A stretch of DNA of 64,000 nucleotides, from assembly GCA_965287045.1 (NCBI GenBank), contig OZ336881.1, positions 66,650,001 to 66,714,000 of the forward strand, written 5' to 3'. Positions within the stretch are counted from its first letter, which is position 1. Each line of letters begins with the position of its first letter. Below the pieces are notes generated by a model. The model saw nothing but the letters and a program-made list of their open reading frames with translations. It was not told the origin of the DNA and did no database searches. The position numbers and the translations under genes are program-made. This document shows, piece after piece, positions 1 to 64,000 of this stretch. This DNA comes from Carcharhinus amblyrhynchos (taxonomy: Eukaryota).

Positions 1-95
1 AATTCACCACACGTAACAAGACACTGGGACAGGTGATCAAAGTTTTGTCAAACATATAACTTTTCAGGAGCACCCTAAAGAAGGAGAAATAAACC

Positions 96-359
96 GGAGG
101 GGTTTAGTGAGAAAATTTCAGAGAGAAAACGGAGAAGTTTAGTGAGGGAATTCCGGAAAGAAACTGGAGAGGTTTAGTGAAGAAATTCCAGAGAGAAAAT
201 GGACAGATTTAGTGAGGGAATTAGAGAGAAACCAGAGATTCAGTGAGGGAATTCCAGAAGGAAACCGAAGAAGTTTATTGAGGGAATTCCAGAAGGAAAC
301 CGGAGAATTTTAGTGAGGGAATTCCAGAGAGAAACTGGAGAGGTTTAGTGAGGGATTCC
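96..359. repeat. Minisatellite, ~35-bp unit, ~8 copies
   Basis: Repeated GGAGAGGTTTAGTGAGGGAATTCCAGAGAGAAACT-like unit. Confidence 0.9.
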
Positions 360-799
360 TATCATGTTTGTAATTACTTAATACTCAGGCACACTTCATA
401 CAGAAAAATCTCCGGGCTCAATGAAAAAGTTAAATTCCCTCAAGTGATCATTCAGTCATTGAGAAAATCTGTTCAGTAATCCCATAAAAGGCAGATAATC
501 CCTGAATAGTCTATTAAAACTGTCATTCAAGTGGTGTACACAACCATCTGATGAGGTAAATGGTTCTGTAGCTTTTGGAGTGCAGTCTAGCATTTATAAT
601 GGGGTTAGCTGGCCCAACAAAACCATTACTGCTCCAAACAGTGATGCTGATCGAAACTGGAAAAACAGATGGCTAGGTTTTTTTGGAGGAGGGGGGATGA
701 TGGTATTGAACAGCTTATACCTGCAATGGAGCTGACAAGAGAGGGAATGCTGGCTTATCCAGCACCAGTAAAAATTGCTGCAAGAGGGAATGGAGGGTA

Positions 800-1330
800 A
801 GAATCCAGAAATTGGGCCCTGCCTGCCATTTTTAAAGATCTCCCGAGCCAGACTGATGCAGTGAAAATTTGGGTCAATGTCTTCTGTATTACCAATATTT
901 AGTAGGAAGATATTTCTGCTCATCCAGTATTGATTGTTGGACAGATGCCAGTTCAGAGACATTGAAGGGTCAGGAGAGGTGGAGGCGAGGCAGAGCTGAG
1001 TATTGTCGTCCTACATGTGGAAATGGTGTTGTGCTTTCAGATGGTGTAATCAAGGGACAGAATGCTGATGGCAAAAACGAAGGGGTCAAGGACAGATCCT
1101 TAGGAAACTGCAGAGGTAATGGTGCGAGAGCAGGAAGCAGTGATTCTTTGATTATGATGGGACAGAAGTGAGGTTGCACCCAGCTGAGCAACGGTGGAGA
1201 GTAATTTTGTGGACAAGCATGTCAAAAACTGAAATCAGGTCAAGAAAGATAAGGAAGGTTACTTTACCTTTGTCACAGTCACACAGGATATCATTTGTGA
1301 CACTCTCCCCTTCCTGAGCTGCTAACCTCA
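800..1330 (-). mobile_element. L2-clade LINE RT fragment
   Basis: ORF 1152..1367 gives VTNDILCDCDKGKVTFLIFLDLISVFD, resembling the L2 RT motif LLDLSAAFD. Degenerate. Confidence 0.7.
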
Positions 1331-2340
1331 GCAGGACTCTCATCTCCCTCCCACCAAACCCCTCCACTAACCTACCTTGGGCATGGCAGATGACCTCCAG
1401 GCTGCCTGATGCTCTTCCTGTTTAGATGGCTTATCAATCAGTAGCATGGTAATGAAGCCCTGCTGTTAAGATAGCAAAAGATTCTATAAGTATATGAAAA
1501 GGAAGACAGTAGCTCGAGTCAGTATTGATCCCTTAGACATGAGCCTGGGGAGTTAATAACAGGGAACACAGAAATGGCAGAGACACTAAACCATCCTAGT
1601 AGTAACAGGTAATGCAGAGGTTGTTGAAAAGGAGGAACTTAAAATAATGGTCTTCACCCGGAGAAGAATACTGAGTAAACTCTTGTGATTAAAGGCAGAC
1701 AAGTCCCCAGGGCCTGATGGCCAACATCCTAGGGTCATAAATGAAGTGGCAGCAGAGATAATGGAGATTATAGTATTCCAAAATTCCCTGAATTCTGGAA
1801 AGGTTCCAGTGGATTAGAAAAAGGTTAATGTAACATTCCTGTTCAAAAGGGGAGAAAGTAGGAGATAATAGAGAAGTTAGTTTCACCACTGTGATTGGAA
1901 AATTATTGGAATTCATAATTAAGGAAGGAGTAACAGGATATTTGGAAAGTCAAAACACAGTCGATCAGAGTCAGCATGGTTTTATGAAGGATAAATCATG
2001 TTTAACTAACTTACTAGAGTTATCTGAAGATGTAACAAGAAAAGTGAACAATGGAGGTCCTGTAGACTTGGTGTATCTGATCTTCCAGAAGGCATTTTAT
2101 AAGGTGACACATACAAAGTAAAATCCAAGGGGGTTGGGGGTAATAGAGGATTGGCTAACCAACAGAAAACACTTGACTGGATAAATAGTTCTTTTTCTGG
2201 TTGACGAGCTGTAATGAGTGGGATACTGCAGAGTTCGGTTGTCAGGCCCCAACTATTTATAATTTATAATAATGACTTGGATGCAGGCATAGAATGCAGC
2301 GTAGCCAAATTTGCAGATGATGCTAAAGTAGGCGGGAAAG

Positions 2341-2760
2341 CCGGTGGCATGGTGACACAATGTTATCACTGCTGCTTCACAGCACCAGAGACCCGGGTTT
2401 GATTAGACCCTGGGGTGACTGTGTGGAGTTTGCATGTTCTCCTCCTACATACGTGGGTTTCATCCGGTGCTCCAGTTTAGGGGAATTTCATAGTAACTTC
2501 ATTGCAGTATTAAAGTAAGCCTTACTTGTGACTAATAAATAAATTTTAACTTTTTTCCTCCCATACTCCAAAGATGTGTAGATTAGCTGGATTGACCATG
2601 GTAAATTACCCCTTTCTGTCCAAAAGTGTGTAGGTTAGGTGGATTAGTCATGATAAGTGTAAGGGGGCACAGGACAGTGGAGTGGGCCTGAGTAAGATGT
2701 TCTTTCGGAGTTGATAGGCTGAATGGCCTCCTTTTACACTGCAGGGATTCTATGGTTCTA
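2341..2760 (+). mobile_element. HE1-type tRNA-derived V-SINE (CR1-type tail) with a nested tail-B fragment at ~2477-2550
   Basis: tRNA-like head, GTGTGGAGTTTGCATGTTCTCC core, GGCTGAATGGCCTCCTT...GGGATTCTATG tail. Confidence 0.8.
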
Positions 2761-3194
2761 CGAAAGCAAGTTGCAATGTGGAAATAAGTTTACAAATGGA
2801 TATGGATAGATGAGAACACCAACATTTGGCATATGGAATTTAATGTGGATAATTATGGATTTATCCATTTTGGACAGAGCAATAAAAAGGCGACTTATTA
2901 TGTAAATAGAGAGAAACTTGCAAATGCTTCTGTGCAGAGGAATCTGGGTGTCCTCATGTATGAATTGCAGAAAGTTGGTACACAGGTATAGCAGGTAATA
3001 AAGAAGACAAATGGAATTTTGGGCTTCATTGCCAATGGAATAGAGTATAAAAGTAGGGAGGTGCTGTTGCGACTGTATTCAGCATTGGTGAGACCCCCAA
3101 CTGAAGTACTGCACGCAGTTTTGATCCCCTTACTTGTGGAAGGATGTAAATGCATTGGAGACAGATCAGAGAAGGTTCACTAGATTGATTCTTA

Positions 3195-3500
3195 GAATCA
3201 TAGTATTCTGCAGGAGGCCATTCGGCTCACCAAGTCTGCACTGACCACAATCTCACCCAGGCCCTATCCCCATAATCCCATGCATTTAGCATAGCTATTC
3301 CCTTCTACACTAAAGGTCAATTTAGCATAGCCAATCCACCTAACCCACACATCTTTGGACAGTGGGAGAAAACCAGAGTACCCGGAGGCAAGTCATGCAG
3401 ACATGGGGAGAATGTGCAAAATCTGTACAGTGACCCAAGCCAGGCGTCGAACACAGGCCCCTTGGTGCTGTGAGGCAGCAGTGCTAGCCACTATGCCACC
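3195..3500 (-). mobile_element. HE1-type SINE, CR1-type tail
   Basis: Reverse complement of the same head/core/tail. Similar copies at ~6205-6372(-), 10226-10535(+), 10637-10940(+), 13245-13533(-), 15105-15385(-), 16158-16475(-), 39362-39610(+), 40778-41085(-), 42340-42780(-), 46480-46665(-), 53050-53375(+). Confidence 0.85.
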
Positions 3501-4079
3501 CTGATCCCAAGGTGAAGGACTTGTCTTATGAAGAGAGAGTGAGGAGTTTAGGCCCATGCTTGCTGGAGTTTAGAAGAGAGAAAAGAGACCTAATTAACAT
3601 ACATAAGATGCTTAAGGGATTGAAATAAAGTGGACGTTTCCCCGTGTTGGATGTTCGAGAACAAAATGTCATAGTTTTAGGCTAAGGGGTTGCAGATTTA
3701 AAACAGAAATGAGGAGGAAGTACTTCACTCGAAGGGTCGTGAACCTGTGGAATTGTCTATCCCAGAGTTCAGGGGATGCCGGAATTCCAAATAAGTTTAA
3801 GGAGGAGATAGATAGGTTTCTAATTAGCAGTGGATGAAGGGTTAGGAGGACTGGACAGGAAGGTGGAGGAGGCCAAAACAAGAATCAGCCATGATTATAT
3901 TGAATGGCAGAGCTGGCTCAGTGCTGAATTGCTACTCCTGCTCCTAGTTCTTATGTAACATAAGATGGGTCAGGCCTTCAGCTGGCACTCCAGCCAGAGC
4001 TGGCTATTTGCTATGTTGTTTAATTGCCCATCCTAGGGTCAAAAGTCCTTCTGGAGTGTAAATGCACTATAACCTATGA

Positions 4080-4368
4080 GGCAGCATGGTGGCACAATGG
4101 TTAGCACTGCTGCCTTACAGCGCCAGGGACCTGGGTTTGAATCTTGGCTTGAGTCACTGTCTTGTGGAATTTGCACATTCTCCCGTGTCTGTGTGGGTTT
4201 CTTCCGGGTGCTCTGGTTTCCTCCCACAGTCCAAACATGCGCAAGTTAGGTGCTAAATTCTCTCTTAGTGTACCTGAACAAGCACTGGACTGTGGCAACT
4301 AGGGGATTTTCACAGTAACTTCATTGCAGTGTGAGTGTAAGCTTGCTTATGACTAATAAATAAACTTT
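4080..4368 (+). mobile_element. HE1-type SINE, alternative tail B
   Basis: Same head/core but ends GGGGATTTTCACAGTAACTTCATTGCAGTG...TGACTAATAAATAAACTTT. Similar copies at ~6546-6820(+), 11730-12015(+), 21075-21375(-), 22437-22745(+), 26290-26550(-), 39770-40015(-), 40203-40500(+), 51590-51865(-), 60257-60740 (nested pair). Confidence 0.85.
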
Positions 4369-4383
4369 ACAGAAAGAACAACA

Positions 4384-4433
4384 TTTATTTCCTAACTTCT
4401 GTTCTAATTTTTAGAAAAATGAATACATTTATT
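4384..4433 (-). promoter_or_regulatory. Candidate polyadenylation signals for LHCGR
   Basis: Two minus-strand AATAAA hexamers (4433-4428 and 4389-4384), about 410-460 nt after the stop. Not confirmed by transcript data. Confidence 0.45.
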
Positions 4434-4843
4434 TTAATTGAAACTTTTTACATCGTTCCCCAGAATGGCCAATTTGCTAAATTTGCTTCTTGGTGCGGTA
4501 AAGAAGCCATTGAAACCAGAATGTTCCAGATATGATCGCTGGATTTAACAAATCTCAGCCAGGGGTCAACGATATGCCACAGCATTAAGCCTCTACTTTC
4601 CTGGGCTTAAAAGGTGATAAATTAACCAGGGTTCCTTCCTCTGCCTGGATATGTAGGGTGGGCGCTGCATCCGGATCAGTGCTGGTGCCCTTAGTTGGCA
4701 CATCAACAGCCACTGCCGGGGGTTCATACTTGCAAAGTGGGCTGTTGAGGTCCTGGGGTTGCTGTTGCGGCCTGTAAGTTCAGCCCAGCGCGTGTCAGCA
4801 CCTTGGGGCGGAGGAGGAGAGAAAATGTGCAGCATGAATGTTC

Positions 4844-6119
4844 TCAGCATTCCCTACAACACAGTTCAGTGGCTGCACTGACTGGCAGATCCTGCACATT
4901 GAACGTCGCCAGCTTGACCGCTGCCCCCGAGTTTTCCTTGGTGCCGCTCTTGGAACTCGAGTTGTCAGTTTTGTAAATTTGCGCCTGCATTTCGCAGTAG
5001 CCAAACTTGCTCAGCAGGATGAAGAAGTCCCTCCTGAACGCTTTTGTGAAGATTGCGTAGAGAAACGGATTTGCACAGGAGTTGAGCGGGTAAAACAATA
5101 CCAGCAGGATTTTCGCATTGGTCACGGTAATAAAAGGTGACTTGAAAGCCGCTGAAATAGCAAAGAATGAAATTGGAGCCATACACGTGAAGTCTGTGAA
5201 GATCAGAATCGCCATTCGTTTTGCAATCTTCGTGTCGCTGTTTTTCGAAACAAAATCAGGGTTTTTCACGGCTAAATATATTTTGACATAGCAAACACAA
5301 ATGATAATAAAGGCAATAACATTCAGCATCAGTAGGAATATAACATAAGCTTGGGAGATGGGCGTTTCTATATCCATGGGCAAACAGATGCTAACTTTCA
5401 TGTAATTGCTGATTCCTACAAGTGGCAGTGTTGCTACAATAAGGGAGAATATCCAGCCTCCGGCCATAATCACAACAGCGTGCCTTAATCGGAGCTTTCT
5501 GTCCATTTGCATAGCATGGGTGATCGTGTGCCATCTTTCGAAGGTAATCACCATCAGCGTGTACACAGAGAGCTCGCTGGCGAAAACGGTAAAGAAGCCA
5601 GCACTGGCACACCCGGCACCTGTCTGCCAATCTATGGCATAGTTGTAATACTGGCTTCTGGTACTCAAATCGACTGATGCAATAAGCAGCAAATAGAGGC
5701 CCATACAGAGATCGGCAAAAGCCAGGTTGCACATGAGGAAACGGGGGACCGTCAGCTTATTCTGACTAACCACCAGAACAATAAACACAACAAAGTTACC
5801 CACAATAGCAAGGACATTAATGAACCATATCAGCACTCTGAGGACATTGTACCCCATTATATCTTCACATGGGTTGAAGGCATCTGGTTCTGGAGTACAG
5901 ATGAGGTCTACCTTTGAGTGACAAAAGTCATAATCAAATGACACTGAATTTTCATATATTTCTTCTAAAGGTTCATAGTCATCATCAGGGGTACTTTCAG
6001 GAAAGTTTGAATCATTCTGTGAAGAAGGGTGCCTTTTCACTCCAGCAGAAACATTCTGTAAGCTCCTGTCTCCGAGTTGCAGTGGCTGCAGACCAAGATG
6101 AGGATAGTCATTCCCGAGA
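4844..6119 (-). CDS. LHCGR: LH/CG receptor terminal exon 11: hinge end, 7TM domain, C-tail
   Basis: ORF 4844..6133, with true start at the acceptor CTCTTCTCTGTGTCTGCTTATAG (AG 6121-6120). Contains [26 protein letters not shown] and NSCANPFLY. Ends EC*, as human LHCGR does. Confidence 0.96.
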
Positions 6120-7268
6120 CTATAAGCAGACACAGAGAAGAGATGGTTTATTAGGACCAGTGGATTTTATTTAACTTGTGCAAGGAAAATCCGCTTAGAA
6201 ACAAGTCATAGAATCTACAGAGCAGAAGGAGGCCATTTGACCCATTGAGCCTGCACTGACAACAATCCCACCCAGGTCCTATCCCTGTAACCCCATTTGT
6301 TTGCCCCACTAATCCCCTTGACACTAAGGGGCAATTTATCATGGCCAATCAACCTAATCCACACATCTTTAGGCTTGCAGTTTCATATCATAATCCTGGT
6401 ACTACAGGTTTCAAAAACACCAAACAGTTTCAGAGTTTCCTTCATCCATCACATTGTAACTGCAAGGTAGCATTATTTGCAAAAAAATAAATTAAGGGAA
6501 TGGTAAATTATAATGTATTGCTGAAAAAGGACATCTGCTGCTTTGGGGCAGTATGATGGCACTGTGCTAAAAAGTACTGCTGCCTCACAGTACCAGGGAC
6601 CTGGGTTCGATTCCCAGCTTGGGTTACTGTGCAGAGTTTGCACGTTCTCCCTGTGCCTGCTTGGATTTCCACTGGGTGCTCTGGTTTCCTGGTCAGGTGT
6701 ATTGGCCATGCTAAGTTCTCCCTCAATGTGCTGGAGTGTGGTGACGAGGGGATTTTCACAGAACTTCATTGCAGTGTTAACATAGAGCTACTTGTGACAC
6801 TAATAAATAAATAAACTTTTATCCTGCACTCATCACAAGAATAGATAAATGTGAAGGGAACAACTGTTTATACTGCACGAGAAGAGAGCTGGTTGGTTGG
6901 CAAGTGGATTCTGATTGTTAGAGGTGTTGCCATGGTGAATGTGCCAGTTAACTGAAAACTGACAGTTAACTGCCAAGTTTTGTTCAAATTCAAAGCAGGC
7001 AGGTTGACTCTGATTGGTGAAGGAATGACCAGGGATTGTCTAACAACTATTTTCTTAGTTGCAAAAGTCACAATGTGTGGACATGTTCTTTCTGTCTGCA
7101 AAGGACAGTGCCTTGTGTGTGAATATATGTAGCTTCTAACACACATTAAGTGAGCCACACTGCGTGCCCAACTGATGCTCTTAAATTGGTTGTCGGTGTA
7201 ATTCTTCACACAATTGGGATTATTTAGCAAATTCAAATTGTGGAATGACATCTAAAGTTGGACAGTTT

Positions 7269-7406
7269 GGGGAGAATTTTCCCATCTCACCTGCCACAGG
7301 AATTGTGGCGGACATTGGGGGAGGGGGCAATGAACCATGCAAAGGTCCATTGACCTCGGGTGGGATTTTCTGGTTTTGGGGCGAGCGTAGCCAGAAAATC
7401 CTGCCC
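7269..7406. mobile_element. ~130-140 bp MITE with GGG..GATTTTCC-type TIRs
   Basis: Left end GGGGAGAATTTTCC, right end AGAAAATCCTGCCC. Same family in the opposite orientation at 27771-27898 and 45436-45562; partial copy at ~42487-42600. Confidence 0.7.
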
Positions 7407-7489
7407 TATGATTTGCATCCTGCGAGCACAGACTTGTTTCAGTACTGGCGGCACTTTGCCTTTTGCATCTGATCAGATGAATGGTATCA

Positions 7490-8830
7490 TACAATGCAGA
7501 AGAGGCCCTTCAGCCCATCGAGTCCGTAGACACATTAGAAACACCTGAACTCCCACCTAATCCCATCTGCCAGCACTTGACCCATCGCCCTGAATGTTAT
7601 GATGCGTCAAGTATTCATCCAGATACTTTTTAAAGGATGTGAGGCAACCCGCCTCCACTACCATCCCAGGCAGTGCATTCCAGACCGTGACCACCCTCTG
7701 GGTAAAGAGATCTTTCCTCACATCCCCCCAATACCTCCTGCCCCTCACCTCGAAACTATGCCTCCTCGTAATTGAGCCTTCAACTGAGGGGAATAGCTAC
7801 TCCTTATCCATTCTGTCCATGTCTCTCATAATCTTGTACACCTTGATCAGGTCACCCCTCAGTCTTCTTTGCTCCAACAAAAGCAATCCAAGCCCACACA
7901 ACCTCTCTATAATTTAAATGTTCCATCCCAGGCAGCATCTTGGTGAATTTCGTCTGCACCCCCTCCAGTGCAATCACATCCTTCTGATAATGTGGTGACC
8001 AGAGCTGCACACAGCACTCTAGCTGTGGCATCACCAAAATTCTATACAACTCCAACATGACTTCCCTACTTTTGTAATCTGTGCCTTGATTGATAAAGGC
8101 AAGTGTCCCATATGCTTTTTTACCACCCTATTAACTTGCCCTTCCACTTTCAAAGTTTTGTGAACAAACACTCCGACGTCCCTTCGTTCCACAGAACTTT
8201 CCAGTGTCCTACCGTTCATTGAATATTTCCTTGTCAAATTACTTCTAAAGTGTATCATCTCATACTTTTCAGGGTTAAATTCTATCTGCCACTTATCTGC
8301 CCATTTGACCATTTCATCCATGTCTTCTTGTAGCCCAAGATGCTTTGCTTCACTGTTATCCACTCACCCAATCTTCGTGTCATCCGCAAACTTACTAATC
8401 CTACCCCCTACATGGTTGGTCGCCTGCTCAAAAACTTCACTCAAATTTGTTAGACATGACCTCTGATGAAGCCATGCTGACTACCCCTGATCAAGCTTTG
8501 CCTCTCCAAGTAGAGATAGATGTTCTCCTTCAGAAGTTTCTCTAATAGTTTCCCTTCCATTGATGCGAGACTGACTGATCTGTAACTCCCTGATTTATCT
8601 CTATAAAACTTCTTAAATAGCAGAATCACATTAGCTGTTCTCCAGTTGTCTGACACCTCCCTCGTGGCCAGAGAGGAATTGAAAATTTGGTTCAGAGCCT
8701 CTGCAATCTCCTGTCTTACCTCCCATAGCAGCCTAGGCCACAATTCATCTGGACCTGGAGATTTGTCCACTTTTAAGGCTGCCAACACCTCTAATACCTT
8801 GTCCTTCCCTATGTCAATTTGGTCAAAGGA
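7490..8830 (-). mobile_element. CR1-type LINE fragment
   Basis: LKVDKSPGPD, NWRTANVILLFKK, SQHGF and WADKWQIEFNPEK motifs in ORFs 8450..8932 and 8031..8363. Further CR1 pieces at ~16590-17080(-), 25670-26270(+), 32295-32550(+), 32820-33220(-), 50085-51340(-), 61730-62020(-). Confidence 0.88.
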
Positions 8831-9899
8831 CATCCTTTTGATACAATCTGTTGCCAGTCCTTGGGATGTACAGCCTACATACCTGGCATCACACTGGCAC
8901 TGAGATTCAAATATCACATTACTCATTTGCATGATAGGCTTATTTGGTTTAACAGCAGCATCCTGTTAGTGGCCAATACTACTCGAGTTGCAACTGCATA
9001 GGACGGTGTGAAATGGCCAGCTTCACCTGTTGCTTATATTTTGAGGTGCCTTACCCTTCCAGAGTAACCTGAGATTGACTGGACACCTATCAGGCCCAAA
9101 AATGGCAGTCTTATGCTCATTTATGTGTTTGCGTGATATACAACAAGAGCAATGATCTGATCAGGGTAACAGTTTTCCTGCAGAATGGCTTTGATCATCC
9201 TATTTCAGCAATAAGCTTGCACAGTGAACAAATGGCTTGGGATGTATCCTTAAGGTTGCCAATAAGGTCAATTTCCTAGTGTGTGGAACTGTGGGAATCC
9301 CAAAGTGTTTTATAACCAGTGAAGGTAGGCTTCCAGATGGCAGATTTCTCAACCAGTATAAATGTAAAGCAAATTAATTTTAGTAGTTCTTAATCTTTCT
9401 TTTAGAGAACCATAATTATTTAAAACCATTTGGGATGAAACATTTATATTTATGAATATGAAAATATCAGTGTCAGGCAATGATTTTTTTCAGCCTTTAA
9501 CTTGGTTCTCTGCATCAGATGTATTAAAACTGGTCTAATAATGTGCTTTAATCATTGAAAAGCATTCCTTTCTGATCAACATGATACTTTCTCCTCAGAA
9601 AAACACCCTTAAGATGTCTTCTGAGTGTGAACTTCGTGCTAAATGCTGAGCCAAAGTGCACCCAAATAAATATCGACTGACTATCCTAATTTAACCTCAG
9701 GGGATCATAAGGTATTTACAGATGATGACAGTCATTTGGCCCATTTTAATTTATCCATCCAGAAAATCTCTACAGAACTCCAATGATCTCAGTACTGAGA
9801 AGACAGAAGCATTTCCGACACCAGAGAAGCTTCCAACAACATACCCATGCCATCACCATGACTGCCCACTTACATCTCAGTTACGTTGTCTTATTCCAC

Positions 9900-10220
9900 A
9901 CCTGCCTCAGCTTATCTCCCACTGAAACCTTCATTGTTACCTCCTCTACTCTTTAATATTCCAATACTCTCCTGATAGGTCTCCCATTAGACCTTCCATA
10001 AACTTGAGCTAAGCCAAAACTCTGCTGCCTGTATGCTGACTTGCATCAAGTCCTTTTAACCCATTAGCCCTGCTCAGGTTAATTGCATTGGCTCCCAGTC
10101 CAGCAATGTCTCCATTTTAAAAAACCTCATCTTTGGTTCCAATCTCTCTATGCCCTCCTACATCCAGCTCCACAGATCTAAGATCCTCTAAGATCACTGC
10201 GCTCCTTCATTTGGCCTCTT
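9900..10220 (+). mobile_element. L2-clade LINE 3' ORF fragment
   Basis: Degenerate QNSAA...LHWLPV-type coding remnant (AAACTCTGCTGCC, TGCATTGGCTCCCAGTC). Confidence 0.6.
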
Positions 10221-11274
10221 GCCAGGGCAGCATTATGGCACAGTAGGTGGTACTGCTGCCTCACAGTGCCAGGGACCCAGGTTCAATTCTTGGCTTGGGT
10301 CAATGTCTGTGTGGAGTTTGCACATTTTCCCCATGTCTGCGTGGGATCCTCTGGGATTCCTTCCACAGTCCAGAAATGTGCAAGTTAGGTTGATTGGCCA
10401 TGCTAAATTTCTTCTTAGTGTTAAGGGGGATGCCAGGGTAAATATGTGGGGTTACAGGGATAGCGTCTGAAGGGGAATGTTGTCAGTGCAGGTTCGATGG
10501 CTGAATGGCCCCTTTCTGCAGTGTATGTATTCTGTGCCACTTCTATCCCATCTCATAGTTTAATCATCATGTGCAATATGTTTTTTAGGTTTGTCCTCCT
10601 TAGGACTTTGTTTCATTATAGTAGCCAAAACAACTTGCATACAGCGCCAGGGACCCGGGTTCAATCCCAGTCTCAGGTCACTGTCTGTGTGGAGTTTTAA
10701 TGTTCTCACCATGTCTATGTGGGTTTCCTCCAGGTGCTCCCACAGTCCAGAGATGCCCAAGTTAGTTGGAATGGCCATGCTAAATTGCCCCTTAGTGTCC
10801 AAAATGTATTAGGAGGATTAGCAGGGTAAATGGGGTTCTGAGGATGGGTTGGGCCTGCGTAAGATACTCTGTCGGAGAGTTGCTGCAGACTCGATAGGCT
10901 GAATAGCTTCCTTCTGCATTGTTGGGATTCTATGATTCTAAATTGGGTAATTTGATTTTCCTGAACAATGAATGTTTTTTTTCATCTATCATCCAGTAGA
11001 TACTTATAAAGCAGAGAAATGAAGGGAAGATTAACAAAAAGCTAAAATGAACTGCAAGTATAGCAATGACAGCATTCCTGAAGCATGTTGCCACACAAAG
11101 CTGATCCCAATCTGTATAGCTGGAATGTGAAGCAAGTATGAGGAAAAATCAATAATGTATCAAAAAAGTTGTCATACATTTAATGATGTTATTGGCCCTA
11201 AAAAGATAAATTACTGGAGGTCACAAATGGTCTAATTCAATATTTTATGTTTTGATGTTTAGAACGATACTTAC

Positions 11275-11388
11275 TATATTTTATTCTGTTCATTGCTGGT
11301 GACAAAATCCTGATCTGCAGTTATTTTTCTTGTTGCAACTTCGCATGACTTCGAAAAGTTGTATAAAAGTATAGGTGTGGAATTCTGT
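11275..11388 (-). CDS. LHCGR: LH/CG receptor exon 10 (LHCGR-specific hinge exon), 114 bp
   Basis: Not in the ORF track. CCTTTCCCTTCAG acceptor, GTAAGT donor, phase 2-2, no stops. QNSTPILLYNFSKSCEVATRKITADQDFVTSNEQNKI(Y) aligns with human exon 10 [27 protein letters not shown]. Confidence 0.88.
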
Positions 11389-13775
11389 CTGAAGGGAAAG
11401 GAACAATCAACTGTGTCCAGAATTGTTTTCTTTCCTCCTCCTCACCTCAAGGCAACAAGTTCCTGGCAGAGTAGGGGCCAAATATTCTCAGCTATCCGAC
11501 TCACTGATCAGTCCTTGCATGTGATTCTTTATAGTAAACACCAGCAAGCTGTCTAATTGCTGAGCCAATCCCATATTCATCCAGAATCACTCAGGACATG
11601 TTTTGCAAGGTGTTGCTATGTAGGGTGAGGAGTGAGAATGCTGATTAATGTTCTTTCCCTGGTTCTTGATTAGGGAGTCAATTTTACAGCCCTATTGCCC
11701 CTCTGTCGGAGATCAATGCACAGACTATAACGGCACAGTGGTTAGCACTGCTGTCTCACAGCACCAGGGACCTGAGTTCACTTCCCAGCTTGGGTCACTG
11801 TTCGTGTGATGTCTACACATTCTCCCCGTGTCTGCGTGGGTTACCTCCAAGTGCTCCAGTTTCCTCCCACAGTCCCAAAGATGTACTGGTTAGGTGCATT
11901 GGCCATGCTAAATTCTCCCTCAGTGTACCCGAAGTGTAGTGACTAGAAGATTTTCATAGTAACTTGATTGCAGTGTTAATGTAAGCCTACTTCTGACACT
12001 AAGATATAAACTTTAGAACTTGGTAATATCATGGCATCAGCTATATTTGCCACCTAAGATCACAAAACATTGATGAGCTTACCAAGAATTACTTCTCTGG
12101 CTTTAGTTTAGGGAAGATAAGACTTTATAATGCGAAGGGATAACATTTCAGAAGTGGAAAATGCTTATTGTCTGTTGGATTAATCTAACCTATCATGAAC
12201 TCCTCACCATTCCCACTGTTCTAAGGGAGGTAACCAACAGACAAAATTTTCAAAAAAAGCTTCCTGAAATTCTCATGTCCTTGATGATCAAGGAATACTT
12301 ATTGAATCGGAAACTAAACTTACAGCAGGGCACCTTGAATATTTTTAGCTTTGCCGTGTTGGAGGTTTTAAATGGCGTTTAATTGACTTCAGCACAAAAA
12401 CCCTGTTATAAATATCTTGGTAACTACAGTTAGCCTTATGTTCTAGGGAAAATTTAGGGTTGTTAGATAAATTTAAAGCTACAAAATACTTAGATGAAGA
12501 CAAAATAAGTAGAAGCAGCTGACACAGAATTCAAACACGAAGGCTACTTGACAAATCTGGTAGGAGTTTTTTGAGGAGTTGACTACAAACGCAGTATATT
12601 TGGTGTATATGACCTTGCCGAAAGCTACTGACACACTTTATCATATGGGAAATTGAATATTGCCAAAAAAAGATAAGTTTTTCGTTTTGCCCTCTTCTTG
12701 GCAGTTAACTGTCAGTCATCAGTTAAATAATGCTTTCTCCATAGCAATGTCTCTATTGTTCAGAATCTACTTGCCAAGCAATGAGCTTTCTTTTCCCATG
12801 AAGTATAGCTTGTTCCCTTTACAATTTGCTACTCTTGTGAATTGTCCTGATGAGTACAAGACATAAAACTTTGACAACGTGTCCTTTTTTAGCAATACTC
12901 AAATTCTGTACTACCAAATGACTATATGGAAAATTACTGGAGAAGATAAAGGGGCTAATTTTAATCTAACATGCCCAGCAGGAAATTGATGGGACGAAGT
13001 TGGCCACTCATGATATGCCTTGTTCAATTTTACTATTCATTGACCACAATGCAAAGTAATATTTGTTGCGACATATAATAGATGACTGCTAGGATCATAT
13101 CATTTCCCATCAGCTAGATTAGCTACATAGCATCCCTAATATGATACCCACTAAATGTCTCTTTTGCCAATGGCATTACACCACGGTCCTTTTCCTTCAG
13201 GAAAGGAGAACTGAAAAGAAAAAGATTTGAATGATTGCATCCTTACAGGAGGCTTTTCAGTTCATTGAGCCTTAACCAACAACAATCCCACACAGGCCCT
13301 ATCCCTGTAACCCCACATATTTACCCTACTAATCCCCCTGACAGTAAGGGGCAATTTAGCATGGCCAATCCACCTAAGCTGCACATCTTTGGAGTGTGGG
13401 AGGAAACTGGAGCATCTGAAGGAAACCCATGCAGGCACAGGGAGAATGTGCAAACTCCACACAGATGGGCCAGAATTGAACCCGGGTCCCTGGCGCCGTG
13501 AGGCAGCAATTCTAACCACTGTGCCACTGTGCTGCTCAGGATAGGAGAAAAGAATCGTAATGCATTAACATACATTTCTTGCCCAATGAATAACTGTTCC
13601 TGTACTAATGTGGTGTACATTTAAAATACGAGTGACTTCACTCATGGCCATTCTTAGTTTCGTTCATTTCTGCTTGTTTTTCTGGAGAACAGCTAACTGC
13701 TAAGATTGTAACTGCTTTGTTAGTCCTTCAGTGCACCACATAGATCAGGAACTTGATAAAATCACAAGAACTTAC

Positions 13776-13964
13776 CCATTCGACTTTTCCCAGTTTTTGA
13801 ATGCACAGCAGTGGCTGGGATATGTCAAATTTGCTTCCATCAGATTGACGAACTTTTCCAGTGACGGGAACCTTTTCAGGGAGTACGTGAAGCGAGCAGT
13901 AAGTTTCTGAATGAATTCCAACCCATAAGACGGAAGATGCTCAAGTGCAGTTGAAGAAACATCC
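13776..13964 (-). CDS. LHCGR: LH/CG receptor exon 9 (last LRRs + Cys box 2), 189 bp
   Basis: Lies within ORF 13772..14017. TTTTTGTTATAG acceptor, GTAAGT donor. [16 protein letters not shown]...[15 protein letters not shown] contains the invariant [10 protein letters not shown] motif. Confidence 0.95.
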
Positions 13965-15634
13965 CTATAACAAAAAGAAAAGTTGGGATATTCTTTTCTT
14001 CCAGCCCTGGTGACCAAGGAATTCCAATTTTATGAAAGAGAGTTCCAGATTTTCACTGCCCTTTGTTTAGTGAAATTGCTTCATTTATCAAAGCCCAGGT
14101 GACCTATATCGGAACTGTACAAGAAACAAAATATGTTGCCTTAGTTTCCAACCTCTCTTATCTTTACCTATGCTATTAATACCATCATGGTGATTTTTTT
14201 TTTAATCCATGGTATATGGGTGTCACTGATTTTAGCTGCATTTATTGCCCATTCTTAATTGCCCTTGAGAAGGTGGTGATGAGCTGCCTTCTTGAACTGC
14301 TGCAGTCCTTGTTTTGCAGCTACACTCACAGTGTTGTTAGGGAGGGAGTTCCAGAATTTGCCCCAGCAGCAGTGAAGGAACAGTGATATATTTCCAAGTC
14401 AGGACGGTGAGTGGCTTGCAATGCCTTCCAGGTGATGGTGTTTCCATGTATTTTCAGCCTTTGTCCTTCTAGGTGGTAATAGTCATGGGTTTAGAAGGGG
14501 CTGTCTATGAAACCTTGGTGAGTTCCTTCAGTGCATCTTGTGGATGGTATAAACAGCTGCCACTGTACATCAGCAGTAAAGGGAGTGCATGTTTTGGGGA
14601 GGAGGATGTGTTTCTTTCAAAGAGGGACCCTGCATTAGATCATTTGCATCCAACGCTACTACTTCCAACCCCTGCCTCCCCACACCCAGTGACCATACCT
14701 CCATGGCCTCATCCCACCCTGACTCACAACCTGGGTGCTACAGTGATCCCCTCATCCCACTCTGGCTTGCAGCAGCTGCTGCTCCTGGTGGCATTGCCTG
14801 TAGTGAAGAGCTGCTGGCTTTTGATTGGTCTGGCGTCCTGAATCCCAGGGAAAGCCTGACTTGATGGGCTGACTTGCAGACTCGATGGGCTGAAATGCCT
14901 TTTCTGCAGTGTATGACTCTATGATTGGGACTGTCCCACAGAAGCGAAACGTGTTTCCCACCAGTTCTCCAACCAGTAGCCTGAGCCCATATCAATTAGG
15001 TTAATTTCAGTCCATTTTTTTCTTTTCCCACTGGGGTAATGATCGCTCTAAAGTATCTTATATTGGATATCACCAATTCTGATATAATAGATTCAGTCAG
15101 TGATCATAGAATAGAATCATAGAACCACTGCAGTGCAGAAGGAGGCCATTCGGCCTATTGAGTCTGCACCAACCACAATCCCAACTGGGCCCCTATCCCC
15201 TTTTACCCTCACTACTCTCCTTAACACTAAGGGGCAATTTAGCATGGCCAGTCCACCTAACCCGCACATCTTTAGACAGTGGGAGGAAACCCATGCAGAC
15301 ATGGGGAGAACGTGCAAACTCCACAGACAGTGACCCAAGCCGGGAATGGAACCTGGGTCCCTGGCGTTGTGAGACAGCTGTGCTTTTCTTAATTAAAGAA
15401 TTCTACATGATAAAAGAGGAAATATGGAGAAAATAAATTACATAAAAATGGAGGAAATATGTATAGCATTAAGTTTATTTTCAATTCAAATGCTTAATTT
15501 GTAGTTTTGATGAGTAAATTTTACAAAAAGGCTTTTTAAATTAAGTTATTACACACACTGTAAATGCATAGTTTAAAATGAATATTCCTTACAATCTATA
15601 TGAAGTGAAAAGTAGATAAGTTGCAATTACTTAC

Positions 15635-15709
15635 AATACATCTGGTCCAATTGCTCCCCTGAAAGCATCATTGTGTATTGTCCTTAAATTTTTATTCTCA
15701 TTAAGCTCC
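15635..15709 (-). CDS. LHCGR: LH/CG receptor exon 8 (LRR), 75 bp
   Basis: TTTTACAG acceptor, GTAAGT donor. ELNENKNLRTIHNDAFRGAIGPDV(L); human [25 protein letters not shown]. Confidence 0.93.
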
Positions 15710-17089
15710 CTGTAAAAGTTGTTAATGTTATTAATTTATATTTAAATCTTCAGGGAAATGAAGAATGTGCTTATATACGTGAAATTATTCAGTCTGCAAG
15801 GGTTTTTCCCTTATTTGCCTTTGGTGCTCTAGCGAAAAAAATCCCACGAATCACTGAAGATGTATAATCTCAGAACCTCAAGAAATTATCTTTCAAGACA
15901 TGCATATATCATACATATTAGAAAGTAAATGAATCTTAAACATGCTTTTTTGTACATTTTACTGCTCAATTAGTAAAATCCACTAATCCAGTCGCAAAAT
16001 AACAGAAATGCTGAAAACCTGAAATAAAAACAAAAAGTACAGGAAACATTCAGTAGGCCAAGGAACATCATGAGGAGAAGGAGGTAGGGTTAACATTTTA
16101 GAGTCTTCTCATCACAGGTGCTGCCTGACATGTTGAATATTTCCAGCATTTTCGATTTCATAGAATCCTACAGTGCAGAAGGAGGCTATTCAGCCTATTT
16201 GACTCTGCACTGACCGCAATCCCACCCAGGTTCTATCCCCATAACGCCATGCACTTACCCTAGCTAGTCCAACTGACAGTAAGGAGCAGTTTAGCATGGC
16301 CAGTCCACCTGACCCACACATCTTTGGACTGTGGGAGGAAACCGGGGCACCCGGAGGAAACCCACACAGACACGGGAGAATGTGTAAACTGTACACAGAT
16401 AGTGACCCAAACCAGGAATTGAACCCAGATCGCTGGGTCTGTCAGGCAGCAGTGCTAACCATTGTGCCACCATGCCTCCCACATTTGAGAGACATGGGAC
16501 ACATTTTTCGTGCCTGGGCCCTGATCCTGCTGTTGGGGTGAAATGCAGGTTAAAAGCTCGTAAATGCCAACGATAAGGGTGATTTTGGGGAGACAACCTA
16601 TTAAGTGGAGTTGGCCATTTGGCTCCTCAAACCTACTCCACCATTCAATAAGCACATGGCTGATCTGATCGTGGCCTCCGTTCTACTCTGCTGCCTGGCT
16701 ACAGAACTTTGATTCTCCTGTGCATCAAAAATCTATCAGAGCCTTCAATATATTCAATGGCCCAGTTTCCACTGCTCCGTGTGGAACAGAATTCCAAAAA
16801 TTATTGACCCTCTGAGAGGACAAATTCCTCCTTAACTGTGTCTTAAATGGGACCTCCTGTATTTTAAAACTCTTCTGCCGAGTTCTAGATTCCCCCACAA
16901 GGGGAAGCATTCTCTCAGCAATAAGCCTGGCAAGATCCCTCAGAATCACACATTACAAAAAGATCTCCTTGCATCTAAATTCCAGTGAGCTTTGGCTCCA
17001 TCTGTTTAACCTTTCCTCATTCGCCAACTCCTTCATCCCAGGAATCAACCGAATAACCTTCTCTCAACTACCTCTCATGTAATGGCAGG

Positions 17090-17420
17090 CCAGGTGGGCA
17101 TCGCCAGGTGGATACTGTCAGGGTGCCAAGTGGGCATTGTCAGGTGGATGCCACCAGGTGGCCACCGCTAGGGTGTCAGGTAGATAGTGCCCGATGACCA
17201 CTGCTAGGGTGTCAGGTGGACATTGCCAGTTGGGCGCTGCCAGGGTGCTGGGTAGACATTGCCAGGTGAGTGCTGCCAGGGTGTCAGGTGGACATTGCCA
17301 GGTGAGTGCTGCCAGGGTGTCAGGTAGACACTGCCAGATGGGCGCTGCCAGGTGGTCACTGCCAGGTGGGTACTGCCAGGGTGTCAGATAAACACTGCCA
17401 AGTGGGCACTGCCCAGCCAT
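17090..17420. repeat. Minisatellite, 36-bp unit built of ~12-bp subunits, inside a GC-rich TIR-type element
   Basis: GCCAGGGTGTCAGGTGGACATTGCCAGGTGAGTGCT repeated (e.g. 17275 and 17311). Confidence 0.85.
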
Positions 17421-20294
17421 GTCCAAGACCATCTGGGGATTTCAATGGCCTCTGAGCCACCGGCATGGCCAGAATGCCTCCTGTCCATTTGTGGAGACCA
17501 GCAGTGATTCTTGCCGGGGTCCCGCTGCACCCGAGGAACAGGGAGTATCCTGCTTGAAGCTGACTAAGCATATTTAAATACACTAATCTGGTTCCCACCC
17601 TCACTGGGTGGGAGCCAGATTATGTTGGGGAGTGGTGGCTGGGAGAATGTCAACAGGGGTTTGTGCTGGCATTCCTAGGTCTCTCGTCTGCAACTCTCTG
17701 ATCCCACGCTGCCCCAATGTGATCTGTGCTGGGCGCGATGTGGCTGGAAAATCATGACCAATTAATTATGTGGAAAGTAAACACTCTGGCTGCAAATCCA
17801 AGGAAACAACAATATTCACGTGAACATAAGCATTTTGATGTGTGAATTAAAATTAATTCCTTAATTCCCAGTCTCAATAATAGTTTAGTACTTTAGAATT
17901 TGTCCTTGTGGCTGTTTTTGTTTGAATGTCCATTTATAAATAGGTCATAATCCCCTTGACTTGTTTATCAGAAAATAGCAAGAGTAAGAACCGCTTATCA
18001 AGTACTCATAGAGTTCATGCTTTTGGTTTATTGATAGTAAAGTTATCTTTTGACAGCACATTTTTTGTTAAGAAGCTGAAGACCAATGCTGAGTTTATAT
18101 TTTCTTATAAATAGGAGTGTAAAGGGATTATTCAAGAGCTGGAGTTCTTTTCAAACGTGCGATTAGTGTTTCCAGATGTCTGGTTAGAATAATGATCCAA
18201 GAAATAAGTTAGCAAGGAGACCTACTGCAGCTTGGCTAAGGTTGAGGAATGACATGACTGTATCACTTATACGCAGACGTGGTTTTAAAGCTTTTGCTTT
18301 CAGGAAGGTTCATCATTGCCTGTTAACTACACTGCTTAGCGATTGAACCTATCTCTTTGAATAAAGAAAATAGTTATTTCCATAATTCAGCTAAAGGAAA
18401 TTGCTTTACAAACCCAAGGGGTCATTTGTTCCAATATTGCGCTGCTAAGTCAGGACTTTGCTGCCTGCCTGTTTAATTCTATTGGCTTGAATTCTCCGGG
18501 ATTCTCCAGTCCCGTGGCAGCATGGGCTGGTGTCAGTAGGAAATGCCATTGGCAGCGGTGGGACCAGAGGATCGCACTGCCGGGAAACACGTGACTGGGA
18601 AGCCGGAGCATCCCATCCAACGTCAATTGTAGTTTCAGTCTGTTTGTATCTTCACTGACGTTGGCGGAAGGCTGCTACACTGCAGTATGATGGTATTGTG
18701 TTGGGCTGGGGAGGTTGGAAATTTTAAGCACAGTCTTGAGAATTGTCATAATGTCTGATGATTTCAACCACAGGTGGAGAAGCTGTTGTCTTCAAAGCCT
18801 TAGATGAAGCTTATGCTGGTTGGCTGAGGGCAGTCTAGTAGAATAGTGAGAGCTAGAGCTGTACTGGCCTTCCATTCTCCATAAACTTAAACTCAACCAA
18901 AACTCTGATGCCTGGAACCTTAATTTCCACTATCACTCATTTACCCGTAGCCCAACTGCGTGGCAATGCCTCAATTTTAAAATCTCCGCTCGCCATCTGG
19001 AGAGTCAGTGGGGAACACATACATCCCCGCTGACTCTGACTGAACCGCTACCGTTTTAGGTTCAAGTGACCGTTGAATACCAGCAGGCGGGAGTTCCATC
19101 CACTTGGGGGAGGAAGTTCCGCTTCGGAGACCTGCTGGCCAACCAGACCGCTCTCCAGCTCATCCAGGCGCAGCGCCGCAGTGGCTGGAAGAGGCACTGC
19201 AGTGCCGTGTCTGGGACGAATGTTGGGAGCTGGTGTAAAGGTTAATTTGGGGGTGGGGGCGCCTGGGGAGGAGGGGATCTCCTGGGCAGGGGTATGGGGG
19301 TCGCAAACAGGCGACTGGGTTATCGGGGGATAACCAGAAGTACTCAGTGAGGAGAGGGCGCCTCCAGTCAGAAGGGAGCTTCCAATGAAGGTGCCCACCT
19401 CCCCGCTCGGGCGCTGGAATGCAAACCGTTTCTCTGTCCCACCCTAAGTTGTCCGGCTTCTACCAGCCTGAGAGTTGAGGTTGGGTGGGAAAAGATCCTC
19501 AGATGACCATTCAGTGGCTACTATAAGGCCTTAGAGGGGCAGACTTCCCATCTGAGGCCTTGCCCACTCCACGTAAAATCACATCCCAGTCAGGGCGGTC
19601 GGGATCCCAGACGGGACCTGTCTGCAATTTCAACCTTCCCTGCCTCAAAACCTGAAGGGGAAGCATAAGATTCAGGCCCGTATTGTACGCTTTTACAACA
19701 TTTAGTACATAGAGAACTGCTTTAGCTGTGGCTGTTGATAATTAGAAAAGTTCAGAAGTTTCAATGAACTTTCTTCACAAACTAAGGAACACAAAGTAAC
19801 CCTCTCCAAGCCACTTGTTTTTGAACATAGGTCATTGCATGTATTTATCTGCACTGTGTCAACTGATAAAGCTGTAATCGACCACAAGTATTTTTTAATC
19901 TCTCATGTCACCAATCAATTGCTTAAGTTTAGAGAAATTGCATTCTTTTACACTGATTTCAAATGTGATTTGTTTTCACAGTGAAACGCATTTAGAAAAT
20001 GAGTAATTCTGTACCAAAGTCTATGGGATACTGTAATACACTTGTGTCTCTTGCACTTTAGTTATCTGTGATTTAGAACCTTGGAGTTATCTTGTGGTTT
20101 GCAAACTACCTGTTTAGGACTCTGTTTTTCTGTACTGTCCTTCAAAGACGCCAACGTGGAATCCTAAATGTACAAACAAGCTACAACTGTAGCTGTTTCT
20201 GGTTTTAATTATTTGAAAGGGTGCTGAAAAGCACTGTGGTCAAACTATCCGGGTACAACATTATGTGAAGGCAAGCAATATAAACAAAACGTAC

Positions 20295-20363
20295 AACTTA
20301 TCCAGCTTTGTCGCATTGAATGCATGGCTTTGCACATCTTCAAATCCATTTTTGTACAGCTTT
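20295..20363 (-). CDS. LHCGR: LH/CG receptor exon 7 (LRR), 69 bp
   Basis: CTTTTCAG acceptor, GTACGT donor. KLYKNGFEDVQSHAFNATKLDK(L); human [23 protein letters not shown]. Confidence 0.93.
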
Positions 20364-20425
20364 CTGAAAAGGCAAGGTTATTAGAATGCATTAGTTCATG
20401 AAGCATACATTAACTTAAAGGCTTT

Positions 20426-20562
20426 AGGCTGGAATTCTCTGGTCTTCTACGCCGCACTGCGGCTGCCAGCAAGAACCGAGAATTTGGCGCACAGCCTAAT
20501 CTCCGTTCGCAGCAGCGGGTCTGTAGAATTCCAGCTGTGGGTGAGCCAGAGAATTCTGGCCT
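20426..20562. mobile_element. MITE with TIRs
   Basis: AGGCTGGAATTCTCTGG ... CCAGAGAATTCTGGCCT. Related elements at ~18483-18620, 24858-24992, 41303-41509, 52200-52411, 62080-62198. Confidence 0.7.
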
Positions 20563-22799
20563 TCATGTCCTTTTTTTGTTTATACAGGGCCACCAAGCAC
20601 AATGGGGATTAAAGACAATAATTGTCAATAGGTTCATGACATTTGAAATATGGAAAATGAAGATTATGGAAATTACTGTGAGGCAGCTATCTCAGTAGGT
20701 TCAAATTATTATAAAGTATTTTACATTTTCTTCTCTACACTGATTCCTTATTGCCATTTTAAGGCTGTTATTTCAGTAAATATTGGGATTCAAGCTTCAA
20801 TGACATTATTTGTCCTAAATTTTATTTCTATTTTTAAACCTAGGATTTGTTTAAAATCACACAAGTAAACAGAAAACTGGCTGGTCAGATTATCACAGGG
20901 ACATGGGATGATCGCTCAGACAGGAACAGTCTTTTTAATAAACTGGCTTGATTAAATGGGCATTATTAAGAATAGTAAAAGAAATAGAAAAGTGACCCTG
21001 TCGATTCCTTATCTTGTGCCACACCATTCTTCAATTGCTTGCCAAAGAGGGATTTTTGCAATAAAGATACTTTAAGTTTTAAGGTTTATTTATTTATTAG
21101 GGTCATAAGGAGGGTTATACTAACACTGCAGTGAAGTTACTGTGAAAATCCTCTGGTCGCCACACTCCGACGTCCGTCCAGATACACTGAGGGAGAATTT
21201 TAGCATAGCCAATACACCTACCCAGCATGTCTTCCGGAATGTGGGAGGAAACTGAAGCATGTGGAGGAAACCAACACAAACATGGGGAGAATGTGCAGTG
21301 TCTGCCAGACAGTGAACCCAGTGAGGAACTGAACCCGGACCCCTGGCGCTGTGAGGCAGCAGTGCTAACCACAGTGCAACTGAGATGCATAACCATTTTA
21401 ACAAACAGGACAGTTTCAAGGATGTCTTGAAATAATGATAGTCTGTTCAAAATTATTAATCAGCATCATTGTTCACATGGGTGTGAGCATCCTGGAATTT
21501 CAGCTTCGTGGTCAAATGTATAACGTACGCAAGTAACCAGATTTGTAGAAAACTCTGAAAAGATACCCCATTTGTCCAAATTTCCAAGCTCCTAAGGGTC
21601 GTCTTGAAGGCACAAATGCTGCTTTCTGTATAAAGAACCTCCCCTGTGTGTATTTGGAACATTGCTGAAAGATCCAGGTCACAGGACAGGAAGGGGAGAC
21701 ACATTATGACAAAGTTCAATAGAAGATAGTGAAGGATCATTAACTTTGTATTTTTATATCGGTGATTTCTTTTTGTTCTATTTTACCACCCAAAACAAAG
21801 AAAATTGGTTGTGAAACATTGGACTTCAAAAACATAGTAAAATATCAGGTTTTCTCTGGAAGAAGGGAGACATTAAAAAAGGCACAGTTAACCTGAACGT
21901 CCAACAATATTTCTATGGGAATATAACTATTGAATGATATATTTCTGAAGGAAGCCATTCAGCCCATCATGTTGGTGCCAATTAGTCCCACTCCCCTCTG
22001 CCATTCATTCCCCATGCCCCTGGAATTTTTTCTGCTTTAAGTATTTATTTATCCAATTCCACTTTGGCAGCTGCAATTGGATCAGCTTCACCATCCTTTC
22101 ACACAGGACATTCCACATCAGAAACACTTAGTGCATCAAATGTTTTCCCTTATGTCATCTCGGGTTCTTCTGCCAATTTCCTTAAATAATATCCGTTCTC
22201 TGGTTACTGACCCTTCTGCCACTGCAAACAGTTTCTCCTTATTGACACTATCCAAACCAGTCCTGATTTTCAATACCTGTATTGAAAACATTCCTCATCC
22301 TTGCTGCAGTCTGTACAAGTTTCTCCAATCTCTCCCCGTAACTGAAGCCTTTCATCATACCTTCTCTAAAGTTTTAGCAGATCTCCAAAAGTGTGGCGCT
22401 TGTTTGGTGCCTAGAATTGACCATAATATTCCAGCTGGGGCTAATGGCACAGTGGCAGTGTGGTTAGCACTGCTGTCTCACAGCAGCAGTGACCTAGGCT
22501 CGGTTCCCGACTTGGGTCACTGTCTGTGCAGAATTTACATGTTCTCCCCATGTCTGCATGGGTTTCCTCCGGGTGCTCCGGTTTCCTCCCACAATCCGAA
22601 AGATGTTCTGTATAGATGTATTGGCCATGCTAAATTGTCCCTCACTGTACCCAAAGAGGCGCCAGAGTGTGGTGACTAGGGAATATTCACGTAATTTCAT
22701 TGCAGTGTTAATGTAAGCCTACTTGTAACACTTACAAATAAACTTAGAAAAAAAGTTTGTACAAAGATTTAGCATAACTTCCTTTCTTTTGTACACTAT

Positions 22800-24350
22800 G
22801 GGCCCAATTTTATCATTTTCATTCGAAGTGCTGAATCTGGGCGCAATTCAGATCCAACTCGGAAATCTGCTTTCAGGTGCCCCCATACGCACTTAGCCTG
22901 AAGAAAAGTTGTGGTTCTGGATTGCTCTGTGGGTGGGGCATATTGCACCTGAAATGATCAGAGCTCTGAACTGCGCATGTGCAGTGAGGGAAAAAAATCG
23001 AAAATAGCGTCCCTGTCACATTGCTCCTGGGCTGCAAAAAGCGAATAAAGCGACCCAGAGCAATGATCTCCACAGACAACACCCTCATCCCTACAACATA
23101 ACTTTCCCCCTTATCCACCCCCCCCCCCCCGCTACCCAGACCGATTGCGACCCTCTGCCCCCTTTCCCCCCCACCAATTGCCCACAAAGTGGCAGCAGAC
23201 TCCCTCCCCCCACCAAAGATCCATCTAGCCTCCCTCCCAGTATATTTCACATTCTCATAGCCCAGTACTTCGACAGTTTCAGTAATTAAGTACATGTGCA
23301 CTATTATAGCTGTGGAATCCCTTCTCTCTGCTGCCTGTACTTGCAAAATCCATAAAGATACATATCCAGGCCTTTACTGAAGTTGTGCAATGAAACATAT
23401 AATTGCGTATACAAATAACCGTTGCTTGATTCAACAACCTTTGCAATTGTGTTCAGCAACAGCCAACTTGCAGTAAATTCTACGAGCTGCATTTCCAAGT
23501 TTAGAAGGTAATTTGGGAAATGGTAAAAAAAAATTCTACTTGCTGGTGTAGGGGGTAAAAAACAACATTCATGGCAAGTGAAATATAATCTAAGAAGCAT
23601 TTATAACAGGAATGATCAGAATTAGAAATGGGATGGGATAGAATTAACTACCCCCCCCCCCCAGAATGTTTGGGCCTCCCCCTCCCATCCCCCAGAGAAT
23701 GATCGGGCGTCCCCACCCGCCACCAGTCAACAATCTGGCCTCCCTCCTCCACCAGAGATATATCTGACCCACCTCCTCCTCCCTCCGTCCACCACAGAAT
23801 GATCAGGCTTCCCCACCCCCCACCAGAGAATGATCGGGCCTTTCTGCCCCCGCCCCCAGTCCGAGAATGATTGGGCCTCTCCATCCCCACCAGAGGATAA
23901 TCAGGCCTCCCCCCGCCCACCCCCACCACCACCAGAGATACATCTGATCTGCCTCCTCCTCCTTCCCTTACTAGAGAATGATCTGACCCACCTCCCTCGC
24001 ACCCCACTAACGATCTGAGAGAGCTGTTGGAAGCCCTGAACTTACCGCTTCAGAAGCTGGAGCTCCTGAAACAGACCTTTGCCAAGTAGGTCTGTTTTGC
24101 GCTGAATCTGGATGGGCGAACACGATGGTAATGGGGGAAATGCTGCTACGTTGGGAGACAGCCCATTAATTCAGTTTAAATGCATGCAAATGCATTTAAA
24201 TCGGTGTTGCACCCATTTTGGACACAAATCGGATTGTGGCTATTTTTGGGCCTTGGTAAAGTGGTCATTTGCACGGATGCGGGCGCAGATCGCATTAATG
24301 GCCTCATGCCCGACTTTACCAAGTTTTCATGCCCGTTTAAAATCAGGCCT
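22800..24350. mobile_element. Non-autonomous TIR DNA transposon (PIF/Harbinger-like) with internal C-rich minisatellite
   Basis: Ends GGGCCCAATTTTA ... TAAAATCAGGCCT, flanked by TAT on both sides (22797-22799, 24351-24353). CCACCAGAGAATGATC repeats at 23650-24015. Superfamily inferred from the G-rich TIR and 3-bp TSD. Confidence 0.65.
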
Positions 24351-27119
24351 TATGTCACGAAATATAAAGAATCCAAAAACTTGTCCTGTCACCTTCAAAG
24401 ACTTGTGTACATACACCTACGGGTCTTTCTGTTCATGCACGCCATTTAAAATTATACCATTTTGTTCATATTGCTTTTCTTCATCTTTGCTACTACAGTG
24501 CATCACTTCACACTTTTCTGCATTAAATTTCACCTGCCATTTGTATGCCCTTTACACCGTTTTCTATATCCTACTGTTACTGTGCTCCTTATTGAATCCA
24601 TTACCAATAGAGATAGGCTAAACAGTGCCGTGAAATATGCTCTAGATTCACCTGAGAGGGCAAGACGACACCTTGATCTAACAAGTCATCTGAAAGGCAG
24701 CACCTCTAATAGTACAGCACACCCTCAGAACAGCATATCCTCAGTACAACACACTGGACTGTCAACCATGCTCAAGCCTCTGGATTGGGATTTGGTCCTA
24801 CACTCTTCTGACCAGAAGCAAGGAATGTGACCATTAAGCCATGGTTGACACTTGAAAAGCATGATCTCGCTGGCCATTCACGCCACGCTCCCACTGCAGC
24901 GAGGTTAAAGAATTTGGTACCCAGTCAAATCTCCGTTCACTGCAGCGGGATGGGAAAATCCTGCCGGTGTGAACGGTGGTAACATTCTAGACAATGTTAT
25001 TTTTTCATTCATTCATGGGGTGTGGGTGACGCTGGCTACATCAGAGTTTATTGCCCATTCCTGAGGGCATTTAAGAGTCAAACCACATTGTTGTAGGTCT
25101 GGTGTTGCATGTAGACTAGACCAAGTCAGGACAGTAGATTTCCTTCCTTTCCTGTGTGTAAACATAGATACACATGTTGAACTAAGCATGTGTCAAATTC
25201 AGGAAATACTGGAAGCAAAAATGAAAAGATTGCCATCTCTTGGAATGATGCAGAGAAGAAGCCGGGACCTCATTAATGAGGGGCAGACTGTGCACAGGAA
25301 AGTTGATGGAAAATGTTCTCCTGCACAGTGGATAAACTTCAAGCGCAGATTTGCATGTTTTTGCTATACTATAACAATGAATAATATGTTTGCTTTGCTT
25401 TCTCATGTGCAATCTATAGTTTTGTAATTTTTGTGGAAATTATTGTTTGATAGATTGAAAGTCAGTCCGAAATATCAATTTAGTTCCCAACAGCATCAAA
25501 TCCACCAAATCATGGAGTAACCAAGAACTGCTTAAAATTAAAGAGTCAGACTTTGTGACTTTTCCATATTTGAAAAGCAGCCTGACATTAGATTGTTAAT
25601 TTCCCACTTACACCAACCACTGCCTAAAGAGACCAAAACTATTTTTGAGTACCACGCCCACTATAAGCAACAGAGGATTAAAGATGTGGGATATTTGGAT
25701 TTCCAAATGTAATTTAATAAGGTGCCACATCAAAGGTTGCTACACAAATTAAGAGCACATGGTGTAGGGAGTAATCTGTTTACATGGATAGAGGATTTCT
25801 TAGCTAACAGGAAGTGCAGAGTATGCATAAATAATTCATTTTCGGCTTGGCAAGCTATAACCAGTGCAATGCCAAAGTGATTAATGCTGGAGCTGCAATT
25901 ATTTGCAATCTATATTAATGAGTTGGATGAAGGGATGGAGTGTATGGTTGTTAAACTTTCCGATGACACAAAGGTAGGTAGGACAGTAAGTTGTGAAGAG
26001 GACATAAGAAGACTGCAAAGGGATATGGATAGCTTCGGTGAGTGGGCAAAATAATTGGCAGATGGAGTATAACGCGGGAAAATATGAATCTGTTCACTTT
26101 GTCAGGGAAATAGAAAAATAGCATATTATTTAAATTGAGAGGGATTGAAGACTTCTGTAGTACAGAGGGAGCTGAATGTCCTGGTACATTAATTCATAAA
26201 AAACTTAGTATGCAGTTACAGCAAGTGATGAGGAAGGCAAATTACAAGTTATCATTTATTACAAGGGAAACTGTCATAGATCAGCCTAGTAAAGTTAAAA
26301 TTTATTTATTAGTCACAAGTAAGGCTTACATTAACACTGCAGTGAAGATACTGTGAAATTCCCCTAGTCACCACACTCTGGCGTCTGCTCAGATCAATGC
26401 ACCTGACCAGGGCGTCTTTCATACTGTGGGAGGAAACCGGAGCAGACATGGGGAAAACATGCACACTCTACAGAGACAGTGACCCAAGTCAGGAATCGAA
26501 CCTGGGTCCCTAGCACTGTGAGGCAGCAGCGCTAACCACTGTGCCACCCCTGAGTACTAGTGACTCAACAGTAGCAAGAATTTAACAATGATAGAATGTG
26601 ATCTGCCCAGCAACAGGTAGAAATGTGCCGAGCAACAGCAGTAGCCCACGTTCAAAAGATGTGGTTTTCCCAGTAATGAGATCAACAGGTATTTCATGAG
26701 ACAGAACCAAGTGTATATCACTCTTTTAGCAGGAACAGCTTGGCTAGGTGACTGAGAGATCAGTGGAGGTGTACACATGCTAATTTCTAGAGTCAAGCAA
26801 TTTGAGAGATGCAGACAGCCAAATACTCAGACTGAAGAATCAAAGAGGAAAGATTGTATAATTGCCATCACCCTGAGAAGCAGGCAGGACAGTTTACATC
26901 TAACAGCTAGTAGACTAGGCCTGCATCTAAGTCTTAGAGCCAAGGCAGTTTAAATATCTTCGCTGCAGCAGGAAAAGATATTTCCATACTTGATTCTCAG
27001 CCTTGTATTGTGTGGTAACTATAAGCTGGATTTAACTTAACTTGGATGCAGATTGAGAAGGGGGAAGTCTTAAAGAATTCAGGGATCTTGGATATATTTT
27101 GGAACAAGGGGTAATTTCT

Positions 27120-27770
27120 CCATTTGATTTGGTTTATTATTGTCACATGAATTAGTATACAGTGATAAGTATTGTTTCTTGCACGCTATACAGACAAAGC
27201 AGAGTGTTCATAGAGAAGGAAAGGAGAGAGTGAAGAATCTAGTGTTACAGTCATAACTCGGGTGTAGAGAAAGATTAACTTAATATGAGGTAGATCCATT
27301 CAAAAATCTGATGGCAGCAGGGAAGAAGCTGTTCTTGAATCAATTGGCACATGACCTCAGACTTTAGTATCTTGTTCCCAACAGAAGAAGGTGGAAGAGA
27401 GTATGTTTGGGATGTGTGGGGTCCTTGATTATGCTGGCTGCTTTTCTGAGGCAATGGGAAGTGTAGTCCGAGTCAATGGATGGGCAGCTGGTTTGAGTAA
27501 TGGAGTGGGCTTTGCTCAGGATCCTTTGTAGTTCTTGCGGCCTTGGTCAGAACAAGAGCCATACTAAGCTGTCATACAACCAGAAAGAGTGCTTTCTATG
27601 GCGCATTTGCAAAGGTTGGTGAGAATTGAAGCGGACAGTCCAAACTTCCTTAGCCTCCTGAGAAAGTAGAGGCATTGGTGGACTTTCATATCTAGCATTG
27701 GTGTGGAGGACAGGACAGGTTGTTGGTGATCTGGACACTTAGAAGCTTGAAGCTCTTGACCATTCATTTT
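27120..27770 (-). mobile_element. Rex1/Babar-type LINE 3' fragment
   Basis: LYFLRRLRKFGLSASILTNLCKCAIESTLSGCMTA (ORF 27564..27827) and an (AAATC)n tail. Same family at 34977-35541(+) and 63806-64000(-). Confidence 0.75.
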
Positions 27771-29280
27771 GGGCGGGAGTTTCCAGCCGCACTCGCCCCA
27801 AAACCAGAAAATCCCACCCAGAGTCAACGGACCTTTCCATGATCAACCCCTTGCCCAGTATGATTCCCGTGATGGGCAGAATGGGAAAATTCACCCCCTA
27901 ATCTCTCAAGACCTCCACCCTACCCCAGACCTTCCCTTTTTTCCTTCCTCCCCCTCCCCACTTTCAACAACATAAAATCCTTCACATTCCCTGTGCACTT
28001 TATCTCTGTTAACTGTTTCTCTGATCATAAATGCTGCCAACATGTTGAATATTTCTAGCAATTTTGTTTGTTTCTCCACATCTCTGCCTGATTCGTCCAC
28101 TCACTTAACCTTTCTATACCTTTATAACTTCTACTCCCATTGATATAACTTAAACTCTGTACTCCAATGCTATCTGCAGAGACCTAGGATATACAACTCA
28201 CTATTCCTTAATCAAATGCTTCTTTAACAGTACCTTTCAAACCCGGAACCCCTATCACCTAGGACAAGAGCAGAAGACCATCACCTGCAAGATCCCCTCA
28301 AAACCACACACCATCCTGACTTGGAACTATATCGTCACTGTCACTGGCTTAAGATCCTGGAATTCCCTCCCAAACTGCACTGAGTGTACCTACAGCATTT
28401 GGACTGTAGTGTTTCAAGAAGGCGGTGGTAAGTCACTACTGTATTTTTAAGGACAATTAAGGATGGGCAATAGAAATGCTGGACTTGGCAGTGGTGCCCA
28501 CATCCCATGAAAAAGAATCTTTGGTAGTACAATGACAAGTTGAGGTCCCAGTACAGATACATGTGGAAAAGGATTTGTCATTCCCAGTCATTCAGAATGC
28601 ATTCCTTATATCCCTATTCTGTCACAAAGTTTACCAGTTCATATTACAAACTTAACTCCTATTCTGCATCATTCGTTATCACTACTCTTTCTCTTTCAGG
28701 ACAAGATAGTACATAACATTATTAGTTGGGGTGGGGAAGCTTGAGTCCAAGAGATCACTCCCCTTGAGTGGAAATGCCAGCATGATGTGGAGTTGGAACG
28801 GCAGGCAACAGGTCCACAGACAGAGCGAATTGCCTTGAGTTATATGGCCTGTCTGTGCATATCTACAAATGTTCCTAATCCCTAATCACTGAATATATTC
28901 TCACTCACAATCTCTGTACGGTCACCTCACATTTATTCTCCTATAGTGGCCACACGTACCAAGACAAGAAAGAGAGTGAGGCAGGGACCCTGCACCTCTG
29001 GGCAGCTGGATGGAAAGAATGGCATTTAATTCAGCAAGCCTTCCCTAAAAGATACAACACAGGCCTGAACAGTGAAAAACTGAGAGGATTGCAAACTCAA
29101 ATTCCGCTCCTACAGGTTTTGCTGTGTACCAAGGAGGTAACTTCATAAAATGTACAGTCATGCATAATCTAAACCGCAATTACATCGCCCTGACTTCCAG
29201 AGCTCATAGAGAAATTAGGTGTTTGTATTGGAGAGTACAGTGCAGTGATTTATCTAAACGTTGTAAGCGATTATACTTAC

Positions 29281-29358
29281 AATGTCAGAGATTCATTGTT
29301 CATTCCTTGAAATGCGTTTTCTGGTATGGTTTGAAGATGTAAATTGTCGCATATCTCA
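29281..29358 (-). CDS. LHCGR: LH/CG receptor exon 6 (LRR), 78 bp
   Basis: TTTTCAG acceptor, GTAAGT donor. [25 protein letters not shown](L), nearly identical to human [26 protein letters not shown]. Confidence 0.95.
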
Positions 29359-29590
29359 CTGAAAATAAATAGGCAAATTTTATGAAAAATAATATTAAAT
29401 CTCATTGAAGTAAATAACTATTGTATTAACTGTGGATCAAAACAATCTTTTTACCACTGGTATGATAATTCACATCAGTTAGGAGTTGACATGTATAAAT
29501 CATCACTTAGAACACAGCTCCTGTAGAGCTCCCTGATCCAGATTTTAAATTTTCTACTCCATTTTTTTCTCTCCCTTTCTTAAAGATAAA

Positions 29591-30321
29591 GGGGGGGGGT
29601 GCGATCTTACCCTCTCGCCTTGCCAGACAATGAGCGGGGCGAGCTGGCAATATCGTGAGAGAGCTGGGAAATAGGGTTCGCACCGGACTCTGCAACAGCA
29701 ATCAGTGGGGAGGGGAGAACCACTGCCACTTTGCAATCATGATCAGTGGGAAGGGGGGACTGCTGCCACTCTACATTCGTGATCAGTGGGGAGGGGGGAA
29801 CCACTGCCACTTTGCAATCATGATTAGTGGGGAGAGGGGAACCACTGCCCCTCTGCAATCTGATCAGTAGGGAGGGGGGAACCACTGCCACTCTACAATC
29901 ATGATTAGTGGGAGGGGAACTGCTGCCACTCTGCAAGAGTGATTGTTCAGGGGGTGGGGAGAGGGAAGGGGGTGGTTTCGTCAGCAGCCGTTCCGGGTAG
30001 GGGACAATAGGTCTGGGCAGGGATGGGGATGCCGATCAGTCCAGGTGGTGGTGGGGTGATTGGCTACGAAGGCAGCTGTAGCTGGAAGAGGCAGCGACAG
30101 ATCTCTATGTTCACAGGCTCAGTGGCGATCTCTGCTGCTATCAGCCGGCTCTCGGTGATTTAGGCTCTACCCACTCTCCCTGCTGGTGGGAAACCAAGTT
30201 TGGCTTGATTCTTTGACAAGGTCAGGTAAAATTCAATTTTTAAATTGCCGAAAAATCAGTGCAAGTTACTCCTGTTTTCACGCTCGTTCAGCACTTGGAA
30301 TTTTTTTGGTAAGATCGCCTC
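29591..30321. mobile_element. Non-autonomous TIR element with ~40-bp internal minisatellite (~6 copies, 29700-29945)
   Basis: GCGATCTTACC (29601-29611) and GGTAAGATCGC (30308-30318) are perfect inverted repeats. Unit GATCAGTGGGAGGGGGGAACCACTGCCACTTTGCAATCAT. Confidence 0.7.
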
Positions 30322-33300
30322 TGTTGAGTCTGGTCAGCGTGTAATTTCATCAGTGCCTTCAGTCCTCAAACATAGAGGGAACATTAGGAGTGTATGTGCT
30401 GGTCTGCAGGTGGACTATGCAAGTTTTGTCAAAATGGAGAAACTTAACAGGCTTTACGTTCTTGGAGATATTTCTTAGTTTGGCTGCCTTGCTTGGGAGA
30501 TGTTATGAGTTTCTGAGATTTCGTGATACAGTTGTACATAATCGGTGGCTTGAAAGAGTTCAATATAACAAATGGTCTGTTTCATTCATCTTTATATTTT
30601 CAAATTCAATATCCTTTCAAGTACATGAGTATAAAACTTAGTGACGAAAACTCAACCCTTCTGGGGTTGAGTTTTCCTGGGTTTCTCTCCCCCAAGAAAG
30701 ATGAATAATCAGAGGAAATGCCTTCTGTTAAATTTCCCCTGGTTTCCCTTTGAAACTTTATAAATTTCTTTTCCTCATTCCCTTTACATTGCAAACTTGT
30801 ACGGGAAAATTAATTCTCAGATTATCTTGTAAAGACTTCTTTTACTGTTTGCCTACACGCATCTCTACCATAAAACTTAAGTGTTGTTTCATATTTAATT
30901 TAAACTCTTCTTTTAAAAACCTGCTATCGCCACATTACTTCCTTTATTGCTTACGTAGGTTTTCTTTACTACATGCTTTACCTGATAGAATATTGTTCCA
31001 ATGAACAAAGAAAAGCACAGGGACAGGCCCTTTGGCCCTCCAAGCCTGTACCAATCATGATGCCCTAACTTAACAAAAAAAGCCTTATGCCTTTACTTGA
31101 TCGGTATCCCTCTATTCCCTCCCTATTCATCCTGTTGCCTCTTAAATGTTGCTAATGCGCCAACAATGTTATCAAATATGTCCCATTTACTCATTCTAAA
31201 TACCCAATCTAATATTGTTTGCTGACGCATTTCCCCAAAACTCTACTTTCCTTAAGCCTTGTGGGTTGGCTTTACTCCTTCCTTTTGCTGTTGTAAATTT
31301 TATATTGGAGTTTGTATGTTGCTGTTGCTGATAGTTAGCTGGTATCAGAATTTGACTCTATGCACCATTCCCTGATTATTACATAATAACAATGCTCGTA
31401 TTGTTCCCTCCCCTTGTAGGTCCCACAAAGTGTCATAACAACTCAAAATTGCCTTGGAATGGTGATGTTCCTTTTTCTCAAACCTTTATTGAGTTGTCTT
31501 GAAGGTTTGTTCACATTTTATGCAGGCAATTTCACAAGTAATGCCCAGAAAATTTAAAGCCACCCCAATCATAATTAAATTACCTGTCCCTGATAACCAG
31601 TGGCCATCAGTACAAGATGGAAGAGATCCAATAAGTGTTAGGAAGTTGGAAAGAAATGAACAGAAATTAAACCAATGAGGATTTAGCTGCACCAAGGTTT
31701 TATGAGATACAGATTAGCCTAGCAGCAGGGTGAAACAGATACTCTGTTAAGCAAAATGGAGACCAGCAGGCTGGGGACCTAGAACATAGCCACATCTAGT
31801 TGCAAAGCAGAGCTCTCTCAGAGAATCAAGTTACTGTGCAGAAAGGAAAGCTGCAAAACTTTGTGTGTCTATCCCTTAAGTTCCACCCTAACCTAGAAAA
31901 AAAGGTTCCTTAAAGAAAGCTACAGGTCCTGTGTGGTAATTATTTGCTGAATTTGGTTCATTGTGTTAAAACCTATGGGATGTTGTTTTGGGGTCGATTT
32001 ATTCTTGGAGTTTAGGAAAATAGATACATTTAGATGAGGGGCAATTTAAGCATACACTCTGGGTAACCATTATTGTAGTTAATGATAAATGTTCTTTATT
32101 GTTGCCTTTTTTGTTGTGCATTTTAACGTTTGATGAATGTTTTGTTATTTGAAGCATTCACAACAAGACTGCCTCCTTCCCTTACCAGGTTTAATCTCTT
32201 TTCTCACACTTTTTTTCCAAATCGCTGGAAGAGTTAAGAGCTGGTGTTTGTGATTGCAACACCCTCACGTTGAGCATCAGTGAGGTTCTTAACATGAGGA
32301 GTTCAGCAAAAACTTCTTTATCCAAAGAGTGGTGAGAATGTGAAATTTGCTACCACAAGGACTGGTTGAAGTGAACAGTGGAGATATATTTGAGAGGAAG
32401 TTGGACAAAGCATATGAAGGAGCAGGGGACAGATGGTTACGATAGTGAATTTAGATAAGAAAAAATGGGAGGAAACTCAAGTGGAGCATCAATACCAGCA
32501 AGAACAGGTGGGCTGAATGGCCTGTTGGTGTGCTGTATATCCTAAGTAATCCAGTGATTTGAGTATAAAGTATCTAATCTGTGTTCTTTGGCTAACTTAG
32601 TGGCCCATAAGACCGTAGCTTCATTTTTTTTTGGCTAATTAATTGGACTGCAAAGTTTCCAGATCTTCAACACCTGAACTAGAATTATATATCTCAGTTT
32701 CATTAGTTGATATTTAACATTCAATTCCTTCTACAGGCCTTTTGTCCTTGTGGAATAATTCATAACTGACCGACCAATCTAAATAGTTCAACAAGTCCCT
32801 TTGATTCCTCTAATATACAAAGAACAAAGAAAATTACAGAACAGGAATAGGCCCTTCAGCCTTTCAAGCCTGTGCCGATCATGATGCCTAACTAAACTAA
32901 AACCATATGCAGTTACAGAGTCCGTATCCTCCCATTCCTATCCTTCTCATGTATTTGTCTAGTTGCCCTTAAATGCCGCTATCGTACCTGCTCCCACCAC
33001 CTCACTGGGCAGTACATTCCAGACATTCACCACTCTCTGTGTAAAAAACTTGCCTTGCACATCTCCTTTAAACTTTTCCCCACGCACTTTAAACCTATGT
33101 CTCCTAATACTTGACTTTTCTACCCAAGGAAAGAGCATCTGACTATCCATTCTATCCATGTCACTTATAATCTTGTAAACCTCTATCTGGTCACCCCTCA
33201 ACCTCCATCATTCCAGTCAGAACATATATTAAATATTTATATATATGATATATTAAAATAACATAAGTAATTATATTATTTTGCCCTTCAGTAAATCCTC

Positions 33301-33881
33301 TAGATAATCTACATTATTTCTTTCATTCGTGCATAAGATTTTGAGGCAATAACCTTCTATATCATATATTCTACCCATTTATTACTATTTCAATGCTTAT
33401 TTTCTATAGTTTGATTTCTCCTCTCTCAGTTTCTCACACAGTATCTTTTCATGAAAGCATTGCTGAGATGTCTCCTCAGCAGTTACTTTCACGTTTGTTT
33501 CTTTGCTGTTTCTTTAGAAAAACTACCAGAAGCAGATGCAACTCTCAGGGCTGGTCAAAAGCCAGCAAGTCACAGCCGTCTGCGTCAATGATTCCACCCG
33601 TTGCAAATACCAAAACAGATAGATTCAGGTCAGGGAGAGAGGATGTAGGGCAAGAGGTTGCGGAGACTACACTGGAAGAATCAGTGAAGGAATCATTTAG
33701 GGGAGGCAATGGGCTAGTGGTATTATAGTGAACACATGAAAAGAAATTTCATTAAAAGGCAAATGCAGGTGTTTGAAGGAATACATCTTATATCAGTTCC
33801 TGGCACAAGATTTCTCCTCGGTGCAGTTGGCCCTTTAGGTACTTGTTCTTCATAATTTGTTTCGCTTTTGATGACCTTGAG

Positions 33882-34144
33882 TGATGTGGAGATGCTGGTG
33901 TTGGACTGGGGTAAACACAGTAAGAAGTCTCACAACACCAGGTTAAAGTCCAACAGGTTTATTTGGTAGCAAAAGCCACTAGCTTTCAGAGGGCTGCCCC
34001 TTCATCAGGTGAGTGGGAATTCTATTCACAAACAGGGCATTTAAAGATACAAACTCAATTTACAAAATAATGATTGGAATGTGAGTCTTTACGGGCAATC
34101 AAGTCTTAAGGGTACAGATAATGTGATGGAGAGAGCGTTAAGCA
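33882..34144 (-). mobile_element. Penelope-like element (family 1) 3' terminal repeat fragment
   Basis: Highly similar to 42857-43090 and to the reverse complement of 44270-44528. Confidence 0.8.
33977..34011 (-). ncRNA. Minimal type I hammerhead ribozyme motif (PLE family 1)
   Basis: cac-CUGAUGA-aggggcagcccucu-GAAA-GC-UA-gug: both core boxes intact, stem II forms, palindromic AGCU in place of stem III, short stem I cac/gug. Confidence 0.7.
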
Positions 34145-36170
34145 CGCTCTTGACTTTGAGTGCTAGTGCCCTCCTCCTTCCCCTGTCACAGCTCTTTGGT
34201 GAACAGGCTTGGCAAAATGGACAATTGTTTTTGAGATTCATGTCAAAACATCAGTTGCTTTGAGATCCCCATAGTACGTTCAACGTTGATCCTAGCAGAT
34301 GCATGGAGTTTGAAATACACAGTTGGGGTTGTGGTTAGGGCTGGTTTTTTTAGTTTGAGTTTGCTTTCACTTTGAAATAAGGATGTCACAAGGCATTCCA
34401 TTGGAATGACTGCATTTTGACAGCTGCCTGAAACATAGGAAATGGCCTGCAAGATTTTTATTTTACTCATTCCTGGGACATGGCTGACCAGCAGGGGGAG
34501 GGGTGGGGGGGGGCAGTGTTGGATTTTCTGCCCCTGTTTATGCTCATGATGATGCATAACTTCAGATCAAAGTGTGTCATGACTTCTGACTTAAGTAATG
34601 CCTCTTTAACTTGTATGAAGCCTCTGCATACTGAGCCACCCATCTCCATTTCCTGTTTTGACACAATAAGTTGTGTGAAGGCTTGAGAAACGTTGCTAGA
34701 TTAGGGACAGACCTCCCATAATAGTTTAATAAGACCAAAAATGATCAAAGTTGATTTACGTTTTGATGTGTAGGTGCCTCAGTTATGACTTTTACTTTTG
34801 AAGACAATTTGTGCAGTCCCTTTGCATCTCTGATGTGCCCCAGGTATTCAATCGAAGGTTTGAAGAATTCACATTTATCTTTCCGTGCTTGTAGTCTGTA
34901 GTCTTCTTGTTTCCGGAGTGCAGCATCCAAATTTTAAAGATGCTTTCCTTCATTCAGTCCGGTAACTAAGTTATCACAATGCCTCAACTTTCTCAGAAGA
35001 CTAAAGAAATTTGGCAAGTCAGCTATGACTCTCACCAACTTTTACAGATGCACCATAGACAGCATCCTTTCTGGTTGTATCACAGCTTGGTACGGCTCCT
35101 GATCTGCCCAAAACCGCAAGAAATTACAAAGAGTGATGAAGGAAGCCCAGTCCATCACTCAAACCAGCCTCCCACCCACTGACACCGTCTACATTTCCAC
35201 TGCCTCAGACAAGCTGCCAGCCTAATTAAAGACCCCGCCCACCTCAGACATACTGTCTTCTGTCTTCTTCTGTCAGGAAAAAGATCCAAAAGTCTGAGAA
35301 CATGTACCAACTGACTCAAGAACAGCTTCTTTCCTGCTGCCGTCAGATTTTTGAACGGACCTGCCTTGCATTAAGTTCATCTTTCTCTACACCCTAGCTA
35401 TGACTGTAACACTACTTTCTACACTCTCTCCTTTCCTTCTGTATGAACGGTATGCTTTGTCTGTACAGTGCACAAGAAACAATAGTTTTCACTGTATGTT
35501 AGTACATCTGTCAATAATAAATCAAATCAAATTAAATCAAAGTAGCACTGGACTCCTAGCCCGTTTAGAATTTGACCCATGGCATGCTGGAATAACGCAG
35601 GTACAGATGTGATACCAAATGGAAGTCTTTTATAACTGAATAGCCCTTTGTGTGTCACGATTGTCAAATATTGCTGTGAACCTGGATCCATATTTACCTG
35701 GAGATAAACTTGACTGAGGTCAACTTTACTGAAATGCTGGCCGCCCGCCAACCCAGCAAATAAATCATCAGTTGCTGGCAGAGGATACTGCCCTGCACAC
35801 AGTGCTGGATTGAGAGTGATTTTAAAATCACCACATATGCGTACAGAACCATTTTGCTTCATCACGGCGTGGCCCAATATCTGCCACAATTTTATTCGCA
35901 TGGACAATATAATTGAGCTCCAGCGCTCGGTGCTTTCGTCCTACCTCCCATAGTGCCAAACATTCCCACCATTTTTACCTCACCCTTATGAAAGGGCTTG
36001 AGCAGGATGTGCCACAAAATTTTTAGCACCACCTCGCTTCTTTTTTGCAAATAAGGTACCCCTGAACTCAACCCGTTTCCATCTCAGTTTTCCTTCACCA
36101 GCTGCTCTAAACCATTGTTGCAGGGTACTTGCTACTCACGATGCTCCCTGCACTGTTCCAGAACTTTCTG

Positions 36171-36356
36171 TGATGTGAAGATGCCGGCGTTGGACTGGGG
36201 TAAACAGAGTAAGAAGTCTCACAACACCAGGTTAAAGTCCAACAAGTTTATTTGGTAGCAAAATCCACTAGCTTTCGGAGTGCTGCTCCTTCATCAGGTA
36301 ACATTTGCTACCGAATGAACCTGTTGGACTTTAACCTGGTGTTGTGATTCTTCTTA
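36171..36356. mobile_element. Miniature palindromic Penelope-like insertion with 12-bp TSD
   Basis: Minus arm 36171-36299, plus arm 36305-36356. CAGAACTTTCTG at both 36159-36170 and 36357-36368. Confidence 0.8.
36266..36300 (-). ncRNA. Minimal type I hammerhead ribozyme motif (PLE family 1)
   Basis: uac-CUGAUGA-a-ggag-cagca-cucc-GAAA-GC-UA-gug. Confidence 0.7.
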
Positions 36357-37184
36357 CAGAACTTTCTGGACAGAGCGCGTTGCGATATTCTTTTCAATGT
36401 TTCCTCTTCGTTTATACTTTGGTTAATTGGACGGCTACTACCGATATTTGGCACGCCTCCATCATTAGCTTTGGTTTGGCAAAATTTTTATCTTCTTAAT
36501 CCTTAATGGATGGCTGCGGCATGGACTGGCGATTTTTCTCTTCTTCCACAGGATTTTCAGCAATTCTTTTTTTGGGTGCTTGCAGTGTGGATCAACCACC
36601 TCATCACCAGTTTTGTTTGTGGTATTTTTAAAGTAGAGGCTTACAGTTTACGAAAGTACAAAACAAACAAGAGCGTTATTGGAAAGGTGTTTGCTCTATG
36701 GGCTGTTAGGATAGACTGCCCATTTGCCCATCCAAATGGCCAATGGCATCATCAATATGGCATGTGATTGGACCCTTAAAACGACCTTGTTCCAAATAGA
36801 AACAAGCATCAATACACAACGATGGGGATAAGGCAGGAAAGTGGAGTTGAGGATTATTATATTAGAGCAGTTATGACCTCACTGAATGGCGTAATAGACT
36901 CAATGGGCCAAATGGCCTACTTCCGCTCCTATGTTTATGGTCTCATGGTTGGCTTTTCAACATCTAGCAACTGACTTGGTCATAAGCGATCAAAGAGCTG
37001 AAAACCTGAATGTAATAGAGTGCTGCAGAGATAAACCAAAGAAATGAAAAATGTCTCCTAATGGTAGAAAATATAATTTCCTAGCCAACATTTTTATCTT
37101 CACTGTTAAAGGCAGTAAAACATGAAGGACGTGGTATGATCCCATTGGTTTAGGTCAGCCTCTCACCTGTGTAGCTAATCTTTA

Positions 37185-37725
37185 TGTGTCAACAGTGGCC
37201 CAGTTGCTGGCACTCTTGTCTGTGAGGCAGAAGCTCTTGGGTTCAAGTCCCAGTCCAGGTCTCGAACACAAAGACCTAGAGCATTACAGAGGGAGTGTTG
37301 CACTGTCAGACGCGCTAAACTATATTCATTTGTGGGACATGGACATTGCTGGCTGATCAGCATTTATTGCCCATCCCTAGTTGCCCCTGAGAATGTGGTG
37401 GTGAGCTGTCTTCTTGAATCGCTGTAGTCCACGTGCAGTCCACACTATTGTTTAGATTATATATTAAACTCTCAAATGGATATAAAAGATCCTATGACAG
37501 TATTTTGAAGAAGTTCTGGACAATATTTATCTCTCAATTATCACAAAAAACAGACTATCTGGTCTTTCTCACATTGCTGTTGTGGGAACTCGTTGCATAC
37601 AAATTTGCTGCCACATTTCCATTAAGTGACTACTCTCCCAAAGTACTTCATTGATTGTGAAATGCTTTTGGAAACCCTGATGTTGTGAAAGACATTATAT
37701 AAATGCAATCCCTTTTTATGTATTT
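37185..37725 (+). mobile_element. Deu-domain SINE (SacSINE1/AmnSINE-like) with L2-type tail, interrupted by a LINE tail at ~37325-37440
   Basis: tRNA-like head (GGGTTCAAGTCC), GAGGGAGTGTTGCACTGTCAG Deu-like segment, tail GTGAAAGACATTATATAAATGCAA. Another partial copy at ~24600-24855(-). Confidence 0.55.
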
Positions 37726-37764
37726 TAGGATGTCGAAGAGTAAATATTGGCACATTCTCACTAT

Positions 37765-37990
37765 AAGTCTCTCTCTTCGCCACAGTCCCGCATGGCCATA
37801 GGCTACTCTCCCCTTTGAGAGGCTGAGCTGACAGATGATGATTTAACCTGAGGATCACCACACCACACAGGCAAGGGACAAGGATGACAAGACAGGGCCT
37901 TCATGAATAACCTCAGTCGGAACAGGAACTGAACCCGCACTGTTTGTATTGCTTCACATCACAAACCAGCCATTCAGCAAACTGAGCTAA
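37765..37990 (-). mobile_element. A further tRNA-derived SINE family
   Basis: Minus strand begins TTAGCTCAGTTTG (A box) and contains GGGTTCAGTTCC (B-box-like). Body unrelated to the HE1-type SINEs. Confidence 0.55.
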
Positions 37991-38962
37991 AGAACCTCAT
38001 GATTATAAGTACAATTGTAATCAAGCTCATTCCTGTCCTCATCTAGTATTCACTTTGAATATTGAATGATTGGAGTCACTGTACAGTAAACCCAGGGCTC
38101 CAAATGCCTATTGTAGTAGCCCATCAATGCCTTACTTAAGAGCAATGAGAATAAACCTTCCTAGTCTCTACTGCCACCCTTAGTATTTGTAACACAAGAT
38201 GTTCTAATACTTCCCTTTCACCTGGGACCTTGCCTTGGATCTAGTCCAGGTTCATTGGATGTCTACCTGACTACTGCAAGATAAGTGAAACATACTATTT
38301 TCATTGCAGGGGGCAAATAACATCAGCACAAAGTTAACTTTAAATTGGCAAAAAAAGACCTGGGAATAGTGAAAATGCTGCTGGGTTAACAATCTAAACC
38401 ATTGGATTTATGATCCTGGTAGATAGGTTCAAATCCCACTACAGCAGCTGGGAAATTTAAATTCAAATAATGAAAGGAAATACGGACTTTGAAAAATTGG
38501 CATCAGTAATTGTGACCATGAAATGATTGGATTGTCACAAACTCATGTGTGTCAGTAGCTTTAAGGGAAGGAAGCCTGGGTCTGTATGTGGCTCCAGACT
38601 TGCACCAATGCGGTTGACTCTGAAAAGGCCTAGCAAGCCACAAAGTTGTAAATAAGAAGGCAGCTCACTGTCAATAATAGAGACGATGTAAGAATTGGAA
38701 GGTCATGCTGACGCTTTCTTTAGAGAGCAGTCTTCTCAGCCTGGGGCACTGACACATTGTTCAAGCGCACCAGAGGCAGTTTGACACTGTTAGCCTCAAA
38801 CAATATTTGGCTGGAAGCCACCTTTCTACTTGAAAGAAAAGTTAAAATGTACAATTGCGCTGAATTCTCTCATCTTTTACAAGGGGAAGTGCATCCCATC
38901 TCTGTCTCTCGCTCTCGTCTTATTTATTTAATTTATTCAGAAAAGGTTGGAAGGATACTTAC

Positions 38963-39037
38963 AGAATGAAATTGGAGGCAGTTGAGTGGATGTGTGTCAG
39001 GTCAGGAAAGAATCCTATTCCAGTATTACAAATGCTC
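38963..39037 (-). CDS. LHCGR: LH/CG receptor exon 5 (LRR), 75 bp
   Basis: TAG acceptor, GTAAGT donor. SICNTGIGFFPDLTHIHSTASNFI(L); human [25 protein letters not shown]. Confidence 0.93.
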
Positions 39038-42000
39038 CTAGTTTAAGAGAATAATTATGAATTGATATTCACGTCAGTATTTAGGGGAATTAAAAAAACA
39101 CTCATCAACAAACATATTACATTAAAATGATTTAATGTTAACTTACATGTGGCCTTAAAAAAAATCACAGAAATACAAGTCTACAAAAATATAAAAGAGA
39201 AGATACATGTAATGGGAAGTACTTGTGATAGAATTCCCAAATTAAAACAATAGCAAACATTGTTTAAAATCCCCTCTAAATTCCCATATTTAGTGTTACT
39301 TGGCTTTTATTTTGATGACTCATGTCTTCAGGTTCCTATAAGGGAATGAATAAGGTGGCACGTCTGTGTGGAGTTTGCACTTTTTCCCTGTGTCTGCGTG
39401 GATTTCTTCCGGGTGCTCCGATTTCCTTCCACAGTCCAAAGATATGCAGTTAGGTGGATTGGCCATACTAAATTGTCTTTTACTGTCAGGGGGATTATCA
39501 GGGTAAATGGGGTTATGGGAATAGGATCTGTGTGGGATTGTGGTTGGTGCAGACTAGATGGGCTGAATGGCCTCTTTCTGTCTGCACTGTAGGGATTCTA
39601 TGAATTCTAATCAGTCACAATCAAATCAATAGGAAATTTTGAACTTTATTTTGGAACAAGAAAAAATGTAGAATACTAGACATGGATCCTAATTTTCTTT
39701 GAAATAGCTTGTCACGAGAGCACATCTCATATTACTGCAAATTAAAACATTCTTATATCAGAGCCTAAAAGTAAAGTTTGTTTATTAGTCACAAGTAAGG
39801 CTTACATTAACACTGCAATGAAGTCACCACACTCCGGCGCCTGTTCAATGCACCTAACCAGCACTTCTTTCAGAACGTGGGAGGAAACTGGAGCATCCAG
39901 AGGAAACTCACACAGAGAACGTGCAAACTCCACACAGACAGTGACCCAAGCCAGGAGTCGAACTTGGGTCCCTGACACTAAGACGCAGCAGTGCTAACCA
40001 CTGTGCTACTGTGCCAGTCCACCCCTCCTATAATTTAGTACTCTTTTACATCAGACATCTATGATCACGATACTCAGTATTCTTTATTACATGCCGTGCC
40101 TCATCATAATACAGGATAGTTAATACTCGTGCAAAAAGTCATGTGTTAATTAGGACACCTGTGTGGAGCTATAAAAGACAAATCATGACTGACTAATTTA
40201 TTGGGGTAGCACGGTGGCTCAGTGGTGCCTCACTGCTGCCTCACAGCACCAGGGACCTGGGTTTGATTCCTGGTTTGGATCACTGTCTGTGCGACTTCTG
40301 CATGTTCTCCCCATGTCTGTGTGGGTTTCCTCAGGTTTCCTCCCACAGTCCGAAAGATGTGCTGATTAGGTGCATTGGCCATGCTATATTCTCCCTCAGT
40401 GTACCCGAATAGGCGCCGGAGTGTGGCGACTCAGGAATTTTCACAGTAACATCATTGCAATGTTAATGTAAGCCTGCTTGTTACTCTACTGAATAAACTT
40501 GTTTTAATGAAATAACTAAATAAATAGATCTTGTGCATATGAATTTGCAAAAAACATCATATAAGGTGTGAAATAAGAGAAATGCTGGCAATATTAAGGT
40601 GCCTACAATTAAAAGAAGTGTGAAGGCATGGATAGGAAATTGGTTATGGGTGAAAAATAAAGTGGTGGTTAAACAACAACAACTTGCATTTATATAGCAC
40701 TTTGAAAGTAATGAGATGTTCCAAAGTATTACACAGGAGCATTAGAAAACAAAATTTGGCATCCAGCCACATGACAAAATCATAGAATACCTATAGTACA
40801 GAAGGAGGCCATTCAGTCAATCAAGTCTGTATAGACAACGTTCCCACCCAGACCTTATCCCCATAACCCCATGTATTTACCCTGCTAATCGCCCTGATAC
40901 TAAGAGGCAATTTAGCATGGCCAGTCAACCTAACCGGCACATCTTTGGACTGTGGGAGGAAACTGACACACCCAGAGGAAACCCATGCAGACACGGGGAG
41001 AACAGTCAGTCACCCAAGGCTGGAGTTGAACCCAGGTTCCTGGCGTTGTGAGATGGCAGTGCTAATCACTTTGCCACTGTGCCGCTGTAAAATTTTACAT
41101 GAAATGGCCAAATGCTTAGTCACAAGAAGTAGACTCCATCAACCACCCTAAAGGAGGAATTAAGAAGGGGGAGAGGGGTTGGGTCTCGGTGAGATGCTCT
41201 TCAGAGCGTTGGAACAGATTTGATGGGCTGAATGACCCTCTGCACTGTGGGGATGCTATAGTTCTATGATAAATATCAAAAAAAGGGAATTAGGGAAATC
41301 ATGGGAGGGATTCTCTGGCCTCCCCGTGGCATTTTTCTTGATGCTGGGAGGTGGTGCACGGTTGGCCCTTGGCGGGATCTTCTGATCCCATAGCTATCAA
41401 TGGGATTGCCCATTGATTCCATCCCACACCACCGGGGAATACACGGCAGGGGTGCACCGTTGGTGAGGCCAGAAGATGCCGCCAGCATGAAGAGCGGAAG
41501 ATTGCGCCCTATAGGTTTGTCAGAGGCAGTATGGACACAATGGGCTGAATGGTGGTCCCACTCTGTGCTGTAATATTGCATTACTTTATGCAACGTGAAA
41601 CTGTACATTTTTCTCAGAAGGCTGAACATAAAAAGTGAATTAAAATGCAAATACCAGATGGTCAGATGATAAGTTAGTTAATTTTGGCTATCAGTGTTTT
41701 TTTGTTCAAAAGAAGCCAAGGTGAAGGTCCATGCAAAGGAACATGATCAAGGTTGGATGGAAGTGAAGAAAGATGAATTGAGACATTGCACATAATTAGT
41801 TGTCGAATAGTCCTGGGTTTTGAATGCTTGAGACTGACTGAATAACAGGAATTGTTCCGTTGTTTTGGGAAAATATTCCTGGGCAATGTTAATAAAATGC
41901 TGATTAGCTTATTTCTTCTAGGACATTCTCAATGTCTTGAGTGGACTTATGTCTATAGGCTTTTTTCGTATGCCTCAAGCATGCAGGGATGTGTCTAAAA

Positions 42001-42912
42001 AATTATATAAATACAAGATTCATCCAGCTATCCTTGTGCTTATTCAATTCCTAATGGAAAACGGAGTTACGTTACAAGCTGGTAAACTAACACTTTTCTC
42101 CATAGTAGCTGGGGGAGGAAAACTCCATACTCTTAAAGGGAGCAATATTGGGACCTATAAATGGAGTAGAAAGAGTAGATTTATAACACTATTACCTGAA
42201 ATCTCAATTACAGAACAGAAGGGTTTAAAACAATACAAGGCAATTTTGATGCTAGATCAGTTCTTTATGCAAAAAAAATAGAATTGCCTTCTGGATTTAT
42301 TATTGTAGAGAAAATCTCTGGCATTGTTCAAGTGGCATAGATTCATAGAGCCCCTACAGAAGCAAGCCATTCAGCCCATCGAGTCTGCACTGACTCTCTG
42401 ACAGAGCATACTACCAAGATCTCTATCCCTGTAACTTCAAACGTTTACCCCACTAATCCCCCTAAACTACACATTTGGGGACTTAAGCGGACACTTTTCC
42501 TATCCTGCCTGCCATGGAAATCATAGTGGGGGAGGGGAGGTAGATTGTGCAAAGATCTGTTGATCTCGGATGAGATTTTCAGGTTTTGGGGCGAGCGCAA
42601 TTTAGTATGGCCAATCAACCTAACCTGCACATATTTCGATTATGTGAGGAAACCAGAACACCCGGATGATATCCAAGCAGACACAGGGAGAACGTGCAAA
42701 GCCCACATTGACAGTGACCTAAGGCTGGAATTGAACCGGAATTCCTGGTACTGTGAGGCAGCAGTGCTAACCGCCGCGCTGGCACATATTTTCTGACGGG
42801 CTGACTTATTTGTCTGAGGGGATCTGGTGGATCTTCCTGATTTCCTGAAGGTACAGTAAGAAGTCTCACAACACCAGGTTAAAGTCCAATAGGTTTATTT
42901 GGTAGCAAAAGC

Positions 42913-42947
42913 TACTAGCTTTCGGAGCGCTGCCCCTTCATCAGGTG
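42913..42947 (-). ncRNA. Minimal type I hammerhead ribozyme motif (PLE family 1)
   Basis: cac-CUGAUGA-a-ggggc-agc-gcucc-GAAA-GC-UA-gua. Confidence 0.7.
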
Positions 42948-44398
42948 AGTGGGAGTTCTTTTCACAAACAGGGCACATAAAGACACAAACTCAATTTACA
43001 AAATGATGGTTGGAATCTGAGTCTTTACAGGTAATCAAGTCTTTAAGGTACAGACAGTGTGAGTGGAGAGAGGGTTAAGCACAGGTTAAAGAAATGTGTA
43101 TTGTCTCCAGACAGGACAGTTAGTGAGATTTTGCAAGCCTAGGCAAGTCGTGGGGGTTACAGATAGCGTGACATGAACCCAAGATCCCGGTTGAGGCCGT
43201 CCTCATATGTGCAGAATTTGGCTATCAGTCTCTGCTCAGCGACTCTGCGCTGTTGTGTGTTGTGAAGGCCACCCTGGAGAACACTTACCCGAAGATCAGA
43301 GGCTGAATGCTTGTGACCACTGAAGTGTTCCCCAACAGGAAGAGAACAGTCTTGCCTGGTGATTATCGAACGGTGTTCGTTCATCCGTTGTCGTAGTGTC
43401 TGCATTGTCTCCCCAGTGTACCATGCCTCAGGACATCCTTTCCTGCAGCGTATCAGGTAGACAACGTCGGCCGAGTTGCAAGTGTATGTACTGTGTACCT
43501 GGTGGATGGTCTCATTTGAGATGATGGCATTCATGTTGATATCCGGCATGTCTTGCAGAGATTACAGTGGCAGGGTTGTGTGGTGTCATGGTCACTGTTC
43601 TCCTGAAGGCTGGGTAGTTTGCTGCGGACAATGTTTGAGGTTATGTGGTTTGAGGTTATGTGGTTGCTTGAAGGCAAGAAGTGGGGGTGTGGGGATGGCC
43701 TTGGCGAGATGTTCATCAATGACATGTTGAAGGCTCAACGGAGCCTTCAGGGCAACAGTAACTATGACACCACACAACCCTCCCATAGCAACCTCTGCAG
43801 GACGTGCCGGATCATCAACATGGATGCCATCATCTCACGTGGGAACACCATTCAATAGGTACACGGCATATACTCTTGCAACTCGGCCAACGTTGTCTAC
43901 TTAATATGCTGCAGGAAAGGATGTCCTGAAGCATGGTACATTGGGGAGGCCATGCAGACGCTACGACAACAGATGAATGAACTCTGCTCGACAATCATCA
44001 GGCAAGAGTGTTTTCTTCCTGTTGGGGAACACTTCAGCAGTCATGGGCATTCAGCCTCTGATCTTTGGGCAAGGCGGCCTTCACAACACACGACAACACA
44101 GAATCGCTGAGCAGAGACTGACAGCCAAGTTCTGCATATGTGAGCACGCCCTCAACCGAGATCTTGGGTTCATGTTACACTATCTGCAACCCCCACGACT
44201 GCCTGGGCTTGCAAAATCTCACTAACTGTCCTGTCTGGAGACAATACACATCTCTTTAACCTATGCTAAACGCTCTCTCCACTCACATTGTCTGTACCTT
44301 TAAGACTTGATTACCTGTAAAGGCTCGCATTTCAAACCATTATTTTGTAAATTGAGTTTGTGTCTTCATATGCCCTGTTTGTGAATAGAACTCCCACT

Positions 44399-44433
44399 CA
44401 CCTGATGAAGAAACAGCGCTCTGAAAGCTAGTG
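44399..44433 (+). ncRNA. Minimal hammerhead motif (PLE family 1), weakened stem II
   Basis: cac-CUGAUGA-agaaacagcgcucu-GAAA-GC-UA-gug. Confidence 0.55.
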
Positions 44434-44974
44434 GCTTTTGCTACCAAATAAACCTGCTGGACTTTAACTGGGCGTTGTGAGACTTCTTACTGTGTTTACC
44501 CCAGTCCAATGCCAGCATCTCCACATCATTCCTGAAGGTACAGCAGGAAATCTGCAAAATTCCTAGGCCAGTGATATGAAGGGCCATTTTCAGGAGTTGC
44601 ACTGCTCCCGTGGAGGGTCAGTTAATCTTGTGTTTCCATTACATCAAGAGGGAGGCCTACTTAACCTGCAAAATGTCAGGACCCCTGTTTCTGAGGGGAT
44701 TTTCACAGTAACTTCATTGCAGTGTTGATGCAAGCCTCCTTGTGACACTAATAAATAAACTTTTTTTAAACTCCTGTAGAATGAAGAGATGGATAAGCCA
44801 AATGGCCTCCCCTAACTCCATTTACATTTGATGTCTTTGTGAAGCAGCACATAAACAAAAGTGAACATTAAATAAAACGTTTAATACTATGTGAACCACA
44901 AATGGTGCATCAAATACAAACAGCAATATAGGAAACATGCTTCTCAGAATCGAATGCAAATGAGGTTCTCTCAC

Positions 44975-45049
44975 AAGTATCTTAGGCGTGGTAGATTTCT
45001 GAAAGCTTCGTGATCAATTTTCACCAGGTGCTTTGTATTCTGAATTGAG
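44975..45049 (-). CDS. LHCGR: LH/CG receptor exon 4 (LRR), 75 bp
   Basis: Pyrimidine tract + CAG acceptor, GTGAG donor. SIQNTKHLVKIDHEAFRNLPRLRY(L). IQNTK is LHCGR-type (FSHR has IEKAN). Confidence 0.93.
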
Positions 45050-46734
45050 CTGGATGGAGGAAAGTGAGATGTATTAGAATTCATGGGTCAGTAATGGATG
45101 TATGGAGCATAATATGAAGGTAACATGTAAGAACGTAAGATTAATTAATGGCTTCGCTATGCAATTTTTGTTTGAAAATATAGCTAACATGACCAAAAAT
45201 ATGCAGAAGATCCTGAATGTTTCTCCCTCACTCTGCTGCAAGTATTAACTTTTTGCTGGGCCATCGTTTTACAGGCCTCTAATACCTCACTGTCCATCCA
45301 CGTTTCCTTTGTAAGCTTGAGGATCAGCCCGGCCTTACCTGGTCTCACTCAATGTGGAGGCGGTGATAAGTGTTGGTATTGTAATCCAGAGGTCCAGATC
45401 ATGCTCTGGGGATCCGGATTTGAATCACACACCATGGGCTGGATTCTCCAGCCACGCTCGCCCCAAAACCGGAAAACTCTGCCTGAGATCAATGGACCTT
45501 TGCATAGTCCGTGTCCTGCCCGCTACGATTCCCGTGGTGGGCGGGATGGGAAAATTCCACCCCACGATAGATTGTGGAACTTGAATTCGATAAAAATATG
45601 GCATTAAACTTCTAAATGGGACCATGAAACTATCTGGCTTACTGACGTCCTTTGGGGAAGGAAATCTGCTTCCTTAACTGGTCTGGCCTTCATGTGGCTT
45701 GAGACGTACAACAATCTGGGTAACTCTTAAATGGCCGAGGGATGGGCAATAATGCTGACCTTGCCATGAAAGAATTTTTAAAAAAATGTCCACACATGCA
45801 CAGTCTGCAGCAGAGATTAGTGAATAGCAATCAAGTGGGGAAGCCCAGGCTTATATTATCCCATTGTTATCTGAAACATTGGAGGGCTTTGCTCATTCTC
45901 TCAATAGCCAACATACAGGCCATCTATTTTGTTCGAATCACTCCAGGTTCCAAAACTCTTAGTAGGTAATTCTGATCTTCACTGACCCTGTGTGTGTCCA
46001 GAGATCTTCCAGAGAGAATTTAATGGATGTTGCAAGGCTGCAAGCATGTATATTAATGCAAATATTCAAGGAGCCAAAATTCCTTGGGGTTGTTTTGGTT
46101 GCCTGTGGGAGACCAGCAGAAAATCATGGAGACCCAGTTTTGTCTGATCTCTACCACTTCTTGGAGTCCCTTCACTGTAAAAAAATGGAGACACCAGTTG
46201 ACCCTTTACAGGGCAAAATGATACCGAGGCGATAAAGCCAGGGAAGAGGAATCTATGCCAAAAGTTCCTGCTTCATTGTTTCACTCTGTACCTTTCCATG
46301 TAGGCTGGAGTGCCCAGTGCACTGATCCCGCTGTGGTGAACCATAGCAGTGTTCACAGGAGGGGATGTGCTCTGGGTTAGAAAACCATCTTGAAACACTG
46401 AAGTTATCCTTTTAAAATTTCATGCTTCCCTTCACTGATTGAAGGGAAGGCACTGGAGTTCACAATTGTATAGCATAAACCGTAGAATCTCTAAAGTGCA
46501 GAAGGAAGCTGTTTGGCACACCGAGTTTGCACTCACTGTCTCACCCAGGCTCAACATCCCCCTATCCCCATCCCCACAACCTTGTCCATCGTGGCCAATC
46601 CACCCAACCCACACATTTTTGGACGCAAAGGGGAAATTTAGTCAATCCATGCACATCTCTGGACTGAGACATGAGAGTTGACCGCTGGAACACCCTATCC
46701 CAACACTCAGCTTCCCACTTTGTGGGATTTTTCT

Positions 46735-47370
46735 TCATGGAAAATACTCAAGAAGATCTGTATAAACTCAACTGGACTTGCCACATAAACACAGTGGCTA
46801 CATGAGAAGGTCAGAGGCTTGGAATACTGTGGCGAGTAACTCACCTCCTGACTTCCCAAAGCCTGTCCATCATCTACAATGCACAAGTCAGGAGTGTGAT
46901 GGAATACTCCCCACTTGCCTAGTTGAGTACACCTCCAACAACACTCAAGAAGCTTGACACCATCTGGGACAAAGCAGTCCCCTTTATTGGCACCACATCC
47001 ATAAACATCCACTCCCTCTACCATCAACACACAGTAGCAGCAGTTTGTACCGTTTACAAGATACACCAAAGATATACCAAAGATCCCTAGATGGCATCTT
47101 CCAAATACACAACCACTTACATCTAGAAGGAGAAGGGCAACAGATACATGGAAATACCACCACCTGCAAGTCCCCCTCCAAGCCCCACTCACTGTTCTGA
47201 CTTGGAAATACATCGCTGTTCCTTTGTAGTCACTGGGTCAAAATCCTGGAATTCGCCCCCCCCCCCCAACAGCATTGTGGGTCAACCCACAGCACGTGGA
47301 CTGCATTGTTTCAAGAAGGTAGCTCACCACTACCTTCTCAAGGGCAACTAGGGATGGGCAATAAATGCTC
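46735..47370 (+). mobile_element. LINE 3' portion (CR1/Zenon-like family B)
   Basis: CATCTACAATGCACAAGTCAGGAGTGTGATGGAATACTCC (IYNAQVRSVMEYS) and tail GGGATGGGCAATAAATGC. Tails of the same family at ~14205-14590(-), 25005-25150(-), 28230-28510(+), 37325-37440(-). Confidence 0.7.
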
Positions 47371-48439
47371 ATGTCCCACAACTGAATATAACCCACTGGG
47401 TCAATACTCTGAAACTCCCCAATTACAATGATGGGAGCACCATCAAAGTGATTGCAGCTGTCCAAGAAGTGGTTCGAGACAACCAGGGCTGGCCCATAAA
47501 TATGGAAATGTTAATGTAACCTGCATCCAGAAAACAAATCTTCACTGACTACAATAACAGTCTTTTCTGTCAGTAATCAGCATGCACTCCGCCACATGTT
47601 TCTAACTTACTCTCCTGAGACTCTCTGAAATAAACAGACTGAAACATCTTTCAATCTACTTAAACAGCTGAATTATCCTTTAGTTATGTCAGTTTACTGC
47701 CAAATGTTTTCCAACAAGCAGATAGAATCAGATTAGATTAAAAAGTCTTTGGGAGACAACCCATTTATTTAACCAGTGTGCTAAAAATACAATTCATGAT
47801 GTGATTGAGATTAGACTAAAATAACAATTTAAAAGCCCAAACTTGTTTTTAACCGTCTCGCAGAGCTTCCTTGGCAGTGGTCATGTTGGGTGGAATTTAA
47901 TGCCCTCCCTCCTGAGTTTGGAGGTGGGGGTGGGTTGGGAGGTATTTAATCCTCAGGGAAGTTGCCTGATGGTGACCTTGCTGCCTTCCATCTCTGCCCT
48001 ATTTAAGTCCGGGGTGAGAACTCATGGATGGACTTCCTGCCCTGATGCCAATCAAAGCCTTTAAGTGGGCAGGGCTTGTTGCTATGCGGGAAAGCTCAAA
48101 AGAAAACACTGTCATGTTGACTCTGGGGGTGGGGCTGGGGTTGGGGGGCAGAGGAGGAGGGGTTGTTGGGGGACTGGGGCGTTGGTGGCAGGATGGTGTG
48201 GAGGGGATGCTTCATTATCAGGCATTGAGTCACCGTGAGCCTAACTGAGGAAGCCAGCATCGGATAGGGAGGGGTTCATTGGAATTCAACACCAGCCATT
48301 TCTTCCAGCCTGGGCTCTCACCTCCCTCCTCATTCACTTGTGGATGGGGTTCCTTACTGATCCTGGGCTTCTGGGTGTGTGCATTGCCAGCAGCTACCAT
48401 CGTTCCCTTGGAGGCGCTGATGAGCTTCTGATGCTCTGA

Positions 48440-49505
48440 TGAGGAGAATTGCAACAGACACCTACAGACGCTGAAAGATGCCCTCATAAGAACAGAATAA
48501 CTCATTGATCGACAGTTTTGACATGCCACTGCGAAAAACCACGCTGACCTCCTCATCAGAAGACAAACACGGGACAGGGCAGACAGAATACCCTTCGTCG
48601 TCTAGTACTTCACCGGAACAGAGAAGCTACAACATCTTCTCAGGAGCCTTCAACATGTCATCAGTGAAGATGAACATCTCGCCAAGGCCATCCCCACACC
48701 TCCACTTCTTGCCTTCAAACAACTGCACAACCTCAAACAGACGATTGTCCGCAGCAAACTACCCAGCCTTTAGGAGAACAGTGACAACGACACCACACAA
48801 CCCTGCCAGAGCAACCTCTGCAAGATGTGCCAGATCATTGACACGGATGCCATCATCTCACGTGAGAACACCACCCACCAGGTACATGGTACATACACTT
48901 GCAACCCGGCCAACGTTGTCTACTTGATATGCTGCAGGAAAGGATGTCCCGAGGCATGGTACACTGAAAAGACCATGCAGACGCTATGACACGGATGAAT
49001 GAACACGGCTCGACAATCACCAGGCAGGTGTGTTTTCTTTCTGTCGGGGAACTCTTCAGCAGTCATGGGCATTCAGCCTCTGATCTTGAGGTAAGCATTC
49101 TCCAAGGCGGCCTTCATGACGTATGACAATGCAGAATCGCTGAGCAGAAACTAATAACCAAGTTCCGCACACATGAGGACGGCCTCAACCTGGATCTTGG
49201 GTTCATGTCACACTACCTGTAACCCCCACAACTTGCTTGGGCTTGTAAAATCTCACTAACTGTCCTCACTGGAGACAATACACACCACTTTAACCTGCCT
49301 GTGCTTAACCCTCTCTCCACTCAGATTGTCTGTACCTTTAAGACTCGCATTCGAACCATTATCTTGTAAACTGAGTTTGTGTCTATATATGCCCTGTTTG
49401 CGAACACAACTCCTCACTCACCTGAAGAAGGAGTGACACTCCGAAAGCTTGTGCTACCAAATAAACCTGTTGGACTTTAACCTGGTGTTGTGAGACTACT
49501 TACTG
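48440..49505 (+). mobile_element. Penelope-like element (family 1), 5'-truncated
   Basis: Colinear with 43741-44490. Includes RT thumb/linker, GIY-YIG remnant and terminal repeat. Inserted in a GC-rich TIR-like element starting ~47888. Confidence 0.85.
49419..49453 (+). ncRNA. Minimal type I hammerhead ribozyme motif (PLE family 1)
   Basis: cac-CUGAAGA-a-ggagu-gac-acucc-GAAA-GC-UU-gug: perfect stem II and AAGCUU palindrome. Confidence 0.72.
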
Positions 49506-52500
49506 AGCTTCTGATTGGCAGCGTTTCTGCTCCCAGGGTGCAGGATTCTAGGGGAGAGCCGCCTCTGGTCACTTAATACGATGGGCCTTCCCCAATAAAC
49601 TCGACAGTGGTCTGTCCCCCATTACCTGGTTTAAATTATGTTCACTGAATGGGTGAATACTGTGATTTATCACCTTAGGGTTGTTTATGGAGGGAATAAA
49701 TCAGGGAATGATCATTCAAATTTCAACGTAGCTAAATGGAAATTACGTTACTGGATTGGCAGAAGGAAGATTGATGTGCTAAATCAAGATATACTTAGGG
49801 TATTGGACTGAGAGAGCAATCTTGGGGCTTTAGTGGTACCATGTTCCCAGACTGTTAAAGGAGTAGCAGAATATTGAGATACATGGTAAGAGTATAACAT
49901 ATAAGCAAGAGAGGTCATGTCAAATCTTTATCTGGCCATGGGAAGACAACTTTTGTAGTATTGCTGTGGTTTTGGTCTTCCTGTTTCAAGCATGATGCTC
50001 AGTTACTGAAAGATCTCAGGAATCAAGTACAATGTGATTAAATACCCTGATTTTTCTCTCTTTTGTAGCCCCATGTTCTCTTAGAATCATAAAAAGTTTA
50101 CAGCACAGAAAGAGGCCACTTGGCCCATCATGTCTGTGCCACCCCGCCTAATTCCACTTTCCAGCTTTTGGTCCCTAGCCCAGCAGGTTCCAGCACTTCA
50201 GGTCCATATCCAGACATCTTTAAATGAATTGAAGGTTCCTGCCTCTACTACCCTTCCAGGCAGTGAGTTCCAAATTCCTACTATTCTCTGCGTGAAAATA
50301 AATTTCATCATTCCCCCCACCCCCCAATCTTTCACTAATCATCTTAAATCTGTGCCTCTTAGTTATTCACTCCTCAGCTCAGGAAAAGAGGTCCCTCCCA
50401 TCCACTCAACCAGGCCCCTCACAAATTTGTACACCTCAATCAAACCTCCCTTTAGCCTCCTCTGCTCCAAGGAGAACAAGCCTATCCAATCTTTCCCCAT
50501 AGCTGCAACTTTTCTGTCCCGGCAACATCCTCATAAGTCTCCTCTGTCCCCTCTCAAATGCAACTATATCCTTTCTGCAATGAGGTGACCAGAAGTATAC
50601 ACAGTACTTAAGTTGTGGTCTACCTAACGTTTGATATAGTTCCAGCATAATGTTGCTGCTCTTCTCTGCCTCGGCTAATAAATGAAAGGATTCCAAATGC
50701 CTTTTTAACCATCTTATCAACTCATCCAGCTCCCTTCAAAGATCTGTGGACATTCACTGCAAGGTCTCTCACTTCCTTTGCACCACTCAATATTGATTCT
50801 GTTATCCTTTGCCTTGTTTGACCTCCCCAAAACACATTTCTCTGGGTTGAATTCCATTTGCCACTTTTCTGTCCACGTGACCTGTTGCAAGTGTAAGTAC
50901 TTCATTGTGTGGTTTTGTGCGAAGCGTTTTCAACTGATCTTACAGAGGCAGAATCTGCGTGGCAGTGTCACATGACTACAGCAAGCCTGTTGGTACAGCT
51001 TCCAAAAACTTCCAAAACCCAAACATGACTAATCCATTGATAACTTCCTGCAGTCTACAGCAATCCTTCTCACTATCAAACTCTGCTTCCAATTTTTGTT
51101 TTGTCTGCCAACTTCTTGATCAATACCCTCACATTGACATCCAAATCGTTAATATATACCACAAAAAGCAGTGGATCTAGTAATGAGCCCTACAGAATTC
51201 CAATGGAAATAGCCATTCAATATCAAAAATACTCGTCAACAATTAACTTTAGCTTCCTTCCACTGGGGCAATCTTGTATCCAGCTTGCCACATTTCCCCT
51301 GGATCCTGTAGGCCTTTATTTTTTTATTTGGGACCATGCGTAATCCTTGCATACAACAGACTGAATCTTCAATGTGTATGTCACAGTATCCTGTCTATTT
51401 ATCATTGCTTCTTAATTCAACTAAATGCTGACTATCGCGTTTTTTGAGGATTGTGAAAATATTCATGTTGTAACAATTTACTATTTCATATTCCAAATGT
51501 CTCCATTTCTCTTTTAAAGTGTTAATACAAACTCTTCTAGATGTACAAAAGAAGTCATAAAGCTATAATAGGGAGGGATTCAGAGAAATTAAAGTTTATT
51601 CATTAGGCTTACATTATCACTACAATGAAGTTACTGTGAAAATCCCCTAGTTGCCACACTCCGGTGCCTGTTCAGGACAGGGGGAAATTTAGCATGGTCA
51701 GTGCATCTAACTTGCACATTTTTGGACTGTGGGAGCACTCGGAGGAAATGCACACAGACATGGGGAGAAGTGCAGACCCTGCACAGACAGTGACCCAAGT
51801 TGGGAATCAGAAGCCAGGTCACTGGCACTGTGAGGCAGCAGCGCTAACCATTAGCCACCGTGTCATGCACAAAAGCACATTGGCCTATTTCTTGTGTTCT
51901 TACATTACCAGCCCCAGAAACTCAGTGCCCAAAAGAATCGATCTATTTCTTCATCACAGAAAACACTTTGGTGGCCTATGATGTATGCACCCAGTGATAA
52001 TAGACTACAGTTGAAAATCTGGCTTTCTTTATCTCTGATACCCTAATCTAAAAAATAAATATGCTTGCCTCTTCTTTTATTTCCCATAATTGACCTTTAA
52101 ATAGAGGTTGTCATCATGGAAGTGATTGATGCCAAGTTGCGAGAGAGTCATAACCAGAGACTGAGCAACGTTCAAAAGAATGACCCAAGCTGAGAAAATA
52201 AGGTTGCCGAAATCTGGCTGCCGTTCATGCCAGCGGAATCGTACGGTCCTGCCAATGTGCACCACCACTATAGGCCTCCCGGCGATGAGAGGTGCATCCA
52301 ATGGGAAACCCTGCTGGCAATGGCGGAGCCGTAAGAGATCCCATCACCAGCGAGCAATGTGCCCCCTCCCGAAACCGGGAAACATGCCACGGAGAGGGAG
52401 GAAAATCCCATCTGGTGTTTTTTTTTGGCCAAAGTAGATAGAACTTCATGGGCTACCTTCAGTAGAATAGTTTATTGGCAAAAATTGTACCTAAGTATTT

Positions 52501-53575
52501 GTACTGCTTCATTCCTGATCAAAATATTTCCTATACTTCATTAAATAGACAGCCTTTAAAAACAATTGCAGAATGGGACGATTTCCACCTCGCACTTGCC
52601 AGTCGACTGCCCACCAGCATAATCTTCTGAAAGACAGCATCCTAATTGCCTCCATGCCCATCCTTCAATAAATAAGACGTGGGTTCCTGAGGCCGCAGGC
52701 ACTGAACAAACCCCTGGCAGAGGTGGGCACTGCCACGGTCCGAGAGCAAACACCAGGGTGCCTCCCATCTAGAGGCACCTTCAGAGAAGGCATTACATTC
52801 TACACTTACAATGTGGTCACAGCTGCCAGGTCAGCCCTGTGGAGGATCCCCTGTGGCCACAGCTGTGACCTGCTGATCCCTGCATCTCTTTTGTGAGGGT
52901 AGTAGGGACAGGGAGCTGAAAGAGGCAAGGTGAACCCTCCAACCGTTTGCTGGTTAGCCCCTGGGCGTTACCTGAGTTGGGGGACTGTCCACCATGGTGA
53001 TGATCCACCGCCAGGCATGTAGCTGCTCCCTTTGCTGACGCAGTATGGGCGGGTAAGGTGGCAAAGTGATTATCACTGCTGCCTCACAGCATCAGGGACC
53101 CAGGTTCAATTCCGACCTTGGATAACTGGCTGTCTGGAGTTTGTACATTCTCCCCATGTCTGCGTGGGTTTCCTCTGGGTGATCTAGTTTCCTCCCACAA
53201 GTCCAAAGTTGTGTGGGTTAGGTTGATTGGCCCTGCTAAATTGCCCCTTAGTGTCTGGGGAATTAGTAGGGTAAATACGTGGGGTTATGCAGATAGGGCT
53301 TGGGTAGGATTGTTGTCAGTGCAGGCTGGATGGGTCGAATGGCCTCCTTCTGCACTGTAGGGGTTCTGTGATCTACAGCGGGGCTGCCCAGGAGTGCACA
53401 AACTAATGACTTGGCGACTTCGCATGAACCTTTTTTCTAGGTCCTTCCTCCAAGATTACCTTCCTGGGACTGGGAAAATTCCGTGTCTAGAGTTCTGAAA
53501 CCTTTGGCCACACCGGCATCAAGGCTGAATTGGTTCAGCAACTACAAACTGATTATGGTTCCAAATGTCACTTAC

Positions 53576-53650
53576 AGTTCCATTAAGTCCAGAAGATTAA
53601 CAAAGGCCTGAGATTCAATTCTCTCCAAGGAATCGCTCTGGGAAATATCA
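53576..53650 (-). CDS. LHCGR: LH/CG receptor exon 3 (LRR), 75 bp
   Basis: AG acceptor (53652-53651) and GTAAG donor. Translates DISQSDSLERIESQAFVNLLDLME(L); human exon 3 is [25 protein letters not shown]. Phase 2-2. Confidence 0.93.
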
Positions 53651-54656
53651 CTGAAAGATAAGGACACACGGAAGAAACAAATTATTCCACAGGCTGTAGA
53701 ATTATAAAGTTAACATGCCCGAGTCCAAACAGATCATTGCTCAGTACGTATCACACATACTCAGAATGGGCTTAAGGGTGCCACTTTCAGAGCCAGGCTA
53801 CCCCTGATTACTCTGGAAGGCTAAGGTATTTCAAAAAACTTGAGCAACAGGTGAAGTTAGCCATTTCACATTATTACTATATGGCAGCAACATAATTGGT
53901 ATTTTCCCCTAACAGAATGCTGCTGTTAAGCCAACATTCTGCCCATCACACAGATGTGTAATGTGGTATGTGAATCTCAGTGGGCATTATGGTGCATCGT
54001 CCACCCTCCTTGTATCTTCCTACCCAGCCAGCGTGGTGTCACACCAGCGTGAATCACTACAGCTCCTAAGAGATGGAGACTTGGCATCATGACCTCCGAG
54101 GGGGAGGTCAGAGACGATCACGCACTTCACCACTACCCACCAGAGGACCCAAGGGGAGAGGGCACTGGACAGCTCTGGAAGTGGGAGAGGGGGGTGGGGA
54201 ATGTGGGGGTAACAACAAGGATAGCTGTCAGGGGTTTTTGATTTTCATGACAGACAGCCCCACTCCCCAGTAGGCCTCACTGTCTGAATGCGAGCATCCA
54301 GGTGTGACCAGGAGACCCAAATCCCTCCTGAAAGAACCTTCAGTGGTTCCGTGCACATGGGCAGGAGGGTTTAGAGATGTTCTCACTGCGACACAATTCC
54401 AGAAACTCCAGAATGAAGGAGGACACTTGGGTAACCCTTTTGAGCGTGGCCCCTCTGCAGGCAAAAGGAACATGTCCAACATTCTAATTGTCTAATTCAT
54501 AAAATGCCTTTTACGAATTAAACAACAGAATGAGGGACAGTAGTTCCCTAGTGCATTCTGAATGCAACACAACCAGAGTCAACTTGCCAACCAATCAGCA
54601 CCTTTTTCTCATGAAGTATAAACATTTGCTCTCTTTGAAATTTGGCATTCTTGTAT

Positions 54657-54692
54657 CTATCCTGATGAGTGCATAATGAAAAGCTTCAACAA
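54657..54692 (+). ncRNA. Hammerhead motif of PLE family 2 (core intact, stems eroded)
   Basis: CUGAUGA-gugcauaau-GAAA-AGCU-UC. Sister copies with a mutated GAAA at 12842-12877(+) and 58837-58872(-). Stem I uuguc/gacaa is visible at 12842-12877. Confidence 0.55.
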
Positions 54693-54758
54693 TATGTCAT
54701 TTTTTTTCCAGCAATTCTCAATTATTTTCTCATCCAAATTGCAGTTGAATGAAATTAA

Positions 54759-55684
54759 GGGGATGATTTTACTATTCTTTGTTTAAATGCTGGACGAACT
54801 CGAAACTGGGAGAGTTTCAGATCCGTCTTTTGGAAGTGTTTTTGGGCCCCCCCCTCTCCACCCCGTACGCACTCTGCTTGCAAAATTCTGCTGCAGATGC
54901 CTGTAGATGGGACTTAATGCACCTGAAAGCCTGCAGAGAGAGGTAGCGTTTATGCACAGGCCTTTGATGCTGTACATGCGCATTAGCAGTGGCAGGGGTC
55001 TGACAAAAAAGAGAGCTGTCAGGCCCCTGCTGGTGCAGACAGCCTGAAACAGCCCCACCCCCCACCCACAAATGCGGAATTTCACAGCCTTAGATACAGC
55101 CCCTGCTGACTACTCCCCTCATCACCCAGACCGATCAGGGATCCCCTCCCTCTGCCACAATCACTACAGATTGTGCAACCCCTCCCCCATTAGTCCTGCC
55201 CCTACTGGCCCCTTGCCCCATTAGCCCCACCCTGGCACTCCCCAGTGGGCATTGCCTAGGTGCCATACTGGCATTGCTCAGATGCCAGAGTGGCACTACC
55301 AGTCTGGCACTGCCCCCCTTGCCCTTATCCTCCCCAGGGGGCCTGAATGGTCTACAGTTCCCCCAGCAAGGCCAAGTCGACTGTTTCCCATTCATGGGGA
55401 GCATGCCTATTCCTCCCTAGCGAGAACCTTTCCTGGTGAGGTCATAAAGAGGGCTTGCCCAGATGACTGAGCGCCGGGCTGGCTAAGCAGATGTTAAACA
55501 GCATTTAAATAAATTTAAATATATTAACATACCTCTTACCCATTTTTGGTGAGAGGCTGACCGTGCCAGACACCTGGCGCTTATAAAATGGTGCCAGTCA
55601 CGAAAACCGGTGCCAACTGTGCTAATCACTTTACGCCCCACTTCACCACCGCACAGAAAACAGGTAATGGTAAAATCGCCCCCC
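54759..55684. mobile_element. Non-autonomous TIR DNA transposon (PIF/Harbinger-like)
   Basis: TAA-GGGGATGATTTTAC ... GGTAAAATCGCCCCCC-TAA. First ~150 bp resemble those of the 22800 element. Confidence 0.7.
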
Positions 55685-58600
55685 TAAGTTTGTGAATTGA
55701 AATTTTTATCTGGATCCTTTTGTGTGGGTTATGTATGACTGATATTGGACACTAATTATCAGCGGTAATTTTAGACTACAGTGTTATAGTTACAATGACT
55801 TTGACCTGACCCAAAACTGCGGTGAACTGTTCGTCCTCTAGTCTCCTCTTCTTGAGAACAATAGACTGGATTTTAAACCCAAATCTTTACACATCTCTTA
55901 ATCCTACTTTCAAAACAAAATCACTTTCAAATCCCATTCCTTAAAGAAGGTGTTAATTAAGGTAAATGGAGCACGTGGCCACTTTTCAATCTCCGAGCAC
56001 AACTTCCTTGGCATTGCTCACAGTGAGTGGAGAGCTTTATAAAAAGTGTTGTTATGATGTGTAACATTAACAGGACCATAGACTCATCAGTTTTCAAGCA
56101 TCTCTGGGACATGAAGGCACTTTGAAGGCGGCCGAGGAATTGGTTAAGATCCCAGGGGCGGGGGTCATGGCATCCAGCACTTTCTTTTGAATGGGGACGA
56201 GTTTCCAAGATTGTGAGCACTGGGAGGTTGTCAAGTGGTGCCTAGACACTGGTTATAGGAAGACTGGGGCTGAGGGATCCAGAAGCGAGGGCAGATAGCA
56301 AAGGCAGTAGGTTGAGGTGGATTTCTTGAGAAGAGAGCTGATGACAATGGTTTTGAAAGGGTAGGTGACAGTTGTAGAGGAGAGGGAGAAATTTGCATTG
56401 TCAGTTTGCATGGGCAAGAGGAAGGGAAGTTGGGTGGTCGGCAGCTTATTGGAAATGGGCTCAGGCAGCAGAAGAGTGTTCTCCTAGATAAGCTCCCTCC
56501 ACATCCAGTTTTATTCTTCAAATTTCAGAAAGAATAAGAGGGGAAAAGGGAGAAAAAGGGGAGAAAGAGAAAATAAGATCTGCCTGGAGGAAGTTAGGCA
56601 TTATGAATATAGCAGTAGAGGGTAACTCAACAAGTAATCTCCATCCTGGTCACAAAACAATCCATGAATCCCTCACACTTAGGAGGTGAGAAGAAGAAGA
56701 TGGATGAAAGTGGCACAAAGTCGTCTCAGGCGACCTTTGCTAGTGTTTCGTTTCTTCTTCCCTGATTTAGTAAAAGTGCTACATTAATTATTTTCAATTC
56801 CAAAGGAGGGTAAGCATAAGATCTAAATTTTATAGTGCAGAAGGTCATCCAGCCTCTCTGTCAAAATAATCAGATGGTTCCAACCACTGGGCCATCTATT
56901 TTATTTAATGGACCTTTATCCACATCTATTTTAAAAGCTTGATGAAATCTGCATCCACCTTTATTTCTTGCCAGGGATTCTATGGGCTAACATTCTTGTA
57001 CATTTTCCACAGCTATTGACCACAGATTGGCTGGAAGTTCTTGGTGGGCAGGACATCTGCCCTGAGGGTCTTTGATCCAAGGGGAAATCAAATGCTGTCC
57101 AGCTGGTTTATTGCCTGACTGGTCTCGATCTTATTTCCAGGCACATGTCGAAAATGTTTGTCTTTGAGAAAATATTGCATTTCCAATGTTTATTCTATTT
57201 ATGATGCTTGTAACACATTCTGAAGATGCATTTTGATAACTGAAGACAAATCTGCTCCAAGGACATAATTGCTGTGATATCACAAGGGCTAACGAGCTAT
57301 GGACAGTTTGATATAGTGTTCAACTCAGAAACCATTTGCACATATTCTTATTGTAACAGATCTGCTCAATGATAAACAGAGATTGATGAAAGTTTATTCA
57401 CACAAAATATGAAAGTCCTGGAATTTCCTCAAATTTCCACTGATTTACTGACTTGTACTTTAGCTGGTCTTCTTTGAGTATGTTATTTGTTTTCACTAGA
57501 ATATAAAAACCAAAGTCAAACAAGCAGAAGACATTGCAAACAAATCAGGCTTGAGGAAGTTGTAGAGCTTACACAATGGGTGGCATTGATTTTCTCTTGG
57601 ATCAAAGCCCCTCAGAGCAGAAGTACTGCCCACCAAAAGCTTCCAGCCAATCAGTGGTCAATAGCTCTTCAACGATGAGCAGTGCCACCGAGAACTGTTG
57701 AGATAGGAATGCCATGGAACCAGGGACAGGGGAGTGATTACAGGAAGGAGGTGGCGGGTTGTGCAAAATGGGTGTGGAGGAGGATTTTGGTAACAAGTTC
57801 AGGGGCAGGCTCTGGGTGGAACCCCTCTCCGAATCCAGAAGGTTGCAAGCAAAGCCAAGGTTTCTCCACTGGATTCCCCACTCACACCAATCACCAAATG
57901 CACTGTGGGAGGGATGGGAGAATTCCACCCGATAAGTGGCAGAGGTTATTACTGAATCATCTCCAAAGATCAAAGCAACTTGTGTGCAGGAGAAAAACTG
58001 GTGTAAGCTATAGCAAAGTTTCCTTCTTCTGATGAGCTGCAATCTGTTCTTTCATCATTTTTTTTGCTGCAAGTTTTCAGGAAATTTACTGTCAGTTTAC
58101 ATTCTGGTAAACAACTGGTATCATATGTGTTTATCTGACTCGGAAAGTGTTCTGTTCTCTTTTGCATTAGTACATGGTGTCCAAACTGAGTGATCAGCTA
58201 ACTACTGCATCTTTTTCAACTCAATTATCCAACTATATCTCGCTGTGTTAAGACAACCCAAGTTTTGCACATAGTTAACTGGAGCATAGTTCAGATCTAA
58301 GCAATTCCAGTCAACCAAAACTGTTCTTTATGCATGGAGTTCAAGTTAGCTGACTTACCCCCCATTCACTCTGAATGTGTACAGTTTTAGTGGACAAAAC
58401 AGCCACTGTGTAAAATTCCAGCTGATTAATAATTTCTCCCTTCTATCCCATTACATCAAAATAATTTATAACTAAAGACTTTACATTTGCCTTCCCAAAT
58501 ACAAAATAACTCAGCAAAACTATTGCGGAGGCTAGAAGTCTGAAACAAAAGGAAGCAGAAAATACTGGGAAGAGTCAGTAGGTTTGACAGCATCTGTGGA

Positions 58601-58836
58601 GAGAGAACCAGAATTAATGATTCTGGTCAATGACCTTTGGTCAGAACTTGGAAAAGTTAGAGATGGTAATGGGTTCTAAGCATGTGCAAAGAGGGAGGGT
58701 GAAAAGAACTAAAAGGCAAATCTTACTCAAGATGGAAGGATGGAGAGATTAAATCACAAAAGGGCTCATGTTGTAAGGTTGAGTTAATGCTCACTATCTG
58801 CAACAAGTTAATATACAATTGCTGAACAAAAGACAT

Positions 58837-60060
58837 TTGTTGAAGCTTTTTGTCTTCCACTCATCAGGACAATCACAAGAATACCAATGTCAAGTGGAAA
58901 CAGCAACATTGCATCATATGAATAGAGAGTGCTGACTGGTTGGCAAGTGGACTGTGATTGGTGGAGGTGTTGCCATGGAGAATGTTCCAGTTAATGGTGA
59001 CTGCCAATTAACTGCCAGGCATCATTTGAAAATTTAAACTAGGCAGATTGACTCTGATTGATCAGGACATTGTCATGAGGAATGAACCAGAATGGCTGCC
59101 ACTTATTTTGTTCAGCTGAAATAGGGCAATGTGTGTACAATGTTCTGTCTGCAAAAAACAAATAGGGTCCTGTGCCTTAATATAATTAGTTTCCAGTATA
59201 TACAAATACACCACACTCCAAGCCTGACTGACAGTCTTAAATTGGTTTTTGGTGTAATTTTTAGCACATAGAGGGTTATTTAGCAAATGTTGTTCAATCA
59301 CGGAATCCCATCTAGTGTTGGACGCTGTGTTTTCCATTTTTGCAAACACAAGCTGGTTGGGTATGGTTTGTACCTTGGCCATTGTGAACAGTGAAAGGAA
59401 TATGTTGTTTGATTTGATCCACCAGTCATTGGGATGCGCAGCCTACATGCCAAGCATTCATATATCACACTACTCATTTGTGTGCAGTCAGAAAGTCTTT
59501 TTGACTTGACGGCAGCATCCTATTGGTGGTGAATTCCACTCACATTGCTGTTGTGTAATAGCTGCGTGATTCAGCTAACTTCACATGTTGCTCAGATGTT
59601 TGACAGAGATCTTGCCCATATTAATCTGGGGTGGACTGGGTACCTTTCAGTGCCTAAAGTGACAGAGTTAGGCCAGTTCATGGGTTTGTGCGATTATACA
59701 GCATGAAATGATCTGATCAGGAGGTTGCCTTTGATGCACCCGATTTCAGCATCAAGGCTGCATGATGAGCAAATGGCTCGGGCCCTATTTGCAAGGCTGC
59801 CAATAAGACCAACATTACAGCATGTGAAGCTATAAGAATCTTAATGTGTATATTGACCACTGTATATTGCAATAGAGGATGGTAGAGAACCCCTGGCAGA
59901 TTTCTCAACATGTATGTCAAGGAAAAAGGGAATTCATTTGACTGTTCCATGTCAAAGGTGAATTTGAGCACAGGTTGCAGCCCATCAAGACATACAAGAA
60001 CATTATTACATATATGGATGCTATGTGTTGAAACACATTTGTATGCACTGGAAGCTGCAT
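58837..60060 (-). mobile_element. Penelope-like element (family 2) remnant
   Basis: SVIEQHLLNNPLCAKNYTKNQFKTVS...ILETNYI (GIY-YIG C-half) and LKFTFDMEQSNEFPF (PLE RT motif). Terminal repeat with hammerhead remnant. Terminal-repeat-only copies at ~12690-12925(+) and 54570-54720(+). Confidence 0.75.
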
Positions 60061-61264
60061 ACATTGCTACAAAAGTTCTGTTCTTTGCAGACTTGGGGGA
60101 AGGGGCTTTTTCTATGTGACAGGCACTAGATAAATATGTTGTTTTACCTCTCTTCATCCTTTCTGTTGAAATGCTTCACTTTGCATTTCTCTCCATTAAA
60201 TTGCATTTGCCCTGCTTCTGCCTGTTTCATCCATCTATATCCTCCTCAAGCCTGTTTAAAGTTTATTTATTAGTGTCACATGGGGCGGTACAGTGGTTAG
60301 CACTGCTGCCTCACAGCAGCAGGGACCATGTTCAATTCCCAGCTTGGGTCACTGTGTGGAGTTAGCACGTTCTCCCTGTGTCTGCGTAGGTTTCCCCCGG
60401 GTTCTCTGGCTTCCTCCCACAATCCGAAAGATGTGCTGGTTAGGTGTAAATCCACTTGTGACCATTAAATAAACTTTACTTTAGGCTTACATTAACACTG
60501 CCATGAAGTTACTGTGAAAATCCCTTAGTCGCCACACTCCGGCATCTGTTTGGATACACTGAGGGAGAATTTAGTGTGGCCAATGCGCCTAACCAGCACG
60601 TCTTTCAGATGGTGGGAGGAAACTGGAGCACACAGACACGGGGAGAACATACAGCCTCCACATAGACAGTGACCCAAGCTGGGAATTGAACCTGGGTCCC
60701 TAGCGCTGTGAGGTAGCAGTGCTATCCACTGTGCCACCATTAATATCCTTCTCATCATCTACCAATTTTCTAAGTTTTGCAACATCTGCAATGTTTGAAA
60801 CCATACCTTGTTTACCCAAGGGTTGTTGCGAATATATGAGTGATATCGGGAGAAAAGCTTTCAAATAATAAGATAGAAGGCAAATATTTAAGAACATTAC
60901 GATCAGTTTAAGGAAGATTTATATCTTGTAGGTAGTCAGAGTGACAGGTGGCAAATCTAAATGGAACACTGGTACACTGTGAGCGGGGCAAAGGTATACG
61001 GGTCGGTCGACAAAGTTATTTAACCATCAACCAAATACTTAGCTGTAGTTAAAAAGATAAATAAGGTACAGGTTGTACTACAGAAAAACACAGTGAACTA
61101 AAGAAGTTATTGCTGTTGGCGGTATGGGTCCCTCCCTAGATAGAACTGTGTGCCTAGCTCTGTCACTGAATTAATTTCACAATAACAGCTCTTGGAATGA
61201 AGGTGATTCCAAATGTCTGGAATTCAGGCTTTGAAAAAGAATTGCAGTTGCATTGGGGGAACGG

Positions 61265-62520
61265 TTACTGTAGCATAGTGACTGTGTCATTGGACGAGTA
61301 AGTCAGAGGCTTGGGTTATTATCTCGGGACATGGGTTCAAATCCCACGACACAGCCAGGGATTTTAAATTGATTTAATTCAATAAACCTGGAATTAAGAA
61401 AAGCTAGTGGCAAAAATGTTGACAATAAAACTACTGGACTGTCATAAAAACCCATCTGGTTCACAAATGTCCTTTAGGGAATGAAATCTGCCATCCTTAC
61501 CTCATTGGACTCCAGACCCATAGGAAAGCACTTGACTCCTAACTATCATCTGAAATGGCCTAGTAAGTTATGAATCATCAAAACACCATAAACAAAAGTA
61601 TAAGAGTAATAAAACTGGATGGATCACCTGGCATCAACTCAGGCACTGGTGCCACAGGCCCAGCCCAGTCAACTCTACAAGTTGTCCTCAATAAAGTCTG
61701 GGGAATGTGCCAAATTTGGGAGACTTTACCATAAGACGTAGGAGCAGAATTAGGCCACTCGACTCTGCTGTGCCCTTCAATCATGGCTAATATTTTTCTC
61801 ACCCCAGTCTCATGCCTTTTCCCCATAACCATAATATGTTCTTATGAACCCATGATTCTTTTATTAATCAAGAACCTATCTTTCTCTGTCTTAAAGACAT
61901 TCAATGACCTGGCCTCCAAAGCCTTCTGTGGCAAAGGGTTCCACAGATCCACCACTCTCTGGCTGAAGAAATTCCTCCTCACCTCTGTTTTAAAGGATCG
62001 TCCCTTCAGCCTGAGGTTGCCCATAGACTGATGAAGCAACAGCTTGACAGTCACACTCACAGGCTGAAATCTTACCACCATTCACACCGGCGGGATTTTC
62101 CCATCCTGCTACAGCAAATGGAGATTTGGCTGGTCGCCAAACTCTTTGGCCGTGCTGCAGCGGGAGCGTTGTGTGAACGGCAGGTCAAATCATGCCCAGA
62201 AAATCATATCTTTCATCAAATATCCCAGATCTCATCTGGGCCTGTCCTGCCATTGAGACAGAGTTGGCGGCACAGGGATATATGGTCAGGAGCAGCTGGC
62301 CTTGGGAGTTCTCAACATTGACTCTGGACCCCATGAAGTTTCATGGCATCAGGTCAAATTAGAGCAGGAGAAAATACTGCTGGTGACCCACCTACTTCCT
62401 CTCCCAGCTGATGGATCAGTACTCCTCCATTTGGAACACGACTTGGAAGAAGCAGTAAGGATTGCAAGGGCACAGAATGTACTCTGGGTAAGGCTATTCA
62501 GTGCCCATCAAGTTTGCTGA
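61265..62520 (+). mobile_element. 5' end of a LINE with a tRNA-like head followed by APE-endonuclease-like coding remnant (interrupted by CR1 and a MITE)
   Basis: A-box-like TAGCATAGTG and B box GGTTCAAATCC at 61271-61344. Coding remnant GVLNIDSGPHEVSWHQVK...VLLHLEHDLEEAVRIARAQNVLWV (62302..62520). Confidence 0.6.
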
Positions 62521-63417
62521 GTTTTGTAGTATGTGGTTGTGCTAGATTGACTCTGTGGTGAGAGAACTAACATCAAAAGAGACCTACCTCCCTGTTCACC
62601 AATCTCTCTGTAACTGATGCATCTAACAGGATTGAATGGAGTGACTGTGCAGTACTGGCAGAGATGGTAAGGGGATATAGTTGGAAAACAAGCATGAGGA
62701 TCATCATATGTGATTAATCCGCCTATGTTCATGGTGATGGATGCAGGTAGTGTGCAAATTCTGTGCTGCCTGCTAATTAAAACAATGGTGTCATAGCTGC
62801 ACAACTTTAAAGAGAGCCAAAGTTCAAGCGAGGCTAACACTTCTTAAAGCTAAGCTGGGCTTCTTAAAACCAACTTGCATCTCTTAAAGGCAAGATGCAT
62901 GCTGGCTACAGCAGATGCTGGAACTGTTTTTTTTGTTCTAATATGATTACGTCAAACAAAAATGCAACACACTCAAAATCAGTAATTCAACGTTTGCTGG
63001 GCTTACATTCTTATGATGTTACGGAGTCCTTCAAAGGAATGTCTATGGATCTTTTTCAGTGGCAGGTGGGTAAATCTCCTTGAAACAAAAAGAAAAAAAT
63101 GAATGTCAGTCGGTCAAGCAAATAATTGAGTAATTTCCTGCTTTTTTTAAATTAAAAACCGTTTCACACTAAATGATACAAAATCTACTATTAAGGACCC
63201 TCAACTTCTGAAAGTGTTATTTCAAAGCAGAGGTTTCTGTTAGGGAGGGAGGACTGAGTGGAGTACCCCAGGTTTCAGTGATGGGGCCCCTATTTGTTTA
63301 TAATTGACATTAACAACAAATACAAATACCTCAGGCAAACAATCAACTTCTAATAAGGTACTAAGCTCAGAGCAGCTGCCAATATGGGCAAAATACACAG
63401 GGACCTACAAAGTGTTA

Positions 63418-63755
63418 GGGGAAGCAGTAGCGCAGTGGTATTGTCAAAAGACTAATAATCCAGAGACCCAAGGTGATGCTCTGGGGACCCAGGTTCAAAT
63501 CCCACCATAGCAGTGGATGAAATGTGACGTTAATAAAAATCTGGAATTAAAAATCTCATGATAACAATTGTCATAAAAACTCACCTAGTTCACTAATGTC
63601 CTTTTAAGGAAGGAAATCTGCTGTCCTTACCCTGTCTGGCCTACATGTGACACCAGAGTCACAGCAATGTGGTTGACTCCTCATATCCCTCAGGGATGGG
63701 CAATAAATACTGGCTCAGCCAGTGACATCCAGATCTCGTGAACAAGCAAAAAAGA
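63418..63755 (+). mobile_element. tRNA-headed SINE sharing its head with 61265 and its tail with LINE family B
   Basis: GTAGCGCAGTGG...GGTTCAAATCCCACC head and GGGATGGGCAATAAATAC tail. Other copies at ~38370-38720 and 45355-45785. Confidence 0.75.
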
Positions 63756-64000
63756 TTAAACTTGCAGACAGCTGATCAGTCATTACTAACAGATTGGCCA
63801 TGGTTTGAGATTTGATTTATTATTATCACATCTATTAATATACAGTGAAAAGTATTGTTTCTTGCGAACTATACAGATGAAGCATACTGTATATAGAGAA
63901 GGAGAAGGAGAGAGTACAGAAAGTATTGTTACAGTCATAGCTAGGATATGGACAAAGATCACCTTAATATAAGGTAGGTCCACTCCAAAGTCTGATGGCA

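What the first reader, a model, noticed from the sequence alone, without database searches (positions are those of the whole stretch)
42842..44543. 1.7-kb palindromic Penelope insertion with TSD and a perfect hairpin at the inversion point
Seen: two ~800-bp GIY-YIG + terminal-repeat arms with 3' ends facing outward, flanked by a 15-bp direct repeat (the last 4 bases may be microhomology). The centre is TGAAGGCTC-aacg-GAGCCTTCA (43728-43749), after which the plus arm resumes at an internal AGCCTTCA microhomology, skipping roughly 120 bp. Only the right arm has the 3' extension. Established: PLEs often show inverted termini and an optional short tail, but second-strand synthesis is poorly understood. 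Inference: the cDNA folded back, self-primed and was copied to the second target nick, which is a mechanistic footprint. It would also form a very long dsRNA hairpin in intron 4, 450 nt downstream of exon 4, pairing one hammerhead with its antisense.
Basis: partly seen in the sequence, partly recalled or inferred. Interest (0 to 1): 0.7.

Follow-up and report, generated by a model that had tools for sequence, protein, structure and literature searches.

The report
Old double-primed Penelope mirror insertion
This 1.7-kb mirror-image stretch is a real, old insertion of a Penelope-type jumping gene in a layout already described for that class, and dozens of younger copies in the same genome indicate that each half was likely copied separately from RNA at the two ends of one DNA cut rather than one half folding back to copy the other.

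Summary
The coordinates, 15-bp target duplication, one-sided tail, central hairpin and 120-nt skip are all real. Contigs from two other organisms bridge the centre, so it is old and no assembly artefact. The layout is the published Penelope-like inverted insertion, and it is common here: 11 of 26 sites in 464 kb. Whole-arm fold-back is not supported. Each arm holds sequence the other lacks, the arms are 86% alike, and they share 0-1 private variants. In 124 loci of a young sister family, 74 of 74 complete inverted copies have exactly one tailed and one tail-less end. The tailed arm is the shorter in 40, the arms share a source in 63 of 65, and duplications are mostly 12-13 nt. Best reading: both nicks of one staggered cut each prime reverse transcription, one at each start site, and the two cDNAs are joined head to head by microhomology. 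The hairpin is the family's own 8-bp palindrome CTCCGGAG, a recurrent joining point, plus an 8-bp repeat 120 nt on. The scan noted this layout and a similar reading before in other genomes.

The parts
42842..42856 (.). Left copy of target-site duplication (15 nt; last 4 nt also fit the element's tail-less end)
42857..43736 (-). Left arm: 5'-truncated Penelope-like copy, 3' end outward, no tail; begins inside the family palindrome CTCCGGAG
42913..42947 (-). Minimal hammerhead-like motif (CTGATGA ... GAAA); helix II can pair, helix I has a mismatch; read by eye, no Rfam hit
   Evidence: PMC4209133 passages
43160..43561 (-). Open 134-aa frame of the GIY-YIG endonuclease end
   Evidence: Pfam PF01541 E 0.0016, below the gathering score
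43633..43662 (.). 15-bp tandem duplication private to the left arm, inside the stretch the right arm lacks
43728..43749 (.). Inversion point: 9-bp stem with AACG loop = left arm end + AA filler (43737-38) + CGGAGCCTTCA (family positions 1360-1370)
   Evidence: bridged in organisms B and D
43742..44493 (+). Right arm core, from the second AGCCTTCA (family position 1483) to the tail-less end; has an 11-bp deletion
44399..44433 (+). Second hammerhead-like motif, helix II disrupted
44494..44528 (+). Tail (~36 nt); in full-length young copies this stretch lies just before the ORF's ATG
44529..44543 (.). Right copy of target-site duplication
44975..45049 (-). 75-nt exon of the host glycoprotein-hormone receptor gene (FSHR/LHCGR-like), 432 nt from the insertion
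   Evidence: last exon at 4847-6166 matches FSHR and LHCGR about equally

Best explanation
This is one old insertion of an endonuclease-bearing Penelope-like element whose two arms were likely each reverse-transcribed from RNA, one from each 3' end of a single staggered cut, and then likely joined head to head. Inferred steps: (1) the element's protein nicks both strands about 12-13 nt apart; (2) one nick primes at the downstream start site (tail) and the other at the upstream start site (no tail); (3) both cDNAs stop early; (4) their 3' ends are joined by 0-6 nt of microhomology or a short filler, and host repair fills in. At this locus both cDNAs most likely ended at the family's self-complementary CTCCGGAG and were joined with an AA filler, and 120 nt between two AGCCTTCA repeats were lost from the right arm before organisms B and D split (about 50%). 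A 6-11 nt snap-back is the main alternative for the centre (about 30%). The insertion is now a decayed intronic repeat with no sign of function.
For: Shown at the locus: one duplication around both arms, one tail, and sequence private to each arm. Young sister family, 124 loci: 86 head-to-head pairs; 74 of 74 with both outer ends in view have one tail and one tail-less end; tailed arm shorter in 40, longer in 28, within 10 nt in 6; arms closer to each other than to the median other locus in 63 of 65 (0.78% vs 2.06%; shared variants 463 vs 141). Duplication found in 71 of 74, 12-13 nt in 53. Microhomology of 2 nt or more in 37 of 63 filler-free junctions vs 16% by chance. Older family: 27 of 29 complete pairs have one tail; tailed arm shorter in 11, longer in 12, within 10 nt in 4. 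CTCCGGAG is the family majority at the inversion point; 10 of 86 young junction loci have an end near it; L147 and L232 are near-symmetric there with AA or A before CGGAG, as at this locus. In vitro, the anole Poseidon protein nicks and extends both strands, starts at two sites that bound the tail, and is predicted to be a dimer (PMC11167929, parts 1-2 of 4 read).
Against: This locus does not show the same-source signal seen in young pairs: the arms differ at 8 of 21 polymorphic sites, like unrelated copies (35%), against 70 of 304 in 23 other old pairs (Fisher p 0.12; transversions 3 of 5 vs 10 of 61, p 0.048). Two different RNAs, or later gene conversion, are therefore possible here. The old family is star-like, so power is low. 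The clustering of ends at CTCCGGAG is significant only as a window chosen in advance (p 0.0015), not in a scan (p 0.11), and the RNA stem there is not better than shuffles (z -0.91). No other copy with the 120-nt loss was found genome-wide, and young near-perfect palindromes persist without such loss. 38 of 124 young loci show one arm only, some with a duplication, so double priming is not obligatory. The young loci were chosen from top protein hits and are biased to long arms. All mechanism is inferred from end products.
Confidence: 0.72

Rival explanations
1. Whole-arm fold-back (first reader; related to the self-priming idea of PMC3846280): one cDNA self-primes at the hairpin and is copied to the second nick.
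For: Perfect 9-bp stem at the centre, 0.07% by chance for random asymmetric junctions. Young arms share a source. Near-symmetric junctions are in excess: 7 of 86 vs 1.6 expected, p 0.00075; these few could be true fold-backs.
Against: Each arm here has sequence the other lacks. The tailed arm is the shorter in 40 of 74 young pairs. Tail-less ends fall in a narrow window (unit 2983-2992 in 63 of 74), as a start site would. No shared private variants here. Stems of 8 bp or more at only 2 of 74 asymmetric junctions.
Confidence: 0.07
2. Double priming as in the best explanation, but the centre was made by a short snap-back: the left cDNA end folded on CTC/GAG, gained CCTTCA, and used the new AGCCTTCA to anneal to the right cDNA (snap-back SD-MMEJ). 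No later deletion is needed.
For: One event uses both the palindrome and the 8-bp repeat. L186 has a short sense piece starting at the same palindrome and then a jump to a far right arm; L181 and L232 have templated duplications there. The mechanism is described in PMC2943611 (passages read). It needs no equal-length arms and so fits arms from different RNAs.
Against: The AA sits where L147 and L232 have filler between two arms, which suits a join better than a slip inside one arm. It needs the right cDNA to end close to position 1483.
Confidence: 0.3
3. The hairpin is a coincidence: the left arm runs through CTCCGGAG, the right starts at AGCCTTCA, and they share only AG.
For: 2-nt microhomology is the commonest junction class (16 of 86). 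The family has over 13,000 candidate copies of this region, so a 0.07% event would occur several times. The exact pattern is unique in the genome.
Against: Needs a separate AA insertion at the palindrome centre. Stems of 8 bp or more are commoner in real asymmetric junctions (2 of 74) than by chance (0.3-0.4%).
Confidence: 0.13
4. Two separate insertions, the second landing at the 5' end of the first.
For: Arms differ at polymorphic sites like unrelated copies; they do not pair in the tree.
Against: One duplication flanks both arms, no second duplication is seen at the centre, and the one-tail layout matches 74 of 74 young single events. Other old pairs also fail to pair in the star-like tree.
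Confidence: 0.04
5. Assembly artefact.
For: Palindromes can be made by fold-back reads (general knowledge).
Against: Arms differ by 14%; centre and both outer junctions are in contigs of other organisms.
Confidence: 0.01

Closest known systems
Insertion unit of EN+ Penelope-like elements with inverted 5'-truncated copy, one-sided 30-40-bp tail and TSD (Craig et al. 2021, PMC8557442; Arkhipova et al. 2013, PMC3846280; passages read)
   Same: Head-to-head inverted copy, tail at one end only, duplication, palindrome at the inverted junction.
   Different: Both arms here are 5'-truncated, with no full ORF. In the passages read, PMC3846280 takes junction palindromes as self-priming and PMC8557442 ascribes the tail to endonuclease resolution; the counts here point to two priming events.
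Poseidon of Anolis carolinensis in vitro (Frangieh et al. 2024, PMC11167929; parts 1-2 of 4 read)
   Same: Two start sites that bound the tail, both strands nicked and extended, predicted dimer, tail next to the ORF start.
   Different: The parts read report no difference in start site between strands, leave second-strand synthesis open and give no model for inverted insertions; the genome data here show the two sites used in a strictly paired way.
L1 twin priming (recalled; no call)
   Same: Both nicks prime on RNA and the cDNAs are joined by short microhomology, giving an inversion.
   Different: L1 arms cover different parts of the RNA; here both arms cover the same 3' stretch and begin at two fixed sites about 38 nt apart.
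Snap-back synthesis-dependent MMEJ (Yu and McVey 2010, PMC2943611; passages read)
   Same: A short inverted repeat spanning the junction and new microhomology made by limited synthesis.
   Different: Described for repair of chromosome breaks, not for joining two cDNA ends; here only one of three parses of the centre.

Membership tests
EN+ Penelope-like element | Single ORF with reverse transcriptase and C-terminal GIY-YIG endonuclease | tested here: met
   Left arm frame hits GIY-YIG weakly (E 0.0016, below gathering score). A sister copy has a 917-aa frame with RVT_1 (E 1.2e-9; no GIY-YIG hit at E 0.01) that ends in the same domain (84% identity).
EN+ Penelope-like element | Pseudo-LTRs from partial tandems | tested here: met
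   L139, L150, L151, L196 and L217 show a 3' piece in tandem before a longer copy; not present at this locus itself.
EN+ Penelope-like element | Optional 30-40-bp tail at one end | tested here: met
   44494-44528; 74 of 74 complete young pairs.
EN+ Penelope-like element | Target-site duplication | tested here: met
   15 nt here; 71 of 74 in the young family.
EN+ Penelope-like element | Minimal hammerhead in the terminal repeat | tested here: inconclusive
   Core motifs present by eye in both arms; no Rfam hammerhead match; free folding does not give the ribozyme fold; cleavage not testable.
Penelope/Poseidon clade | RT phylogeny; no extra zinc finger between RT and EN | not tested
   No RT tree against named clades was built.
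Whole-arm fold-back product | Second arm wholly contained in the first | tested here: not met
   Left has 120 nt the right lacks; right has the tail.
Whole-arm fold-back product | Arms share private variants | tested here: inconclusive
   0-1 shared vs 2.2-2.5 control; 8 of 21 polymorphic sites differ; low power.
Snap-back SD-MMEJ junction | Junction inside one half of a short inverted repeat, with primer repeat and microhomology | tested here: inconclusive
   Fits the letters (CTC/GAG primer, AGCCTTCA microhomology), but so does a symmetric join plus deletion.
Edited or diced intronic dsRNA | A-to-I editing or small RNAs from the arms | not testable with these tools
   No raw RNA reads were laid; see Tried and rejected.

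The most novel reading that the evidence does not exclude
A Penelope dimer cuts both strands 12-13 nt apart and its two reverse transcriptases copy one and the same RNA molecule, one from each of the two start sites, the second displacing the first cDNA. The inverted copy is then a second first strand, not a second strand. This would explain the strict one-tail rule (74 of 74), same-source arms (63 of 65) and the excess of arms that stop at the same base (7 of 86).
Probability: 0.4. Interest if true: 0.65.

Novelty: new member of a known kind. Interest (0 to 1): 0.4.

Why it matters
The locus itself is an ordinary dead repeat. The family counts matter more: how Penelope-like elements finish insertion, and why they make inverted copies with one tail, is stated as open in PMC11167929 and PMC8557442. 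Strict pairing of the two start sites, a near-fixed 12-13-nt stagger and same-source arms argue against self-priming as the general route. They give a sharp prediction for the existing in vitro system. Such insertions also seed many long inverted repeats in introns (11 of 26 sites in 464 kb).

Tried and rejected
Rfam at gathering score over the window: 0 hits; at E up to 5 over the insertion: 2 irrelevant weak hits. Exact junction pattern: only this locus. Relaxed pattern: this locus, L232/L233 (one place) and two matches that lie outside any aligned copy of the element, about the control level. A family variant with the 120-nt loss: 0 matches with up to 1 mismatch, so a deleted source element is unlikely. 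Tree of 67 arms: star-like, uninformative for the two arms. RNA stem as a reverse-transcriptase stop at CTCCGGAG: z -0.91, not supported. Hidden tiny second arms in the 36 single-armed young loci that could be read: none convincing. Empty site in relatives: none seen, but the joint table was swamped by repeat contigs and cut; runs X5 and X7 did not bridge the centre, which proves nothing. No RNA holder listed, so editing and small RNAs were not examined. Literature searches for a paired double-priming model listed none by title; the library lacks most subscription papers, older reviews cited in these papers (2005, 2006) were not read, and no supplements were opened, so prior statement is possible. 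Rows dropped: duplicate loci (L001, L071, L082, L101, L102, L106, L110, L122, L123, L191, L233, L234); pattern-found L232, L235, L236 kept out of the young counts; 6 of the 150 hit rows not fetched for the young set; 12 of 86 pairs lacked a scorable outer end (one, L217, scored tail/tail only because a tandem arm's outer end lay beyond the locus); 21 of 86 pairs overlapped too little for the source test.

Full report
Observation. The sequence shows an exact 15-nt direct repeat at 42842-42856 and 44529-44543 around two outward-facing arms. The arms align over 764 columns at 86.4%. The left arm carries an open 134-aa GIY-YIG-type frame. Only the right arm continues into a ~36-nt tail. The centre reads TGAAGGCTC-AACG-GAGCCTTCA, and the right arm lacks 120 nt that the left has. 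The host is a glycoprotein-hormone receptor gene on the minus strand, matching FSHR and LHCGR about equally; a 75-nt exon ends 432 nt away. That it is exon 4, and that the genome is a shark's, are recalled resemblances and come from no call.

It is real and old. Single contigs from organisms B and D bridge the centre with 3 and 5 other letters, in 2 of 4 runs laid. The right junction is in organism C and the left in organism B. The arms differ from the family majority by 4.1% and 6.7% at non-CpG sites. Hairpin, AA and skip therefore predate the split of those organisms.

What the hairpin is made of. Other copies read CTCCGGAGCCTTCA at this point. CTCCGGAG is its own reverse complement, and AGCCTTCA recurs 120 nt downstream. 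The centre is thus left arm + AA + CGGAGCCTTCA + the right arm from the second repeat. Three parses fit: a near-symmetric join at the palindrome followed by loss of 120 nt; a short snap-back that made the microhomology (PMC2943611, passages); or a plain 2-nt join with a chance stem (0.07% of 38,180 simulated junctions). The exact pattern is unique in the genome, and no family variant with the 120-nt loss was found.

Are the arms copies of each other? Among 67 aligned arms the two share 1 derived non-CpG variant against a mean of 2.45 for random pairs; a second projection gave 0 against 2.2. They differ at 8 of 21 polymorphic sites, like unrelated copies (35%), while 23 other old pairs differ at 70 of 304 (p 0.12; transversions p 0.048). 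The tree is star-like. One duplication and one tail still mark a single event.

How common is the layout? In 464 kb of contiguous sequence, 11 of 26 insertion sites are head-to-head pairs. Across these and 57 loci found by DNA search there were 54 pairs; of 29 with both ends scorable, 27 have one tail and 2 appear to have none.

A young sister family gave a cleaner test. A protein search listed 150 rows, many near-identical; 124 loci were analysed. They are biased to long arms, and 18 were chosen because both arms were listed. 86 hold a head-to-head pair. All 74 with both outer ends in view have exactly one tailed and one tail-less end. The tailed arm is shorter by over 10 nt in 40, longer in 28 and within 10 nt in 6. 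In 63 of 65 pairs with enough overlap the arms are closer to each other than to the median other locus (0.78% vs 2.06%); L139 and L201 are the exceptions. Duplications were found in 71 of 74, 12-13 nt in 53. Junctions have 0-6 nt of microhomology in 63 and filler in 23; 37 of the 63 have 2 nt or more against 16% by chance. Near-symmetric junctions are in excess, 7 of 86 vs 1.6 (p 0.00075). Stems of 8 bp or more occur in 2 of 74 asymmetric junctions. 38 loci have one arm only.

What this says about mechanism (inference). A copy of a first cDNA cannot be longer at the centre than its template, and cannot gain a tail its template lacks. Copying from the tailed arm fails in 40 of 74 cases, and copying from the tail-less arm fails in all 74. 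Both arms are better read as first strands, each primed at one nick of a 12-13-nt staggered cut. This agrees with the anole Poseidon protein, which nicks and extends both strands, starts at two sites that bound the tail and is predicted to dimerise (PMC11167929, parts 1-2 of 4). Same-source arms and equal stopping points suggest, without proving, one RNA for both. Homogenisation by conversion is an unlikely cause, since old pairs have drifted apart by up to about twice their distance to the majority.

The same palindrome recurs as a joining point. Ten of 86 young junction loci have an end near CTCCGGAG; the cluster has p 0.0015 for a window chosen in advance but 0.11 in a scan. L147 and L232 are near-symmetric there with AA or A before CGGAG, as at this locus; L181, L186 and L232 carry short templated pieces. 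The filler pattern favours join-then-loss (about 50%) over snap-back (about 30%) and chance (about 13%); these odds are my judgement.

RNA consequences. The minus-strand pre-mRNA is predicted to form about 684 long-range pairs, with 12 helices of 21 bp or more and the longest 62 bp. This is a prediction only. The hammerhead-like cores are decayed, and single minimal hammerheads showed no cleavage in vitro (PMC4209133, passages).

Comparison with what is known. Inverted truncated copy, one-sided tail and duplication are the described layout (PMC8557442, passages; PMC3846280, outline and passages), and the latter already infers self-priming from junction palindromes. My searches listed no paper stating paired use of the two start sites, within the limits of the library. 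Earlier notes of this scan reached a similar reading on other genomes; I had recorded my reading before opening them, did not check their loci, and do not count them as support.

Verdict. A real, old, dead insertion of a known kind. The fold-back reading is not supported for the arms and only possible for a few bases at the centre. The interest lies in the family-wide counts, which make a specific, testable model. Interest 0.4.

Noticed in passing
window 36171-36357: A 190-bp head-to-head pair of the same family, tail on the left, no tail on the right, flanked by a 12-nt duplication (CAGAACTTTCTG).
   Followed up: partly
window 33882-34145 and 48432-49505: Single-armed copies of the same family, one tailed and one tail-less, each with an apparent 12-nt duplication.
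   Followed up: partly
L232:1451-1637: Inverted insertion whose centre holds three extra 64-nt copies, all starting at the CTCCGGAG palindrome, as if the polymerase re-copied the same template end several times.
   Followed up: partly
L129, L141, L143, L211: Young near-perfect palindromes with very long arms and loops of 1-5 nt persist in the genome.
   Followed up: no
L150, L151 and other rows: The young sister family has copies with uninterrupted frames up to 917 aa and about 1-2% divergence, so it moved recently. The tail lies directly before the ORF's start codon.
   Followed up: partly
L139: Inverted arm, tandem piece and full-length copy all differ from each other (11-17 changes), so one insertion can combine different templates.
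   Followed up: partly
window 27122-27677 and 34977-35532; 35530-35940 (-): An 81%-alike inverted pair of another repeat beside a frame that resembles an LTR-retrotransposon reverse transcriptase (resemblance recalled).
   Followed up: no
window 4847-6166 (-), 13775-14029 (-): Last exons of the FSHR/LHCGR-like host gene; which of the two it is was not settled.
   Followed up: partly
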